DNA of 64,000 nt from Escherichia phage vB_ESM-pEJ01, in sequence record OP114734.1; one strand, written 5' to 3'. Shown here one piece after another: positions 1 to 64,000 of the stretch. The position numbers and the translations under genes were made by a program. The first letter of the stretch is position 1, and every line of letters begins with the position of its first letter. Under the pieces are notes generated by a model that ran no database searches, was not told the origin of the DNA, and saw only the letters and a program-made list of their open reading frames with translations.

Positions 1-81
1 TTCTTAGTAAACTGCAAAGAGTGAGTACCGACCGAAAACATTTTCTTTAGTGCTTCACGAGGTGCGATATTATCAATTTGT

Positions 82-588
82 TCAGTCATTATCAATACCA
101 TTCAAATCTGTCAATAATGCTTTTGGAATACGCGTGATCGTAATATCTGCATTATTCAGAATATCAGCCCAATCACGCCCACCATTTCGATCATATGTGT
201 CGCAATAGTATAGATGTTTAATTCCACTGTTTGCAATTGCTTTAGCGCAATCTGGACACGGTGAAGCAGTACACCACATACTAGCGCCTTCAATCGATAC
301 ACCGCTACGGGCAGCAAACAAAATAGCATTTAATTCAGCATGGATTTCGTTTTTCTGTGACCATGCACTATGCTCTGGTCGTTTTTCTGGGATCATTTTG
401 CCGTCATCATCCAGCCAACCGCTTTTATGTGCATGACAGCTACAATTTACTTGCCCTGCTGGAGTTCCGTTAAATCCAGTAGAAATGATTCGCCCGTCTT
501 TTTCGATCAGTGCTCCTACCTTCCACGAAACACATTTAGAGTTCTTTGCGATCAGATAGGCGATCTGCATGTAAGTTTGTGACAACAT
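82..588 (-). CDS. cd: dCMP deaminase
   Basis: 168 aa; zinc-binding deaminase motifs (HAE..., PCxxC); aligns with remembered T4 Cd; sits downstream of pseT as in T4. Confidence 0.9.
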   Translation of the reverse strand: MLSQTYMQIAYLIAKNSKCVSWKVGALIEKDGRIISTGFNGTPAGQVNCSCHAHKSGWLDDDGKMIPEKRPEHSAWSQKNEIHAELNAILFAARSGVSIEGASMWCTASPCPDCAKAIANSGIKHLYYCDTYDRNGGRDWADILNNADITITRIPKALLTDLNGIDND

Positions 589-609
589 AATATAATCCTC
601 ACATATTAA

Positions 610-813
610 TTAACCGTATACGCGAAAGTATTCTACTGATCCGTCGCTATACTGTTTTACATTGAATGTATTCACACCATGATTATTTCTCATGATGACA
701 TATACACTGCGACGTTCATCGCTAAACGGCATAACTGGCGCTGGTTCAATATCAACACTAAAACCACGTTTAGCAAGTGCTTCGCCTAATTGCTTGATTT
801 TATCGGTAAACAT
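610..813 (-). CDS. hypothetical small protein
   Basis: 67 aa track ORF tightly packed between pseT and cd in the same orientation. Confidence 0.4.
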   Translation of the reverse strand: MFTDKIKQLGEALAKRGFSVDIEPAPVMPFSDERRSVYVIMRNNHGVNTFNVKQYSDGSVEYFRVYG

Positions 814-1712
814 TAAAAGTCTCCGTAGTTAACCTGAAAACATTCTACACCAATTGAGCGGTACATGTCAACCACTTGATCACGGTCATCTACCGCCAAA
901 ACAACATGATAACGCGGTGCAATTTCAGAGAAGAAAATCTCTTTCTTCACTTCATGATCAGGACGACGATCATTAGTTTCACGTTGAAAGTGATCACTCG
1001 GTTCAATACCCTGTTCACGCAACCATTGCAGAGTATCTTCTTCGCAAACATCCTCACGCCCTGAGCATGTAATGATACGATAACCATTATCACGATACAG
1101 TTTAAGCATTTCGATCACTTGCGGACGCGGTTTATCTTCTTTGACCTTTGTCCAGTCAAACGGATGACGACCGCCCTTATCCGCTAATGTTCCATCAATA
1201 TCAAAGATCACTGCCTTCGGCAGCATGGTATTCGGTTTGTATACTTCTTGACCCATATATTCCTGGGTCAGATAAAATTGGTTACGCAAATGAGAAAGTG
1301 GAATTGCTTTCTCGCCTCGATAGAAATTACGTTTCTTTAGTGTCTCAAATGATTCATTGAACACTTGTTCAGTATACACCGCGTTAAATTCTTTTGCAAG
1401 TTCTTTGTAGAATACACGATGTTTTTCTTTCAGGTTAGTATCAGAGATAATGATACTTAATCCGCGTGATAGAGTCTCACGAGCAATCATTCTCTGAATA
1501 GACTCTACCAGTTTTTCTTTTTCCTTAGTATACTTGTATTTCAAATGTGAGTCAACACCAAACAACATAAGACGAAGATCATCGCGATTCACATTACGAT
1601 AATTACTAAACCGTTTACACGTTTCCATAGCCCATGTAGTTTTACCGGACCCAGAACAACCAACGGTTAAAATCACTTCACATTTCGGCATTATTTCTCC
1701 TTCGGTTTGCAC
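813..1712 (-). CDS. pseT: polynucleotide 5'-kinase / 3'-phosphatase
   Basis: 299 aa; P-loop GCSGSGKTT at N-terminus, HAD motif DIDGTL, C-terminus VECFQVNYGDF matches remembered T4 Pnk end. Confidence 0.9.
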   Translation of the reverse strand: MQTEGEIMPKCEVILTVGCSGSGKTTWAMETCKRFSNYRNVNRDDLRLMLFGVDSHLKYKYTKEKEKLVESIQRMIARETLSRGLSIIISDTNLKEKHRVFYKELAKEFNAVYTEQVFNESFETLKKRNFYRGEKAIPLSHLRNQFYLTQEYMGQEVYKPNTMLPKAVIFDIDGTLADKGGRHPFDWTKVKEDKPRPQVIEMLKLYRDNGYRIITCSGREDVCEEDTLQWLREQGIEPSDHFQRETNDRRPDHEVKKEIFFSEIAPRYHVVLAVDDRDQVVDMYRSIGVECFQVNYGDF

Positions 1713-2143
1713 CGTTCCTCATTAAGTTCTTTTCGATAATAACACATGATCAACTTACTTTCAAGTGTATATCTCTTAATATCCGCAAGCCAGACTCTAA
1801 ATTTTTGGGAGTCCTCCCACGACATAGAAACTCTAGGTTTACCGTCTATTGTATCCACTTTCAGGTCAATGTCAACTTTTTCTATTGGTGCTGGTAGTGA
1901 AGGATGTAATTTCGGTTCCTGTGAATAATGGTCCAGTGTACACGAAGAAAGCGCAAATACAATAGGCACAGCGAATACATGGATTATGGCGGTCTGAAAA
2001 TTCTTATGTGCTTTCTTAAACATCCAGTGTATCGCAAAAATTGAAAACACCATCAGGATAATAATGCTTGCACCTATCCCCAGATAATCAACCAGATTAA
2101 AATTGCTTATCTGCTCTTGCGTAGGCAATATTTCTATGCTCAT
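1691..2143 (-). CDS. membrane protein with lipoprotein-like signal (candidate spanin partner)
   Basis: 150 aa; strong SD AAGGAGG 8 nt before the ATG; hydrophobic segment followed by KKAHK...AVPIVFALSSC lipobox-like motif; position equals T4 pseT.2/pseT.3 spanin locus. Confidence 0.35.
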   Translation of the reverse strand: MSIEILPTQEQISNFNLVDYLGIGASIIILMVFSIFAIHWMFKKAHKNFQTAIIHVFAVPIVFALSSCTLDHYSQEPKLHPSLPAPIEKVDIDLKVDTIDGKPRVSMSWEDSQKFRVWLADIKRYTLESKLIMCYYRKELNEERCKPKEK

Positions 2144-2463
2144 TTAGTAGCCTCCTTTAATTCTTCGGTAAACTCCTTAAATGAGTCATTAAGCTGTTTC
2201 TCTACCAACTTGGGTTTTTGTGCTACTACATAGCCTCGTGTAGCGTCTTTCATTGCTTTGTTTTGTTCTTCTGCAAACTTAGTTCTTATTCCGTACATCT
2301 CCTTTTGTAGTGAGTCTACGACCTTCATCTTCTCATCTGTCTTTTTCTTATACTCTGTAAATTCCTGATTCAGTCGATCTACCTCCTTTTTATTTTCCCA
2401 CCACATATTTCCACCTACCCCCAGCAACACAGAGATGATAACAATGTATACCAGCTTTGACAT
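2140..2463 (-). CDS. i-spanin-like protein (N-terminal TM plus coiled coil)
   Basis: 107 aa from MSKLVYIVIISVLLGVGG; single N-terminal TM then charged coiled-coil region; start re-set to ATG at 2463 to avoid overlap with rnlA. Confidence 0.4.
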   Translation of the reverse strand: MSKLVYIVIISVLLGVGGNMWWENKKEVDRLNQEFTEYKKKTDEKMKVVDSLQKEMYGIRTKFAEEQNKAMKDATRGYVVAQKPKLVEKQLNDSFKEFTEELKEATK

Positions 2464-2507
2464 ATTACCCCCAACGACAAAAGGCGGGGAACTAGCCCCG
2501 CTTATTA

Positions 2508-3677
2508 TTACCAATCAATCTTATCAGCCGGAATCAGTTTCTTATAATTCCGTAGATAGTAAGTTTTCATTGAATCCAGAATACGGTCATAATCAAGACC
2601 ATCAAATGCAATCATCAGACACATGAAAATATATGCTTGTGCATCACCATGTTTACGTGATTCGATAGTCGCATTTGATGCATATGTCTTTCTGTCTTCT
2701 CCCGCGTGTGCGTTATAAAATTCTGTTGCTGTCGTGAAGGCATTGCGAAGAATAGACCTGAATGCTTCCTCGAATAACTCGATTCGTTCCAGTGCTTCTG
2801 GTTCGCCTTCATATGCAGCACGCAAATCATCGGTTTCGCTTTCTACGACATAGTAGATCAGGTTATTAGGAAACATCGATGTGTTTTTAATGTTATGCAC
2901 ACCAATATACCATTCACTCTTCACCTTGAACAGTTGACCGTCTTTAGTGCGTGCAACAATTCCTTCGATACCTTCTGCGGTCCGAACTTCATCAAGAATA
3001 TTGCTAAAACGCGCTGAATCAACCTGTAGCGCATTTACCAGATGAGGACGTAGGATTGCGTCAGCAAATAGCATTTGATGCGGTACGTACTCTCCTGTGA
3101 CGTTATGGCGTACATTCAGAAGTGTTAGCGACGGTTCAGAATATTCTACAACAATTCGGTTGCTGGGTGCTGTATATTCAAAGTTGAAAGTATAATCAGA
3201 CCCAATATCAGCAATCTTAGCGCGTAGATCCGCATACTTCTCTGAATACAGAAGACCGTTTGCTCTCTCTGCCTGGCTTGAGTACAAGGCCGCTTTAGAC
3301 TTCAACTGAACATAGCCGGTATCAATGTATGTGCTTACTAGACTACCGTCCATTTTGTCCATGACCATTTCCACATCTTCCGGCTTAAAGCGAGCGCGAT
3401 CATTCTCACCCAAATTAAAAAACTTCTCCATAGGACGAGATGCAATGCGGACCGGACGACCTTTATCGTCAATTTCAAACATGATCCCGCGACACTCTAA
3501 CGCATCTGGTTTATTCCACATTTCAGGTTTGCTCAAGTACAGATAGCTAAAAATGCGCATACGGGTTTGCATCGCCGTAATTTCATCTTTGTAGTAGAAC
3601 GTATCAGATCCGTCACATAGTGCCATCAGATTTTTGAACAATACTAAAACTTTTTTGTTGTTTTCTTTTGTTGACAT
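2508..3677 (-). CDS. rnlA: RNA ligase 1
   Basis: 389 aa track ORF; strong colinear match to remembered T4 gp63 (LFKNLMALC, ECRGIMFE, RIASRPMEKFFNL); the track 5' end overlaps denA by 65 nt so the true start is probably downstream. Confidence 0.85.
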   Translation of the reverse strand: MSTKENNKKVLVLFKNLMALCDGSDTFYYKDEITAMQTRMRIFSYLYLSKPEMWNKPDALECRGIMFEIDDKGRPVRIASRPMEKFFNLGENDRARFKPEDVEMVMDKMDGSLVSTYIDTGYVQLKSKAALYSSQAERANGLLYSEKYADLRAKIADIGSDYTFNFEYTAPSNRIVVEYSEPSLTLLNVRHNVTGEYVPHQMLFADAILRPHLVNALQVDSARFSNILDEVRTAEGIEGIVARTKDGQLFKVKSEWYIGVHNIKNTSMFPNNLIYYVVESETDDLRAAYEGEPEALERIELFEEAFRSILRNAFTTATEFYNAHAGEDRKTYASNATIESRKHGDAQAYIFMCLMIAFDGLDYDRILDSMKTYYLRNYKKLIPADKIDW

Positions 3678-4074
3678 AATTTGTGTTCCATTCTGGTTTA
3701 AATTTGGTGATCAAAACAGGTTCTTCGATATCGGCAGTGCTTATAATATCCTTACCCGTTGGATTCTCAATATATAACTCAAAGCACTGACGGTAATAGA
3801 ATGTTACTGTCTTACCTTCCTCTAGCGCCTTATGAATATTCTTACTCTTGCGAGTATCCGCCGTTGGTGTTTGTCTGTTAATGCTAGTCCGGTAATAATT
3901 GATCCGCTTTCTGAGATTGACAGTCTGTCCAATATATACCAGTTCATCATCAACCACAATAGCATAAAGAACATTTAAACGGTTCTTCTGAGGCGGTAGA
4001 ATCACATCACCATCTTTACACTCTAAACATGAATATTTAACGAATCCATAGTTTTCTATTAGCTCATTAATCAT
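3613..4074 (-). CDS. denA: endonuclease II (GIY-YIG)
   Basis: 153 aa; NVLYAIVVDDELVYIGQTVNLRKRINYYRT matches remembered T4 EndoII almost residue for residue; SD GAGGAAAGG upstream. Confidence 0.85.
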   Translation of the reverse strand: MINELIENYGFVKYSCLECKDGDVILPPQKNRLNVLYAIVVDDELVYIGQTVNLRKRINYYRTSINRQTPTADTRKSKNIHKALEEGKTVTFYYRQCFELYIENPTGKDIISTADIEEPVLITKFKPEWNTNYVNKRKQQKSFSIVQKSDGTM

Positions 4075-4090
4075 TATCCTTTCCTCACGT

Positions 4091-4117
4091 CACAACAAAG
4101 GCGGGATTTCTCCCGCC
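4091..4117 (-). terminator. rho-independent terminator after ORF 4125..4523
   Basis: hairpin GGCGGGAGAAATCCCGCC followed by T-rich tract on the minus strand. Confidence 0.55.
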
Positions 4118-4124
4118 CACCTTA

Positions 4125-4523
4125 TTAACTTTCCAGAATATCGCGAGCTTCGTTACGCTCCTTGATGATTTTCAGGACAAATTCCAGTTTTTCTTTGTTC
4201 AGCGTTCCATTTTCCATTGCTTCTTTGACGGTAAACACTCCGCCACCTTGCCCGTATACAGTGACAGTGATTTCACCTAACATCGTGGTATGAAAACCTC
4301 CAATTTTCGGTGATTCGAAAGAAACAATTACCTCGCGGACAGTATTACCGTCGTTGATTTCTGAGAGGGTAATGTCGTTTTTGTAGGCGGTTGCTTTAAC
4401 CATACGGATCAGCATAGTCTGATCTGGGGAGATGGTCATTTTGTCCATTGCATGTTGCAATGCAGCGTAACCGAAAACTTTAACGAAGTCCAGAACGTCT
4501 TTGCGAGTTTGAAATTTAATCAT
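4125..4523 (-). CDS. hypothetical protein
   Basis: 132 aa; own promoter (4557..4585) and SD AAGGAG 7 nt upstream; terminator downstream. Confidence 0.55.
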   Translation of the reverse strand: MIKFQTRKDVLDFVKVFGYAALQHAMDKMTISPDQTMLIRMVKATAYKNDITLSEINDGNTVREVIVSFESPKIGGFHTTMLGEITVTVYGQGGGVFTVKEAMENGTLNKEKLEFVLKIIKERNEARDILES

Positions 4524-4556
4524 CTTGATACTCCTTAGTTGTTTTGGTATGGGAGT

Positions 4557-4585
4557 ATCTTACTACTCCCGTGATATGCTGTCAA
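4557..4585 (-). promoter_or_regulatory. sigma70-like early promoter (TTGACA-17-TAAGAT) with -10 in hairpin loop
   Basis: minus-strand TTGACA at 4580-4585, 17 nt spacer, TAAGAT at 4557-4562; hairpin GGGAGTA/TACTCCC encloses the -10. Confidence 0.55.
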
Positions 4586-4593
4586 CTGCTTTT

Positions 4594-4743
4594 TTATGCA
4601 ACCGCAAACATCAACATTTGAACATTCTTGGCTGTCTGGCTTTCAAAGTTCTGACATTCTTTGATAATGTCCTCTACTTTCTCGCCGGAGATCTCCGCGT
4701 AAGTTTCGATTGCCATTTTCAGTACCGAGTCAAAGTTGTTCAT
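4594..4743 (-). CDS. small protein (49 aa), not in ORF track
   Basis: ATG at 4743 preceded by AAGGAG; own upstream promoter; translates MNNFDSVLKMAIETYAEISGEKVEDIIKECQNFESQTAKNVQMLMFAVA. Confidence 0.4.
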   Translation of the reverse strand: MNNFDSVLKMAIETYAEISGEKVEDIIKECQNFESQTAKNVQMLMFAVA

Positions 4744-4783
4744 TTGATTCTCCTTAAAGTGTATTTCGTTTCGATGGGGGGGT

Positions 4784-4812
4784 ATATTACTACCCCCGTT
4801 TCATGCTGTCAA
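4784..4812 (-). promoter_or_regulatory. sigma70-like early promoter (TTGACA-17-TAATAT) with GGGGG/CCCCC hairpin
   Basis: same cassette architecture as 4557..4585. Confidence 0.5.
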
Positions 4813-5031
4813 CTACTTTTTAATGACAAGTTCGAATTTTGCTACCTTGCGTCCTCGTTTATTGAAAGCAACCCACGGACGGTTTTCAATGTAGAACAAT
4901 TCTTCGCCAATAATGAATACTGGCTGATTGTAAAGGCGACCCATCAGGTCACGCTGGCGAATGGTAGTAGATTCGTATACTTCGCCTACTACAAAGTGCT
5001 TGCTGATAGAGTCGGTGCAAGTAAATTTCAT
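4813..5031 (-). CDS. small protein, member of a paralog pair (see 32267..32473)
   Basis: 72 aa; SD AAGGAG; C-terminal ...VAKFELVIKK resembles ...VAKFEIIE of ORF 32267..32473. Confidence 0.5.
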   Translation of the reverse strand: MKFTCTDSISKHFVVGEVYESTTIRQRDLMGRLYNQPVFIIGEELFYIENRPWVAFNKRGRKVAKFELVIKK

Positions 5032-5064
5032 TTTGATTCTCCTTTGTTTCGTTTCGATGTGGGT

Positions 5065-5093
5065 ATATTACTACCACCGTTATTCAGTGTCAA
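5065..5093 (-). promoter_or_regulatory. sigma70-like early promoter (TTGACA-17-TAATAT)
   Basis: third copy of the promoter cassette. Confidence 0.5.
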
Positions 5094-5100
5094 CTACTTT

Positions 5101-5319
5101 TTACTTGTTGTATTCATTCCACCATTGGGTTAGCTTATCAATTATTTTTGTGTTTCTATCCAACTTCTCCCACCGTTTTCTAGGGTTTATCAACCGGAAT
5201 AGGTAAGGTGTACTTGTTAAGTGAACTCGGTCAATGTAGTGATTGATGTACTGCTTTTCGATTCTAAGTTTCATCTTTTTACGATGAAAATATGCAATGA
5301 CTTGTTCTTCTGTTTCCAT
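5101..5319 (-). CDS. hypothetical small basic protein
   Basis: 72 aa; SD GGAGG; promoter 5344..5372 upstream. Confidence 0.5.
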   Translation of the reverse strand: METEEQVIAYFHRKKMKLRIEKQYINHYIDRVHLTSTPYLFRLINPRKRWEKLDRNTKIIDKLTQWWNEYNK

Positions 5320-5343
5320 ATGTTCCTCCGTTTCGATGTGCGT

Positions 5344-5372
5344 ATTATGCTATGGCAAGATCAGATTGTCAA
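5344..5372 (-). promoter_or_regulatory. sigma70-like early promoter (TTGACA-17-CATAAT)
   Basis: fourth copy of the promoter cassette. Confidence 0.5.
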
Positions 5373-5383
5373 CACCCAATAAC

Positions 5384-5409
5384 AAAAAAAGTCGCCACTA
5401 TGGGCGACT
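5384..5409 (-). terminator. rho-independent terminator after HAD-family gene
   Basis: hairpin GTCGCC-CATAGT-GGCGAC followed by TTTTTTT on the minus strand. Confidence 0.6.
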
Positions 5410-5420
5410 TTGAACAAACA

Positions 5421-5897
5421 TTAATCATGACCGTGATTTGCAATATCCGCTCGCGTCTTATCTTTGTGATTTCCTACGTCAAAGACACGATAACCATTTT
5501 CACGCAAAACTTTAATCACTTCTGGGTTATCCTCAAAGACTCCGACAACTTCATCTTTATCAAAGGATTTAATTACCTCTAATTTGATGTGATAGTCTTT
5601 ACGGGAATCGGTACGGCCTCTCATAAAGATTTTATCAAAACACACCCCGTTAGAAATTAACCAATCAATTGTTTCCATGTAAGCATGTGAACTTCGTCCG
5701 GTGAGGATGTAAATCAAATGCCCGTTGTCGGAAAGAGCATTAATAACACGAATTACATCGTAAATGGGGGAATCTCCCCCACATGCCTTGTTATATTCGA
5801 TCCATGACTCGACTTTATCAAGATTTTCGGTTGGCATCTTTGCTAGTCGATGTGTTGGATCTGTGATCGTAAAATCTAAATCGACAAAATATATCAT
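5421..5897 (-). CDS. HAD-family phosphatase (putative nucleotidase)
   Basis: 158 aa; N-terminal DLDFTITD (DxDxT) HAD motif; sits just after nrdB. Confidence 0.55.
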   Translation of the reverse strand: MIYFVDLDFTITDPTHRLAKMPTENLDKVESWIEYNKACGGDSPIYDVIRVINALSDNGHLIYILTGRSSHAYMETIDWLISNGVCFDKIFMRGRTDSRKDYHIKLEVIKSFDKDEVVGVFEDNPEVIKVLRENGYRVFDVGNHKDKTRADIANHGHD

Positions 5898-7081
5898 AGA
5901 TATTTCCCGAATCGGTTGTAGTCATCGTCTGTTAAATCGGTATTAACCTGAGATACCAGATACATAATCTCTACTTCCTGCGCTGCATTCTGTACTTCGT
6001 CAGAGTTCAACCATTTACGCATCCACGGTAACGGATGACGACGAACACTAAACTGGCTTTTCAGTCCGGCAGCACGCATACGGGAATCTGCCAGGTATTC
6101 TACATAGGTTTTCAGAATTTCCGGCGACAGGTTAGGAATTGCCCCCATTGCGAATAAGTGATCTACCCATTCTTTTTCTTGCTCGACAACATCCAGAAAG
6201 ATTTTCGTTGCTTCGCCTTCAAGTTCTTCCGCAATCTGTTTCCACTCATCACCATCAGCCCCCGTTTGCCATTGACGAATAATGTATTGTGTGCCTTTTA
6301 AGTGAAGTTGTTCATCACGCGCAATAAATTTCATGATCTTCGCGTTACCTTCCAGTAAACCACGTTCGGCAAAGCTGAAAGTACATGCAAAGGACACATA
6401 AAAACGTATTGCTTCCAGTGCATTTACGCAGTGTGCACACAGATAAATCGAAGCCATCAGATCTCGTTTTGTATCTTCAAAAAATCTTCTTGCATCATCT
6501 AATTCTGTCTGATCGTCTCGTTCTTCCCAATAGTGGTGGAGAACTTCTTCTTCCCAATAGCGGAGATCTTCTTTTGCATTCTCATACTTACGAATCCAAT
6601 AGAGAACATCATCATAATATTTCCCGATAGATTCCGCTCGCTTCATGATAGCAGGGTTATCGATGATCTGGTCGAACTCACTAGCCGGATCAATGAAACA
6701 GTTACGCATAATGTGTGTATAGCTTCGGCTATGAATCGTTTCGCTGAATGTCCATGTTTGCAACCATGTATCGAGAGTTGGATCAGATACAATTGGACCA
6801 AATGCTGCGGACGGTGCGCGACCTTGAATAGAATCAAGTAATGTCTGATACTTCAAGTTTTCGGTAAAGAAACGCTTTTCAACGTCACCCATATTAAGAT
6901 ATTGAATGCGGTCGGTTGCAAGTGAAATCTCTTCTGGACGCCAGAAAAATGACAATTGCTTTTCGATCAGTTCTTCAAATACTTGATGACGCTGAATATC
7001 ATAGCGAGCGATACCCAACCCACTACCCAGAAACATTGGTTCGTTCATAATATCAACATGTTCGCGGTTAAATACGCTCAT
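5894..7081 (-). CDS. nrdB: ribonucleotide reductase beta subunit
   Basis: 395 aa; di-iron RNR small-subunit features; downstream of nrdA as in T4; SD GTGAGGTG. Confidence 0.9.
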   Translation of the reverse strand: MSVFNREHVDIMNEPMFLGSGLGIARYDIQRHQVFEELIEKQLSFFWRPEEISLATDRIQYLNMGDVEKRFFTENLKYQTLLDSIQGRAPSAAFGPIVSDPTLDTWLQTWTFSETIHSRSYTHIMRNCFIDPASEFDQIIDNPAIMKRAESIGKYYDDVLYWIRKYENAKEDLRYWEEEVLHHYWEERDDQTELDDARRFFEDTKRDLMASIYLCAHCVNALEAIRFYVSFACTFSFAERGLLEGNAKIMKFIARDEQLHLKGTQYIIRQWQTGADGDEWKQIAEELEGEATKIFLDVVEQEKEWVDHLFAMGAIPNLSPEILKTYVEYLADSRMRAAGLKSQFSVRRHPLPWMRKWLNSDEVQNAAQEVEIMYLVSQVNTDLTDDDYNRFGKYL

Positions 7082-7096
7082 TAATTCACCTCACTA

Positions 7097-7264
7097 TCAC
7101 TTTTTAACACAAAAGAACTTAGTATTTCTGTTTATTTCGCTATCCTGCTGCAATTCCTGCACAGCTTCAAAACAATTTTGATATGATGAAAACTCTACGC
7201 TGGTAACAGTTCCTTTATTATATACGCCTACGCTAACGGAAAGCAATAACCATAATGTAGCCAT
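7097..7264 (-). CDS. small protein with hydrophobic N-terminus (55 aa), not in ORF track
   Basis: ATG at 7264 overlaps stop of upstream paralog (TAATG); MATLWLLLSVSVGVY...; paralog of 7264..7437. Confidence 0.45.
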   Translation of the reverse strand: MATLWLLLSVSVGVYNKGTVTSVEFSSYQNCFEAVQELQQDSEINRNTKFFCVKK

Positions 7265-7437
7265 TAGTTCACCTTTTGTTTTTCAACACAGTACAGATTC
7301 ATAAAGCGTTTATTGTCTTCACGGATAATCTCGCGAGCTTTAACGCAATCCTGCTTTGTTGCAAACTCAATGCTTGACATATTTCCGTAATTATACATTG
7401 AATTGCTTATTGCAATCAATAACCATACAGTAGCCAT
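7264..7437 (-). CDS. small protein with hydrophobic N-terminus (57 aa), not in ORF track
   Basis: MATVWLLIAISNS...; shares SVEF...C...CV.K pattern with 7097..7264; TAATG coupling on both sides. Confidence 0.45.
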   Translation of the reverse strand: MATVWLLIAISNSMYNYGNMSSIEFATKQDCVKAREIIREDNKRFMNLYCVEKQKVN

Positions 7438-7634
7438 TATCCGACAACCTCAAAACATTTATCATCAGGAAGAATCGCCCATTCTACACCGTATTCATCC
7501 TCGACGTAGTAGCAAGTCCCATCATGTCGAGCATCATATTCATCACCAACAACAAAGCTATCAGCTAGTTCAAAATCTACAGCAACACATTTAATTTGGT
7601 CATAATAAAATCCTCACTTGTTTTTGATGGTTGT

Positions 7635-7663
7635 ATTATAGCGGGGATTTCTCCCCGCGTCAA
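7635..7663 (-). promoter_or_regulatory. sigma70-like promoter (TTGACG-17-TATAAT) with hairpin in spacer
   Basis: spacer is the hairpin GCGGGGAGAAATCCCCGC; immediately downstream of nrdA stop. Confidence 0.5.
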
Positions 7664-7671
7664 CACTTATT

Positions 7672-9915
7672 TTACAGCTTGCAAGATGAGCACTCGCTAG
7701 CGTCTTCCGTACCATCAGCACCATCACGCACGTTAGCGTAATACAGGGTTTTCAGACCGTAATATTGAGCAAACAACATATCATCTAACACATCAGCAAT
7801 ATCGACTTTACCAGTCTTATAAGTGCTTGGATCGTATGATGTATTGGAACTAATCGCCTGATCCACAAACTTCTGCATGATCGCTGCCAGTGTGAGATAA
7901 GGCTTGTTACCTTTCTTGATCAGTGTCCAAAGCAGGTCAATAACATCAGCATTATTCTCTACGTTCGGAATAACCTGATTAAATTGCCCTTCTTTCGATC
8001 CTTTAACCGATACAATCCCGCGAGGCGGTTCAATACCGTTTGTGCTGTTAGATACCTGAGAAGACGACTCACAAGGCATCAGCGCCGACAGTGTACTGTT
8101 ACGAATGCCATATTTTTTCAGGTCTTCGCGCAGTTCTTCCCAATCCATCTCATACACCGGATCAACCAGTTCATCTACTGTCTTTTTGTACCAGTCGATA
8201 GGAAGTTCACCGCGACCATAGCGTGTTTCGTGCATCAGTTCGCAAGCACCCTTCTCTTTAGCCAGTCGCACACTAGCCTTAATCAGAGCATATTGCAAGC
8301 GTTCAAACGTTTTATGCGTAAACTCGTTAGCGTCTTCATATGTGAAGAAATTATCTGCTAGATATGATGCAAAGTTAGTAACACCAATACCCAGAGAGCG
8401 ACGTTTTTTGGCTGTCAGAGCTTGTTCTACAGGATAATCCTGATAATCTAACAGGTTGTCAAGTGCACGCACCATAACCATAGCAATGCGTTCTACTTCT
8501 TCCATATTTTCGATATCGAAATTACCTAAAACATATGCTGCCAAAGTACATAGGCTGATCTCTGAATCATCACGCCCCATCGGTTTTGTTGGCAGCGCAA
8601 TTTCACAACACAGGTTAGATTGTTTAATCGGTGCTACATTACGAATAAACGCCCCGTGATTGTTCATGTTGTCTGTGAACGTTGGGTAGATTCGACCTGT
8701 GTTAAAACGTTCAATTGCCACCGCTAAAAACAGGTCTTCGGCTTTAACACGAGTTTTACGAACACTCGGATCTTTTTCCAGTTTTTCGTAAAGCTGGCGG
8801 AAACCTTCCTCATCTCGGAAGTATAGATCCCACAATAAGCCACCCGCAACATCTGGACTAAACAGAGTAATGTAATCCCGTTTAAGGAATCGCTCTACCA
8901 TCAGGTTATTAATCTGTACGCCGTAATCAAGATGACGAATGCGGTTATCTTCCACCCCCTTATTGTTCTTTAACACAATCAGACTTTCAAACTCTAAATG
9001 CCACATTGGGTAATAGAGAGTAGCTGCCCCGCCACGAATACCGCCTTGTGAGCATGACTTAACGGCAGTCTGAAAATGTTTCCAGAATGGGATAACGCCA
9101 GTATGACGAACTTCACCATGCCCGATCTTAGATCCTTCCGCGCGAATCATACCAGCATTGATACCGATACCAGCACGCTTGCTAATATACTTGATGATTG
9201 CATTTGCTGTTTCGTTGATGCCCTGCAATGAGTCATCACTTTCAATCACCACACACGAACTAAATTGGCGTGTTTGGGTACGCACACCTGCCATAATCGG
9301 AGTAGGCAGAGAGATTTGCTTATTCGCAACAGCATTATAAAAATCAATCACATGTTCAAGTCGATTTTCTGTCTCTTCTTGATGCAAGCACATACCGATC
9401 AGCATATACGCAAATTGCGGTGTTTCGATGATTTTCTTAGTGCTGCGATCCTGAACAAGATATTTCTCTTTTAACTGCATCGCACCAGCATAGGTCATTT
9501 TAAAATCAAGTTTATGGTCGATGAATTTCTCCAGATATTCCACTTCTTCACGGGAATATTTTTGCAGAATTTCGCGATCATATTTTCCGGTTGCAATATT
9601 ACGCTCAATATGGCTATAAAAATCAATAGGTTGGAATTGACCGTATACTGATTTACGAAGCGCGAACATTGCAAGGTTACTTGCTACATATTGATAATCA
9701 GGTGTTTCTACAGTAATGTTATCTGCGGCGACCTTAATCAATACTTTCTGGATATCATTGGTAGACATACCTTCTGTCAGAAGTGGTTCAACCATATCAA
9801 ACAATTCATATGGATCAACGTTATGACCTTCGGCTGCCGCTTCCAGAATTTTCATTACTTTTTCTTTTTCAAACGGAACAGTCAGACCGGAAGACTTAAC
9901 AACATTTTTAATCAT
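7672..9915 (-). CDS. nrdA: ribonucleotide reductase alpha subunit
   Basis: 747 aa; class I RNR large subunit with ATP-cone N-terminus; T4 NrdA-like length. Confidence 0.92.
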   Translation of the reverse strand: MIKNVVKSSGLTVPFEKEKVMKILEAAAEGHNVDPYELFDMVEPLLTEGMSTNDIQKVLIKVAADNITVETPDYQYVASNLAMFALRKSVYGQFQPIDFYSHIERNIATGKYDREILQKYSREEVEYLEKFIDHKLDFKMTYAGAMQLKEKYLVQDRSTKKIIETPQFAYMLIGMCLHQEETENRLEHVIDFYNAVANKQISLPTPIMAGVRTQTRQFSSCVVIESDDSLQGINETANAIIKYISKRAGIGINAGMIRAEGSKIGHGEVRHTGVIPFWKHFQTAVKSCSQGGIRGGAATLYYPMWHLEFESLIVLKNNKGVEDNRIRHLDYGVQINNLMVERFLKRDYITLFSPDVAGGLLWDLYFRDEEGFRQLYEKLEKDPSVRKTRVKAEDLFLAVAIERFNTGRIYPTFTDNMNNHGAFIRNVAPIKQSNLCCEIALPTKPMGRDDSEISLCTLAAYVLGNFDIENMEEVERIAMVMVRALDNLLDYQDYPVEQALTAKKRRSLGIGVTNFASYLADNFFTYEDANEFTHKTFERLQYALIKASVRLAKEKGACELMHETRYGRGELPIDWYKKTVDELVDPVYEMDWEELREDLKKYGIRNSTLSALMPCESSSQVSNSTNGIEPPRGIVSVKGSKEGQFNQVIPNVENNADVIDLLWTLIKKGNKPYLTLAAIMQKFVDQAISSNTSYDPSTYKTGKVDIADVLDDMLFAQYYGLKTLYYANVRDGADGTEDASECSSCKL

Positions 9916-9963
9916 ATTACCTCACTTCATATTTTAGTAGGAACAAGTTTTATCCTCCATATT

Positions 9964-9979
9964 GGGGGCTTTCGCCCCC
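9964..9979 (-). other. stable GNRA-loop hairpin GGGGGCGAAAGCCCCC (minus-strand sense) between td and nrdA
   Basis: perfect 6 bp G/C stem with GAAA loop; identical 16-mer occurs in plus-strand sense at 21997..22012. Confidence 0.5.
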
Positions 9980-9985
9980 CTTTGT

Positions 9986-11206
9986 TTATACTGCCATTTG
10001 AGCGGTGATCGCTGGATGGCTTTGATAGTTGTGAATTTTAAAATCTTTCGGAGTCTTTGTCAATACCTCATCTAAAGATTTAAATTCCGGCAACTCAATT
10101 GTTGGTTTATCAAACGGAACACGGCTTAACTGTTCCATAACTTGATCAAAATGGTTTTTGTAAATGTGAGTATCTCCACCAGAGAAAATCAGTTCTCCTA
10201 CCTCAAGATCACACATTTTCGCTATGATGTGAGTTAACAGCGCATAGCTGGCGACGTTAAAGGGCAAGCCCAAAAAGCTGTCTACGCTTCGCTGAAACCA
10301 CATACAAGACAGTTTACCTTCATTGACGTAGAATTGTACGAACGGATGACATACACCCAATACAGCATTATGTGTTCCTTGTACGTTCCATGAGTCAATG
10401 ATGATACGTCGATCCGTTGGATTGTTTTTAATTTGTTCAATCACGTTTTGTAACTGGTCTTCCCAAATCTTCGGGCGATAGACATATTCTTCATCGTCTT
10501 TAGTGCTTGATGTGTCTACGTCCATACTAACAAACATCGTGGTATCCGGTGCTATAATATCCCCACCCAGATAATCACTATCAAGCAGATAACCGAAATA
10601 ACCATCATCTACCCATTCCTGGAATCCCCACAAGCAATATGCATCATTAACAAAATTAGATTGAGTCTTCCAGTGGTCTGCTACCAGAATATAATCAAAC
10701 TCTTCATAACGCATACCACGCCAGATAGCACATAAACGGTCTTCTGTGTCATTGGTTGGCGTAAAGTCTTCTACCCACGGGTGCTTAAATGTATGTGTAT
10801 ATTTGCTCTTAACGCGCTTAATTTTGATTTCACCATGTGGATGAATCGGTTTGCGTCTCCACGCCATACCATACATATTGCCGACATTATAACCATTGAA
10901 TCGCAAGGGATTCTTTTCTTTCATATCAAGACAGTTGCCGCGCCAAATATCAAAGGCTTCCTCGTCAAACTTGCCGCGTGTAATTTCCTGTAAGCGACGG
11001 CGGTCAAGTGATCCCTCCATAAACCATAGCAATTCGCCAATTACAGAGGCTGTAGCCATCTTTTTAGTGGTCAGTAATGGGAAACCCTTGCTTAAATCAA
11101 TTCGCATCTCTGCGCCGAATTTAGAGAGCGTACCTACCCCCGTGCGGTCTTCACGAGGACAGCCATTATCAAGAACATCACGCAATAGTTTCAAATATTC
11201 TTTCAT
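9986..11206 (-). CDS. td: thymidylate synthase with ~115 aa in-frame insertion
   Basis: 406 aa; N- and C-terminal thirds match remembered T4 Td (C-terminus HPAITAQMAV vs T4 HPPIKGKMAV); extra segment between the WR motif and the ...DRRIIIDSWN block. Confidence 0.85.
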   Translation of the reverse strand: MKEYLKLLRDVLDNGCPREDRTGVGTLSKFGAEMRIDLSKGFPLLTTKKMATASVIGELLWFMEGSLDRRRLQEITRGKFDEEAFDIWRGNCLDMKEKNPLRFNGYNVGNMYGMAWRRKPIHPHGEIKIKRVKSKYTHTFKHPWVEDFTPTNDTEDRLCAIWRGMRYEEFDYILVADHWKTQSNFVNDAYCLWGFQEWVDDGYFGYLLDSDYLGGDIIAPDTTMFVSMDVDTSSTKDDEEYVYRPKIWEDQLQNVIEQIKNNPTDRRIIIDSWNVQGTHNAVLGVCHPFVQFYVNEGKLSCMWFQRSVDSFLGLPFNVASYALLTHIIAKMCDLEVGELIFSGGDTHIYKNHFDQVMEQLSRVPFDKPTIELPEFKSLDEVLTKTPKDFKIHNYQSHPAITAQMAV

Positions 11207-11447
11207 CCCACATCACCTTTTTCTTATTGATTGCTTTCTTACGCAGTTTTGCTACTGTCTCGTCAATGTCTATAAAGATAACACCACGGTCGAATATAGT
11301 AGCAGGTCTTGATATATCGCTATTTTCTTGCACAGGAAGCCATGATGCGCTCGCTTCATCATAGAGATATTGTAAACCGTAATAATCTACGGCTACTGCG
11401 TAGTTTTCACTGGTAGCTGACCATAATTGAATAATACCGACTTTCAT
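11178..11447 (-). CDS. hypothetical protein
   Basis: start re-set to MKVGIIQ ATG at 11447, which overlaps the stop of the upstream micro-ORF (TAATG). Confidence 0.45.
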   Translation of the reverse strand: MKVGIIQLWSATSENYAVAVDYYGLQYLYDEASASWLPVQENSDISRPATIFDRGVIFIDIDETVAKLRKKAINKKKVMWDERIFETIA

Positions 11448-11539
11448 TATTGTTCCCGTCCGCAATGTAAACACCGACTACCAGCAAACATCAAAGATTC
11501 ACCACAATGTTTGCACTCATAATCTGTCAGAATTTTCAT
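11447..11539 (-). CDS. zinc-ribbon micro-protein (30 aa, CxxC...CxxC), not in ORF track
   Basis: MKILTDYECKHCGESLMFAGSRCLHCGREQ; SD GAAGG inside the frd 3' end; stop overlaps next gene start. Confidence 0.45.
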   Translation of the reverse strand: MKILTDYECKHCGESLMFAGSRCLHCGREQ

Positions 11540-11540
11540 G

Positions 11541-12122
11541 TTACGCCTTCTTACGTTCTAAAATTTGTTCGCTGATCAGGTAATCATCAAGGAAGTAATT
11601 ATGTTCTTCTTTTGTTGCAAAGTCAAAATATAATTCCTGAATCATTTCCTTAGAGATGCCAACATCATATTCAAACAGATCATTAATTCCTGATCGTTGA
11701 ACATACGTTAACACAATACGGTCCGCAAAGTCAACTGCTTTTTCAATCAGGGAAGGTCCGCCAATAACGCTTACCAAACCTTGCAATTTCTCTATGACTT
11801 CTAATAATTCCTTCAATCCACCATCATTAGTAATCTCGGTATACACATCTGGTTGGTCGCCGTTTTTTGCTTTCGGTGCTGGCTTACTGGTATCGGTGCT
11901 AACAACCACATTCACACGACCTTCCAGTGCTTTAGGGAGACTTTCAAAGGTATTACGTCCCATTACAACCGCCGCAAGATCAACATCTCCCATAGTGCGC
12001 ATTTTAAAGTTTTCCATGTCCTTTTTGATTGGACGTCCCCACGGTAAACCGCCTTTAAAACCAAAAGCCCAATTTTCATCTGACATTTTAGTATCACCAA
12101 TCGCAAATACACATTGAATCAT
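11541..12122 (-). CDS. frd: dihydrofolate reductase
   Basis: 193 aa; DHFR fold motifs (...GLPWGRP...); upstream of td as in T4. Confidence 0.85.
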   Translation of the reverse strand: MIQCVFAIGDTKMSDENWAFGFKGGLPWGRPIKKDMENFKMRTMGDVDLAAVVMGRNTFESLPKALEGRVNVVVSTDTSKPAPKAKNGDQPDVYTEITNDGGLKELLEVIEKLQGLVSVIGGPSLIEKAVDFADRIVLTYVQRSGINDLFEYDVGISKEMIQELYFDFATKEEHNYFLDDYLISEQILERKKA

Positions 12123-12137
12123 AATATAAATCTCCCA

Positions 12138-12467
12138 TCAAATCAGTTTGAAATAGTTTTCGTTTACATTTTCTTCTGTGATTGCTGTCTTAAATTCTTG
12201 ACCGTTATCCGGTGTGATGAAATAACGGTCTGAATAATCACGAAAACGTTTTAAGTGAGATACCCCAACATTAACACCATGTTCCCAAAAACGAAAGGTA
12301 ATCATTTTTGGTTCATATCGATAGTCGCTGGTTAACACAGTACCATCACCGCGACGGGCTTCATAAACCGTAATACATTCACGATTAGCGGCTTTAAGGC
12401 ATTCTTCAATAGTGCCGCACGAGATAATACTTACTTTTTCATCTACGATTTGTTCTACAGTCCACAT
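12138..12467 (-). CDS. hypothetical protein
   Basis: 110 aa from MWTVEQ; promoter 12499..12527 and SD AGAGAGGA upstream; track ORF start at 12527 lies inside the promoter. Confidence 0.5.
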   Translation of the reverse strand: MWTVEQIVDEKVSIISCGTIEECLKAANRECITVYEARRGDGTVLTSDYRYEPKMITFRFWEHGVNVGVSHLKRFRDYSDRYFITPDNGQEFKTAITEENVNENYFKLI

Positions 12468-12498
12468 AATATAATCCTCTCTTTGTTTCGATATGTGC

Positions 12499-12527
12499 AT
12501 TATACTTTGATTCTTACAAACTTGCAA
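12499..12527 (-). promoter_or_regulatory. sigma70-like promoter (TTGCAA-17-TATAAT)
   Basis: canonical spacing; drives ORF 12138..12467. Confidence 0.5.
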
Positions 12528-12937
12528 CCTAATTCTTTTTCAATTTGTTTCTGGCGCTCTATGTCCTGAGTAATTTTGTATTTGTGTTCCGGTTCGTCGA
12601 TTTCATAAGCAACGTTATTAACCGGATCATAACCATCAATTCTATACCCCAATATAGGGTATTGTCGTTTTAATTTTATATTCAAAAGCTGTTCTATTGT
12701 GTCTAGTGCAATCTTTTCGGCAGCTGATAATCCAAAACGTATTCCAAAATATTGTTTCCTCACCGCTTCCGCAAGTTCTTCTGTTAAAATTATTTGCTTC
12801 TGTTTTCTACCATACACATCAAAATATTCACTATAATCATAACACAGACCTGTGTTTCTTGCAACCTTTTTTATGTCTCTAGTTACATGGGCATGACGTT
12901 TATTAAATTCTTTCGCAATATCCAGTGAGCTAATCAT
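12500..12937 (-). CDS. Rha-like regulatory protein with C-terminal nuclease-like segment
   Basis: 145 aa; N-terminus ISSLDIAKEFNKRHAHVTRDIKK resembles phage Rha family; C-terminus GYRIDGY...AYEIDEPEH acidic motif; occupies the T4 frd.1-frd.3 slot. Confidence 0.45.
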   Translation of the reverse strand: MISSLDIAKEFNKRHAHVTRDIKKVARNTGLCYDYSEYFDVYGRKQKQIILTEELAEAVRKQYFGIRFGLSAAEKIALDTIEQLLNIKLKRQYPILGYRIDGYDPVNNVAYEIDEPEHKYKITQDIERQKQIEKELGCKFVRIKV

Positions 12938-12964
12938 TTTATCCTCCGTTGCTTAGATGAGTGT

Positions 12965-12992
12965 ATTATACATTACCACATCATCATGTCAA
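12965..12992 (-). promoter_or_regulatory. sigma70-like promoter (TTGACA-16-TATAAT)
   Basis: upstream of ORF 12500..12937 with SD GGAGG. Confidence 0.45.
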
Positions 12993-13015
12993 CACCTTTT
13001 CATAAAATTTTAGGC

Positions 13016-13044
13016 AATAAAAAAGCCTCCCCTAAGGAAGGCTT
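13016..13044 (-). terminator. rho-independent terminator after gene 32
   Basis: GC-rich imperfect hairpin followed by T-run on the minus strand, just after the gp32 stop. Confidence 0.5.
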
Positions 13045-13053
13045 TAAAATTCA

Positions 13054-14028
13054 TTACATCCCTAACAGAGCGTCAAGATCATCCAGATCAGAAGCGGAGG
13101 AAGTACCGCCACCCAGGTCCAGAGATGCCATCAGGTCATCAGCGGAAGAACTCGACGCTGCGATAGCTGCGGTAGAAACAGACGCGGCGATAGCTGAGGT
13201 AGTGCCAGCATCGAATGCATTCATCTGTGCGTCAAAATCGTCAAGCTGGCTGTTAATCGCTGCCGCAGCACTGGAAGCCGCCGCACCAGCTACCATAGAA
13301 ACGCCCATAGTTTTCTTAAATTTGGTTTCCAGTTCATCGAACGGTTTAAACTGGCTAGGCGCTACAATCTCACCCAGATCAACCATGTTTTCCATCAGAT
13401 ATTTCTGATATGCTTCGTCTTCAATCTTCGGAAGCTGTGATTGCTGCATGAAACGAGAATCATCATAGTTCTGGTGTTTATCAACCTTCTTAGCTTTCAG
13501 GAGGAAGTTAGCACCGGAGAACACACAAGTTACATCTACAGGAACTTCGCCCATATCGGTATTCACGTTCACCATTGCAACGATCTTATCATAAATTTTC
13601 TGACCGAAGCGGAATTTGAATACATTACCTTCATTTTCTGGTGCTTGAGGATCTTTCAGTACCAGAATATTTGCGTAGTAAGAGGCTTTACGCTTAATCA
13701 GTTGCCATTCGGTTTTATCGGTATTGTACAGGTCTTTTTCGTTAATATATTTGCACACAGGGCAAGAATCAAAATCACCGTGGGTGCTTGAGCAGTTTTC
13801 CCAATACCATTTACCATTAACTTTGAAGGAATGGTTTACCAGTTTCACAATCGGCAGACCGTCTTCTGTCTTAGACGGCAGGAAGCGAATCAGGGCTTCA
13901 CCGTTACCTGCTGCATCAGTCTTAATCTTCCACTCTTTCGGATCTTCTTTGGAGAAACCGTTGCCACCTTTCAGTGCGGCCAGTTGAGCTTGCAGTTTGG
14001 AAGAATCTTGACGACGAAACATGTTCAT
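13054..14028 (-). CDS. 32: single-stranded DNA-binding protein gp32
   Basis: 324 aa; GNGEALIRFLPSK, WYWENCSSTHGDFDSCPVC zinc site and acidic Ala/Ser-rich C-tail match remembered T4 gp32. Confidence 0.93.
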   Translation of the reverse strand: MNMFRRQDSSKLQAQLAALKGGNGFSKEDPKEWKIKTDAAGNGEALIRFLPSKTEDGLPIVKLVNHSFKVNGKWYWENCSSTHGDFDSCPVCKYINEKDLYNTDKTEWQLIKRKASYYANILVLKDPQAPENEGNVFKFRFGQKIYDKIVAMVNVNTDMGEVPVDVTCVFSGANFLLKAKKVDKHQNYDDSRFMQQSQLPKIEDEAYQKYLMENMVDLGEIVAPSQFKPFDELETKFKKTMGVSMVAGAAASSAAAAINSQLDDFDAQMNAFDAGTTSAIAASVSTAAIAASSSSADDLMASLDLGGGTSSASDLDDLDALLGM

Positions 14029-14088
14029 AATTATACCTCTTTATACATTAACTATTGATTAATTTACGTTTTATACTATATCAGATAC

Positions 14089-14685
14089 TTAATTGCTTGT
14101 CAATACTTTATCAATTATATCTAACAGTTTTGGCTTTCTATTTTCAAATTCTAACATCTCTTCGGGAGAAATGTCAACTACTTCTGTTTTGTTGAAAAAG
14201 TTTGGGTCTATAGCATCAGCAACAAAGTTTCTCGCAAGTGCTGCCGCTTTCTCATGAACATATATTCCCAAATATATCAACTTCTTTCTTTCGACCTGAA
14301 TATTGGCAACATATTTACCATCTCGTTTATAAAGACTAACACCGATATATTCAGACGATCGACCTTTCTGTTTACCCATATTTCTTGAGTTTTGTTGCTC
14401 GTTCGCATCTCTCAAGTTTTCAATCCGATTATCTGTTATAATTCGGTTAACATGGTCAACGTATTTTGGCATGTATCCATGATGCATAAAGAAAATTATT
14501 CTATGCTCTTTATGATGTTTACCATCGATACACACCAATCTGTATCCATGACTAGGATTAACTCCACCCGCTCTAGATCCGACTTTATGCTTTCGGTTTG
14601 TCGATATCTTGCGAATCAGCTTACCGTTATCATATTTAAAGAGTTCATGACAACGAGCATACAATTCAGGATCATATGTTTTCAC
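14089..14685 (-). mobile_element. freestanding HNH homing endonuclease with AP2-like DNA-binding domain
   Basis: 198 aa; HNH core ...KEHRIIFFMHHGYMPKYVDHVNRIITDNRIENLRDANEQQNSRN followed by YIGVSLYKRDGKYVANIQV AP2-like module; inserted between genes 32 and 59. Confidence 0.8.
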
Positions 14686-15349
14686 CTTTTAACCTCGATA
14701 TTTCTTTACACTCTTTAACTACTTTAACAAATAATGCTCTTGCTTTTGCGGCGTCAATAACAAGTAGTTTCTTGTACGCCTTCATTTTAACACTATAAGT
14801 TTGCCAAATCAAGTCTTTGGCTACCTTGTCGTGTGCGTCGATTATATTTAGAAAGCTATCTAACAACATAAACGACTCAAACGATATAATCCGATTTTGC
14901 AGTAGTTTAAAGATACCGCTAGTTTCGGTTGCGGGATTGTATGTAATTAGCTCTTTAAGAGTAACCCCGCGTTTCTCTGAGAAGTATACCAGACTTTTAA
15001 TGTCATCGTCAAATCGTGTTGCTGCATCGGTTATCTTTCCTATGTATTCCATATAAAAGCCGTATGCGTCAACATCAGTGATTTCACCTACCCATGCATC
15101 GGTATTAGCTACCAGATTGCTTAGGAATAGGAAGTATAATTCTCTTAGATTGTACTTTTCCGCTAATTTTGCGAAATAATACTTATCTCTGCGTTTATTG
15201 AATGCGGCATCAGACAACCGCATCCTCCAATTGTATTTTACGCAATCATAACGCCCGTTCATGTGAGCTTTCATCATGCAATATAACATATACACAGATT
15301 TAGCATTAATTCGCATATCTGGATCTGGAGGAAGACGGTTTCTGATCAT
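14672..15349 (-). CDS. 59: helicase loader gp59
   Basis: 225 aa; KSVYMLYCMMKAHMNGRYDCVKYNW and LVANTDAWVGEI match remembered T4 gp59. Confidence 0.88.
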   Translation of the reverse strand: MIRNRLPPDPDMRINAKSVYMLYCMMKAHMNGRYDCVKYNWRMRLSDAAFNKRRDKYYFAKLAEKYNLRELYFLFLSNLVANTDAWVGEITDVDAYGFYMEYIGKITDAATRFDDDIKSLVYFSEKRGVTLKELITYNPATETSGIFKLLQNRIISFESFMLLDSFLNIIDAHDKVAKDLIWQTYSVKMKAYKKLLVIDAAKARALFVKVVKECKEISRLKGENI

Positions 15350-15358
15350 ACATACCCC

Positions 15359-15628
15359 TTAAATATCGAGAGTGTTTGTCGGTTCGTCGATCACTCCCTT
15401 CCTGAGCGTTCTATTTACTATACATTCTTGTGTGATCTTGTCAATAATGGACACCGGAATATATTTCTGATAGTGACCATATTCGATAGAGTTTTCCTCT
15501 ACAAACTGCGTTGTCGCTTCAAGATAAGTCAATCCATCTTCAACAACCAGTTTTTCGATTGCAAGACCGTTTGCTGTTTTGTTCGCGGCTTTTACCGCAT
15601 GTTCATTAAGCATTGAACACCCGATCAT
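15359..15628 (-). CDS. 33: late transcription co-activator gp33
   Basis: 89 aa; ...TYLEATTQFVEENSI... resembles remembered T4 gp33; position between 59 and dsbA. Confidence 0.55.
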   Translation of the reverse strand: MIGCSMLNEHAVKAANKTANGLAIEKLVVEDGLTYLEATTQFVEENSIEYGHYQKYIPVSIIDKITQECIVNRTLRKGVIDEPTNTLDI

Positions 15629-15881
15629 AGAGTTCTACCGCTTCATCGCGTTCTGCTTCGAAGGTTTCGCGCTGTTGCTGGTGATACAGTTTAAACAGAA
15701 TACCCCACATTTTACCGTCTACGCCCAATTCTTCTTTAGCACGCTGTTTGATCTCTTTGATCTTATCGCCGTATGCTTCTTGAATGGTTTTCTGATCGCT
15801 GGCTTCTTTAATCAGTTGTGCCAGGGTATTTCCGTGCACTGCTTCGTCAAATACTACTTTTTCTTTTTTCTGTTCAGTCAT
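15606..15881 (-). CDS. dsbA: dsDNA-binding protein DsbA
   Basis: 91 aa; FDEAVHG...LIKEASD...ELGVDGKM resembles remembered T4 DsbA; position upstream of rnh. Confidence 0.65.
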   Translation of the reverse strand: MTEQKKEKVVFDEAVHGNTLAQLIKEASDQKTIQEAYGDKIKEIKQRAKEELGVDGKMWGILFKLYHQQQRETFEAERDEAVELYDRVFNA

Positions 15882-15885
15882 AATA

Positions 15886-16482
15886 TTAACCCTCTTTCGT
15901 CATTAATTGAAAACCACGTTCAGCTTTTGAAATTTCGCTAGGACTTAAATCGTCACCCACATATTCTAGCATCATTTCTCGGATAATGTCAAGTGCTTTT
16001 TCATCACCTGATTTTAACTCGAACTTAAGTTCATAGTGAGCATCTCCCATGACTTCGCCGACTTTGCAATAATAGAAAGTGTCTTTGCACATTTCCACTA
16101 TAGCACCCTCAAGGTCAAGTGTCAATGACTTGCGGTATGTCATTACTTGCAATAAAGGAACGATAAGGTCGGAGTTTACGCCTAGACTATCAACATAGTG
16201 ATAGAAATCATCCATTGTTGAAAAAGTAATTTCTTCTCGGTTGAATAGTCCAGATTCACCATCACCTATTTTGACCATGATCAATGATCTATTAACGTCA
16301 AGTCGAGCATAAATTCCTTTTCGACGCAGTGCATGATCTTCGGTATCATAATAAAATTCGTGTTTTAGTGTGTTAGCATGATCTACGATATTGTACCCGT
16401 CATACATTGCTACCCACAAATCACAGATTGTTTCGACGCCAATTTGTGAGTGTGCATAGTATTTTAATTCAAGTTCTTTCAT
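15886..16482 (-). CDS. CYTH-like (triphosphate tunnel metalloenzyme) protein
   Basis: 198 aa; N-terminal ELELK (ExExK), YYDTEDHALRRKGIYARL, HYELKFELK acidic/basic motifs typical of the CYTH fold; no T4 counterpart at this junction. Confidence 0.45.
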   Translation of the reverse strand: MKELELKYYAHSQIGVETICDLWVAMYDGYNIVDHANTLKHEFYYDTEDHALRRKGIYARLDVNRSLIMVKIGDGESGLFNREEITFSTMDDFYHYVDSLGVNSDLIVPLLQVMTYRKSLTLDLEGAIVEMCKDTFYYCKVGEVMGDAHYELKFELKSGDEKALDIIREMMLEYVGDDLSPSEISKAERGFQLMTKEG

Positions 16483-16492
16483 ATGTCAACCC

Positions 16493-17440
16493 TTAGAACT
16501 CACCAATTTTCTGCAACATTTTAACTAACGCATTTGTTACAAAATAGTTATAAATTTTACCGCGTGGTGCTGGTTTAGATTTTTCCCATGACTCCAGAAT
16601 CTGATTCTGAATATCATCTGGGATGTAATCGAAATCAATAAGTTCGCGGTTTTCGTCAAAGCGTCGTGCTTCTTCCTCTGTCATCAAAGACTTTGGATCT
16701 TCGGCATCGAAAATTTGCTCTAACCATTTGGTCGCAATTGGTTTAGCTCGTTCCCCTTCCAGTCGTGAGATAATGAAATCACTACGGCACTTGACAGAAG
16801 CTACACCGTCTTTTGCGTCACCCTTAACACATTTTACCATAAGGTCTTTGTAAGGGCTACCATATTTGCATTTCTTCCATGCTTTCTGTACTGGCGCCCA
16901 CTGTTTCACGTTTTTGTATTTGTGCAACTGTGTGTAGTCACCATCGCCGGAGTTGATCAGCACCTGACGACCTTCTACAGAAAACTTTTTAGTTAACACA
17001 GCGATTATATCATCTGCCTCAACTTTGTCAACCTTAATAACGTGATAAGGCATGTTCTCTTTAAACTCTTCGGTGATCTTATTGATCGCGGCAAAGATCA
17101 TCTCCCAATCACGCGGATCTGCGTCTCGTTTTTCCTTACGGTTGCGTTTATAGTAAGGGGCGATATCACGTCGCCAGTAACCTTTACTTGAATCAAAAGC
17201 AAGTACCGTAATTGGGTATTGTTCTTTGAATTTTGTCATATTATAACGCATGGTGTCAAGGATAAGATGACGGATCATGCCTTCATTAATAGGATCTTCC
17301 GGTTTAAAGGTATGCGAGATAGTAGCAATCATAAGCTGCGACATATCAATCAAATGCACACCTTCCGGTAGTTTATCTTCTGGATCATCGAAGAAATCAT
17401 TAAGTGTAGCGGTAGTTTTTGTAAACGGGTTATACGTCAT
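16493..17440 (-). CDS. rnh: RNase H (FEN-like 5'-3' exonuclease)
   Basis: 315 aa; colinear with remembered T4 RNase H (GYWRRD, YKKNR, HLILD, KGDKKDNVASVK-like, RGKIYNYF...EF end). Confidence 0.9.
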   Translation of the reverse strand: MTYNPFTKTTATLNDFFDDPEDKLPEGVHLIDMSQLMIATISHTFKPEDPINEGMIRHLILDTMRYNMTKFKEQYPITVLAFDSSKGYWRRDIAPYYKRNRKEKRDADPRDWEMIFAAINKITEEFKENMPYHVIKVDKVEADDIIAVLTKKFSVEGRQVLINSGDGDYTQLHKYKNVKQWAPVQKAWKKCKYGSPYKDLMVKCVKGDAKDGVASVKCRSDFIISRLEGERAKPIATKWLEQIFDAEDPKSLMTEEEARRFDENRELIDFDYIPDDIQNQILESWEKSKPAPRGKIYNYFVTNALVKMLQKIGEF

Positions 17441-17442
17441 AA

Positions 17443-17628
17443 TTAAGTTCTCTCCACTCTCACAACAACATATTCGCCAAACGAGTTAGATACTTCACGA
17501 TCATACCCGTACTTCTCCATAACTCGCAGAATTGCATTGTTTAGTTCTGCGCGAAAATAATTATAATCCTTATCAGGGATTCTGTCAACTACCCATTTTG
17601 CACCATCAGACAAATCAAATTTAACCAT
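17443..17628 (-). CDS. hypothetical small protein
   Basis: 61 aa track ORF directly upstream of rnh in the same orientation. Confidence 0.35.
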   Translation of the reverse strand: MVKFDLSDGAKWVVDRIPDKDYNYFRAELNNAILRVMEKYGYDREVSNSFGEYVVVRVERT

Positions 17629-17634
17629 AATATA

Positions 17635-18216
17635 TCATCCTCTTTTTGGAAAATTTAAATAAGCATACTCGCCAACTATTTCATGTGCTGCACGGTCATA
17701 AGCCTTAGCCGCCTCAACTTCTGTCTCAAAGTATCCTAGATGTATATTCTTTCGATTGATAACAATATACGCCTTCCACGGCTTTTTCTTGCTTGGTGAT
17801 AATGATACACCTTTATATTTGCTATGGCAAGCCTTTTTCTTTGAGACGTTAAACTGATTTTGCTGTTCGGTTGCTTCTCTCATGTTTGACGGTCTATTGT
17901 TAGTTTTGTCTTGGTCTATGTGATCTATTCGTTCAACCTGAGTACCATACTCTAAAAACCAGACAACTCTATGTACAAACAGATTAAGTTTATGACCATT
18001 GTTGTAAAATGTAAAGTATAAATATCCTTCTTTATGGAGACATACCCTTACCACATCACCTTTTTTGTATATGGACCCTTCTTTTCGGAATCCAGCAGCT
18101 ACAGAATCCTTTAAATGGTATAATATTCCATCGACATGATAGAATCTACCTTTTATCGCTTTCTGTGTCTCGATATCCCAAAATTTTGTTTTTGCCACAA
18201 CAAACACCTCACACAA
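17635..18216 (-). mobile_element. freestanding HNH-AP2 homing endonuclease
   Basis: 193 aa; VVWFLEYGTQVERIDHIDQDKTNNRPSNMREATEQQN HNH core plus YKGVSLSP...WKAYI AP2-like domain; paralog of 39976..40539. Confidence 0.8.
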
Positions 18217-18222
18217 TAAATA
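18215..18222 (+). promoter_or_regulatory. T4 late-promoter-like element (AATAAATA)
   Basis: 7/8 match to TATAAATA, ~30 nt upstream of gene 34 start. Confidence 0.35.
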
Positions 18223-18250
18223 ATTTCATATTATAACAGGAGACCCAATA

Positions 18251-21200
18251 ATGGCAGATTTTTCTCAACATTTCAAGGCCACCTTTGGCTTTGACGCTGG
18301 TAATGAAAAGGTCGTCAATGTAGCATACGCAGATAAAAACACATCAACGGATGCGGTCAACGTTGAATTTTTCAATTACCATAATGGTATTACTCAGTAT
18401 GACACAACTCGCGGTTATGATCAATACGGAACTACAATCTATCAAAACCGTCCGTATTATGCAAAAGAAGATATCACAAAGCCAGCAGGTGATTTTGACC
18501 CGACTAAATGGCAAGCACTGCGCACGGACCCACGTTGGGATTATGTTGCAGCAACTTCCGGCGATACTCCTTTAAAGTCTGGTGATTATATCGCAGCGGA
18601 CTGTCAGTTTGCAAACTTGACATTCTCAATGCCTACTAATCCGGCAGAGGGAGACACTATAACAGTAAAAGATATCGGTGGCAAGTGTGGTGTTAACGAA
18701 TTATCGTTCTTGAGTACAGGACATGAGTTTTACCATAACGGTAATGTGTACAACCGAAAATGGTATTGCACTACCCCGTATGCAATGAACTATTTCATCT
18801 TTGTTCGTAATCGTTGGCATGTTTATCAGACAGGAACAGAGCCACGCGGTGTGTACGCACAGCCAGCGATTGATGCTATTCAAATGCAGAATGGTGATCA
18901 GGTATTTCGTCGTAGTTCGTTGGGTAATATTACCTTAGTGCTTCCTAAGTTTGCCAACAATGGCGACATGATCCAGACTACAGACCTTGACGGATTAACC
19001 GCAACCAACCACGTTACGGTTAAAGTTCATGAGCACGCAGAAGAACAATCAATTGGCACGTCCGGTCTAAAAGAGATTATCGGTAAGCGTAGCGGTCATG
19101 GTGTATTCATCTTTGACAAGACGGAAAACTTATGGCGTTTGTGGGATGGTGATCAGTCTGTTCGTCTTAAACCGATCATCGATGACACTCGCTTGCAACC
19201 TAATAGCTATGTTGCTGTATTTGGTGATCGTGATGTTACTCTGACGCTGCCGACCAATGTCGAGCCGGGTGATCGTATTCAAGTTTCTATGCAGTATATG
19301 AACGGAAACCAGAATTGCCGTATTATCACCGCCACAGAGGATACAAAAATCCTTATGCAGAAAAACATGGTTCAGTTTCCTAAGCGTAGCGAGTACCCAT
19401 TCAATGGGACCGATACATGGACGGGAGTATCTGAATTGTCTTTCAACGCTGCAAATGATTATGTACCTTATGTGGAGTTCTCTTATTCAGAAGGTGATGA
19501 TGGTAAGAAATACTGGTTGGTGGCACATGCTCACCCGATTGTAGAACGAGTAGATCCGACTCGTAAAGATCGTGTTGGTGTAATTGCACTGGCTACCCAA
19601 ACTGAAACGAATAAAAACCATGAAGAGAATCCTAGCGACGAAGTTGCAGTAACACCAAAAATGCTGGCTAATAAAACCGCCAACGAAACTCGACGCGGTA
19701 TTGCTCGCATTGCGACTCAAGCGGAAACGCATCAAGATACTGGTTCCAACTTCCTGGATGATGTTATCGTTACGCCTAAAAAGTTAAATGACTGTGTTGC
19801 TACCGAAGCCCGTCGTGGTGTGATGGAAATTGCAACCCAGCACGAAACCAATGAAGGTTTAGACGATACCCGCGCTATTACTCCTAAGAAATTAGAAGAA
19901 CGTCGCGCTTCCGAAGATCTCGCTGGTATTGCTGAAATTGTTCAGGCTGGCGGCAGTGCTGCCGCTCGACGTGGCGAAGCTGGTACAGGGATCTATAACA
20001 TCAATGACCATGCTAAAATTGTTACGCCAAAAAACATCAACGAAGTCAAGGCGACCGAAACTTCCCGTGGTGTTGGCTATCTGGCAACTGACGCGGAAGT
20101 GCAAGGGGCTACAGAATCAACCCCGCAAGATGCTTTACTCATCACGACTCGCACGCTAACGAAACGTACTGCTACCGAATCGCGCACTGGTATCGCTGAA
20201 ATTGCAACTCAGGAAGAAACAAACTTAGGTCAAAGTGATAACCATATCATCACGCCTAAAAAGCTGCATACTCGCCGAGCAACGGAAACTTTACACGGTT
20301 TAGCAGAAATTGCAACTCAACCGGAGTTTGACGCAGGTCGTGACGATTCTCGCATTTCTACCCCATTGAAGATTAAAACCTTCTTTGAGAATGCACAGCG
20401 TTTGAAAGTAGATCCGACTCAGGGGCTTAACCTTACTGGTGATTTGTGGCAAGGTATCATGATCAGCGGTCTGGATGCAACCGAAGACACAAAAGGTGTC
20501 GCTAAAGTTGCGACTACTCAGCTTACTGACGCTGGTCAAGATGATACTACAATCATCACGCCTAAAAAGCTGCAAGGCAAGAAGGCCACCGAAGGTAAAG
20601 AAGGCATTATCCGAGTTGGTACTCAAGCCGAAACCGTGGCTGGTATTATGGACAATGTAGCAATTTCTCCGAAGAACTTCAAATATGTTGTTCAGACAGA
20701 GGATACATGGAAAGCAACCGAAGCGCGTCGTGGCTTCTTGAAAGTTGCTACTCAGGAAAACTGTTTTGTTGGTGATAATCTGCAAGGTTCTACTCAAGAA
20801 CTAGGAAACTACCAGCATGACGGAATTGCTGTTACCCCTAAAGGATTAAACTACGCACTTGCTAATTTCTTACCTAAGATGGCAACCGCTCAGAATAGTT
20901 TGAAATTAGGTAACGTAGAGGCCGCTAAATGGGCGCGTAGAGACATTGACCAGACCATAGAGAGCAATTACACGTTTAATAAAAACGTTAACGTGAAGGG
21001 CGATTTAGAGTGCTTAAAATCAGGTTCCTTTGAAACTCTGTCTGTGACTAAGAACTCGACCGATGTTCCGAGTAATGGTCATCTGGTGTTGGGTGAGCGT
21101 GGAGTTGACGGTCACACCGGAATTACTCTGCATGGCACAACCGCATCGGAAGGCATGAAAAACTCTTGGTCTATTATCGTTGGTGGTACTGGAACAGCGC

Positions 21201-21991
21201 AAGTTGTTGATAGTGATGCTATCGCTTTCGGTAAAATCAATGATGGTGGAGTCGTTCAGCATTACGCCTTTGCTATGAAACACAATGGCGATGTGACAGC
21301 ATATAGAGACTTTATTGCAGGTCGTAACCTGTATGCGAAACAAGGCGGGTTATACATTGTTGACCAGTCTAATCCGGCAATGACTCGTTCCCCAGATGGT
21401 ATGCTGAATATCGGTCACGGTGGAAGTGTTAACATCAAGGCAGGTCATCAAACGTTAACTACAGAGATCGCCGGACAGAAATATCAGATCGTACACGCAG
21501 GAAACGCTGACGAAGTTCTTAACCGTCAGTTTGTTAAGAATGCTGGCGATACAATGGTCGGTAAGCTGACTATGGATAATGCGCCTATTGTTTCCGTTAA
21601 GCATGAAGCTAGCGCGGCAACCGCTCCGGCAATCGGTAACATCGGTTTCTGGAATATGCGAGTTACTACCCAGAACATCAAAGAAACTTATCCAGAGAAG
21701 AAAAACGGTACTCTGATGCAATGGGGTACTGACGCGGACGGGCTTACCCAGCTTTGGTCCCCTGATGGTACTCATAAACATTATATCCGTTCCGGTACTG
21801 GTGGTCAATGGACAGCATGGGGTGAAATTTACACCAAACAGAATAAGCCTACCGCTCAGGAAATCGGGGCAGTAGTTGCAGAAGGTGGTTTAATGAACTC
21901 TATGACGGTTCGTGATTGGATCAAAGTTGGTAATGTTAAAATCATCGCCAATAATCTGACTCGTACCGTAGACTTTATCTGGGAAGACTAA
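18251..21991 (+). CDS. 34: long tail fibre proximal subunit gp34
   Basis: 1246 aa; colinear with remembered T4 gp34 including repeated ...ITPKKL...ATE.RRG... motifs and C-terminal ...VDFIWED. Confidence 0.93.
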   Translation: MADFSQHFKATFGFDAGNEKVVNVAYADKNTSTDAVNVEFFNYHNGITQYDTTRGYDQYGTTIYQNRPYYAKEDITKPAGDFDPTKWQALRTDPRWDYVAATSGDTPLKSGDYIAADCQFANLTFSMPTNPAEGDTITVKDIGGKCGVNELSFLSTGHEFYHNGNVYNRKWYCTTPYAMNYFIFVRNRWHVYQTGTEPRGVYAQPAIDAIQMQNGDQVFRRSSLGNITLVLPKFANNGDMIQTTDLDGLTATNHVTVKVHEHAEEQSIGTSGLKEIIGKRSGHGVFIFDKTENLWRLWDGDQSVRLKPIIDDTRLQPNSYVAVFGDRDVTLTLPTNVEPGDRIQVSMQYMNGNQNCRIITATEDTKILMQKNMVQFPKRSEYPFNGTDTWTGVSELSFNAANDYVPYVEFSYSEGDDGKKYWLVAHAHPIVERVDPTRKDRVGVIALATQTETNKNHEENPSDEVAVTPKMLANKTANETRRGIARIATQAETHQDTGSNFLDDVIVTPKKLNDCVATEARRGVMEIATQHETNEGLDDTRAITPKKLEERRASEDLAGIAEIVQAGGSAAARRGEAGTGIYNINDHAKIVTPKNINEVKATETSRGVGYLATDAEVQGATESTPQDALLITTRTLTKRTATESRTGIAEIATQEETNLGQSDNHIITPKKLHTRRATETLHGLAEIATQPEFDAGRDDSRISTPLKIKTFFENAQRLKVDPTQGLNLTGDLWQGIMISGLDATEDTKGVAKVATTQLTDAGQDDTTIITPKKLQGKKATEGKEGIIRVGTQAETVAGIMDNVAISPKNFKYVVQTEDTWKATEARRGFLKVATQENCFVGDNLQGSTQELGNYQHDGIAVTPKGLNYALANFLPKMATAQNSLKLGNVEAAKWARRDIDQTIESNYTFNKNVNVKGDLECLKSGSFETLSVTKNSTDVPSNGHLVLGERGVDGHTGITLHGTTASEGMKNSWSIIVGGTGTAQVVDSDAIAFGKINDGGVVQHYAFAMKHNGDVTAYRDFIAGRNLYAKQGGLYIVDQSNPAMTRSPDGMLNIGHGGSVNIKAGHQTLTTEIAGQKYQIVHAGNADEVLNRQFVKNAGDTMVGKLTMDNAPIVSVKHEASAATAPAIGNIGFWNMRVTTQNIKETYPEKKNGTLMQWGTDADGLTQLWSPDGTHKHYIRSGTGGQWTAWGEIYTKQNKPTAQEIGAVVAEGGLMNSMTVRDWIKVGNVKIIANNLTRTVDFIWED

Positions 21992-21996
21992 TTAAA

Positions 21997-22012
21997 GGGG
22001 GCGAAAGCCCCC
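21997..22012 (+). other. stable GNRA-loop hairpin GGGGGCGAAAGCCCCC between genes 34 and 35
   Basis: same 16-mer as 9964..9979 but in the opposite genomic orientation; no following T-run. Confidence 0.5.
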
Positions 22013-22024
22013 TATGGGGTTATT

Positions 22025-23164
22025 ATGACACAAGATATAGAATTACGCAACACTGGAATTAGGTTTGCGCATTTCGACGAAGACTCTGCGACATTTACCA
22101 GCATTTCAGAAAATAACTCTGTGATGTATAAGCTGGAAGTGCGCGGATCTAATGCGGATTCTACCAAACCAGCAAGGATTAGATTTAATGGAGTGGAGAT
22201 CGTTGGCACTGGCTATGAAAATGGCCTAAATTTTAAAGTTCTTACTCCAACTGGACAACTACACGAAGAAAAGGTATTCTATGGTCGCGGTGCTGTTTTG
22301 GCAATGCGTGATTATCTTTCTTTGCTGAAAGGTGACTATATCATTGCGATGGCAACGCATGGAGAATTGTTTGCAGATCCGATCAGTGATGGTGTATTCT
22401 CTAAGCTGGGATCTGTATCATTCCCGAATCACATTTTGCTACAGCAAATGCCTCGTGTATCATATGCAGCAATTTATTCTACTAAAATGGGTAAAATTGT
22501 GTGCGAAGGGATGCAAGCAACTCACGGGGAAGGACAAGATTCATCTATACAAATTGAGAAAGTCTATGATACTATAGATGATCTTGCTATAACAGGAACA
22601 CCACAACGATTTTTAGATTATCCGGTTGAGTATGTTAGCGAAGATGCCGAACATTTCGAGCTAATACAATGGCCTCATGATGAGACCAGCGCCCCACTTG
22701 AGGATTTTAACATAAAGGCAGGTGACAAACTATCAATATCCTTTGAATTGTTCCGTGATAGTGCCGCAGCCGCAGCCAACGTAACAGCGCGTTTCTATCA
22801 CAACTACTTCACCGATGGACAATATCAAACTGGTGTTCGATACAATGCCAGCAAAAAAGACCAATGGGAAAAGTTTGAAGCCGTCTATACCGTACCGGAA
22901 GGAGTTGATAGTGTAGTAACTGGTTGTATCAGATATCCAACCAACTCCAATGAAGGTATTGTTAAAATTAGAAACATACTAATAACGCCGATCAGTGGAG
23001 TCGTCAAAACTACTGGTCCTACTTCATTTGGTGTTAATGGTGTTAGAACAACTCATATTCAGGATAACGGTGATTTTACTAACCCTGTAATGAGTCTTCT
23101 TAAACTACCCAGAGATAATAAACACATCACATCCAACAACTTTAAAGAGTTCGATGTTGATTAA
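22025..23164 (+). CDS. 35: long tail fibre hinge connector gp35
   Basis: 379 aa; position between 34 and 36; T4 gp35-like size. Confidence 0.8.
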   Translation: MTQDIELRNTGIRFAHFDEDSATFTSISENNSVMYKLEVRGSNADSTKPARIRFNGVEIVGTGYENGLNFKVLTPTGQLHEEKVFYGRGAVLAMRDYLSLLKGDYIIAMATHGELFADPISDGVFSKLGSVSFPNHILLQQMPRVSYAAIYSTKMGKIVCEGMQATHGEGQDSSIQIEKVYDTIDDLAITGTPQRFLDYPVEYVSEDAEHFELIQWPHDETSAPLEDFNIKAGDKLSISFELFRDSAAAAANVTARFYHNYFTDGQYQTGVRYNASKKDQWEKFEAVYTVPEGVDSVVTGCIRYPTNSNEGIVKIRNILITPISGVVKTTGPTSFGVNGVRTTHIQDNGDFTNPVMSLLKLPRDNKHITSNNFKEFDVD

Positions 23165-23174
23165 CATTTTTAAC

Positions 23175-23206
23175 AAGCCGATCCATGTGGTCGGCTTTAT
23201 TTTTAT
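23175..23206 (+). terminator. rho-independent terminator after gene 35
   Basis: hairpin AAGCCGA...TCGGCTT followed by TATTTTTAT. Confidence 0.6.
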
Positions 23207-23325
23207 ACAGTTGGTTAAATTGTAACCAAAACGAAGAAAGATCTTTAGAATAATAGAAAATTTGTTTCGGTTAAAAAATAGCCAGTGCCTACGGCACGTC
23301 GCGAAGCGATATTTTGTTAACATTC

Positions 23326-23333
23326 TATAAATA
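23326..23333 (+). promoter_or_regulatory. T4-type late promoter TATAAATA
   Basis: exact TATAAATA 34 nt upstream of gene 36 ATG. Confidence 0.6.
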
Positions 23334-23366
23334 CTCGGAACTATAACTAATTTTTGAGGTTACTTT

Positions 23367-24857
23367 ATGGCAGATTTGAAATATGGATCTACTGTAGGTG
23401 GATCTCCCATTTGGACGCAAGGAAACTTGACGATCCAGCCAGCAGGGGATCAGCTTTTCTACAAAGGTCATAAAATCTATACCGCTTTTGATAGACCTTC
23501 GGCTACCGATTTTGATGCTGTTAGTGCATCCGAAGGTGGCACATTTCAAAAGCAAGTTCATTTCGAGGAAGGTTTAAGCGTAGGTAGCGCATCGGCAGGT
23601 GAAACCAAAAAGAATGGTATCTTTAAAGGTCAGAGCGACGCTGCTAATTTTGACGGCGTAAGCTGGGGTTTGCATTCATGGAAGTCAATCGGCTTTGTTA
23701 ATGCCCGTGATGGCGTTATTATGGCGTATATTGACACCACAACGGGCGAATTTAAGTCTAAAGGGACTATCGAAGGGACAACCATTAAAGACACAGGTCA
23801 ACGCGTCTATAGCCCTGTTAATAAACCAACGAATAATGATTTGGATTTAGTTTCCCGTCGCGGTGATACTCTCTCAGGAACGTATAATTTAAACACTGTC
23901 ACTGTTAAACTATCGGTTGATTCGAAATTAATTGCAAGGGAACGTGATTTAATTAATTTTGATGCGACTAAGATCTATTATGGTAACGTTCTTGATACGT
24001 TGGTCTTCCGAAGTAAAGATGAGCCTACCATTTTTGTTAATGGCAAAGAAGGTCGTTTTTATCACACCAACAATAAACCAACTAAAGCCGATGTTGGGCT
24101 AGGCAATGTCACCAATGATGCACAGGTTAAACGTGCTGGTGATATTATGGAAGGTAACTTGCAAGCGCCTAGAATGTTGGCGACAAACGATCCTGCTGGT
24201 CCTAATGAATTGGTTCGTTTGAGCTACTTTGAGAGAAAATCAATGGTAGCAAATCCAACCATCATTGGAAACGTTGATTGGAACACTCTTATTAATCGCG
24301 GTATCTATCGTGTGGAAAATGCTGGGTCGGGTACTAATAAACCGTCTGATAGCTATTATAATGGCGTTTTGATGGTATATCGCCCAGAAGATGCGGTCGG
24401 TACTCGTCGAATTGTTCAGGTGTATTATCCTGAATCTATTGACCATCCGATGTGCTGGCGTTCGTGTTCTAATGAATCATGGACTGCATGGAACTATGTA
24501 GATCACCGTAAATTAGCCGATATTCGCTATGTTAACGTAACTGGCGATACCATGACAGGACCGTTAACTGTTCCGGCTGTAAACGGTGTTAGAACAGCTA
24601 AAACTAACTATAACGGGGATAACTGTTATGCGGCGTTAAGCGGTGCTGATGGTACTGCTATGATTCACCGCATTAGTGATATTAAAGGGACCGAAAAGCT
24701 GGGGATCACCCACGACTCAAAGGTCGTGTTTTTCCGTTCTCGAAACAATACTCAAACCGTGGACCGCTATCAGCTTTATCATGAAGGTAATAAACCTACT
24801 CCGGCTGATGTTGGAGCGGTTCCACTTAATGCGGTGATTGATTTTGGTACTTTCTAA
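23367..24857 (+). CDS. 36: long tail fibre distal-half subunit gp36
   Basis: 496 aa; N-terminus MADLKYGSTVGGSPIWTQGN matches remembered T4 gp36 start; longer than T4 gp36. Confidence 0.85.
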   Translation: MADLKYGSTVGGSPIWTQGNLTIQPAGDQLFYKGHKIYTAFDRPSATDFDAVSASEGGTFQKQVHFEEGLSVGSASAGETKKNGIFKGQSDAANFDGVSWGLHSWKSIGFVNARDGVIMAYIDTTTGEFKSKGTIEGTTIKDTGQRVYSPVNKPTNNDLDLVSRRGDTLSGTYNLNTVTVKLSVDSKLIARERDLINFDATKIYYGNVLDTLVFRSKDEPTIFVNGKEGRFYHTNNKPTKADVGLGNVTNDAQVKRAGDIMEGNLQAPRMLATNDPAGPNELVRLSYFERKSMVANPTIIGNVDWNTLINRGIYRVENAGSGTNKPSDSYYNGVLMVYRPEDAVGTRRIVQVYYPESIDHPMCWRSCSNESWTAWNYVDHRKLADIRYVNVTGDTMTGPLTVPAVNGVRTAKTNYNGDNCYAALSGADGTAMIHRISDIKGTEKLGITHDSKVVFFRSRNNTQTVDRYQLYHEGNKPTPADVGAVPLNAVIDFGTF

Positions 24858-24861
24858 TTTT

Positions 24862-24888
24862 AGCGGGGATTATCTCCCCGCTTTTCTA
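24862..24888 (+). terminator. rho-independent terminator after gene 36
   Basis: hairpin AGCGGGGA-TTATC-TCCCCGCT followed by TTTTCT. Confidence 0.55.
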
Positions 24889-24927
24889 AATAATATTATT
24901 CTAATAACCGTTTAAGGATTTTATAAA

Positions 24928-27834
24928 ATGGCAGATTTAAGCAGAATCCAATTTAAACGCACTAGCACTAAAGGTCGTAAACCGGATGCTAGTACGATGA
25001 ATCCGGGGGAATTGGCAATCAACCTTGCGGATCAATATCTTCTTACTAAAAATGATTCCGGTACTATTATCAATTTAAGTTGTCCTCCGGTTTATGACCG
25101 CGATGTTACAATGGCGGGTAAGGTTAAAGGTAATAATTATATCTTAAGTAAAACCGCTAACTATCTGGAAGATCAGACAGCGAGAGATCTTAACTACTTT
25201 GGCGCTTTCCGTACCAATGGTCTTGATGGTCTTCTCGAACTCACGCTAAACGTTCCTCACTCTTCCGGTGTCCAGCATGGTCGAGGATTTACTTTCCAGT
25301 ATGGACATACTGGATCACGAGTAGAAACCTATGGATACAATAAAGAAGGTCAAAAAGCATTTAGCTATAAAATGTATCACGAAGGTGATAAACCTACTCC
25401 CTCAGAATTGAACGTTTATAGCAAACAAGAAATTGACAGAATGTTTATTAAAAACGTTAAAATGTCTGTTCCTTCCGGTGACGCAACTCGTGGTTACTTT
25501 AAGATCGCGACCGCAATGATTCCGCAGAATGGTCGAATGGCATTTTTACGGATTTACGGCGGAAACGGATATAATGTTAACTCCTACGATCAGGTGGATT
25601 TCCTTGAAATTGTGATTCGTGGTGGTAATAATAACCCTAAAGGTGTTAGTATTGCTGCATATCGTCGTAATTCTTTGAACGTCCATGAAGTATTTGCAAT
25701 TAATACTTCCGGTGATAACTATGACATTTATGTTAACTATGGTCGTTACACCGATAACGTTATTGTAGAGTTTGGAAAAACTGTTGATGTTGCATTGACT
25801 GTTCACGATGTTCCTGAATTTTCGGCGACTAAACCCGCAACCGGAACTAAATTTGATGCTCGTGTTATTACGATGTTCAACACCGAAAACAAAGCCGGAA
25901 CGTTGATGTTTGATAATAACGGTCAAGGAACATATGATATTATCAGCTTGAATAACTCGACTGATAGCAATAAAAAATATCTTCGTAAGTTTCGTAGCAA
26001 ATCCGCAGAAACAATATGGCATGAGGTTGTCGAGGGTAGCGTATATCGTTTAGCTACTGGTTTTACTGATACAGCGGATCAATTAAAAATTGATTTTAAT
26101 GGTGTTACTGTAAACCGCCTTTTTGTTAAGGGTAATAACGCTATTAGAATGGAACGCCGCGACGGGCAAAGTAACTATATCGAATTCTTTGATTATCGTT
26201 CTGGTGCTAATCGTCGTCAGGGTTATCTAGGTTATGGTGATGGTACTACTAACACTGTACAGTTAGTAAATGAATTAACGGAAGGTAATAACTCTGTAAG
26301 ACTGGATGAGAACGGTCAAGTTTCATTATCCACAGGTAAAACAAAAATTGTATACACAAACGGCGAATATGTTGCTGCATACGCTAACGCATTCCGTATG
26401 ATCTACGGAAACTATGGTGCATTCTGGCGTAATGATGGTGGTAAAATTTATCTTCTGTCTACTGCCGAAAATGATAAATTTGGTAGCTGGAACGGCAACC
26501 GACCATTCATTTATTATTTGACTACCGGTAAAGTTACTTTAGGTGGTGATGGTAACGAAGGTGCATTAGTTCTCGAAAGAGATAGCCGTGCGGCTAGATT
26601 TGCAGGTGACATTTACGTCGGTAAAGGAATGCTAACCTTTGATGCTGGTCGATTAAATTCCCGCGATTACTTCCGGTTTAACCATTGGGGCGATAGCAAT
26701 AACGGTCGCGATAACATCCTACAGATTGAAGACAGTCAGGGCGCACATTTTATCACTGAACGTGCTATGGGTACTGGTAACATAACAGCACGTTTTAAAG
26801 GCTTTGTACGTGTAGAATCTGGTGAAATTGCATTTGATGCTAATCGGGGGTCGCAGTCTCAATTTACCTTACATACATGGGGTAACGAGCAACGCAAACA
26901 GGTTTTTGAATGTAAGGATGCTACAAGTTATCACTGGTATACTGAACGTACTCAGGGTGGCACTGGACCTATTCTGTTCTCTATGGCGGGTAGTCTAAAC
27001 GTTGGTAGCAATATCACAACAACTGGTGCTGATATTACGTTTAAACGCGCTGGCAATAAGCACATCTGGTTTAGAGATCCAGACGGTTTAGAGTTAGGCT
27101 TGATGTACTGCGATGATGCTGGTGTTATTCGCTTCCGTGGTCAGAAACAAGCCCAGGCGTGGAAACTTGCGGATAAGATGATTCATCTTGAATCTGGTAG
27201 CGTCGGCGGGTCTGATAAAGGTTTGATTCGTGGTAGTGTTGCTGGTGGTAGTTGGGCTGGCTGGCGTGACCGTGCTTCCGGTTTACAAGTTGATTGTCCT
27301 CAATCAACCAATTCCGCTCATAACATCTGGAAAGCTACTCATTGGGGTCAATATCATATTGCGGCAATGGGTGTACACGTTCCTGATGGTACTATCGGAA
27401 ATGCTATGGTGCGTATGCACGTACACGATGCAACTTTTGACTTTAGCGCAACTGGTGATTTCCAAGCAGGTCGTAACGGTAATTTTAACGATGTTTACAT
27501 TCGCTCTGATGCTCGCCTGAAAATCAATAAGGAAGAGTATAAGGAGAATGCCACCGATAAAGTTAATCGCTTGACGGTATACACCTATGACAAGGTTAAA
27601 TCTTTAACCGACCGTACTGTCATTGCCCATGAAGTTGGCATTATCGCACAGGATCTTGAGAAAGAATTGCCGGAAGCAGTAACAACTTCTAAGGTTGGCG
27701 ATCCAGATAAACCAGAAGAGATCTTAACAATTTCTAACTCTGCTGTCAACGCTCTTTTAATTAAGGCGTTTCAGGAAATGAGCGAAGAATTGAAAGCCGT
27801 TAAAGCTGAACTAGCGGAACTTAAAAAGAATTAA
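24928..27834 (+). CDS. 37: long tail fibre distal subunit gp37 with C-terminal intramolecular chaperone (S74-like) domain
   Basis: 968 aa; N-terminus IQFKRTSTKGRKPDASTMNPGELAINL matches remembered T4 gp37 start; C-terminal ~120 aa (ARLKINKEEY...coiled coil) resembles self-cleaving chaperone domains. Confidence 0.85.
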   Translation: MADLSRIQFKRTSTKGRKPDASTMNPGELAINLADQYLLTKNDSGTIINLSCPPVYDRDVTMAGKVKGNNYILSKTANYLEDQTARDLNYFGAFRTNGLDGLLELTLNVPHSSGVQHGRGFTFQYGHTGSRVETYGYNKEGQKAFSYKMYHEGDKPTPSELNVYSKQEIDRMFIKNVKMSVPSGDATRGYFKIATAMIPQNGRMAFLRIYGGNGYNVNSYDQVDFLEIVIRGGNNNPKGVSIAAYRRNSLNVHEVFAINTSGDNYDIYVNYGRYTDNVIVEFGKTVDVALTVHDVPEFSATKPATGTKFDARVITMFNTENKAGTLMFDNNGQGTYDIISLNNSTDSNKKYLRKFRSKSAETIWHEVVEGSVYRLATGFTDTADQLKIDFNGVTVNRLFVKGNNAIRMERRDGQSNYIEFFDYRSGANRRQGYLGYGDGTTNTVQLVNELTEGNNSVRLDENGQVSLSTGKTKIVYTNGEYVAAYANAFRMIYGNYGAFWRNDGGKIYLLSTAENDKFGSWNGNRPFIYYLTTGKVTLGGDGNEGALVLERDSRAARFAGDIYVGKGMLTFDAGRLNSRDYFRFNHWGDSNNGRDNILQIEDSQGAHFITERAMGTGNITARFKGFVRVESGEIAFDANRGSQSQFTLHTWGNEQRKQVFECKDATSYHWYTERTQGGTGPILFSMAGSLNVGSNITTTGADITFKRAGNKHIWFRDPDGLELGLMYCDDAGVIRFRGQKQAQAWKLADKMIHLESGSVGGSDKGLIRGSVAGGSWAGWRDRASGLQVDCPQSTNSAHNIWKATHWGQYHIAAMGVHVPDGTIGNAMVRMHVHDATFDFSATGDFQAGRNGNFNDVYIRSDARLKINKEEYKENATDKVNRLTVYTYDKVKSLTDRTVIAHEVGIIAQDLEKELPEAVTTSKVGDPDKPEEILTISNSAVNALLIKAFQEMSEELKAVKAELAELKKN

Positions 27835-27875
27835 GGAAAATTCCCAGGGAAGGGAACTACTAAGGAGAAACGGCT

Positions 27876-28115
27876 ATGGTCTATAATATCGTCATTGGTG
27901 CTTTGTCTAATTTCGGAATGAAATTATTGTCAAAGTTAATTAGTGAAAAGATGCTCACTAAAATTTTCTTCTATTGCGCTCGTCGTCTTGCGGCTTATAC
28001 CAATACGCCAATTGATGATCGTTTTGTGGAAGAACTTTATAAGGAGTTTAATAAAGATCAGTCAGAAGATAGTAACGAGCAAGATAAACCTAGTGATAGT
28101 CAACTACCTAAATAA
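27876..28115 (+). CDS. hypothetical small protein in the gene 38 position
   Basis: 79 aa; strong SD AAGGAG; hydrophobic N-terminus, acidic C-terminus; no resemblance to T4 gp38 noted. Confidence 0.45.
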   Translation: MVYNIVIGALSNFGMKLLSKLISEKMLTKIFFYCARRLAAYTNTPIDDRFVEELYKEFNKDQSEDSNEQDKPSDSQLPK

Positions 28116-28148
28116 GAGTACACTGTCATAGTTATCTTAGGGCATTAT

Positions 28149-28805
28149 ATGCAAGTTTCTGAAAAAGGGAAAGACTTTGCTATCTCAAATGTCCTGCGCG
28201 CTATTTTCACAACTAAAAGCACGGAGTTGCTCGTACTTCGTGTTTTTGCTGCCGTCGTGTTGTCCATATTAGCATTTGTCGTTTATAGTAAAAACGAGTT
28301 ATTTGCGCTTTATAAAGAGACTCGTTATGAGACTTATGCTCACATTCTCCAGGTAGAGAAAGACCGCAATTTTGATAATGCAGCACAGGAGCAGTTACAG
28401 ATAGTTCATGTGTCGGCTGATGCCGATTTTTCTGCTGTTTTTAGCTTTCGTCCGAAAAACCTAAACTATTTTGTTGATTTGGTGGCATATGAAGGAAAGC
28501 TACCGCATACGATCGATGAAAAGAATTTAGGCGGGTTCCCTATCAATAAAACGAGTGAAGAATATCGTAGGCATCTTTTAGGTAAATCATATTTTACCGA
28601 TAAAGATTTCCAGTATATTCCATCGAGGGAGAAAAAATTAGAGAATATCGATATAGGGTTTATGTATTCTTGTCCTATATTCAATCTCGATAATGTCTAT
28701 TCTGGTAGTATCGCCATTGCATGGAAGAATAAACCGGATATTGACATTGAGAATTTGGATACTCTTTGCAATCAATCTGCCAGAATCCTCGGAAGGATTA
28801 GATAA
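28149..28805 (+). CDS. t: holin
   Basis: 218 aa; LQIVHVSADADFSAVFSFRPKNLNYFVDLVAYEGKLP and C-terminal ARILGR match remembered T4 holin T. Confidence 0.9.
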   Translation: MQVSEKGKDFAISNVLRAIFTTKSTELLVLRVFAAVVLSILAFVVYSKNELFALYKETRYETYAHILQVEKDRNFDNAAQEQLQIVHVSADADFSAVFSFRPKNLNYFVDLVAYEGKLPHTIDEKNLGGFPINKTSEEYRRHLLGKSYFTDKDFQYIPSREKKLENIDIGFMYSCPIFNLDNVYSGSIAIAWKNKPDIDIENLDTLCNQSARILGRIR

Positions 28806-28810
28806 CTTAA

Positions 28811-28844
28811 AGGGGAAGCCTTTCGGCCTCCCCTTCTTTTTTAT
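28811..28844. terminator. bidirectional rho-independent terminator between convergent genes
   Basis: hairpin AGGGGAAGCC-TTTC-GGCCTCCCCT with T-run on plus side and A/T-rich tract on minus side. Confidence 0.6.
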
Positions 28845-29089
28845 TGGCGCATAGAAGCCCCTGAATCACATTTTGACGCTGTATGATGAAAACAGGTAGC
28901 GTACCAGTCATCGGCTTGTTTGTCTTCGTCAGAAAACGCGTAATTGCGTTGTATGCCGTTTTCTACTTTGACCAGTGCAATAGCTGTTTCTGGAAGATCA
29001 ATCAATCGGACAAAATCGCCATCTTCCCATTCTACACGAGCAATATCATAACCCATCTCAAAATAAACAATCGCTTGTTCTAATTTCAT
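28841..29089 (-). CDS. DUF2829-like small protein (candidate Tad2-like signal sponge)
   Basis: 82 aa; pattern ...FEMGYDIARVEW.DG.FV ... YAFSDEDKQADDWYA resembles the DUF2829 arrangement as remembered; last gene of the accessory island. Confidence 0.35.
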   Translation of the reverse strand: MKLEQAIVYFEMGYDIARVEWEDGDFVRLIDLPETAIALVKVENGIQRNYAFSDEDKQADDWYATCFHHTASKCDSGASMRQ

Positions 29090-29418
29090 TCTGGAAACTT
29101 CCCGTAAATGTTCTCTGCCAACATACGCGCATCGCTAATGATATCTTTCATGCTATGACCGTAGTGTTCAGCCATTGAGTTGACACAATCAACAAAGAAA
29201 TTATAACGGCGACGGTTTAAGATTTCTTCTCTGCTATAGTTTTCATATTTGACGGTCGAGTGTGCTTTCTCGATTGCCTTGATTGCTATATTGACTTCAT
29301 TGATAATGGTTTTAGCATTGTATGCGCCACGACGGATCAGGATATTTGTCAATTCTCTTGCAATATCTTGCAATTCTTCATATTCATGTTCAAACATAAT
29401 CAACCTCTCAAAATACAA
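29086..29418 (-). CDS. hypothetical protein
   Basis: 110 aa track ORF, tightly packed in island. Confidence 0.4.
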   Translation of the reverse strand: MYFERLIMFEHEYEELQDIARELTNILIRRGAYNAKTIINEVNIAIKAIEKAHSTVKYENYSREEILNRRRYNFFVDCVNSMAEHYGHSMKDIISDARMLAENIYGKFPE

Positions 29419-29421
29419 TCC

Positions 29422-29754
29422 TTACAGATGAAAACCTGTTACGATCACCGCATCGATCTTACCGCTAGGAATAAACGGTTCGCCCTCTTTTATTTCAACT
29501 TTGAATTGATGCCATTTCGCTAATACTTCTTCCGGTACACCCAGCGATTCGGCGTCTGCTTTAGTTTCATCCATAATCCAACTAGGCTGCATGAGAGCAT
29601 AGTTTACATAGTCCATTTCTGGGGTCATGTCATCAATGTTAATATATTTGCAGTTGACGCGTTTCAGAATTTCAAATTCTTTATTGTCAACCTGTACCAT
29701 GTATAATTCAGTAGTTTCTGGAATCAGTTCCCACACAATCAGTACATTTTTCAT
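29422..29754 (-). CDS. hypothetical protein
   Basis: 110 aa track ORF. Confidence 0.4.
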   Translation of the reverse strand: MKNVLIVWELIPETTELYMVQVDNKEFEILKRVNCKYINIDDMTPEMDYVNYALMQPSWIMDETKADAESLGVPEEVLAKWHQFKVEIKEGEPFIPSGKIDAVIVTGFHL

Positions 29755-29762
29755 AGTTCACC

Positions 29763-30131
29763 TCACTTAACAAAGATTTTCTTTAATGCTTTCAGGATCG
29801 TTGCTTCCGGCGCTTCTTCCGGTGGAGGAAGCAATTCTACCACTTCCTCTTCCAACTCGATATAGTCTACCAGATATTCTACATAGAATGCAAGTGCTTC
29901 CATGAAATTAGATGCTACATCCGATTCACCACAAGCGCCTACATGCATTGTATAAACATCACTGCGATCAAGTTTGTGGATGCTTCCCAGATAGTTTCGG
30001 TTATACCAGACTTCCCACACTTTCAGCTTTCCGGTTTTGGTTGCTGTTTTATAATCGGTTTCGTAATGATGCAATTGACGTTGCAAATCATTGATAATAA
30101 CACATTTTTCGTAATTGTTTTGAATTTCCAT
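29763..30131 (-). CDS. hypothetical protein
   Basis: 122 aa track ORF. Confidence 0.4.
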   Translation of the reverse strand: MEIQNNYEKCVIINDLQRQLHHYETDYKTATKTGKLKVWEVWYNRNYLGSIHKLDRSDVYTMHVGACGESDVASNFMEALAFYVEYLVDYIELEEEVVELLPPPEEAPEATILKALKKIFVK

Positions 30132-30141
30132 GATGTAATCC

Positions 30142-30333
30142 TCACTTATCGTTAAGAAGTTCTAAAACTTTCTGTCGTACTTTGTCAATATTAGTTGATT
30201 CAAAAACTGTACGGTATCCCCAGCTTTGACCGTATGATCGGTTGCAATCTCCATATCCCCATTGTTCAACCTGATAGTATTCAAGGAATGGATGCTGCCG
30301 AACTATGATACCATCTCTATTAAAAATTACCAT
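30142..30333 (-). CDS. hypothetical small protein
   Basis: 63 aa track ORF. Confidence 0.35.
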   Translation of the reverse strand: MVIFNRDGIIVRQHPFLEYYQVEQWGYGDCNRSYGQSWGYRTVFESTNIDKVRQKVLELLNDK

Positions 30334-30355
30334 AATATAATCCTCACGTCAAAAC

Positions 30356-30643
30356 TTATTTTCGGTTGTGGTCACGATATGTTTTAAAATATCCCTCGTA
30401 CCACGGTAAAACATCTGGATTTTTACCACTATACAGACCTTTAACCATCATGTCAATAAGGCCATCTGGTGTTTGATAGTTTCCAGCTTTTATAAGCTCT
30501 CTGATTAAAATCTCTCTGTATATGTCTTTCGGATCTTCGTAATCAACTTGTATTGTGGTTGTGGTCTCATTCAATTTGGTTTCTGGATTATCTCGCATTG
30601 CATCCCACCAATCTTTTGTGACCTTCATGTTATTGAATTGCAT
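30356..30643 (-). CDS. hypothetical protein
   Basis: 95 aa track ORF. Confidence 0.4.
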   Translation of the reverse strand: MQFNNMKVTKDWWDAMRDNPETKLNETTTTIQVDYEDPKDIYREILIRELIKAGNYQTPDGLIDMMVKGLYSGKNPDVLPWYEGYFKTYRDHNRK

Positions 30644-30654
30644 AATTTAACCTC

Positions 30655-31413
30655 TTACTTGCAAACGTATTGATCTACATCAATTGCTCCACCGAATGTA
30701 GGATGACGTTTTTCAAATCGAATAGTTCCGTCGTTTGGTTCGAAAACGGAGTATTCATATAGATCTTTCTTGCCAACATTCTTATAAAACCCGCCTTTAG
30801 TCATAACGGTTTCTTGTACGTTTGCTTTGTGTACGTTGTATTCGTCAATGTATACAAAATCAACCATCTTCCCATTTTTAATGGTTACTTTAAGATCTCC
30901 TGGTTGATTTCCATATTTGGCATACAGTGGCGCTTCTTTAATTTTTGTGGAAATTCCATCTTTCATACTCCACTCATAACGAACGGTGCATTGATAGGTA
31001 AAAGTTTCGACCTTCGGTTCTTCCACCACTTTTTCTTCCTGTTTCGGTTGTTCTTCTTCAACCTTCGCAGAAGTCTCTGAATCGCTTTCTGACGCGGTTT
31101 CTTCTTTAGGTAATACATTCATCAAGTTTTGGATTTGAGCGTTGTATACAGCCTCCAGTGGCTGAATCTGCCCGATATTGATCATTGTATCACGAACAGT
31201 TTTATTCCAGTTGCGTTGCTCTTGTTTAAGAGACGGATCAATCTTAACAGCCTTAACATACACCTCATGAAGTTTCGAATCCAGTGCTGAGATTGACTCA
31301 TTAGCACAAATAAACTTCTCTGATTTGGTAGTGGCTTTAGCGCAATCAAAGGACGCAGCATTAGCACCGAAAGCAGTAGCGGAAATAACGATAGCAGCGA
31401 TAATGTTTTTCAT
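30655..31413 (-). CDS. secreted protein with LprI-like (DUF1311, lysozyme-inhibitor-like) N-terminal domain
   Basis: 252 aa; signal peptide MKNIIAAIVISATAFGANA; FDCAKATTKSEKFICANESISALDSKL...QRNW motif; SD GAGGAA and promoter 31448..31476. Confidence 0.5.
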   Translation of the reverse strand: MKNIIAAIVISATAFGANAASFDCAKATTKSEKFICANESISALDSKLHEVYVKAVKIDPSLKQEQRNWNKTVRDTMINIGQIQPLEAVYNAQIQNLMNVLPKEETASESDSETSAKVEEEQPKQEEKVVEEPKVETFTYQCTVRYEWSMKDGISTKIKEAPLYAKYGNQPGDLKVTIKNGKMVDFVYIDEYNVHKANVQETVMTKGGFYKNVGKKDLYEYSVFEPNDGTIRFEKRHPTFGGAIDVDQYVCK

Positions 31414-31447
31414 AATATATTCCTCAATGTTTTGTCTTGATGGGAGT

Positions 31448-31476
31448 ATCTTACTACTCCCTTAATCCGGTGTCAA
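31448..31476 (-). promoter_or_regulatory. sigma70-like promoter (TTGACA-17-TAAGAT) with -10 in hairpin loop
   Basis: hairpin GGGAGTATCTTACTACTCCC identical to the one at 4551..4570. Confidence 0.55.
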
Positions 31477-31483
31477 CTACTTT

Positions 31484-31696
31484 TTAATTTTTACCCGCTC
31501 GTGCATTAATACGCATTTTCTGCATAGCCATAATCTGGTTTACTGCTTCTTCTTTGCGTTTTTGCGTGATAACGTGACCAGATTCCGCAAACTCTCCCGC
31601 AACTTCTTCTACGATCTCGCGAACTTGAGAACGTCCAAAGATGCGGTTTCCTTCGTAGCTCATAAATTCAGTCACTACTTGCTCAATAGATTTCAT
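31484..31696 (-). CDS. hypothetical small protein
   Basis: 70 aa; promoter 31731..31759 upstream. Confidence 0.4.
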   Translation of the reverse strand: MKSIEQVVTEFMSYEGNRIFGRSQVREIVEEVAGEFAESGHVITQKRKEEAVNQIMAMQKMRINARAGKN

Positions 31697-31730
31697 GTGA
31701 TTCTCCTTCTTTCGTTTCGGTGTGGGAGTA

Positions 31731-31759
31731 TGTTAATACTCCCATTTCTTTACGTCAAC
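31731..31759 (-). promoter_or_regulatory. sigma70-like promoter (TTGACG-17-TAACAT) with hairpin
   Basis: hairpin GGGAGTATGTTAATACTCCC around the -10. Confidence 0.5.
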
Positions 31760-31761
31760 AA

Positions 31762-31923
31762 CTATTTTAAATTATTTTCGACCTTCATCCATTCCGCGTA
31801 TTCTTGCGCGGCTACTTTCGGATTTAGTCCGTCTTCGTACATTGCTTCAAGTAATTCTTCGTCGGTGGGCTTATACCCTAGATAAGCCTCCACCTGATTT
31901 TTCCAAATTTTATACCAGTTCAT
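31762..31923 (-). CDS. hypothetical small protein
   Basis: 53 aa from MNWYKIW; ATG at 31923 follows the stop of the upstream gene; track ORF 5' extension overlaps that gene. Confidence 0.35.
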   Translation of the reverse strand: MNWYKIWKNQVEAYLGYKPTDEELLEAMYEDGLNPKVAAQEYAEWMKVENNLK

Positions 31924-31927
31924 ATTA

Positions 31928-32200
31928 TCACCAGTCAAGAGCGCGTGTCTCTGCGTCTTCCCATGCTTGATCCATAACAGCCTTGAAAACATATTCTAAA
32001 GTATCATCTTTAGAGAATCCGAAGACCTTAGACGGAATATCTTCAATTGCTACTCCCGCGACTTCTGCATTACGCGCTTGGCAATAATGCAACTCTAAGT
32101 TATCGAGATAGCGACCGCCTAATTTCTCCATATCATCCCAGCATTTCCAGTAACCTACTTTATTTGCAATCGCTAACACCTTGCTGTTTTCGTTGTTCAT
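31928..32200 (-). CDS. hypothetical protein
   Basis: 90 aa from MNNENSKV; SD AAGGAG; promoter 32232..32260 upstream. Confidence 0.45.
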   Translation of the reverse strand: MNNENSKVLAIANKVGYWKCWDDMEKLGGRYLDNLELHYCQARNAEVAGVAIEDIPSKVFGFSKDDTLEYVFKAVMDQAWEDAETRALDW

Positions 32201-32231
32201 CTTTGATTCTCCTTTTGTTTGGTATGGGAGT

Positions 32232-32260
32232 ATGTTACTACTCCCTTGTTCTGGTGTCAA
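32232..32260 (-). promoter_or_regulatory. sigma70-like promoter (TTGACA-17-TAACAT) with hairpin
   Basis: hairpin GGGAGTATGTTACTACTCCC around the -10. Confidence 0.5.
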
Positions 32261-32266
32261 TAGACT

Positions 32267-32473
32267 TTATTCGATTATTTCAAATTTTGCTACCGGATCA
32301 CCGTTTCGTTTGGTTGCAGTAAGTTGTTGTTTGTCAAAGTAAAACCAAATATAGTCACCATGAACTACATCAAATGTGTTTCCGCTATTGTCCGTGAATA
32401 AATCAACATCATAATCACACCCAACACTAAAGCTATAATTGATGTGATCGGTTTCAATGCAACGTACTTTCAT
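32267..32473 (-). CDS. small protein, paralog of 4813..5031
   Basis: 68 aa from MKVRCIETDH; C-terminal ...GDPVAKFEIIE similar to ...GRKVAKFELVIKK; promoter 32505..32533. Confidence 0.45.
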   Translation of the reverse strand: MKVRCIETDHINYSFSVGCDYDVDLFTDNSGNTFDVVHGDYIWFYFDKQQLTATKRNGDPVAKFEIIE

Positions 32474-32504
32474 TTTTGAATCTCCTTTTTGTTTCACTGT
32501 GTGT

Positions 32505-32533
32505 ATTATGCAATGCTGGATTATGGAAGTCAA
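32505..32533 (-). promoter_or_regulatory. sigma70-like promoter (TTGACT-17-CATAAT)
   Basis: canonical spacing upstream of ORF 32267..32473. Confidence 0.45.
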
Positions 32534-32586
32534 ACAACTTTTTAAAATAAAAAAAAGCCGACCACAAGGATCGGCTTAATAATCAG

Positions 32587-32982
32587 TTACTTACTAAATT
32601 TCTTTTTGGCTTCGTCTACTGCATGAGATGCTAGTACCGCTGCCGCATGTGCACTTTTATCTGTGTTGCAGAGAACACCCAGATAAACATCACGCCAAAG
32701 TTTAATCATCTCATAGATCATATCAATATCATTTTCTTGTTTGTTGGCGATGCTATTCGTTGTTATCTGGTAAGGTAACGGCTTTATCTGTACTGGTTCC
32801 GCCATCGGGCTAATCGGTTTCGGATCAGTCATAATAGGTGCTGTTGTGGGTGGTGTTTTCCATACGTCATTATTCCACGGTTTAATCGTTGTATCGTAAA
32901 GTTTATAAGGATTTTTGTCTGGATCAACCATCCATGCATGATGGATACCTAAACCATTTGAAGTGATGCGTCGTTCATTCAT
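32587..32982 (-). CDS. hypothetical protein
   Basis: 131 aa track ORF. Confidence 0.4.
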   Translation of the reverse strand: MNERRITSNGLGIHHAWMVDPDKNPYKLYDTTIKPWNNDVWKTPPTTAPIMTDPKPISPMAEPVQIKPLPYQITTNSIANKQENDIDMIYEMIKLWRDVYLGVLCNTDKSAHAAAVLASHAVDEAKKKFSK

Positions 32983-33187
32983 GTTTTACCCCCTCTGATA
33001 ATTCTTTCATCAAGCTGTCGATCTTTGCTCTGTGTTCTGGCGTGTTTGTCATCTCTGCTAATTTGCTCAGAGATTCACTGGTGATCCGGTTGGATTCTTC
33101 CAGTGTTTCAACGACAATTGGAACAATCTTTTTATTGTTGTACAGAAATGCAATATAACCGTCTTCTGGATATTCTTTCATAATCAA
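32975..33187 (-). CDS. hypothetical small protein
   Basis: 70 aa track ORF immediately downstream of gene 52. Confidence 0.4.
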   Translation of the reverse strand: MIMKEYPEDGYIAFLYNNKKIVPIVVETLEESNRITSESLSKLAEMTNTPEHRAKIDSLMKELSEGVKHE

Positions 33188-34545
33188 CCCTTCTTAAGTT
33201 CTTTAAGATCTTTCTTATATTCCTTCATTGCGGTCGTCTTTGTCCAATACTCATATTCACTATGATGTTTCTCGGCATCTTTGACCAGTCGATCATACTC
33301 TTCTTGAGTAACGCTATACAATGGCATAGAAACTAGCTTATCGGCGTATGGACGCAGTTTTTCATGTCCATTGATGGATTGCATTACCTCGTCCTTTTTC
33401 TTTCCCTGTAGCTCGATTTCGCCCTTAATTACGCGATCGATAAATTCGGCTTTAGCCATTGCATAATTGTATGCTTCCAGCGTTTCCGCTTGCATCAATT
33501 CAATGCGTTTATCGACATACCCTAATCGGATTTCGACGAATCGACGGATCAGATCGCTCGCTTTCTCGAATACTTCTACTAAACCACGTTCGTTAACTAC
33601 TACGATATTCTGGGCTACTAACTGCGTTAGTTTAAAATCCTTCATGATTTGCTCATGTCGAGCGGATTCATCTTCGCTTTTGAAATAATCGCGTTTCAGT
33701 GTTACTTCAAATCTGAATCCGTCCTTAGAGCAACGGTCATTATACGATACAATCAGATCTTTTTCTTCCAGTGCATCCAGTACCGCTACATATTCTTCAC
33801 GGTCGAACTTATAAGGAACTTCTGATATTGTCAGTTTAGTCTTGCCGTTTAGTTCATATGTACCCTCAAGAATCACACCATCGCGATCATCTCGCGGGAT
33901 AACTTTACCTGTGAATTTCGGGAATTGAACACTAGGTTCTTTATCCAGTTTTCCGGTAAGTGCTAGCTCTGTGCATTCAATAAGGCTTTCCAGTGAATGC
34001 GGTAAAATGTCAGTTTTATACCCTGTAGCAATACCACTAATACCATTAGCCAATACCATTGGCACAACTGGCAAGTAGAAAGCTGGCGGGATGTGTTCCA
34101 GATCTTCGTGCTTAGGTGCGCAATTCATATCTTTATAGATTTTAAAGAAGTTTTCATGCACACGAGCAAAGATATAACGTGCCGCACCTGCTTTCTGGAC
34201 TAAACGCGATCCGAAGTTACCTTGACCGTCAAGCAGTGGAGTATTATTGCTCCATGTATTCGCCATGAGTGATCCGGCTTCTACGGCATTAGTTTCGCCG
34301 TGGTGATAACCCAACTCGGCAACACCAGATCCAATATCTGCCATCTTACGGAATTTCTTACGGTCGCCTTTACTCTTTTGAAGTGCGCACTCCATAACAA
34401 AGCGTTGCACTGGTTTAAGCCCATCCACTAATTGAGGAATCCCGCGTTCCTCGGCAGAATAGATCGCATATTCCTTAGCTTCATTATGTACAATGCTTTC
34501 AAGGCTGCGGTAAGTAACTGATTTATTCATCTTCACCTCATACAC
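33184..34545 (-). CDS. 52: DNA topoisomerase II medium subunit gp52
   Basis: 453 aa; GyrA-like N-terminal domain (QLVDGLKPVQRFVM..., active-site Tyr region), T4 gp52-like size. Confidence 0.88.
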   Translation of the reverse strand: MYEVKMNKSVTYRSLESIVHNEAKEYAIYSAEERGIPQLVDGLKPVQRFVMECALQKSKGDRKKFRKMADIGSGVAELGYHHGETNAVEAGSLMANTWSNNTPLLDGQGNFGSRLVQKAGAARYIFARVHENFFKIYKDMNCAPKHEDLEHIPPAFYLPVVPMVLANGISGIATGYKTDILPHSLESLIECTELALTGKLDKEPSVQFPKFTGKVIPRDDRDGVILEGTYELNGKTKLTISEVPYKFDREEYVAVLDALEEKDLIVSYNDRCSKDGFRFEVTLKRDYFKSEDESARHEQIMKDFKLTQLVAQNIVVVNERGLVEVFEKASDLIRRFVEIRLGYVDKRIELMQAETLEAYNYAMAKAEFIDRVIKGEIELQGKKKDEVMQSINGHEKLRPYADKLVSMPLYSVTQEEYDRLVKDAEKHHSEYEYWTKTTAMKEYKKDLKELKKG

Positions 34546-34900
34546 GCTTACAAATCACATTCTTTACTTTATCAGATTTATCAGCCCAATCCAATAGCCA
34601 TTTTAACGGAAGGATTGAAACAATAAACGGGGCAGCAATCAAAGCAAACATGATACACCGGATAATCAGGAAAGTGCAAGTAACAAAGCTAGCGATACTG
34701 ATCCCGACAAAACAAAATACCATAGAAAACAGAGTAATGATATAGAAAGGCCAGAATACCCACTCCCGCATCTTAACGCCTTTGTATTCCCTGAATTGCT
34801 TAAAATCTACAAACAACTCTCGGATAGACGCGTACAGGACCGAAAAATCATCTTTCATTGCTCTGAATGAGCAATCTTCTATTTTAGAATGACCTAGCAT
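34538..34900 (-). CDS. membrane protein
   Basis: 120 aa; two to three predicted TM helices. Confidence 0.4.
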   Translation of the reverse strand: MLGHSKIEDCSFRAMKDDFSVLYASIRELFVDFKQFREYKGVKMREWVFWPFYIITLFSMVFCFVGISIASFVTCTFLIIRCIMFALIAAPFIVSILPLKWLLDWADKSDKVKNVICKRV

Positions 34901-34902
34901 TA

Positions 34903-35196
34903 TTAACCGCCTTTCATCATTGATACTGGAATTGTTTTCTGATTTGTGTATAATTGGCCTACTTCAATTTTTTCTTGAATCACCACGACGTTACAATATC
35001 CACTGTCTTTAAGTTTTCTGATAATGACTCGCTTTTGTTCGTCGGTGATAGGATTGACTGTTCTCACCAATTCACCGCAAATAATAGCACCATCTTTACA
35101 ATTACCAGTAACTTTCATGCTACGACCGTGAACAACAACCACGTCACCGTAAATCACATTTTCGTCGTCGTATTTGGTAATAACCGTGACCGTCAT
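34903..35196 (-). CDS. hypothetical protein
   Basis: 97 aa track ORF. Confidence 0.4.
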   Translation of the reverse strand: MTVTVITKYDDENVIYGDVVVVHGRSMKVTGNCKDGAIICGELVRTVNPITDEQKRVIIRKLKDSGYCNVVVIQEKIEVGQLYTNQKTIPVSMMKGG

Positions 35197-35241
35197 AATG
35201 TATTCCCTCTAAGAAAGGCCGCGCAAAGCGGCCTATGTTGA

Positions 35242-35574
35242 TTATTGTTCTACAGTATAACCGTTGTTTTCAAGCCATGCAATAACAATCTTTTCGCCAA
35301 TTTCATCGAGCATTTCATCAGCGCCATATTCTTTAATGAAAGTCGATGGATCATTATTGCTTACTACGTGCTGGATCACAACATGTTCAGGAATTGCGTC
35401 TAGTAGTTCGCTATGATCATACTCATTAACGATATCTTCAACACTAACATTATTAACCAAATCAACATCATCCATAGTCACAGTAACGCGACCGGACGGA
35501 CGCAATGAATATTGGCTACTTTCAACTTCAACATGTGCACTTTCGCAAGTAACTTTCATATCAACCATAATCAA
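35242..35574 (-). CDS. hypothetical acidic protein
   Basis: 110 aa track ORF just downstream of rIIB. Confidence 0.4.
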   Translation of the reverse strand: MIMVDMKVTCESAHVEVESSQYSLRPSGRVTVTMDDVDLVNNVSVEDIVNEYDHSELLDAIPEHVVIQHVVSNNDPSTFIKEYGADEMLDEIGEKIVIAWLENNGYTVEQ

Positions 35575-35582
35575 TTCCTCTG

Positions 35583-36575
35583 TTAGTAATGGCTAAAACC
35601 TTCGGTCACATCTTCAACCACATAGTAACGATGACAGCGCATTTTGGCATTTGCATAATCTTTCGGGATACTTACAACGTGACGCGGATCAACTTTGCAT
35701 TTAATGATTCGGCCTCGTCCACCGCCATAGTGCGGAATATAGTGTTTCGCTGCAACGTGGAGGCCATTAGAGCAAGTGCGATCATCATCTGGGTCCACGT
35801 CTTTACGCTTCATTTTAACCGTGCGACCTGGGCTATTATCAAACGTATGCGTAAAGAAATCTTTATAATCAACATCAACACGTTTCCATGCATAGAAACA
35901 ACCATCTTCCACGATCTCAATGTCGTTGTGCTCTAAGAAGTCAAATAGACGATCTACGGCCTTACGGCTAGGGTTTTTCTTGCACTTCTCAAAGAAGTTA
36001 AGATAGTGCGTATATGGCTTATTCTCTTTAATCGACTCCACAACTCGACGAGTCAGATTATTATCAAGAACAATATTATGATAATACACAATACCATTTT
36101 CGATACGGAAAGCGCCGTGATAATATACTTCAACCGCTTTCTTAATGTCAATCAGCGTAATAGCTTTGATGAAATCATTATGTTTAATCGCTTCCAGTGC
36201 TTCCTTAAAGTTAACATGTGATGGATCAGCAGTATAAACAATGTCACCACATGTAATAGTAATAAACTTAGTTGAGGCTATGGCTACGATTTTTGAGGAA
36301 GTAGTCACGGGCTTTTTTGCGCGTTCACCGCCTTTTCCTTTACTGGTTTTACGGCGTGCTTTACGTTTTTCTAGTGCCTTGCGGCCTTCCGCTACTGCGT
36401 CTTTCTGAATCAGTAATACACGGGAAGCAGTGCGACGAGATACACCAAATGCTGCCGCAAGTGCTTCGCGGGTAGTAAACTTACCTTCGCCCCACTGTTT
36501 AGCCAGTTTGATTTGTTTCGCAGAATCCAGACATTGAACGTTACGGTCAGAGACGGTGATTTTTGCTTTAGTCAT
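35583..36575 (-). CDS. rIIB: rIIB protein
   Basis: 330 aa from MTKAKI; strong match to remembered T4 rIIB (AVDRLFDFLEHNDIEIVEDGCFYAWK, TFDNSPG, CSNGLHVAAKHYIPHYGG, PRHVVSIP.DYANAKMR); start re-set to the ATG 9 nt after SD AGAGGA. Confidence 0.9.
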   Translation of the reverse strand: MTKAKITVSDRNVQCLDSAKQIKLAKQWGEGKFTTREALAAAFGVSRRTASRVLLIQKDAVAEGRKALEKRKARRKTSKGKGGERAKKPVTTSSKIVAIASTKFITITCGDIVYTADPSHVNFKEALEAIKHNDFIKAITLIDIKKAVEVYYHGAFRIENGIVYYHNIVLDNNLTRRVVESIKENKPYTHYLNFFEKCKKNPSRKAVDRLFDFLEHNDIEIVEDGCFYAWKRVDVDYKDFFTHTFDNSPGRTVKMKRKDVDPDDDRTCSNGLHVAAKHYIPHYGGGRGRIIKCKVDPRHVVSIPKDYANAKMRCHRYYVVEDVTEGFSHY

Positions 36576-36625
36576 AGTATTCATTCCTCTATTAGTTGGG
36601 CGACTATCGCCGCCCGATTCACATC

Positions 36626-36654
36626 ATTATACCAGAATTATTTTGCTTCGACAA
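36626..36654 (-). promoter_or_regulatory. promoter with extended -10 (TTGTCG-17-TGG-TATAAT)
   Basis: TGnTATAAT extended -10 with 17 nt spacing to TTGTCG; followed by a 5 bp G/C hairpin in the rIIB leader. Confidence 0.45.
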
Positions 36655-36769
36655 CCTTGCGGATTGTGCGGTCTGATACATTATAGATTCGTGCCAGTTC
36701 GCCTTTAGTCAAACCGCGAGCGTATTGTTTACGGATGGTTTCTTTCTGGATGGCGGTCAGTTTAGTCAT
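36638..36769 (-). CDS. small helix-turn-helix protein (43 aa, rIIA.1-like), not in ORF track
   Basis: ATG at 36769 with SD GAGGTGA 7 nt upstream; MTKLTAIQKETIRKQYARGLTKGELARIYNVSDRTIRKVVEAK has an HTH pattern. Confidence 0.55.
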   Translation of the reverse strand: MTKLTAIQKETIRKQYARGLTKGELARIYNVSDRTIRKVVEAK

Positions 36770-36780
36770 AATATCACCTC

Positions 36781-38889
36781 TTAAAATTTAACATTCTTAA
36801 CCAGTTTCATAAAGTCTTGTGCGCGTTTGTCATTATGCAGAATACGATACCAGTTATCGACAATATCATACAGTAACGGGCTATTCTCTTTAAACTTCGC
36901 ACAAACTGCTTTAATTCGTTCGTTTGCTACCGTGAATTTTTCATCACAAATCTTTTTAGTTTCTTCGTCCATAACCCAACGAGTACGAAGGAGTAACTTG
37001 GAAACCTCTTTATTATAATGACGACCGTACAGTCTGTCAATAAATTCTGGAACACAGCGTTCTAGTTCATCGTCATGAAACAACATAGTGATCACACCCA
37101 GATATTCGCCATACCCCAGATGATTGGTCTTAACCTTCTTAGCCAGACCAGCCAGCTTACCGCGAACAAATTCTAGCGCACATTCCAATTGTTCGTCAAC
37201 GAGATATTTTTGTGTCTCGTTTCGAGTAATAATATACTTTGTTACCCCGAAGTAGTCAAGCGCCGTGTGTAATGTATTTTCACTATGGATCGATTTACGA
37301 CTACGGCTTTCGAATGCATCACCTACGCGGAACATGTGCAAGCCTGATAACTCGCGAATCTCTGCCGCTTTCATGTGATGGCTGGTTTTATGCCAACTGT
37401 CACCAATCTTTTCCATGATATACACGTTAGGCAGCTTGGGAGTAGCTTCACGTTGTGTACGCTCGGTCTTCTCCGGTTTAACTGCTTTAGCACGCAGATC
37501 ATCGGCCTCAGACACTTTAATCACGGTCATTTCAGAATCATCATAATACTGTTTGATGTACTCGAAAGTCTCCATATGTTTTTCGTTGCGCTGACGGAAC
37601 ACAAGTACCTTTTTATTGATGCCGTATTCCTGGACCATACCGTTAAGAGTCAGTGCACGCAGTTTCGGTTTATCGGTATCATCAATAAGACACGTAATAT
37701 CTTCTTTATGCATCCATACAAAATGCGTAATGTTGTATTGACTGCTAACGAAAGCAGGGCGCAATTTACTGATTGTGTGACGAGTACGATACAGAGTATA
37801 CACCTGACCTTCTACGTCATTAGGCGAATCTTTACCCGCATTCACAAACTTATTATAGATTGCTACCGGATCATCCCACTGCCCGATCTTACCCATCTTG
37901 CTAATAATATTGCGTTGAGTCGATGAATACTCGCTCATAAATTGCGCAAGTTTACGCTCTGTTTTAATGTTGGCGATCTTCTCTTTAACCTTTTCCAACA
38001 TCATTTCATTGATTTCTGCAATGCGTTTTTCGATGTTCGCTTTAGTCTCAATTGACAAGTGAACTTCTTCACGCGATGGCATCAGGTCCAGATCACCCAA
38101 CTCAAAATTAATGTAAATGGTCTGGTGCTGGCGGTTTACAGCTTCTAACCATGTTCCGCGAACATATTCATACGGGATCGGGTACTGGATCTTACCCATG
38201 ATTGCATATACCACATAGGAATCGTTATCACGCCCATTACAAACATAATAATTATCAAAGCTAGGGAAATAATTAATTTCGATTGCATTGATATTAGGTT
38301 TGTGTTCCCCAAAATGACGCAGTACAAACTGTGCTTCTCGATGCCATGTCTGAATATCTTTCTCTTTCACCGGAATAGTGATTTTCAGACCATTGTCTTC
38401 ATAGGTCGGTTCGTCGAAAATCTGCACCATTTTAGGCATAGAGTTTTGCACAAATGCCGTAAAGCCATAAGCGCGACCATTGTAATAGTTTACGATTGTA
38501 AAGGTGTCAGTGTAGCTATAAGCAGATTTCGCACCTAAACCAAAAGATCCGATATAATCATTAGTCTGGTCTTTGGTTGATTCAAAGTAAACCGTAAACA
38601 GTTGTTCTAATTCTTTCTTAGACGGAATACCAGTACCATAATCACGCACAGAAAAATACGGTTCGATTGCAGTCGGTAAATGAATATCAAACGGACGATC
38701 TAAGGTTCCTGCTTCTTTGTGAGTGTCGGTAGCATTACATGAATACTCACGGACGCAAGCACGCTCACAATATTGATAAGTGTTCTTAGAAAGCACCATA
38801 AAAGCCTTGCTACTTGCTTTCAGAGAAAAATCAACCGCACCGCTCAAGTCACTGCCAAATACTTCCTCATTATCGATATGCATTTTCAT
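36781..38889 (-). CDS. rIIA: rIIA protein
   Basis: 702 aa; N-terminal GHKL-type ATPase-like region; T4 rIIA-like size; directly upstream of rIIB. Confidence 0.88.
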   Translation of the reverse strand: MKMHIDNEEVFGSDLSGAVDFSLKASSKAFMVLSKNTYQYCERACVREYSCNATDTHKEAGTLDRPFDIHLPTAIEPYFSVRDYGTGIPSKKELEQLFTVYFESTKDQTNDYIGSFGLGAKSAYSYTDTFTIVNYYNGRAYGFTAFVQNSMPKMVQIFDEPTYEDNGLKITIPVKEKDIQTWHREAQFVLRHFGEHKPNINAIEINYFPSFDNYYVCNGRDNDSYVVYAIMGKIQYPIPYEYVRGTWLEAVNRQHQTIYINFELGDLDLMPSREEVHLSIETKANIEKRIAEINEMMLEKVKEKIANIKTERKLAQFMSEYSSTQRNIISKMGKIGQWDDPVAIYNKFVNAGKDSPNDVEGQVYTLYRTRHTISKLRPAFVSSQYNITHFVWMHKEDITCLIDDTDKPKLRALTLNGMVQEYGINKKVLVFRQRNEKHMETFEYIKQYYDDSEMTVIKVSEADDLRAKAVKPEKTERTQREATPKLPNVYIMEKIGDSWHKTSHHMKAAEIRELSGLHMFRVGDAFESRSRKSIHSENTLHTALDYFGVTKYIITRNETQKYLVDEQLECALEFVRGKLAGLAKKVKTNHLGYGEYLGVITMLFHDDELERCVPEFIDRLYGRHYNKEVSKLLLRTRWVMDEETKKICDEKFTVANERIKAVCAKFKENSPLLYDIVDNWYRILHNDKRAQDFMKLVKNVKF

Positions 38890-38903
38890 AATATAATCCT
38901 CAC

Positions 38904-39161
38904 TTAATTAAAATCTTCTTCGTCCATCTCTGCGTAGATTACATCCCACGCCCATAAATCAATAAACGCATTATATGTCACGGTGCAATCGTTGTCAATC
39001 ACTTCTTTCGCATATTTCTTGATGTTTTCGTAGGAAACTTGCGGATCAATTTTGTGTTTACGAAGGTGTGCATATTCATACCTCAAACATTTCATAAACA
39101 GGTTCATCGATTTCTTTTCTCGATGACACTTGGCGATCAGAAAATCAAAACTTCGACTCAT
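38904..39161 (-). CDS. hypothetical protein
   Basis: 85 aa track ORF. Confidence 0.4.
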   Translation of the reverse strand: MSRSFDFLIAKCHREKKSMNLFMKCLRYEYAHLRKHKIDPQVSYENIKKYAKEVIDNDCTVTYNAFIDLWAWDVIYAEMDEEDFN

Positions 39162-39171
39162 TTTCTACTCC

Positions 39172-39366
39172 TTATACATTTTCAATCACCCATTGCAGAT
39201 GGGCTTCTGCGTCAACCAGTTCAGCGCGGCTTTTCTCTAAGCACTTGCTGTATTCTTTACGTTCCCAATCAGCAATTTCGTTTTTCAGGACTTCTTCATA
39301 GTAAGCAATTACGCCTTTCAGGTCTGAAACTTTACGGCTTGCCAGTTCGATGTAATGGTTACGCAT
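39172..39366 (-). CDS. hypothetical small protein
   Basis: 64 aa track ORF. Confidence 0.4.
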   Translation of the reverse strand: MRNHYIELASRKVSDLKGVIAYYEEVLKNEIADWERKEYSKCLEKSRAELVDAEAHLQWVIENV

Positions 39367-39535
39367 TTTGATTCTCCTTTGTTACTAGATAACGAATTTG
39401 GTCTTGCATTGCGATCAGTTCCCAGCGTGCTACTTTCATCATGGAAACCGACTCTTTGAACATAATATTAGCCTTTTCCTTATTCCCTGTCAAGTAGATT
39501 TCTGCAATTTTCACAAAATTTTTGAGTTTCTTCAT
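39359..39535 (-). CDS. possible small ORF (58 aa), not in ORF track
   Basis: ATG at 39535; stop overlaps start of 39172..39366; weak SD, so uncertain. Confidence 0.25.
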   Translation of the reverse strand: MKKLKNFVKIAEIYLTGNKEKANIMFKESVSMMKVARWELIAMQDQIRYLVTKENQNA

Positions 39536-39581
39536 TCTTAAACGGTTTCATATAAGTCAACCTTTTGTTTTCGATGGGGAC

Positions 39582-39610
39582 ATTATGATATATCCCCGAT
39601 CCAATGTCAA
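39582..39610 (-). promoter_or_regulatory. sigma70-like promoter (TTGACA-17-CATAAT) with hairpin
   Basis: hairpin GGGGATATATCATAATGTCCCC encloses the -10. Confidence 0.5.
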
Positions 39611-39617
39611 CAGATTT

Positions 39618-39953
39618 TTAATCTTTTTTCAGTGCATCCATTACTCGCTCTGCGATCAGTTCTCGTAAGCACTGATAACCATGATATTTGATGGCAATGT
39701 CACGCAGATCATTAACCAGTTCCCGTACTTCATGGTCTTTCAGATCGTCTCTGTATTTCGATTTAACCGTGTCTTTAGGTGGATTGTGGATAACCTGAAA
39801 ACCTTGTTCTGCAATCACTGCGGCTTCGCGCTGGCGTTCATGTTGTACTGTATTTTTGATCAGGTCTGCTTCCATGAACTTTGCCATACTCATCATCATG
39901 TTATTCTTTTTGCTCATTATTAAATCCTCATAAAAGAAAAGGGAGACTCCCAT
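39618..39953 (-). CDS. hypothetical protein
   Basis: 111 aa track ORF; likely starts at the internal MSKKNN. Confidence 0.4.
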   Translation of the reverse strand: MGVSLFFYEDLIMSKKNNMMMSMAKFMEADLIKNTVQHERQREAAVIAEQGFQVIHNPPKDTVKSKYRDDLKDHEVRELVNDLRDIAIKYHGYQCLRELIAERVMDALKKD

Positions 39954-39975
39954 TATAGAGAATCTCCCTTGTATG

Positions 39976-40539
39976 TCAACTAAAATTTAAAGATGCAAAC
40001 TCCCCGTGATGAATTTTTGCATATTCATCATATGCTCTAGCGGCTTCCTCCTGAGTAGCAAACGATCCTATGTATTTTCTGTATCCGTTTATCCTTATTT
40101 GTGCTTGCCACGGTCTTTTGCTAGATCCTTTGCGATGAGTAACACCATTATATATGCTCGTGCACCCGTCCATTTTCTTTTTATTGTACATGTTTTGTTG
40201 TTGTGTTGCCTCCCGTAAATTTGGTGGATTGTTGTTTTCTGGATTCCCGTCTATGTGGTCTATTACCTTAACCTGTGTTCCATATTCAAGAAACCAGACA
40301 ATTCTATGTACAAGATATGTAGATGTTCTCTTTTTAACCTTATTGTAAACATCTATTGCCAAATGACCGTAATTTAACTTTTTTGTTTTTACTTTATCAC
40401 CGACTCGGTAGAAATATCCCTCTGGTAGACCATTAAAAGACGGACTATTTGTTTTGTGATATAGAACACCTTCCGTGTGTTCAAATCTGCGTTTTAATTC
40501 CTCTTGAATTTCAGTATTCCAAAATTTCGCACTTTTCAT
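39976..40539 (-). mobile_element. freestanding HNH-AP2 homing endonuclease
   Basis: 187 aa; IVWFLEYGTQVKVIDHIDGNPENNNPPNLREATQQQN plus AP2-like YNGVTHR...WQAQIRINGY; ATG 1 nt after the gene 39 stop. Confidence 0.8.
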
Positions 40540-40540
40540 A

Positions 40541-42364
40541 TTATGACGCCATCCATGCCTTCCTCATGTCTGAATCTTCGCTATAGAGCAAATCGAATAG
40601 CTCTTTATAGTTTTCCGGTAACGTGATGATCTCCATGACAGGATCGTTGATCACGCGATGATAGTCTGATTCTGTGAGCGATGCTAAACCTTTGATATAT
40701 CGAATGTTGTAACCTTTGATATTATCTCGGTCGTTCTCGAAATCTTCTAGGTCATAATACCATCGAACATCATCACCTTTCTTTGGTTCAGCAATGATAA
40801 TAGGTGTTTTGATAAACCGGATTCGTCCATCTTCGAACAATTCAGGCCAACGTGCAAAGAAAGAGATCAGACTAGGTTTAATAGACCCGATCCCGTCGGT
40901 ATCAGCGTCTGTCATAATCGCAATATTTTTGTATTGCATAACTTCCAATGCATCAACACCAAATTGCAAGCCAGTGATCGCCATGATGTTAAAAATTTCG
41001 GCGTTATTAACGATCTTTGCCTCCGGTTGTTCCCACGTTGTAAGAGTTTTGCCTCGCAACGGGAAACCTCCATGTAAATCTTGATCGCGTACAGAGATCA
41101 GATAGTTGATCGCGGAATCACCTTCCGTCAAAAACAGGGTAGTTTCTGCGTCAGTTCCAATAAGGTTAGCTTTAACGTGTTTTGCCACCTTAGCCCGTTT
41201 CGCTGCCTTTGCTGCCTTAGTCGCTGCCGCTTTATCTGCTGCCTCTTTGCGTGCCAAGACTACAGCAATAATAGGCATGATAATGTTTTCTTTCTTCGCA
41301 ATGACTTTAGCCAGCTTTTTAAAATCAAGATCAATATGACGCTTGATATCACCAGTCGGGTTAGTCAAGCGTTCTTTTGTCTGTGAATCAAAACGAAGGT
41401 TAGGCAATTCACGAACAATAAGAATACAGGTCAATCCAGATTTAACCGCAGCTTTAGTAACATCAACCTTATATTCTTTCTTGATTCGTTTTACAATCTC
41501 TTCACAAAGATCATCTGTCACATAATCAACGTGTGTTCCCCCGTTTTTGGTAAACAGACCGTTAGCAAAGGATACTGATTTAAAACCTTCTCCCTCGACC
41601 GCCGGAACTAGGGCAAGTGAAAAGTTTTTATCTTCAATGACAAACGGATCATCATTGTATAGTTTAGCATAATCCTTGAACTTACTAACAATACGTTTAC
41701 CATTAAACTTAAACGTGATCTTAGGAAATATTACGCTCAATGATTGCAGACGATCATGAACAATATCTAAAACAGAGTTGTCCATCATATAACCTTCGAA
41801 GTGGTCGAAGTCTGGACAAAATGTAACCTTCGTTCCCTTCAATTTTGATGGTTTTGATGACCATGTGACATTTTCAGCACCGTTTGTGCATTGAACGGTC
41901 ATTTCTGTTTCGCCGTCACAGGTCACACCAGTAAACCAATCGCTAAAGAAATTTGATAACGACGACCCAACACCGTTCATCCCTTGCGTTAATCGATTGG
42001 TATCATCAAAGTTAGACCCTGCTTTTGTTCGTGTCCATGCGGCTACAGGTTGCGGAATCTGCGTACCCTCTGGGGTAGTAACCATATGTTGAGGAATACC
42101 GCGACCATTGTCTGTTACCGTAACAATATTGTTTTGGATATCGACGCTAATCACATTGGCAAATTCAAAGTTAGTGCGGATCGCCTCGTCTACAGAGTTG
42201 TCGATGATCTCATCAATGATTTTAACCAGTCCAGGAACGTATGAAATTTTTGTCCATTTACCGAACAGGAAACGTTGATGTTCTTCGTAAGTTGTTGATC
42301 CTATATACATTCCTGCACGCTTAAGGACATGTTCACGATCAGATAAAATGCGAAACTCACTCAT
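40541..42364 (-). CDS. 39: DNA topoisomerase II large (ATPase) subunit gp39, unsplit
   Basis: 607 aa; GyrB-like GHKL ATPase and TOPRIM motifs; one continuous ORF covering the region that T4 splits into genes 39 and 60. Confidence 0.88.
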   Translation of the reverse strand: MSEFRILSDREHVLKRAGMYIGSTTYEEHQRFLFGKWTKISYVPGLVKIIDEIIDNSVDEAIRTNFEFANVISVDIQNNIVTVTDNGRGIPQHMVTTPEGTQIPQPVAAWTRTKAGSNFDDTNRLTQGMNGVGSSLSNFFSDWFTGVTCDGETEMTVQCTNGAENVTWSSKPSKLKGTKVTFCPDFDHFEGYMMDNSVLDIVHDRLQSLSVIFPKITFKFNGKRIVSKFKDYAKLYNDDPFVIEDKNFSLALVPAVEGEGFKSVSFANGLFTKNGGTHVDYVTDDLCEEIVKRIKKEYKVDVTKAAVKSGLTCILIVRELPNLRFDSQTKERLTNPTGDIKRHIDLDFKKLAKVIAKKENIIMPIIAVVLARKEAADKAAATKAAKAAKRAKVAKHVKANLIGTDAETTLFLTEGDSAINYLISVRDQDLHGGFPLRGKTLTTWEQPEAKIVNNAEIFNIMAITGLQFGVDALEVMQYKNIAIMTDADTDGIGSIKPSLISFFARWPELFEDGRIRFIKTPIIIAEPKKGDDVRWYYDLEDFENDRDNIKGYNIRYIKGLASLTESDYHRVINDPVMEIITLPENYKELFDLLYSEDSDMRKAWMAS

Positions 42365-42467
42365 TATTAAACCTCTTCATAACATAACCATAACTTACTG
42401 CAACCGCCACAAAGACGGCTGCAACAATCATATTAAAAATTGAGTGATTGTCAAGTATATGACTCAT
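42357..42467 (-). CDS. possible hydrophobic micro-protein (36 aa), not in ORF track
   Basis: ATG overlaps stop of the Zn-ribbon gene (ATGA); MSHILDNHSIFNMIVAAVFVAVAVSYGYVMKRFNNE; stop overlaps gene 39 start. Confidence 0.3.
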   Translation of the reverse strand: MSHILDNHSIFNMIVAAVFVAVAVSYGYVMKRFNNE

Positions 42468-42637
42468 GACACGCGCACATTTTTATCATAGTACCCGCCA
42501 TTAATCCCGCGCGGGGCAGTTAATCCCTGTTTGCATTCTTTACCACATTCAGGGCATTCTGCCTTTTCACGCTCGGAAATTTTGCGGATTTTCTGAAATT
42601 GACCGTGTTCTTCACAAGAATAATCATATAATGGCAT
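42464..42637 (-). CDS. FmdB-like zinc-ribbon protein
   Basis: 57 aa from MPLYDYSCEEHG...ECPECG (CxxH...CxxC); start re-set to avoid overlap with dexA. Confidence 0.5.
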   Translation of the reverse strand: MPLYDYSCEEHGQFQKIRKISEREKAECPECGKECKQGLTAPRGINGGYYDKNVRVS

Positions 42638-42638
42638 A

Positions 42639-43307
42639 TTATCCCCTTTGTTTCTTAACTGAATTTGGATCTGGATTTTCTGGTAGGTCTTCCAGACCCA
42701 TAGCATAACGTTGTGCATAGATTAGCATAAGAATATCGCGAGCGCAATCATGAATTGCATCATGTGCGATAAAACCATCTAGCGTACCCATTGGTAACGG
42801 GCATTCACACATACCACGATGCATCAATGTACGCTCAATGGCGGTGCGAACATCTCGGATGTTCCAGAATCGCACAGGTTCAAGATTGAACGTCTCACGG
42901 GTATTGTGTGCACGGCGGATCATATCAACCAGTAACGGAATATCAAACGCATTACCGCGTGACCACATTACGGATTTAACCGGATCTACTCCTACAGATT
43001 CACAGAATGCGTTAAAACGCGCTAAACCTTCTTTAGTTGATACTTCCGTACCATTTGTGATTAATTGCTTTCTCATGCCTTCTGAGGCGGTATTCTTCCA
43101 CCATTCAACCACACCATGATCAAACACCCTTACACCTTTCTGGGAAGGAATATCAAATTTTACCAGAAAGGAATTGTCAACCAGTTCTTTAAATGTAGGT
43201 GGGTTGTGCGGATCTTCTTTAAATCCGATTGCCGCCATATTGATCACCGCCCCATCAGGCGGATAACCTAAACTTTCAAAGTCAATCATTAAATCCACTG
43301 GAAGCAT
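42639..43307 (-). CDS. dexA: exonuclease A (DnaQ-like 3'-5' exonuclease)
   Basis: 222 aa; colinear with remembered T4 DexA (LEPVRFWNIRDVRT, GTLDGFIAHDAIHDCARDILM, YAMGLED). Confidence 0.88.
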   Translation of the reverse strand: MLPVDLMIDFESLGYPPDGAVINMAAIGFKEDPHNPPTFKELVDNSFLVKFDIPSQKGVRVFDHGVVEWWKNTASEGMRKQLITNGTEVSTKEGLARFNAFCESVGVDPVKSVMWSRGNAFDIPLLVDMIRRAHNTRETFNLEPVRFWNIRDVRTAIERTLMHRGMCECPLPMGTLDGFIAHDAIHDCARDILMLIYAQRYAMGLEDLPENPDPNSVKKQRG

Positions 43308-43308
43308 T

Positions 43309-43554
43309 TTAAATATCCTCCGCTATATGCCGGAACAACTCCAGATCGTTTTTATCTAGAATGAAACCGCTACAATCAATAATCCCTTTACCGTAATTAT
43401 CAGTTAACAGTCGGTCCGTTGCCATGTATGCGCGTACTTTGTTGTTAAAATTAATTACATGTTGTGCATAATCACAATGAATCTTTTGACGGTTCCACGC
43501 GACAATTGATTGTAGATGTATTACATTAGCCACATTATTAATAACAACCATATC
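43309..43554 (-). CDS. hypothetical protein
   Basis: 82 aa from the internal ATG (DMVVINN...); the track start at 43614 is a GTG inside a duplicated segment. Confidence 0.4.
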   Translation of the reverse strand, partial: DMVVINNVANVIHLQSIVAWNRQKIHCDYAQHVINFNNKVRAYMATDRLLTDNYGKGIIDCSGFILDKNDLELFRHIAEDI

Positions 43555-43603
43555 AAAACCCTCGCTTAGTGGAATGTTCTGGCATTTTATTGATACATTC
43601 AGC
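43548..43603. repeat. direct repeat copy A (~56 bp) of gene-junction sequence
   Basis: near-identical to 43725..43790 (catatcaaaa[a]cctc[g/t]cttagtg[g/a]aatg...cattttattgatacat[t/g]cagc). Confidence 0.6.
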
Positions 43604-43724
43604 TTGGTAGTCACGAGATTTTTTTGACGAATTAAGAGCTACAGCCAAAAATCCTGTAACTGTTCGTTTGTCATTTTTGGCTTACACCGCGTATCTAAAC
43701 CCTTCGTTCTTCTAGCTTCATTAG

Positions 43725-43790
43725 CCATATCAAAAACCTCTCTTAGTGAAATGCTCGATCATTTTATTGATACATGCAGCCTCACTATCG
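43725..43790. repeat. direct repeat copy B
   Basis: second copy, covering the 3' end of small ORF 43730..43897. Confidence 0.6.
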
Positions 43791-43897
43791 CCGGACACGT
43801 TCCAGCCGTATAGACCCCATCTAAAGCACATGGTAACAGTTCCATTGTGACGGCTTACCGTCACATCATTAAATTCTGGGATACTTCGCATAATCAT
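43730..43897 (-). CDS. small protein (55 aa), not in ORF track
   Basis: ATG at 43897 with SD GAGGAAA; MIMRSIPEFNDVTVSRHNGTVTMCFRWGLYGWNVSGDSEAACINKMIEHFTKRGF; first gene after dda. Confidence 0.45.
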   Translation of the reverse strand: MIMRSIPEFNDVTVSRHNGTVTMCFRWGLYGWNVSGDSEAACINKMIEHFTKRGF

Positions 43898-43907
43898 AAT
43901 AATTTCC

Positions 43908-45299
43908 TCAAATATAGTCTACTCGATACCTCGCACGGGTAACACCCACATATAATAACTGCATTGCCAATTCAAAGTCAACATTGTCTGTACACATGCA
44001 AGGAGTATACAGGAACACGCGGTCTACGCTGATCCCTTGTGACTTATGAATGGTGCAAGCTGGTAATGCTTTTACATTCAAGAACATACGCTTCATCGTC
44101 CAGAATGAATCCCAATCTGGTTTAAATTTTGGATTCTCTTTCTTCATTTCGCGATATTGTCCGGCGACCGTATTCAGATAGATAGAGAAAATGTTCTTCT
44201 GACGTTGTTCTGTCAGAATGTTGATTTCTACTAAATCTGGTTTATCTGTAGTGATTCCGACTGCATCTAAACCTACTTTCTGATTTAGGATTTCTTTGTC
44301 TTCGTCATCATCGACGCTTTCCACTTTCAGAGTATATCCTAAAACTGGTTGCGGATCTACCCCCGTGCAACGTAATGTAAATTCACGCGGGATGACCTCT
44401 TTAACTCGGATCATCTCACCATTGTTAAAAATAACATTGGGAATCTTCTTCCCGCGTTCATCTCGCAGATATTCGATCAATGGTTCCTGAGTAACCAGAA
44501 TTTCATCTACAATCACTGGTTCATCGGTGTTATAAACGCGCTTACGTACAATTTCATTGAGTTTTTCGACGCTCTTGTTAGTGTAGGCCAGAATACGGTT
44601 TTCTAGAAGGTCTTCCGGCGTTTTAACGGTTTCGAAATAATGCTTCATAAACTCCGGCAGAGTTGAGCTATGGAATACACCCTCGTTGCCGCACTGCTTT
44701 TCGAATACCCATTTACCATTACGGACAGCGGTCGCCACATCAATTATTGGCGCATTAGATCGTTTAATCTCTGTAAGTTCTACATTCTGAAACCTTTCAT
44801 CGGTGAAGAAAGGAGAGATCGACGTTGCACCGCTCGGATCAACTGGTCGTAACTGGTACAGATCACCCACGGCAATAATAACAATTCGACCGTTGATACT
44901 CTTCATGAGAATATCAAATAGTTTCTTATCGACCATACTCGCTTCATCAACAATGATGATCTGAACATCATCTAGCTTAGGAGTATCTTTTTGCTCAAAT
45001 ACTTGAGTATCTTCATAGTTGGTCGGGTTTAGTCGCAGTAGTGCATGTAAAGTAAATGCTTGACGACCTACCGCTTTACTCAAAACTTTTTTAGCCTGGT
45101 GGGTAGGCGTTGCCAAAACCACACCAGTTACACCACGACGGACCATTTCCTGAACAATGAATTTCATCATTGCGGTTTTACCAGTACCCGCCGCACCACG
45201 GACAGTTGTATGCTTCTTTTGTTCAATGCGTTTCATTAGAACATCAAAAGCATGTTTTTGCCCGTCTGTTAACATATCGAAAGTTAATACTCTGCTCAT
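43908..45299 (-). CDS. dda: Dda DNA helicase (SF1)
   Basis: 463 aa; Walker A GAAGTGKT, colinear with remembered T4 Dda (FTEIKRSNAPIIDVATAVRNGKW, YVGVTRARY). Confidence 0.9.
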   Translation of the reverse strand: MSRVLTFDMLTDGQKHAFDVLMKRIEQKKHTTVRGAAGTGKTAMMKFIVQEMVRRGVTGVVLATPTHQAKKVLSKAVGRQAFTLHALLRLNPTNYEDTQVFEQKDTPKLDDVQIIIVDEASMVDKKLFDILMKSINGRIVIIAVGDLYQLRPVDPSGATSISPFFTDERFQNVELTEIKRSNAPIIDVATAVRNGKWVFEKQCGNEGVFHSSTLPEFMKHYFETVKTPEDLLENRILAYTNKSVEKLNEIVRKRVYNTDEPVIVDEILVTQEPLIEYLRDERGKKIPNVIFNNGEMIRVKEVIPREFTLRCTGVDPQPVLGYTLKVESVDDDEDKEILNQKVGLDAVGITTDKPDLVEINILTEQRQKNIFSIYLNTVAGQYREMKKENPKFKPDWDSFWTMKRMFLNVKALPACTIHKSQGISVDRVFLYTPCMCTDNVDFELAMQLLYVGVTRARYRVDYI

Positions 45300-45613
45300 T
45301 ATCCTAAAATCCTCACCTTGCGAACACAGATAGTATTGAGTTCTCGCCGTACCCGTTCTTTTTCATATTCAGGAATTTTATATTCGATACCATCCCGAAC
45401 AATTTCAGAAGACCGGATTATGCCAAATTTTCGTTTAGGTACAACCTTGTATTTCGGTTCACCCGCCAATAGACTCTCACAATAATCTATCTGATCACAC
45501 ATTGACGCTAACGCAGCATCATGTGTTTCGCAAGTTAGGACGCGACCTTTCGCGTCCACTGAGTATTGAAAGAATCCGTCTTTATCACGATAACATACAG
45601 CAAATACATGCAT
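45299..45613 (-). CDS. hypothetical protein
   Basis: 104 aa track ORF upstream of dda. Confidence 0.4.
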   Translation of the reverse strand: MHVFAVCYRDKDGFFQYSVDAKGRVLTCETHDAALASMCDQIDYCESLLAGEPKYKVVPKRKFGIIRSSEIVRDGIEYKIPEYEKERVRRELNTICVRKVRILG

Positions 45614-46368
45614 TATAAACCTACCTTCGCTTTCATCAATTCAATCCACGACGCATCAATCGGAAGCCCGTATTTCACGCGTTCTTTTTGTGCTGGCGTT
45701 AAGTTCTCATACTTAGAAAGAGATTCAATCAAAACGCTGGTATATTTTAGCACGACTTCGGTATTGTTTGCAATAGCCTTAAGTTTTTCTTCTTTCTTGT
45801 TGATTTCGCTAAGGGCTTGCTTGAGATCTGCAATTTTCTGATAACGTTCTTCCATACGGAAGAGAGTATTTTTAATCGCTCGCTCGGCTGCCTCTGCTTT
45901 CTCCGGTTCGTTGTGCTTTTTGTGGCGCTCGATTGCTAACTTCTTTTCTTCGATTGCCATTTCCTGATTTTTGATGCGATTCTCGTTAAGTTCGATCCAC
46001 TCGATGTACTTCGCACGTAGGGCAATTTCATCATCAGAAAGTTTACCGTTAGTTCCTAGTTCCTGGATCTCTTTAAGAGATTCGATAGTGTGATTGCCAC
46101 GGAAAGAATTGTATTTCAGTTTAACCGGAATTACACTGCCATCAACATATCCTAGATTGCAATCAATGCGCTCTAAGGAGAGTCCATCATCACCTTCACC
46201 GAACGCTTCACCGGAATAGGCGCAATGAGTCTGACGGTAAATGTTGCGCACAGTGACTAAGCTCATAGAGAAGTCTTTGTTGCGACGTGAAGCGCCAGCC
46301 ATGATAGAGTTCAGACGGAAAACAACCAGCGCCAATTCTTCGTTAGATTTAAAAGCAAACAGTTTCAT
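45613..46368 (-). CDS. hypothetical protein with C-terminal coiled coil
   Basis: 251 aa; promoter 46398..46426 and SD AAGGAG; position corresponds to the T4 srd/mod region but identity not established. Confidence 0.4.
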   Translation of the reverse strand: MKLFAFKSNEELALVVFRLNSIMAGASRRNKDFSMSLVTVRNIYRQTHCAYSGEAFGEGDDGLSLERIDCNLGYVDGSVIPVKLKYNSFRGNHTIESLKEIQELGTNGKLSDDEIALRAKYIEWIELNENRIKNQEMAIEEKKLAIERHKKHNEPEKAEAAERAIKNTLFRMEERYQKIADLKQALSEINKKEEKLKAIANNTEVVLKYTSVLIESLSKYENLTPAQKERVKYGLPIDASWIELMKAKVGL

Positions 46369-46397
46369 AATTGATTCTCCTTAGTTGGCATGTGTGT

Positions 46398-46426
46398 ATT
46401 ATTGTCTATCTGGTTTGTGCTGTCAA
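46398..46426 (-). promoter_or_regulatory. sigma70-like promoter (TTGACA-17-AATAAT)
   Basis: canonical spacing upstream of ORF 45613..46368. Confidence 0.4.
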
Positions 46427-46429
46427 CAC

Positions 46430-46933
46430 TTAAATTAAAGAAAATTTGTAAATCTCTATCAGATCGCCATTACACGCGTAAACTTCCTCGATCTCATCAA
46501 GGATCATGGTCGTCCCTGTCTTGTATATGCACTCGCGCTCATCTGCCAACATAGCATACAAAGACAGTCGAGTAGTCGGATTGTCATACTCTTTAGACAC
46601 CACTCGGTCAATAGCATGTTCGTAATAATTCATGCAAGGCTTGGTAGGTTTTATTGCAATAATCTTTCCTGTTGCATAAACATCGGTTGCAAAGTCCTCT
46701 GCTGTTGATTGCAGTGGCGTAAAGCTCATAGGACGCTCTACAACGAAAGAATCGCCTACAATTAAGGTATCCAGCTTACGGCCTTCTCTTTTGCTCACAC
46801 CGCGATACAAGGCTTCATGATGCACTAACCGCTCAGTCTTTTCAATCAATCCATTAAGGATCGACATATCGATATTTTCTTTAGAGTTCATCACCTCATC
46901 AATGATGTTAAGTTCTTCTGGTGTAAATTGCAT
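46430..46933 (-). CDS. hypothetical protein (weak ADP-ribosyltransferase-like R/S-T/E-x-E pattern)
   Basis: 167 aa; YRG..., ...QSTAEDF..., ...ADERE... in the order expected for an ART triad; located where T4 carries modA/modB; speculative. Confidence 0.3.
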   Translation of the reverse strand: MQFTPEELNIIDEVMNSKENIDMSILNGLIEKTERLVHHEALYRGVSKREGRKLDTLIVGDSFVVERPMSFTPLQSTAEDFATDVYATGKIIAIKPTKPCMNYYEHAIDRVVSKEYDNPTTRLSLYAMLADERECIYKTGTTMILDEIEEVYACNGDLIEIYKFSLI

Positions 46934-47002
46934 AATAAAAAAGCCTCCAATCTTTCGACGGGAGGCATAATAAAACCATGATAGAGTAGTGTCAACTAAT
47001 TT

Positions 47003-47527
47003 TTAGTAGCCTCGTTCTTGACGGGCGAAGTTTTCAGCATTTTTCAGATAGTACAGAATAAAGAGTTCTTGAGCGTCAATACCCAGCGGGATCATCTTTG
47101 ACAGAATGAAGTGGATCGCGTCCACAAATTCAAATTTCACTTCAAGCTGATCTTCCGGTGACAGTTCAGAGAATTTACGCGCTCGCGCTTCTCCGTGGTT
47201 CTTTTTCCACATTTTCCAGATTGCACTTGCATCTTTACCATTGGACATTCCACCCAGCGATGTGTAAAGCTCTCGTGTTTCGTCTGCGATAGCGTCATCC
47301 ATCCGCTGCATCCAATCCAGCATTTCACCGCAAGTCTCTAGCTTAGTTGGATTTGGGACCCAATCAAATTTTTCGGATAATGCAACCTGCAAACCAGTTT
47401 GCATTTCGAGCATCACCTGAAACGGATCTTTACCTTCTGCAATAGCGTGATGATATGCGGCGATAGCCGCGTTAATATCTTTTTCGTTAACCAGACCAGC
47501 ACAAGAATTAAATTCTGACATATTCAC
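47003..47527 (-). CDS. 56: MazG-like dCTP/dUTP pyrophosphatase
   Basis: 174 aa; KDPFQVMLEMQ, SPEDQLEVKFEFVDAIHF and C-terminal LYYLKNAENFARQERGY fit the T4 gp56-type enzyme; adjacent to gene 61 as in T4. Confidence 0.7.
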   Translation of the reverse strand: MNMSEFNSCAGLVNEKDINAAIAAYHHAIAEGKDPFQVMLEMQTGLQVALSEKFDWVPNPTKLETCGEMLDWMQRMDDAIADETRELYTSLGGMSNGKDASAIWKMWKKNHGEARARKFSELSPEDQLEVKFEFVDAIHFILSKMIPLGIDAQELFILYYLKNAENFARQERGY

Positions 47528-47535
47528 CTCATTAA

Positions 47536-48564
47536 TTAAAATTTACAATATTTCATAAACCGCATTTTAGCCATCAGACCTTGTACGGTGTTCTCTTTGA
47601 TATATTCCATGATCTGGTCGCGTGTAGCGCCCTCGTCCTGAATCATGGCGTTGACGTCTTTAGAATGCCACGGGCAACGATCCCACAATACAATCTTTTC
47701 CCCTGCATTGATAAACTTTTCCAGTCGGTGCATTGTATCGGCAGACCGTGGTTCCGCATCAAGTACAAACACTCGCTGATCAGGGAAAGGAATTTCATCT
47801 AATCCCAAAGTACCGCCAGTAATTGCACACCCGTTATCAATAAACAATGAATCGATCGGACCTTCTAAGAAATACACTGGCCTACTCGGATCGGCGCGTT
47901 CAAGACCATAGACCTTACTCGCTAACTCATGAGTTTTAATCGTCATATATTTGGTCTTTCCGTAATCCTTTCTCAATGCTCGCCCCTGAATGGATTCTAT
48001 CTTGTTCTCGCGGTTAAAGATAGGAATCACTAAACGCGGTTCAGGTTGTGGATTCTTGAAAGTATCAGCCTTAATGTGATTTGCTACCTTTTGCCATTCT
48101 CTCGTGAAATACAGAAGATCCCATTTATCGTGGGGAATGCAACGATCACTGACATACTTTATTATAGGATGATTAGCCGGAAGAGTATCTAACCTCTCGC
48201 AGAAAGGCAATGTTTGCACTTTCTTAATCTCCGGCTTTTCTACCTTTTTCAGTGGCTTGAACGTGGTGTTCTTGTGGTCGCCTTGTTCCTTCCGTCGTTC
48301 CATAAGCCATTCCCTGAATAGGTCCGGCTTATATTGTTTAAGAAATTCACCTAACGGCTGATTATAGTTACAGTTGAAGCAACCACAACGCAAACTATCT
48401 TTATAGGTATAGATACGGAATCGCGCTTGAGTATGATTTTTCTTTGAGTCACCGCAGATCGGACAACTACACACCAGCGTAAATGAGCTAGTATGCAACC
48501 GTTTAAAATTTCGTTCGCCGTATATGGCTTTTTCCGCTATTTCATAATCTGCGTAGTAAATCAT
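47536..48564 (-). CDS. 61: DNA primase gp61
   Basis: 342 aa; N-terminal zinc ribbon (CSCPICGD...CGCFNC), TOPRIM-like core, T4 gp61 size. Confidence 0.88.
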   Translation of the reverse strand: MIYYADYEIAEKAIYGERNFKRLHTSSFTLVCSCPICGDSKKNHTQARFRIYTYKDSLRCGCFNCNYNQPLGEFLKQYKPDLFREWLMERRKEQGDHKNTTFKPLKKVEKPEIKKVQTLPFCERLDTLPANHPIIKYVSDRCIPHDKWDLLYFTREWQKVANHIKADTFKNPQPEPRLVIPIFNRENKIESIQGRALRKDYGKTKYMTIKTHELASKVYGLERADPSRPVYFLEGPIDSLFIDNGCAITGGTLGLDEIPFPDQRVFVLDAEPRSADTMHRLEKFINAGEKIVLWDRCPWHSKDVNAMIQDEGATRDQIMEYIKENTVQGLMAKMRFMKYCKF

Positions 48565-48573
48565 AATAACCTC

Positions 48574-48777
48574 TTATAGCTCAAATTTCATGAAAGTTCC
48601 CACACTTTCATTTTCATTCTCTCCGTTTTCATCTAAGCCAAATTTGTAGACACTACCATCTGGCGATGTGTAAGAGAATACACGAAAACGGCCTACCGGA
48701 TCAAGTTCTGTAAATTCATATTCTTTTCCGGCTTCAAAAAGTGAATATGTGCTTTTAAGACATTTCATCGTGATCAT
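48574..48777 (-). CDS. hypothetical small protein
   Basis: 67 aa track ORF. Confidence 0.4.
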   Translation of the reverse strand: MITMKCLKSTYSLFEAGKEYEFTELDPVGRFRVFSYTSPDGSVYKFGLDENGENENESVGTFMKFEL

Positions 48778-49040
48778 TTAAGCGCCACCGACAACAGAAT
48801 GAGAACTACACCAACATACATTGTGATCTCGGATAACTTTTCTGTTTTTGTTTTGTGTCCAGATAATCCGAAAACAACAACACCGACAATAGCGGACAGC
48901 AAGCCAACGATAAACATGATGATACTAAGCACCGTCTTTCTCCTTTTTGCGTTTTTCTTTACCCGATATACTAGGTCCACGATTGGTAATAGATCCGCTC
49001 GTTTCACCTGCTGCGATCTTCTCAGGATTGCCGCCAGCAT
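48774..49040 (-). CDS. small membrane protein (two predicted TM helices)
   Basis: 88 aa; hydrophobic stretches IIMFIVGLLSAIVGVVVFGL and MYVGVVLILLSVAL. Confidence 0.4.
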   Translation of the reverse strand: MLAAILRRSQQVKRADLLPIVDLVYRVKKNAKRRKTVLSIIMFIVGLLSAIVGVVVFGLSGHKTKTEKLSEITMYVGVVLILLSVALK

Positions 49041-49097
49041 CGCCAGCGGTCATATCTTCTTTGAGTTTATTTTCTTCAACAAACTGTTTAAAGCCAA

Positions 49098-49472
49098 TCA
49101 TAGAATAATCTCTTTCAGTAAGTCAACAATCTGGTCTTTCGTCAGTTTATCCTGATTCTCTACAATCTTGATAACACAAGCGTTAACATCTTTTCGAGTA
49201 ACGCGGGAGATCGTTTTAATACGATGAAACGGTTCGTAGAAATATACTGCTTCATTATAGAGCGCAGCAATTTTTCGACGCATTTGATCTTTATCAGCCA
49301 GAAAAACAATTGCAGTTTTCGGATCTACACCAGCCACATCATAAAGTTCGGCGACTCCCCAGCGTCCTTCCGGTTCAACCATCCCAGCGTGTTTACCGTT
49401 AATAAAGATAAGAACGTCTCCGTTATTTGCGGTTTTAAATGCTACATCTTCCGGTGTAATCATATTTTTCAT
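49098..49472 (-). CDS. hypothetical protein
   Basis: 124 aa track ORF. Confidence 0.4.
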   Translation of the reverse strand: MKNMITPEDVAFKTANNGDVLIFINGKHAGMVEPEGRWGVAELYDVAGVDPKTAIVFLADKDQMRRKIAALYNEAVYFYEPFHRIKTISRVTRKDVNACVIKIVENQDKLTKDQIVDLLKEIIL

Positions 49473-49502
49473 AATATAGTCTCCTTAGAGTTTCATTATA
49501 GG

Positions 49503-50138
49503 TCAAGCGAACGTAGAAAGCAAATGTTTTGTTTCTTTCAGTTGTCTTTCAAGATCTTTGCGTTTCTCTTTAAGTTGCATTTTAGCATTATTTCGCTCTC
49601 TTGAAACCTCTCTATCAATGCTCTTAGTCCAATTATCAATATCAGAATAAGTTGGCATACCCAATTCTAAGCCTAATGCGGTTGGATACAGGGTAACAGT
49701 CCATAAACCGCTAATCTTCTTAAATAGGTCGGGGTGTAGTGTACTATCTACATCTTCCGGTGTCAACTCTTTTTCTTCTTTCAGTGGTGGGATCTCGTCA
49801 TATGGTTCCAGTGCATTTACTTTAATATCAGATACCTCATCAAAGAATCCGCGTACATCCGCAGGAAATACACAAGCAATTTCCCAACCGTGGTCACGCA
49901 GAGAAGTAATATTTTTCACTCCCCCACCATGTGTGATGATTGATGTGACATTGCCATCAAGGTCCACCGAATTTACGAGAAATGGCTTATCGTCTGTCAG
50001 ATCATTATAAAACTGTGCTTCGGCTGTAGTCATCTCCAGAAACAGATCTCGGATCGGACGACCATCAGGTGCGTTACCTTCCTTGAGAGTATAAAAACGA
50101 CTTACGATCCATTTTGGCGGTAAAGCATTAGCGATCAT
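49503..50138 (-). CDS. hypothetical protein
   Basis: 211 aa track ORF immediately downstream of gene 41 (T4 61.x slot). Confidence 0.4.
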   Translation of the reverse strand: MIANALPPKWIVSRFYTLKEGNAPDGRPIRDLFLEMTTAEAQFYNDLTDDKPFLVNSVDLDGNVTSIITHGGGVKNITSLRDHGWEIACVFPADVRGFFDEVSDIKVNALEPYDEIPPLKEEKELTPEDVDSTLHPDLFKKISGLWTVTLYPTALGLELGMPTYSDIDNWTKSIDREVSRERNNAKMQLKEKRKDLERQLKETKHLLSTFA

Positions 50139-50188
50139 GTTATATCTCCTATCAAATCATTCACCAGCGCCCCGCAGGGCGCATTTTA

Positions 50189-51601
50189 TTAGAAAGTCAT
50201 GTTATTTGCTAGCTCGTCGAGTTTTTCTCGTTTCTCGGCTTGCTGTGCGCTTTGTGGTTTAACTTGTGCATTCTCCTGATCTGCGATCTGGTTTGGTACT
50301 TCATACCAACGCTGATTGCCTTTTTTCACACCAACGTTAAACCGTGAATAATAGTTCTTATCACCGTAACGAGACTTGATCTGCTTCATGAGTTGGACGC
50401 CCATTTTAGCCAGGTCTTCGGTTTCGATAACACCCAACATAAAGTCGGCAGTAGCCGGAAGACCTGCCGATTCAGCGGTATCACTCATGTTAAGGTCGGA
50501 AGCATCCCAACCCGCGCGGGTAGTCTGTGCCGCAGTCCAACCAACAACATCCCACTTAACAAAAAATCCTCGCAGTTCTTCCGCAATCGCCTTAACTAGT
50601 GTGTAACTATTTTCAGAGTATACACGCAAGCGAGACGATGCGCAAATCCCAAGATAGTCAACAATCACAACATCAGGTTTAAACTGTTTCTTGAGTCGCA
50701 ATTCATTCATTAACGCCTCAAAGTGATTGGAGTTCGCGCCACCAGTCGGATACTGCTTGATCATCAATTTTCCAACCGGACGATCTCCGATCTTCTTATT
50801 CTTAACACGCTTCATACGTGCGGAATATTCCGCAAAAGAAACATTACCATTATCCAATTCATCTAATGTAATGTCAAGCAAGTTTGCGTCAATACGTTTG
50901 GCTACGACATGCTCTGCCATCTCCATTGAGATATACAATACATCATAACCACATTCCATATAATCCGCAGCAAGAGAACACAGTCCAAGCGATTTGCCAA
51001 CGTTTACACCAGCAAGCAACACGTTTAGCGTTTTTCTTTCCGCCCCTCCTTTCGTGATTTTATTCAACATCGGCAGCTTAAATGGGATCTTATTCGCCTT
51101 AGTCTGATATAACAGGAATCGTTTTTCAAAGTCATTAAACCAGTCATGACCTACATCAGAATCAAACGTAATGGATAGTGCTTCCTGCATAATTTCAGGA
51201 ATAGCGCCCTCACTAGGCAATTTCTTATTCTGTTTCTCTTTTGGTAGTTGTGCGTTCGCCTGAATCTCTAGCGCCCGTGACATTGCATTGTACATAGCAC
51301 GGTCACGAATAAATTTTTCGGTTTCCTTCATTAACCAATCAAGGTCTTCCGGTGTATTCTCCAGCGAATCGAGAAGAGTTTTAGCCCCTTCATATGTTGT
51401 CTGATTGCCTCTCTCCTTGTCTAAAGCAATCTGTAATGCAGTTGGCGTAGGAATATTGGAATATTCGTCTACGTGCTTTTTAATCAGCTTATAAATCAGT
51501 TTTTCTTCGTCTTCGGTGAAGTAGTCCGCTTTAAGGTGAGGCCATACATTCGTAAAGAATGCGCCATTGTAAATCAACTGTGAAAAGATAGTTTTAATCA
51601 T
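50189..51601 (-). CDS. 41: replicative DNA helicase gp41 (DnaB-like)
   Basis: 470 aa; N-terminus colinear with remembered T4 gp41; Walker A ...AGVNVGKS... Confidence 0.9.
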   Translation of the reverse strand: MIKTIFSQLIYNGAFFTNVWPHLKADYFTEDEEKLIYKLIKKHVDEYSNIPTPTALQIALDKERGNQTTYEGAKTLLDSLENTPEDLDWLMKETEKFIRDRAMYNAMSRALEIQANAQLPKEKQNKKLPSEGAIPEIMQEALSITFDSDVGHDWFNDFEKRFLLYQTKANKIPFKLPMLNKITKGGAERKTLNVLLAGVNVGKSLGLCSLAADYMECGYDVLYISMEMAEHVVAKRIDANLLDITLDELDNGNVSFAEYSARMKRVKNKKIGDRPVGKLMIKQYPTGGANSNHFEALMNELRLKKQFKPDVVIVDYLGICASSRLRVYSENSYTLVKAIAEELRGFFVKWDVVGWTAAQTTRAGWDASDLNMSDTAESAGLPATADFMLGVIETEDLAKMGVQLMKQIKSRYGDKNYYSRFNVGVKKGNQRWYEVPNQIADQENAQVKPQSAQQAEKREKLDELANNMTF

Positions 51602-51915
51602 ACGTAGCCCCCAACTACACGCATAACAAAGGTCTTGAGTTTATACCAGAAAGTTTCTTTTTTCAACTTTTCTTCTGCTTCTTTGATCTGCGCGGTTAAC
51701 GCCTTAATGACGTGTGGATATACCACATCACGATCTGACGGCGTGGAGTAGTCGACCACAATACCTTTAGTGTCTGGATCGTATTCAACATTATGAATAT
51801 AGACAATATGATGTTCTCCCTCTTCATCAACAATTATCAGTTCCTGAATAACTGTCTTCATTGCTTCTTGAATCAAGCTGTGTGCTTCTTCTAAACTTGT
51901 TGGTTTCTTATCCAT
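51598..51915 (-). CDS. hypothetical protein in the gene 40 position
   Basis: 105 aa; hydrophobic C-terminal tail; call is positional only. Confidence 0.3.
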   Translation of the reverse strand: MDKKPTSLEEAHSLIQEAMKTVIQELIIVDEEGEHHIVYIHNVEYDPDTKGIVVDYSTPSDRDVVYPHVIKALTAQIKEAEEKLKKETFWYKLKTFVMRVVGGYV

Positions 51916-51956
51916 AATATAATCCTCTCAGTCAAAATATCATTTTACTACTTTAA

Positions 51957-52733
51957 TTATTCTATGTCAACAAATTTCCAATTTGGAAAGTCTGGACTCA
52001 TACAACGACGCCGAACGGTTCCGCGCTCGTTTCCTAGTACCTTAGATACTTCCGATACAGATTTATAAATCACACCATCAACAAATACAGCCTTTCGGTC
52101 TTTCCTGTTTTGGTTTTTGCTCTTTTCTCTTCTGGCTTCTACGTTATCCGAATCATTCCATTGTCTCTTTGCTGTCTCTCTGGAAGATATTGCCTTTTGT
52201 TCTTTAACAATATCTTTAACGAGTTGTTCTTGTCCTGTTATCTTCGCCCACACATTAACAGACTGGATAGCATTAGCCTCACTCATTCCCCAGCGTTTGC
52301 CGGATATATTCTTACGACGCACGCGTAGAAATTCGTTAAAGACTTCTTCGCATTGGTGCATATAATCACGAAATCCATATTTCTTAGCCCATGCCTCTTT
52401 AATTGCATCAGACATATTTTCGGCAATACGTCTACGCATCCATGCATACTCCTTATTATTGCGACCGTGACTGGTCATGCACATCATACGCGAAGCCATA
52501 ATAAGACCCACATGTTTAGGATACATTTTAGCTAAAAGTAGATGTGCTGTAAAGTGTTCCTCTGGAGTCAATGGAACGAGATTTTCGTGGTCATCGGTTC
52601 CACCCATACAACGTGGTTTAACGTGATGGATCTCTACATATCCGGTCGGCTTCTCGCGGGTTCTTGCTCGTTCAATCAATTTTTTGTAATGTGCTTTGTA
52701 GTTCATGTGATCCTCCATATGAAAAAGGGGCAT
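51957..52733 (-). mobile_element. freestanding HNH homing endonuclease (basic C-terminal DNA-binding region)
   Basis: 258 aa; HNH core GYVEIHHVKPRCMGGTDDHENLVPLTPEEH; lysine/arginine-rich C-terminal half; inserted between uvsX and gene 40/41. Confidence 0.75.
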
Positions 52734-52757
52734 AACGCCCCTTAACTGTCACTGATA

Positions 52758-53828
52758 TTATGCTAACATATCTTCGATTTCTTTGTCAACTGCTTCGTCG
52801 CTGATAATCTGGCCTAACTGATAATGATCGTTGATTGCTTTCTGGAAGTGCTCATTGGTCAGTAGAGGTTTCCAGAACTCCACACTGTCAGTGTCTTTTG
52901 CACGCACCTTGCGGTCTTCAACTTCCATTTCTCCGGTCTCCTCGTTAAGAATAGCGCGAGAATACCAGCCATTTGATGGTTTAACTACCCAACCCAACTC
53001 CACCGCAAGATCCAGCAATCCAGAATAAGGATCGATGCCACCACTAAACGTTACGCTAATCGGGAACTTTGATCCCTCTCTAACCGTTCGTGATTTCTCG
53101 GCTTTCAGAATAAAGTCATAACCCGTAACCTCGGTTCCTTCTTTCTGCTGGCGACGCCCAATGATGAAAATTTCATTGGAAGAGTAAACGCCACCAGTAC
53201 CGCCACCCATGATATCTTTCGGGTAAAGATCCATTGAGCTATAAACGTGGTTAATCGCAATGCACGGAATATCATTCATGGTCAGATACGGCGTAATCAT
53301 ACGGAACAAGCCTTTAAGTGCTTTAGCTCTCGTCATATCCTGTGCCGATTTCTCATTAATCGCGTCTTCAACTTCTTTTTTACTTGCCAAGTTACCGATT
53401 GAGTCAATAAAGATGATCACTTTATCTTCACGGGTAATTTGCTCAAGCTGGTTCATGATCTCAAATTTAAGTTCTTCGATGTTCTTGATTGGAACGTGCA
53501 CCACTCGATCAGGATCTACACCCATAGATGACAGATACGCGGAAGTAATGCCAAATTCTGAATCAAAGAACAAACAAGCCGCATCTGGATTCTGTTTCAT
53601 GTATGCACTAACACAAGTTAATCCCATGTTTGATTTAAAGTGCTTAGACGGACCAGCAAAGAAAATCAGACCAGATTGAAAGCCTTTTTTAAGATCACCA
53701 GAAAACGCAATATTCAGCATCGGGATCTTAGTGCGAGTATTTGTTTTTTCGTTAAAGAAGCTGGATTTAGACAGTACCGCAGTAGTTTTCAGGGTAGAGT
53801 TCTTTTTCAGTTTTTCCAGTACAGACAT
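52758..53828 (-). CDS. uvsX: UvsX recombinase (RecA-like)
   Basis: 356 aa; colinear with remembered T4 UvsX (GPSKHFKSNMGLT, FFDSEFGIT, IDSIGNLASKKE, CIAINH). Confidence 0.9.
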   Translation of the reverse strand: MSVLEKLKKNSTLKTTAVLSKSSFFNEKTNTRTKIPMLNIAFSGDLKKGFQSGLIFFAGPSKHFKSNMGLTCVSAYMKQNPDAACLFFDSEFGITSAYLSSMGVDPDRVVHVPIKNIEELKFEIMNQLEQITREDKVIIFIDSIGNLASKKEVEDAINEKSAQDMTRAKALKGLFRMITPYLTMNDIPCIAINHVYSSMDLYPKDIMGGGTGGVYSSNEIFIIGRRQQKEGTEVTGYDFILKAEKSRTVREGSKFPISVTFSGGIDPYSGLLDLAVELGWVVKPSNGWYSRAILNEETGEMEVEDRKVRAKDTDSVEFWKPLLTNEHFQKAINDHYQLGQIISDEAVDKEIEDMLA

Positions 53829-53839
53829 TATTAATACCT

Positions 53840-54067
53840 CTATTCAGTTAATCCGTAATACTTTAATTGCTTCATTGTTATTCGATCTTTGTAGTGCTCT
53901 TGAATTAACTTTTTCATCACATCAACATCGATCGTCACAAATACTTCGTTGCTGTGATTTCCGTGAACTTTCTTGAAATGCTCTATGCCTTCCTCACGTT
54001 CACGTTTAATCTTTTCAATGTCTCTCATAATATATTTCTCACATTGGCGGGTATCGTAACCCAACAC
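53840..54067 (-). CDS. hypothetical small protein
   Basis: 75 aa; the only ORF between gene 43 and uvsX. Confidence 0.4.
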   Translation of the reverse strand: MLGYDTRQCEKYIMRDIEKIKREREEGIEHFKKVHGNHSNEVFVTIDVDVMKKLIQEHYKDRITMKQLKYYGLTE

Positions 54068-54089
54068 CCGCCATTATACACACTTTATC

Positions 54090-56768
54090 TTAAATGTCAA
54101 ACAGGTCCGTAAGCGATGCCACCTTTTCATATTGCAGCTTTGCAGCCGTGGTAATGTTCTCCAGTGGTTTGACGAAAGTCTTATTAAACAACAAAGGCCA
54201 GTCCAACCACTTCAACACCTCTGATTCAATTTCTGGAGGAATACGAGTACCAGACAACCAACCAAAACAGATTTCTCCAAACGGATTTCGATCTTTAAGC
54301 GGTACAATCATAACCTTCTCGCCTTCACGAATCGGATCTAGTCCGAATTTTCGAGCATTACGATTATAACACAATACACTCTTAACCGCATACGGACAAC
54401 CCTTAATCGGATACCCGTTTGAATCGCTGTATTTCTGTAGGTTGTTTGCAGATGATACCGCAGCAACATCAAGATAGTCAAGTTTTCTAAATTCTTGCTC
54501 AAAAATACCGTAGTATTCCTGCAATGACTCTTCACCTTCCTGCAACATACGGCGAATACATTCTTTCAGTGATTTCTGACATGCTTTAGGGGTGGAGCTA
54601 CGTTGCGTTTCCAAGCCCATGATTTTTAGCTTAGGTTCAGCAAAGCGCGTTCCTTCCATATCCCAAACATTAAGAGCATAACGCTTTTTGCCAGTCCAGA
54701 ATCCACCGATACCCGCAGATTTCAACGGAGGACCAGCAATTGCCTCACGGTCCATAAACATCAAGTGCTCATAGTTGTTCATGTACTCGCATAACTCGCG
54801 ATATCCCTTGTCGATAATAGGTTCCATTCGATGTTTACCGAAATTATCAAGGAAGTCAACAAGTTTTTCGGTATCGTCGAAACGATCTTCCCCGCCAACC
54901 TTATCAACAACATTGTTAACCAGCACATAAACGGAGTCAGTATCACAATAACGAACATATGCAAAATCGGTTGTTCCGCAAAGCTCGTTTAAGTATTCGT
55001 TAATCTTACGCTCAATCCACTGAATTGCAAGCTGACCGAACAGTGTGATCGCACTAGCGTTACGGAGATCATAAAAACGGAATTTAGGATTCCCCAACGC
55101 ACCATAAAGTGAGTTGATCAAAACTTTTCGAGAAAGCTGGTTTGTATTGCACAAGATCGACTCGTCTTTACATTCTTCCAGCAATTTCTCTAAGGTATCT
55201 TTGCTTAATTCAGAAAGCATCGATTTAAACGCTTCATCGAAGTCGTGACGCACTTCAACGCTATAGCTAATGGTTCCCCCATAAACATGATTTTCATCGT
55301 GTAGAATCGCTTTACATAGTTCAGCATTGCGATCACATGCCAACATCATGTTTTTGTACTGCTTACGCTGATCGAATACCTTTTTAATCTCAATCGGTAC
55401 GATACCATGAATATCTTTTCTATACATCCATCCGTTAGGCGAGCAAGAATACTCATCACTCGGACGTGGTGCAGTTTTATTGATATACTCGTGCATCGGT
55501 GCAGCATCAAAAGATCCAGCGATTGTTTCAGGAGAAATATTAACCTGTCGAATAATAGATGGGTACAGACTTGTTAAGTCAAAGCTCATCATCCAACGGT
55601 AAGCATTTGGCACAGGTTCTTTTACAAATGCGCCTGGATACGTCTGCTTAGGCTGTATCTTATTTTCCGGTACTACTTTACCCTCAGCTTTCAGAGATCC
55701 GAAGATAATAGCATCCCATACTTTCATCGGGTTATAAACATGGTTAAATTTAATCTTTGCATAGAAACATAGACTATACACAAGATCGATAAATCCACGC
55801 TTTTTATCAATCGCCAGCACACGATCAACGTCGCCGATGTTATAATCGATGTAAAGTTGATGGTTGTCATCACGCAATTTCTTTAACGGACCATCATAAT
55901 CAACCTTACCGATTCCTGTCTCATATTCAGCAACATAATCTAACGCATATGTTGGTTGAGTCGTAAAGCTAAATTTCTTGTACAGGTCAATATAATCAAG
56001 GCTTTCGATCCCCATGATCGTAAATGCTTCACGCTCGTTGCCAAAATCATCCTGTGAGATTCTGGATTTAATCTTACCGCACGGGCTTAGACGGTTAGCG
56101 GTTCTACTTCCGAACTTATTACTGATACGTTTAATGATATATGGAATATCGAATGTTTCTGTGTTCCAGCCAGTGAAACCAACGGGTCGGTTTTCCTCAA
56201 AGAATCGGATGTATTCTAACAGCAATTCATCTTCTGTGTCATAGACGTTATAAACAACGCGCTCTACAATATCAGGTCGAAGAATAGACTTGCTTGCTTC
56301 CCAGATTTCACCGTTTTTTCCTTTCAAATCAAATACAAAGAAACGATCATGTACGGAATCATAATGCGTAATTGCATCGATAGGATATTTCGCTTCTTCT
56401 GGTTTAGGAAATTCTGGGGCAGTGACCTCAATATCAACCCATGCTACACGGATTTTATTTCGGTCATATCGAATCTCGCCTTTATACGTATCAGACAGAT
56501 AGGAGATGATAAAATCATCCATCCCTAGTGCCTCCTGCCCCATTTCTCCCATCTTTTTACGCCATTTGTTGGCCTCGTTCATAGATGGGAATTTTTTAGC
56601 AATGCAAGGCTTGCCATAGATATCTTTATAATTCGTAACCATACCAGGCGCGGCATGATGAAATAATGTTGGCGTATATTCAACGTAACGCTCTTGTTCT
56701 TGTCCAGCATCATCAATATAACGCTCGTAGATCTTATCACCTACTCGCTCACATGACAGAAAATACAT
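54090..56768 (-). CDS. 43: DNA polymerase gp43 (family B)
   Basis: 892 aa from ATG at 56768 (SD GAAGGAG; the track ORF starts at an upstream GTG); colinear with remembered T4 gp43 including exo and pol motifs (FDIE, YGDTDS, KILINSLYGALG). Confidence 0.93.
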   Translation of the reverse strand: MYFLSCERVGDKIYERYIDDAGQEQERYVEYTPTLFHHAAPGMVTNYKDIYGKPCIAKKFPSMNEANKWRKKMGEMGQEALGMDDFIISYLSDTYKGEIRYDRNKIRVAWVDIEVTAPEFPKPEEAKYPIDAITHYDSVHDRFFVFDLKGKNGEIWEASKSILRPDIVERVVYNVYDTEDELLLEYIRFFEENRPVGFTGWNTETFDIPYIIKRISNKFGSRTANRLSPCGKIKSRISQDDFGNEREAFTIMGIESLDYIDLYKKFSFTTQPTYALDYVAEYETGIGKVDYDGPLKKLRDDNHQLYIDYNIGDVDRVLAIDKKRGFIDLVYSLCFYAKIKFNHVYNPMKVWDAIIFGSLKAEGKVVPENKIQPKQTYPGAFVKEPVPNAYRWMMSFDLTSLYPSIIRQVNISPETIAGSFDAAPMHEYINKTAPRPSDEYSCSPNGWMYRKDIHGIVPIEIKKVFDQRKQYKNMMLACDRNAELCKAILHDENHVYGGTISYSVEVRHDFDEAFKSMLSELSKDTLEKLLEECKDESILCNTNQLSRKVLINSLYGALGNPKFRFYDLRNASAITLFGQLAIQWIERKINEYLNELCGTTDFAYVRYCDTDSVYVLVNNVVDKVGGEDRFDDTEKLVDFLDNFGKHRMEPIIDKGYRELCEYMNNYEHLMFMDREAIAGPPLKSAGIGGFWTGKKRYALNVWDMEGTRFAEPKLKIMGLETQRSSTPKACQKSLKECIRRMLQEGEESLQEYYGIFEQEFRKLDYLDVAAVSSANNLQKYSDSNGYPIKGCPYAVKSVLCYNRNARKFGLDPIREGEKVMIVPLKDRNPFGEICFGWLSGTRIPPEIESEVLKWLDWPLLFNKTFVKPLENITTAAKLQYEKVASLTDLFDI

Positions 56769-56800
56769 AATATAAACTCCTTCATTTACGAAAGACACTC

Positions 56801-56829
56801 ATTATAGGGGAATCGACCTAGTTTGTCAA
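56801..56829 (-). promoter_or_regulatory. sigma70-like promoter (TTGACA-17-TATAAT) upstream of gene 43
   Basis: GGGG...CCCC inverted repeat flanks the -35. Confidence 0.5.
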
Positions 56830-56850
56830 TACCCCTATCCCATCAGTATC

Positions 56851-57213
56851 TTAGCGTCCGATCTGATATTTCTCGATCAGCGTCCACTCTTCTTTCTGTT
56901 TGAAAGACAGTACACGGAAATTATTAACTTCGGTAGTTTCAAAATCACTATCAATCAGGGTACACAGATTCCACTGCGCCAGAAGTTTTGCAATGTTATT
57001 ACGGCGTAATTCATCTTCCCACGTCATTTTAACACTACGACCATCTAATTTCAACAACTCCTTGAAATGAACGATGTAATAGCGCCCCTTCTTCTGGAGA
57101 ATATGACAAGACTGATACAGTGTCTTGTCTCGATTGTTGGCAATGCCGCAGCGGGTTAAAGTCTCCTTAATTTTAAGGAAGTTTTCAGGACTAATCAAAT
57201 TAATTTCAATCAT
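56851..57213 (-). CDS. regA: translational repressor RegA
   Basis: 120 aa; MIEINLISPENFLKIKETLTRCGIANNRDKTLYQSCHILQKKGRYYIVHFKE almost identical to remembered T4 RegA. Confidence 0.92.
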   Translation of the reverse strand: MIEINLISPENFLKIKETLTRCGIANNRDKTLYQSCHILQKKGRYYIVHFKELLKLDGRSVKMTWEDELRRNNIAKLLAQWNLCTLIDSDFETTEVNNFRVLSFKQKEEWTLIEKYQIGR

Positions 57214-57214
57214 T

Positions 57215-57793
57215 TTACCACCTTTCTATAATCTTTTTAAGTCGTTTCCTTTCTGTCTGATTCTTAGTAACACCCGCCAAAAGTTCATCGGTCGCATACG
57301 GTTTAATGTGCTTCAATAACTTGTCCATATATCCCTTTTCATTAGCCAAATCGAGATAAAACCGGGCGTCATCCATATTTACACAATATGCTTTCGCCAC
57401 TGCCATTAAAACCAATTTTTGGTCCAATTCTTCTGTTAGTTTAGCCCATTTACCGTATCGTTTCCCCTTAGAAATACTCTGTAAGAGATAATCAAAATGC
57501 ATTTGATCTGGGAGGCCATGACCGATTAAATTCATCACATACGCGCTATATAGGCAATCTGCGTGCTGGGAAAGAGCGGTGTTAATCCATCTCTGGTTAT
57601 ATGCAGAATTGTTTCCCACATTAACGCGCTGTTTATCTAAGGTGATATGATCCATCAGAGCAAATAATGCATTGTCGGTTTTCTCGGTGAATGTATCCGC
57701 TAATTCAGACACCTTTTCCCAATCACGAGAACGCCATGCAATTTCATGCTCGTTTAATTGTGTATCATCTTCACCGAAAAATTGACCTAACAT
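57215..57793 (-). CDS. 62: clamp loader small subunit gp62
   Basis: 192 aa; colinear with remembered T4 gp62 (QLNEHEIAWRSRDW, YVMNLIGHGL, GKRYGKWAKL). Confidence 0.85.
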   Translation of the reverse strand: MLGQFFGEDDTQLNEHEIAWRSRDWEKVSELADTFTEKTDNALFALMDHITLDKQRVNVGNNSAYNQRWINTALSQHADCLYSAYVMNLIGHGLPDQMHFDYLLQSISKGKRYGKWAKLTEELDQKLVLMAVAKAYCVNMDDARFYLDLANEKGYMDKLLKHIKPYATDELLAGVTKNQTERKRLKKIIERW

Positions 57794-58767
57794 TATACGA
57801 ACTCCAATTCAACCATTAATTGCATTAACAAAAAGACAATGTGAATCTCTTTATCAGCCGCGTGCGCAAACATCTGATTATTTTCACCGATAATCTCGGT
57901 CAGACGAATAATAGAAGCTGGCTTAACTTGAGTATACAACTCATTATAAAGTTTCTTGACAAATTGAGCGTATGTATTGGTATAGCGTGGTGCGAGTTTA
58001 CGCACATTAGCAAACTGTTTAGTTTTAAGTGCTTCCACCACATCGGTTACTTCGGTATTGCTACTTTCGATAACCATGCTCAATACGCCAGCATCAATTT
58101 TACCATGTTTAGCGTAGCGGTCCAAAAGTTTCATTACGCGTCGGAAGTCTGGGAAGTTCTGCTTAACCAATTCCGCTAATACGCGCATTTCTTCTACTGG
58201 CACACCTTCTTTATCAAGAATTGCTTTACACCGGACGATCATTTCTTTCATCATGCGAAGCTGATCATCTTTAGTCGGAGATCCAAACGTGATGGGGTCA
58301 AATCGAGATCGTAACGCTGGGATAATACCTTCTAGATCGTTTGCTGTGATAATGAATGTCACGTTGTTTGAGTATGCCTCAGAGAAACTACGCAAGTGTC
58401 TTTGAGCATCAGCTAGCCCCGCTCGGTCATACTCATCGATAATAACAACTTTGCCTTTTTCTCGTTTTTCTTCATCGAGTGATACACTCTGCGCAAAGCG
58501 TGTAATCTCATCGCGGATAAAATCAATCTTACAATCTGCGCCGTTAACAAACAGATAATCAACACCCACATCTTCGCAAAGCGCCTTAGCAACGGTTGTT
58601 TTACCAGTACCCGGCGATGGGCTATGCAGTATCATAGAAGGGATTCGGCCTTGCTTAACAATCTGCGCGAAGATCTTTTTATCTGCTTCCGGCAGAATAC
58701 ATTCAGAAATTGATTTCGGACGGTATTTCTGTTCCCACTGAAACTCATTTTCATTAACACTCAGCAT
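57793..58767 (-). CDS. 44: clamp loader large subunit gp44 (AAA+)
   Basis: 324 aa from ATG at 58767 (SD GAGGTGA; the track ORF starts at an upstream GTG); Walker A SPSPGTGKTT; EQKYRP motif as in T4 gp44. Confidence 0.88.
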   Translation of the reverse strand: MLSVNENEFQWEQKYRPKSISECILPEADKKIFAQIVKQGRIPSMILHSPSPGTGKTTVAKALCEDVGVDYLFVNGADCKIDFIRDEITRFAQSVSLDEEKREKGKVVIIDEYDRAGLADAQRHLRSFSEAYSNNVTFIITANDLEGIIPALRSRFDPITFGSPTKDDQLRMMKEMIVRCKAILDKEGVPVEEMRVLAELVKQNFPDFRRVMKLLDRYAKHGKIDAGVLSMVIESSNTEVTDVVEALKTKQFANVRKLAPRYTNTYAQFVKKLYNELYTQVKPASIIRLTEIIGENNQMFAHAADKEIHIVFLLMQLMVELEFV

Positions 58768-58832
58768 ATAATCACCTCTCACAAATTACATCATTAAAAC
58801 GGGGAGTATTTACACTCCCCACAAACATTATA

Positions 58833-59522
58833 TTAGTCGGTGTAGCTGGAGTCAAGGTCACACGCGATCATATAAGATACGGTTTCACTTGCCAGCCATA
58901 CAGCCTTACGGCGAGTGAAGCTCAGTTTGTAATCGCCGAAGTCAGTAGCAACCAGTTTCATGTTATCTTTACGAATAAAGAAATGGAAGTCTGCGGTTCC
59001 GGTATATTCGCCCATATCAAGACAAAACATCTCATTCGGATTATTTTTGTCAATCTCTTCCCAGCCTTTGATCATCAGACGACCATCAATCGGAAGAAAT
59101 TCAAGGCGATCCACTTTAAGCTGATTGCTCATTTTCATAAGCTGTTTCAGATCGTCGTTGCTCAGTTCGTAATCTACATCGCTTGCAGGTGGAGTAACTC
59201 GGCCTTTCGGTGATACGATAGCAGCAGCACTAGCACCAGGATAATTAATTTTCAGACGATCATTAGACACACGAATGTTTCCGGTGCGGTCATCAACCGT
59301 AATATCTGCTTCATCGCCTACCAGATTCAGAATACCCAGGAAAGAGTTAAGATCATAGATCCCAATTTCGTGTTCCAGTTCTTGATTCAGAGTCGCTTCA
59401 CCATATACAACGTTTGTCATGTTTTTGGTGATCAGGACGTTTCCTTTTTTCAGGATGATACCTGGGTTAATAGCGGAAAAGTTTTTCAGGGTAGCAATGG
59501 TTTCTTTAGTCAGTTTCATCAA
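58833..59522 (-). CDS. 45: sliding clamp gp45
   Basis: 229 aa; N-terminus LTKETIATLKNFSAINPGI matches remembered T4 gp45; T4-like size. Confidence 0.85.
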   Translation of the reverse strand: MMKLTKETIATLKNFSAINPGIILKKGNVLITKNMTNVVYGEATLNQELEHEIGIYDLNSFLGILNLVGDEADITVDDRTGNIRVSNDRLKINYPGASAAAIVSPKGRVTPPASDVDYELSNDDLKQLMKMSNQLKVDRLEFLPIDGRLMIKGWEEIDKNNPNEMFCLDMGEYTGTADFHFFIRKDNMKLVATDFGDYKLSFTRRKAVWLASETVSYMIACDLDSSYTD

Positions 59523-59549
59523 ATCACCTTTATCATGTTAATCAATTAA

Positions 59550-59948
59550 TTACGGGTTTACTGCGTGTTCGTTACGAATCTTGAGCATTTTGTTTTGAAA
59601 GTTTTCCGCAGCTTGCTCATCAATAGCATGAGTATACTTAAATCCAATGTATGCTGTCAAGTATTGTTGCAGAGCATAGACAGTAACAGGATTCTTTGCG
59701 GTCTTCTTGCCTTCGAGATATATCAGATCACCACGAACATCAAACGCAAGTTTACGACGAATCACATTATCAACAAACTCATCAACAACAAAATGCCAAA
59801 TGTTGCTATCGGTTCCAATATCAAAATTAATCACAAATCCTTGTTTGACATAATCAAACGGTATCGGGAATAGTTTATAGTCAAGTTCGATAAACATTAA
59901 TTGTTCTTTTAGGCTCATACGTTTCATTCTATCACTTCCCATCAGCAA
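59550..59948 (-). CDS. rpbA: RNA polymerase-binding protein RpbA (positional)
   Basis: 132 aa; located between genes 45 and 46 as T4 rpbA; sequence identity not verified. Confidence 0.45.
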   Translation of the reverse strand: MLMGSDRMKRMSLKEQLMFIELDYKLFPIPFDYVKQGFVINFDIGTDSNIWHFVVDEFVDNVIRRKLAFDVRGDLIYLEGKKTAKNPVTVYALQQYLTAYIGFKYTHAIDEQAAENFQNKMLKIRNEHAVNP

Positions 59949-60324
59949 TTGCGATCAGACGAGTTACTACTACGCTAGCGGCTTCAATCAGCAGTTCATC
60001 AGTGTCAATCTGATAACCTTTTTCGAGAATATCTTTACCTCGAATAGTTTTAGCGCCTTTAGCAATTGAATCATCGTAATACTTGCGCATTGCAGCGATC
60101 CATTCTTTTTGCACCATATCATCAATATGCGCGTACAGTTCAAAGCGTGCTTGCTGCGGGATAACCTTCATTTTAGCTTTCTCGCTTTCTGGCATTTGTA
60201 GTACCCACGCTTTACGGATCTTGTTCATTGCTCGGTCAAATTCGAGGCTGGTTTTCTTGTTCTGAATGTCTGCTACAGTAATTTTAGCCAGGTTTGCGGA
60301 AGTAGTCATAATATTAATCTCCAA
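59932..60324 (-). CDS. hypothetical protein
   Basis: 130 aa track ORF. Confidence 0.4.
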   Translation of the reverse strand: MEINIMTTSANLAKITVADIQNKKTSLEFDRAMNKIRKAWVLQMPESEKAKMKVIPQQARFELYAHIDDMVQKEWIAAMRKYYDDSIAKGAKTIRGKDILEKGYQIDTDELLIEAASVVVTRLIAIADGK

Positions 60325-60339
60325 AATAAAATCAGTATA

Positions 60340-60570
60340 TCACGTTCTAAAGTTTGTTGCAACCCCAGCATCAGGGTAATCAAGTTTATCAAAGTTGGGG
60401 ACCAGCATAAACTCATGATGACGACAAGACAACATTTTTGTTATGTCTGCATCGCTGTATATGCTGTTTTTCATATCCCCCATACTAACTACATATTCTT
60501 CACCGGAATATAGATTGATTAAGGTATACAATTCTAACTCCGGCTGCGTTACTCTGTCAAATGTTAACAT
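60340..60570 (-). CDS. hypothetical small protein
   Basis: 76 aa track ORF immediately downstream of gene 46. Confidence 0.4.
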   Translation of the reverse strand: MLTFDRVTQPELELYTLINLYSGEEYVVSMGDMKNSIYSDADITKMLSCRHHEFMLVPNFDKLDYPDAGVATNFRT

Positions 60571-62239
60571 TCATTTCAGTGAATCGCCCACGTTTAACCA
60601 TCTTGAGATGACGGCTAAAATCATCAGGGTTATGGTCACGATGGCTGATAATATACACGTTATCATCTAACTTGTCAATGATGGAATCAAGTGCTTTTAC
60701 GCCTTGAACGTCCGTAGCCCCATCATAAATTTCGTCGAGTACCAACAAAGAAATATTAGTACCAGATACTTTACCAGCAACATCACGCCATGTAAAGAGC
60801 ATCGCAAGGTCAATACGTGCCTTTTCGCCTTGACTGAACGATGTATACGAAAACGATTCACGCCCCCGTGATTTGATTGTTTCGTTAAACTCTTCATCTA
60901 GCGTAAAGATATAATCCGCTTCCATGATATCAAGATAATACGCAATCCGATCATTGAAATATGGAATATATTTCTTGACGATAGACGCCTTAACACCGGA
61001 ATCCTTCAACATTTCTGTTACAAATCCACGGTGATATTTTTCAAGAACTAGCTTTGATTTTTCATTAGTAATCTCTACCAGTTCGTGTTCCAGTTTAGCA
61101 AGTTCTTCGGAATTGTCAACCCTTTCTTTTTGTAATTCCTGAATTGCTTTCTGGATCTGTTTAGCCCGACCTACAGATGCCGTTAAATTCGCTCTCTGTG
61201 ACTCTATAGCGCGTTTAATTTCCAAGACCTTAGTTTGTGCTGTCTGGAAAGAATTGGCTTTCTCTGCGTATTCTACGCGTTTCTCGTCAATCAGAGACAG
61301 TTTATGTTCCGCTTGTGCTTTTTGTTCGCGTACAGCCTGATCATTACCCTGAATGATCGGTTGTGTGCACGTAGGACAGATCCCGCCTTTCTCATGCATA
61401 TGAATAACACGGTCAAAGTTCTGGATCTGCGCACCAATCTGTGCGATAGCCGTATTAATTTTAGCCAATGCCGCGCTAGGATCTTCCGGCATAACAACAG
61501 CCAATAGCTCATCGGTCAAGCGCGTTTCTTCGGCTTTAAACGCTTTAGCTGATTCTACTTCTTTCTCGTACATATTCTGCAAACGCTGTAGATTCTCGGC
61601 ACTCGCCTTGCTAGCGTCTTCTATGTACTTTTTATGAGTGTTGATTTGTTGCTGAACGTGATTAGCTTTCATTTCCTGCATTTGGATATTCTGGGTAATC
61701 TCGCGCACATACGCTTTATTCAGTTTATCCATTTCGCCTAGCGTAGCAATATCAAGCAAATCCTCAACCAGTTTACGGCGACCCGCTGCCGGAAGACTCA
61801 TAAACGGAACATAACCAGCAGTACCTAAAACAACGATCTGTTTAAAGCTGGCTAGGTTCATGCCTATGATACCTTCAAAATATTCCTGAAAGTCTTTGGT
61901 GCTTGCGCTCTCGTCGATCTTTTGACCGTCGCGATGCACTTCGAATACTTCCGGTTTTTGACCACGTTTGATATAAAACTCTTTCCCGTCCAGTTCAAAC
62001 CAGACTTCGACTAACAGTTTCTTTTTGTTGACGCTGTTAATCAATTGGCCTTTCTTGATACTACGAAACGGTTTACCGAACAACACAAAGCAAAGCGCCT
62101 CGATCATTGTTGATTTACCAGCACCGTTAACACCAGTGATTAGTGTCTTTTTGAATCCGTCTAGCTGAATCTCAACAGGTTCAGCACCCACGCTCATTAT
62201 ATTTTGATAGCGCAAGGTTTTAAAATTTAACTTTGCCAT
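60557..62239 (-). CDS. 46: recombination endonuclease ATPase subunit gp46 (Rad50/SbcC-like)
   Basis: 560 aa from ATG at 62239 (the track ORF starts at an upstream TTG); Walker A GVNGAGKST, zinc hook CPTC, C-terminal EEFNETIKSRGRESFSYTSFSQGEKARIDLA and LVLDE match remembered T4 gp46. Confidence 0.9.
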   Translation of the reverse strand: MAKLNFKTLRYQNIMSVGAEPVEIQLDGFKKTLITGVNGAGKSTMIEALCFVLFGKPFRSIKKGQLINSVNKKKLLVEVWFELDGKEFYIKRGQKPEVFEVHRDGQKIDESASTKDFQEYFEGIIGMNLASFKQIVVLGTAGYVPFMSLPAAGRRKLVEDLLDIATLGEMDKLNKAYVREITQNIQMQEMKANHVQQQINTHKKYIEDASKASAENLQRLQNMYEKEVESAKAFKAEETRLTDELLAVVMPEDPSAALAKINTAIAQIGAQIQNFDRVIHMHEKGGICPTCTQPIIQGNDQAVREQKAQAEHKLSLIDEKRVEYAEKANSFQTAQTKVLEIKRAIESQRANLTASVGRAKQIQKAIQELQKERVDNSEELAKLEHELVEITNEKSKLVLEKYHRGFVTEMLKDSGVKASIVKKYIPYFNDRIAYYLDIMEADYIFTLDEEFNETIKSRGRESFSYTSFSQGEKARIDLAMLFTWRDVAGKVSGTNISLLVLDEIYDGATDVQGVKALDSIIDKLDDNVYIISHRDHNPDDFSRHLKMVKRGRFTEMNVNI

Positions 62240-62483
62240 TAATCCACTCCGCAATCACACATTCCATAATATTAAATGCTAACACATCTTCATCAATATT
62301 GTAAACACTTGCCGCCTTCACTTTAACTAATGTGTCTCTGCGATCTGGCAACATGATCACATAATCCAGTGTCGCAGGATCATATGTCATAAAGGGATCA
62401 ACATAAATCCCTTTATTCAATGCCAGATATTCGCGAAGACCTTCTATAACCCTGTGTCTAAGGTAGGTCATCGATAGAATCAT
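62220..62483 (-). CDS. hypothetical protein
   Basis: 87 aa track ORF; 20 nt overlap with gene 46 start. Confidence 0.4.
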   Translation of the reverse strand: MILSMTYLRHRVIEGLREYLALNKGIYVDPFMTYDPATLDYVIMLPDRRDTLVKVKAASVYNIDEDVLAFNIMECVIAEWINGKVKF

Positions 62484-63076
62484 TTTAGTTTATGTTCCTC
62501 TAAAAATTCTTCAATTTCACCTTGCAGGTCTTCCGCTTGTTGTTCCAGAATATCGCGAAATTCACCTACAGTCAAGCGATAATCACACTTCACCAGTCGA
62601 TGTGGGAGAATATACCCTTTATACATCGTCTCTGACGCTTCCAGGAATACCCCACTATGCATGACAGAGATCCAACCTGTTAGCGTCAATGGAGTATTCG
62701 GAAAATAATACTTGCTGGATTGTTTCCACTGGACGAAAGCACCATATACAATCGGATTATATTCACCAACCACACTCTTAATAATGGATTCTACTTTGTC
62801 TTTTACAAAGTCGCCAATGCCCATAGTCACCATCAACTCTTGTGGGTGAATCACTTTAAGGTAACGACGGTAGCCGTCATCATACCACAGCTTAACCACT
62901 GGATGGCCCCACATTTTAGCAATACGCGCTTTCAGATAACCATAGATCGGATTCTTGTAATATGATTGTTTTATTGTGTATGCGTGCACCAATTCAATAA
63001 AATATTCCATTGCTATCGAATCAGGATCAGCCGCGACCATAGTCGTATTCATAATATGTTCCTCGTTCAATTTCAT
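62480..63076 (-). CDS. hypothetical protein
   Basis: 198 aa track ORF; the 5' end overlaps the upstream ORF so the true start is probably an internal Met. Confidence 0.4.
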   Translation of the reverse strand: MKLNEEHIMNTTMVAADPDSIAMEYFIELVHAYTIKQSYYKNPIYGYLKARIAKMWGHPVVKLWYDDGYRRYLKVIHPQELMVTMGIGDFVKDKVESIIKSVVGEYNPIVYGAFVQWKQSSKYYFPNTPLTLTGWISVMHSGVFLEASETMYKGYILPHRLVKCDYRLTVGEFRDILEQQAEDLQGEIEEFLEEHKLK

Positions 63077-63347
63077 ATTGTTTCAGGTCTTCTAAAAGTT
63101 CATCCACTGCTTGTTTCAGCACATGACGCAGCGTAAAGTAATAGCTTTCATCAAATTCTATTTCCGCGCGAGGAATAGAGCGAAACTTACACTTAACAGT
63201 AGTATCGGTGAGTCGCTTTTCGACCATCATCCGAACTTCTTCATGCTCTTTGGAATACCATACATCAACGGAGATTCCCTTACGGCGAGCGAACATAGGC
63301 AACGCTGCATTAAATTCCATTACTTTTTGTGTAAGTGTTTTCATCAT
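63027..63347 (-). CDS. hypothetical protein
   Basis: 106 aa track ORF. Confidence 0.4.
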   Translation of the reverse strand: MMKTLTQKVMEFNAALPMFARRKGISVDVWYSKEHEEVRMMVEKRLTDTTVKCKFRSIPRAEIEFDESYYFTLRHVLKQAVDELLEDLKQYEIERGTYYEYDYGRG

Positions 63348-63604
63348 ACAGACCCCATAGATCCACGCGCAATAACATTCTGGGTAATATCAGCAACCTT
63401 ACGGGATACGATGTTTGTTAGCCCCTCTTTGGTGATATTTTCACGATCAAATGGGATTTCGTCATGAGTCCACAAACCATAGTTAGACCGAAATGATAGC
63501 ATATACTGACCATCTCGCACAACCTCAAATACATGGATCTTAGTGAATTTCGATAAACCTTCGTTGATTTCTTTCAGTGCATTAGTAATCATAACAACCT
63601 CCAA
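63344..63604 (-). CDS. hypothetical protein
   Basis: 86 aa track ORF; promoter 63618..63646 upstream. Confidence 0.4.
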   Translation of the reverse strand: MEVVMITNALKEINEGLSKFTKIHVFEVVRDGQYMLSFRSNYGLWTHDEIPFDRENITKEGLTNIVSRKVADITQNVIARGSMGSV

Positions 63605-63617
63605 TCAATTTTTAGAG

Positions 63618-63646
63618 AGTATAACGGGGATTTCTCCCCGCGTCAA
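63618..63646 (-). promoter_or_regulatory. sigma70-like promoter (TTGACG-17-TATACT) with hairpin in spacer
   Basis: spacer hairpin CGGGGAGAAATCCCCG, same family as 7641..7658. Confidence 0.45.
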
Positions 63647-64000
63647 CTAACTTTTTGCGTTATTTACTTCGGCTAAAAGTTCATCAGAAATACGCTTGAC
63701 CGCCGCAAGTTCTTCCGGTTCTAGGTTTTGTTCTTCCAGATATTCATAGACCATCTGAATAGTGCTTTTAACTTCAATAACACCTGTTTCCTGTGATGCG
63801 CTACTCTCCAGTTTATGGACCACCTTTAGCTTGTGTACAACGGCCTCTAACGCGCTTTCTAACTTAGTTAACCCATTATCAGCGACCGTTGCGATAAGAC
63901 GCACACTAAGCCCTTTAAAGCGTTCGACATCGATTTTATCGTCTGACGGGTAAGTGATACGCACATGATAAGTTTTGTCATTCTGAATAAACTCTTTTTT
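63647..64000 (-). CDS. 47: recombination endonuclease nuclease subunit gp47 (Mre11/SbcD-like), 3' part only
   Basis: reading frame is open to the window edge; ...YHVRITYPSDDKIDVERFKGLSVRLIATVADNGLTKLESALEAVVHKLKVV matches the remembered C-terminal region of T4 gp47; 5' end lies beyond position 64000. Confidence 0.75.
   Translation of the reverse strand, partial: KKEFIQNDKTYHVRITYPSDDKIDVERFKGLSVRLIATVADNGLTKLESALEAVVHKLKVVHKLESSASQETGVIEVKSTIQMVYEYLEEQNLEPEELAAVKRISDELLAEVNNAKS

Follow-up and report, generated by a model that had tools for sequence, protein, structure and literature searches.

The window analysed here, a 64,000-nt stretch of Escherichia phage vB_ESM-pEJ01 (sequence record OP114734.1), is approximately 98% identical to phages JSE and Phi1, of the genus Krischvirus, and 97–98.5% identical to Krischvirus genomes overall. 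Near its end, on the minus strand, the 3' end of gene 47 is separated from gene 46 by a block of approximately 1.39 kb containing four ORFs, and no more, which we designate A to D (Table 1). All four were found where an earlier note on this DNA had placed them, with the lengths it gave (86, 106, 198 and 87 aa), and gene 47 is, as it had also stated, Mre11-like and cut by the window edge. The gene 47 fragment matched PHROG 100 (SbcD-like; E 1e-16), terminates in a TAG codon at 63649..63647, and corresponds to the annotated gene 47 of Phi1, RB49 and JSE at 96–97% nucleotide identity. With starts chosen from Shine-Dalgarno sites and from the annotation in relatives, the true products of A, B, C and D are probably of 82, 105, 190 and 87 aa, respectively.

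Table 1. Coordinates of the features found between genes 47 and 46, with maximal frames and probable gene extents.
Feature	Position	Strand	Length	Remarks
Gene 47, 3' part (Mre11/SbcD-like recombination nuclease subunit)	63647..64000	-		Truncated at window edge
Promoter-hairpin element (PeSL cassette)	63618..63646	-		Promoter scan and RNA fold
ORF A Shine-Dalgarno site, GGAGG	63598..63602	-		5 nt upstream of ATG at 63592
ORF A, maximal frame	63344..63604	-	86 aa	
ORF A, probable extent	63344..63592	-	82 aa	Phi1 ORF038; PHROG 15867
ORF B, maximal frame	63027..63347	-	106 aa	
ORF B, probable extent	63027..63344	-	105 aa	Phi1 ORF037; PHROG 15856
ORF C, maximal frame	62480..63076	-	198 aa	
ORF C, probable extent	62480..63052	-	190 aa	Phi1 ORF036; PHROG 16328
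ORF D, frame	62220..62483	-	87 aa	
ORF D, probable extent	62220..62483	-	87 aa	Phi1 ORF035; PHROG 14972
Gene 46 (Rad50/SbcC-like subunit)	60557..62239 (alternative start 62254)	-	560 aa	Annotation in relatives

The ORFs are tightly packed. The stop codon of A overlaps the start of B (ATGATGA), C starts within the 3' end of B with an overlap of 26 nt, the stop of C and the start of D share the sequence ATGA, and the 3' end of D and the start of gene 46 have 20 nt in common, gene 46 being the final member of a translationally overlapping chain A-B-C-D-46. The Shine-Dalgarno site of A, read off the sequence, is kept across relatives. A–D can be taken as real protein-coding genes because they are intact in the 11 Krischvirus genomes compared, despite nucleotide divergence of up to 20%, because their dN/dS values over these genomes lie between 0.05 and 0.34 (A, 0.17; B, 0.17; C, 0.34/0.05; D, 0.12), and because Shine-Dalgarno sites and overlapping stop and start codons are visible in the sequence. 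They were found in 58 of 58 Krischvirus records, annotated as hypothetical proteins (Phi1 ORF035–038).

The block has, as had been proposed, a promoter of its own ending at 63618. It is of the sigma-70 type and matches the consensus at 10 of 12 positions, with a -35 box TTGACG (63646..63641), a 17-nt spacer and a -10 box TATACT (63623..63618). The -35 box lies directly 3' of the gene 47 stop codon, and ORF A, with its GGAGG and ATG, comes next. A 10/12 match is not significant by itself (20 sites in the scan, with 10.7 expected); the promoter is nonetheless credible because it occupies the sole intergenic gap of the block, does not vary among the 11 Krischvirus genomes and persists in two divergent relatives, is marked as a promoter in the annotation of phage GEC-3S, and has a copy identical at 27 of 29 positions elsewhere in the window (7663..7635), where none is expected by chance. 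The spacer is filled by a hairpin, (G)CGGGGA-GAAA-UCCCCG(U), at 63641..63624, with a stem of seven pairs (five G-C, one A-U and one G-U) and a GAAA loop, which was found in both the minimum-free-energy and the centroid folds (z = -2.56). The same arrangement occurs in the metagenomic lineage L014, where the promoter reads TTGACA-CGGGGGATAGTTCCCCC-TATAAT, with perfect hexamers and 17-nt spacing, and the stem is maintained with different bases. Further consensus promoters with hairpins occur on the same strand of the window. Searches for the late-promoter motif TATAAATA, and of the block against Rfam, returned nothing meaningful.

Promoter-early stem-loop (PeSL) ORFan cassettes have been described from RB49, phi1 and other T4-type phages (Arbiol et al. 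2010, PMC2839356; Comeau et al. 2014, PMC4122927), and in RB49 and phi1 they typically head orphan genes. Promoter and terminator activity has been demonstrated for PeSL193/192, 206/205 and 211/210 only, in a study in which g46 served as a control 'not bordered by PeSLs' (PMC2839356). By its sequence features, the element at 63646..63618 is a member of this published class.

Genes A–D have a narrow distribution, occurring in Krischvirus and in two close metagenomic lineages only (L014 and L016). Protein searches, both exhaustive and word-indexed, and scans of contigs revealed no lineages beyond these three, and contigs from IMG/VR, metagenomes and GTDB genomes, scanned for remoter relatives of B and C, gave Krischvirus only; the sequences searched thus gave no sign of a host origin or of a wider family. 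A gp46 homologue is present in 2,463 phage records (tblastn), as compared with 58 for A–D, and across the phages that encode gp46 and gp47 the four genes do not accompany them. What the two distant relatives both recognisably share with the Krischvirus block is B and C, at 35–50% identity as compared with 81–88% for gp46 and gp47; homologues of B show 46–50% identity in the two lineages, and in L014 the values are 50% for B and 35% for C versus 88% for gp46 and 81% for gp47. In L016, C is represented by two ORFs, of 86 and 99 aa, divided at its domain boundary. The ORF at the position of A has no detectable similarity to ORF A in either L014 or L016. D is conserved within Krischvirus and has a counterpart with 24% identity in L016; L014 is without it, and a second PeSL-like element stands in its place.

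Within Krischvirus, nucleotide diversity reaches 0.07–0.16 over positions 63640..62790, as compared with approximately 0.00–0.06 (mostly 0.01–0.05) in the flanks. This island starts at the PeSL, takes in A and B, and extends through the N-terminal half of C. Its allele classes are up to 20% apart, versus at most 4% for gene 46, which has a dN/dS of 0.03; there are two classes for ORF A, differing at approximately 18% of nucleotides, and six for the N-terminal domain of C, and the classes of A, B and the C N-domain combine incongruently among genomes. Recombination as a feature specific to the island was considered and dropped, with Hudson-Kaplan Rm values of 11–22 per kb in all segments and similar values in the flanks. 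The island is distinguished by the depth of its alleles, not by its recombination rate.

The products of A–D appear to be soluble and mildly acidic, and B yielded a confident structural model. AF2 predicts for it an alpha-beta3-alpha fold (pLDDT 84.9, pTM 0.74), that is, a helix, a three-stranded antiparallel sheet and a long helix; the protein is mildly acidic (pI 6.1), and its invariant tail, YEYDYGRG, spans the start of ORF C. Foldseek retrieved no significant structural match for B (best PDB E 0.06–0.2, TMq 0.29–0.41; TM <= 0.43). The weak top matches were a PUR repeat, a dsRBD and HPF, a sequence search gave the Whirly-like MRP1 at E 0.8, and the best BFVD matches were uncharacterised phage proteins (E >= 1.3e-3). 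The order of secondary structure elements predicted for B is like that of dsRBD, PUR repeat/Whirly-like and HPF proteins, which are alpha-beta-beta-beta-alpha nucleic-acid-binding modules, although all these matches are non-significant and B is mildly acidic. In ORF C, the N-terminal half (approximately residues 1–87) is hypervariable and the C-terminal half nearly invariant, the latter having an acidic tail and the motif G(V/I)FLEAS(E/S)T(M/T)Y(K/R)G(Y/F)ILP; the AF2 model of C, from an alignment of five sequences, was unusable (pLDDT 42). A 2,538-aa repeat protein, P0008, with 13 stretches matched to C, was set aside as an artefact of repeats or of composition. The profile and structure searches that the earlier note had proposed placed the four proteins in PHROG families, and gave neither a Pfam or PADLOC domain nor a significant structural match for B. 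Comparisons with Pfam, NCBIfam, PADLOC and PDB sequences yielded no meaningful match, the sole PADLOC match, of D to a homing-endonuclease model (E 0.04, 11.5 bits), being at chance level. We had suspected tandem paralogy because BLASTP gave a weak match between B and D (E 0.02), but the idea that A, B, the two halves of C, and D are copies of one helix-hairpin-helix unit was abandoned, with hhalign probabilities below 5% for every pair in a comparison of low power, given the shallow profiles.

The 47–46 interval contained from zero to four mutually unrelated ORFs in the eight other T4-type phages sampled, and none at all in Proteus phage PM2. This variation across genera argues against a conserved Mre11/Rad50 partner. 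Phage T4 has two ORFs in this slot, 46.1 (DUF5487) and 46.2, in approximately 0.45 kb. They share with A–D the slot, the orientation, the small size and the overlaps of starts and stops with their neighbours, and differ from the Krischvirus block in number and extent (two ORFs in approximately 0.45 kb versus four in approximately 1.39 kb) and in that T4 has no promoter between 47 and 46.2, where the Krischvirus block has a promoter and a hairpin. None of A–D matched DUF5487 in Pfam at E <= 1, BLASTP against T4 46.1 and 46.2 gave only E > 3, and BLASTP against the ORFs that seven other T4-type phages, including MY742 and 92A1, have in this slot detected no similarity. A search of the literature on the roles of 46.1 and 46.2, and on the early genes of Krischvirus, brought up nothing specific.

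Could A–D nevertheless be highly diverged and duplicated orthologues of T4 46.1 and 46.2, so that nothing has been replaced? They occupy the same position, D and T4 46.2 have the same length (87 aa), by eye all of them look like small alpha/beta proteins, and the weak BLASTP similarities of B to D and of A to B (the latter at E 0.16) would fit a duplication. We consider this very unlikely, as A–D belong to separate PHROGs and lack any match to DUF5487 or to the slot ORFs; hhalign gave probabilities below 1% against T4 46.1 and 46.2 and below 5% within the block (A, B, both halves of C, and D), although with shallow profiles (Neff 1.2–1.8) and hence low power. In contrast, T4 46.1 and 46.2 readily matched their true homologues in Enterobacter phage MY742 (E 1e-12 and 1e-6). 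The outcome that the earlier note had named as decisive against it, T4-type 46.1/46.2 orthologues in all relatives, was therefore not what we observed: no similarity was detected, and A–D extend to Krischvirus and two lineages. A further reading takes the ORFs for artefacts of annotation, or for filler without function, in a long 47–46 spacer. The want of known domains and the poor model of C might suggest as much, but this reading is effectively refuted by the intactness of the ORFs, by dN/dS values well below 1, by the Shine-Dalgarno sites and conserved overlaps, by the retention of B and C in distant relatives, and by the confident fold of B.

The earlier note had reasoned that, since 46 and 47 form one functional complex, the genes between them are candidates for accessory or regulatory function. 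This reasoning was not supported by the comparison of the interval in related phages, in which other phages with the same nuclease have unrelated content or none. In its strongest form, the proposal is that some or all of A–D are lineage-specific factors of the gp46/gp47 Mre11/Rad50-like nuclease, acting for instance in tuning resection or sparing phage DNA, the best candidates being the B-C pair or D, whose frame runs into gene 46. It draws on co-transcription and translational overlap with gene 46, on strong purifying selection on D and the C-terminal domain of C, on fixation of the block, and on the weak resemblance of B to nucleic-acid-binding alpha/beta modules. We regard it as unlikely, given that L014 has neither D nor a recognisable A and yet keeps gp46 and gp47, that dN/dS of A, B and the C N-domain is 5–10 times that of gp46/47, that the resemblances of B are all non-significant, and that the PeSL stands between the block and gene 47. 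Still, fixation in 58/58 genomes and conservation of D and the C-terminal domain of C like that of core genes fit a lineage-specific job better than free cargo. A related model, which we hold to be quite unlikely, would make B and C a lineage-specific pair in which B binds nucleic acid and the two together modulate gp46/gp47 or counter host defence, the variable N-domain of C and ORF A being arms-race surfaces; C would there join its hypervariable N-domain to a C-domain that does not vary and ends in an acidic tail, and the defence concerned, if the model were true, would be one acting on recombination or DNA-end intermediates.

We therefore favour, with moderate confidence, the view that the block is a PeSL-headed ORFan cassette in a small plastic 47–46 slot of RB49/Phi1/JSE-type Krischvirus phages. 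Judged by sequence comparison, the slot content behaves as replaceable cargo headed by a PeSL, and not as a conserved nuclease partner, since it varies among phages and since gp46 and gp47 persist in L014 without D or a recognisable A. Host RNA polymerase would fire the promoter right after infection and the hairpin would attenuate transcripts arriving from gene 47, so that early gene 46 mRNA would start at the PeSL promoter and pass through A–D, which would be dispensable accessory early proteins. The cassette may be swapped among phages by homologous recombination, anchored at one side in the conserved PeSL and at the other in the conserved stretch from the C-terminal half of C through gene 46. 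The early-promoter context, narrow distribution and allele diversity suggest that A–D probably act on variable host components, in host takeover or counter-defence, and not as Mre11/Rad50-like nuclease subunits; B and C probably act together, since their 26-nt overlap and co-occurrence are conserved.

There is thus nothing unusual about the locus. It is a variable-gene slot of the kind that T4-type phages have, annotated before, with a link to the nuclease not supported, and the 47–46 interval of these phages is a recurrent mini-hotspot for orphan genes inside a conserved replication/recombination module. Early transcription of gene 46 in Krischvirus probably must begin at the PeSL and cross four orphan genes. 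The allele structure (two classes of A, six of the C N-domain, and the B-C core) may aid the search for host-range and counter-defence determinants in therapeutic Krischvirus phages, and A–D would be reasonable, if not outstanding, targets for deletion; beyond such bookkeeping, the block matters little.

The element resembles the PeSLs of Arbiol et al. (2010) in the following features: sigma-70-like hexamers with 16–18 nt spacing, a stable, GC-rich stem-loop that overlaps the promoter or lies inside it, a position after the upstream stop codon and before a Shine-Dalgarno site and a gene of unknown function, recurrence in the genome, here through the copy at 7663..7635, and a place bordering sequence that relatives have replaced, gained or lost. 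The present locus departs from the typical PeSL in lying inside a conserved replication/recombination module and not in a hyperplastic region. The Krischvirus block is not flanked by a second PeSL, whereas L014 has one, and it is fixed in 58/58 genomes and does not form an insertion/deletion polymorphism. Finally, unlike a PeSL with a single ORFan, the element described here heads four overlapping genes together with the essential core gene 46.

Genes 47 and 46, which encode the Mre11/SbcD-like and Rad50/SbcC-like subunits of a recombination nuclease, are separated by the four ORFs described in the earlier note (86, 106, 198 and 87 aa), named A to D here and recovered with the same sizes in the ORF listing. 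Likely start codons were chosen by the Shine-Dalgarno sites present and by how relatives are annotated. Each gene overlaps the next: ATGATGA is common to the stop of ORF A and the start of ORF B, the overlap of B with C is 26 nt long, C and D have ATGA in common, and D overlaps gene 46 by 20 nt. The sole intergenic gap of the block is 54 nt, from the gene 47 stop to the ORF A start. Downstream of gene 46 comes a small ORF with weak homology to Gp45.2 (Pfam PF17470, E 0.01; PHROG 1045, E 7e-19); it overlaps the 3' end of gene 46 and is preceded by consensus-like promoters within that gene. In RB49 (locus L010, 1350..1904), the HNH homing-endonuclease gene RB49p040 lies directly upstream of gene 47, a position that would be just past the window edge here; the gene is missing from Phi1 and from the other Krischvirus loci compared.

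Features in and around the 47-46 interval and related elements
Feature	Position	Strand	Maximum length (aa)	Likely product	Remark
Gene 47, 3' end	63647..64000	minus			truncated by window edge; PHROG 100, SbcD-like, E 1e-16
Promoter of the block	63646..63618	minus			TTGACG-17-TATACT
Hairpin	63641..63624				CGGGGA-GAAA-UCCCCG
ORF A	63344..63604	minus	86	82 aa, ATG at 63592	GGAGG at 63602..63598
ORF B	63027..63347	minus	106	105 aa	
ORF C	62480..63076	minus	198	190 aa, ATG at 63052	
ORF D	62220..62483	minus	87	87 aa	
Gene 46	60557..62239	minus			next after ORF D
Promoters within gene 46	60678..60650, 60560..60531				consensus-like
Gp45.2-like ORF	60340..60570	minus			
Second promoter-hairpin copy	7663..7635	minus			TTGACGCGGGGAGAAATCCCCGCTATAAT

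The earlier note also gave the block its own promoter, which is borne out: the site is marked as a promoter in the GEC-3S record, and the element, including a GC-rich hairpin that takes up the entire promoter spacer (fold z = -2.56), is without variation in 11/11 Krischvirus genomes. Judged by its sequence, it is a PeSL (promoter-early stem-loop) of the type described for RB49 and phi1. PeSLs consist of a strong sigma-70-like promoter and a stem-loop, mostly between -35 and -10, that serves as a terminator or attenuator, and their usual place is immediately upstream of an ORFan; in that study g46 served as a control 'not bordered by PeSLs' (Arbiol et al. 2010, PMC2839356). The counterpart in the divergent metagenomic contig L014 is a perfect consensus promoter, TTGACA-CGGGGGATAGTTCCCCC-TATAAT, whose hairpin has changed bases and a preserved stem. 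The second copy in the window is 27/29 identical, with 0 expected by chance; it lies on the same strand, 56 kb from the PeSL between gene 47 and ORF A, with a Shine-Dalgarno site and an ATG behind it, and on the PeSL model homologous exchange could take place between the two. The late promoter motif TATAAATA does not occur across the four-ORF block, and an Rfam search of the block returned no family. Across the window, all 24 matches to TTGAC[AGT]-N16-18-TA[TAC]A[ACT]T are on the minus strand, which fits a long leftward early-gene region; several (about 17588, 39979 and 56829) have GC-rich hairpins and are PeSL-like.

Identity of the region to Krischvirus phages, among them JSE, Phi1, KFS-EC and RB49, is 97-98.5%, and in Phi1 ORFs A to D are ORF038, ORF037, ORF036 and ORF035, each a 'hypothetical protein'. 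The products of ORFs A and C match proteins of phage vB_ESM-pEJ01 with full identity. Searched by tblastn, a fusion of A, B, C and D matched 58 phage records. Each is classed as Krischvirus-type, either from its name or from its identity in nucleotides and gp46, and each has the four genes (coverage at least 99% among the matches listed); these 58 are also the very records whose gp46 is >95% identical, and no other phage record appeared at E <= 0.01. ORFs A to D are genes: they are intact in all 11 aligned genomes, picked to span the genus, and their mean dN/dS was 0.17 for A, 0.17 for B, 0.34 for C residues 1-83, 0.05 for C residues 84-190 and 0.12 for D, with 0.03 for gp46 and gp47. Each matches end to end a small PHROG without known function (15867, 15856, 16328 and 14972, respectively), and Pfam, NCBIfam, PADLOC and PDB sequence searches gave nothing meaningful. 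Under 90% protein clustering, A and B fall in one cluster. Identical or near-identical B, C and D proteins are filed under Escherichia coli assemblies (e.g. H1Y97_004329, KZ558_000584 and MWV29_001526; 95-170 kb contigs) and one such protein under Bacillus atrophaeus (WP_239815975.1), probably reflecting phage contigs that contaminate bacterial assemblies.

Beyond the genus, a word-indexed protein search with ORF C found only proteins at least 82% identical, and an exhaustive profile search of 1.84 billion representatives added two real relatives, P0007 and P0009, both on short metagenomic contigs in the same gene context. P0008, a 2,538-aa surface-repeat protein with E 5e-17 to the ORF C profile, was rejected as a repeat-summing artefact of 13 weak repeated stretches; its motif ...GY(K/E)FVKWSD... 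resembles YGAFVQWKQSS of ORF C. The profile of ORF B reached the same lineages and no others, and scans of IMG/VR, JGI metagenomes and GTDB genomes gave no additional relatives. Contig L014 has, in order, gp47 (81% identity), a PeSL, an 84-aa ORF with undetectable similarity to ORF A, B (50%), C (35%), a second PeSL-like element and gp46 (88%), without ORF D. Contig L016 has gp47, a PeSL, a 94-aa ORF, B (46%), C as ORFs of 86 and 99 aa, and a D homologue (24% identity). By these alignments, B and C are what both contigs recognisably retain of the block, at a divergence far above that of the nuclease genes on either side. The second element of L014 (1795..1880; also in L015) stands where ORF D would be, immediately before gene 46; it comprises TTGACA-17-TAATCT and an ATCCCC...GGGGAT stem that overlaps the -10 box. 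The unit A'-B-C (A' being the ORF in the position of ORF A) thus has a PeSL on each side there, an arrangement proposed to yield mini-circles. In L016 the two overlapping C ORFs (852..1413) part where the variable N-domain meets the conserved C-domain; either a true gene fission or a frameshift in the assembly could account for this.

Within Krischvirus, nucleotide diversity is 0.07-0.16 over 63640..62790, from the PeSL to mid ORF C, and roughly 0.00-0.06, mostly 0.01-0.05, in the flanks. At a 5% nucleotide-distance threshold, the alleles of ORF A make two classes that differ by up to 19.5%, ORF B has one main allele and divergent ones in Brandy and AV108 (the protein of AV108 looks chimeric between the two types), and the hypervariable N-terminal half of ORF C splits into six classes that differ by up to 21%; gene 46 is one cluster with divergence of at most 4%. 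Allele classes are combined incongruently among genomes, and because synonymous divergence is also 2- to 3-fold higher, the pattern indicates old alleles under reshuffling, beyond mere relaxed constraint. Island-specific recombination was not found, the Hudson-Kaplan minimum number of recombination events being 11-22 per kb everywhere. The island ends at the start of the invariant C-terminal domain of ORF C, roughly the split point in L016, indicating that ORF C has two domains.

AF2 gave no usable model for ORF C (pLDDT 42) and, from five sequences, a confident one for ORF B (pLDDT 84.9, pTM 0.74), with a helix (4-13), three strands (24-31, 36-44 and 50-58), a short helix (59-62), a long helix (68-94) and a disordered tail. 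Foldseek found no significant match to this model in the PDB (best E 0.06-0.2, TM <= 0.43) and, in BFVD, uncharacterised phage proteins only (best E 1.3e-3). Among the top non-significant PDB matches were PUR repeats, Dicer-like dsRBDs and the ribosome hibernation factor HPF, a predicted likeness to nucleic-acid-binding proteins that is a lead, not a result. The stretch encoding the invariant ORF B tail, YEYDYGRG, overlaps the ribosome-binding site and start codon of ORF C, which suggests that selection acts on coupled B-C expression.

The block is best explained as a cassette of early ORFans headed by a PeSL, of an ordinary kind, that occupies a plastic slot. The putative PeSL would drive early expression of A to D, its hairpin may attenuate gene 47 transcripts, and early transcription of gene 46 would depend on read-through of the four genes, which may serve a dispensable function in host interaction or counter-defence. 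The finding is real but ordinary: dozens of published genomes already list A to D as hypothetical proteins, and the class of regulatory motif is published. From its position between 46 and 47, the earlier note made the block a candidate for an accessory or regulatory function. Partnership with the gp46/gp47 nuclease is an unlikely possibility for ORF D or the B-C pair; comparative evidence disfavours it, as the slot content is unrelated or absent in other T4-type phages. The interval holds 46.2 (87 aa) and 46.1 (68 aa, DUF5487) in T4, homologues of both in Enterobacter phage MY742, two ORFs with no relation to the T4 pair in Serratia phage 92A1, an 85-aa ORF and a 203-aa phosphoesterase in Acinetobacter phage AM101, one ORF each in Vibrio phage VH7D, Prochlorococcus phage P-HM1 and Klebsiella phage iPHaGe-KPN-11i, and no ORF in Proteus phage PM2. 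The AM101 gene (locus L017, 1893..2504; Lazarusvirus), metallophosphoesterase-like and adjoining the Mre11-like gp47, is a different, functionally suggestive filling. Orthology of A to D to 46.1/46.2-type genes, which the earlier note had raised, was not detected: they show no BLASTP similarity to the slot ORFs of T4 and the other sampled phages, and profile-profile comparison gave hhalign probabilities <5%. The slot is therefore kept as a place and its content is not, which is the chief reason for doubting that the block has a conserved function with the Mre11/Rad50-like complex; among the sampled phages, Krischvirus has the largest filling.
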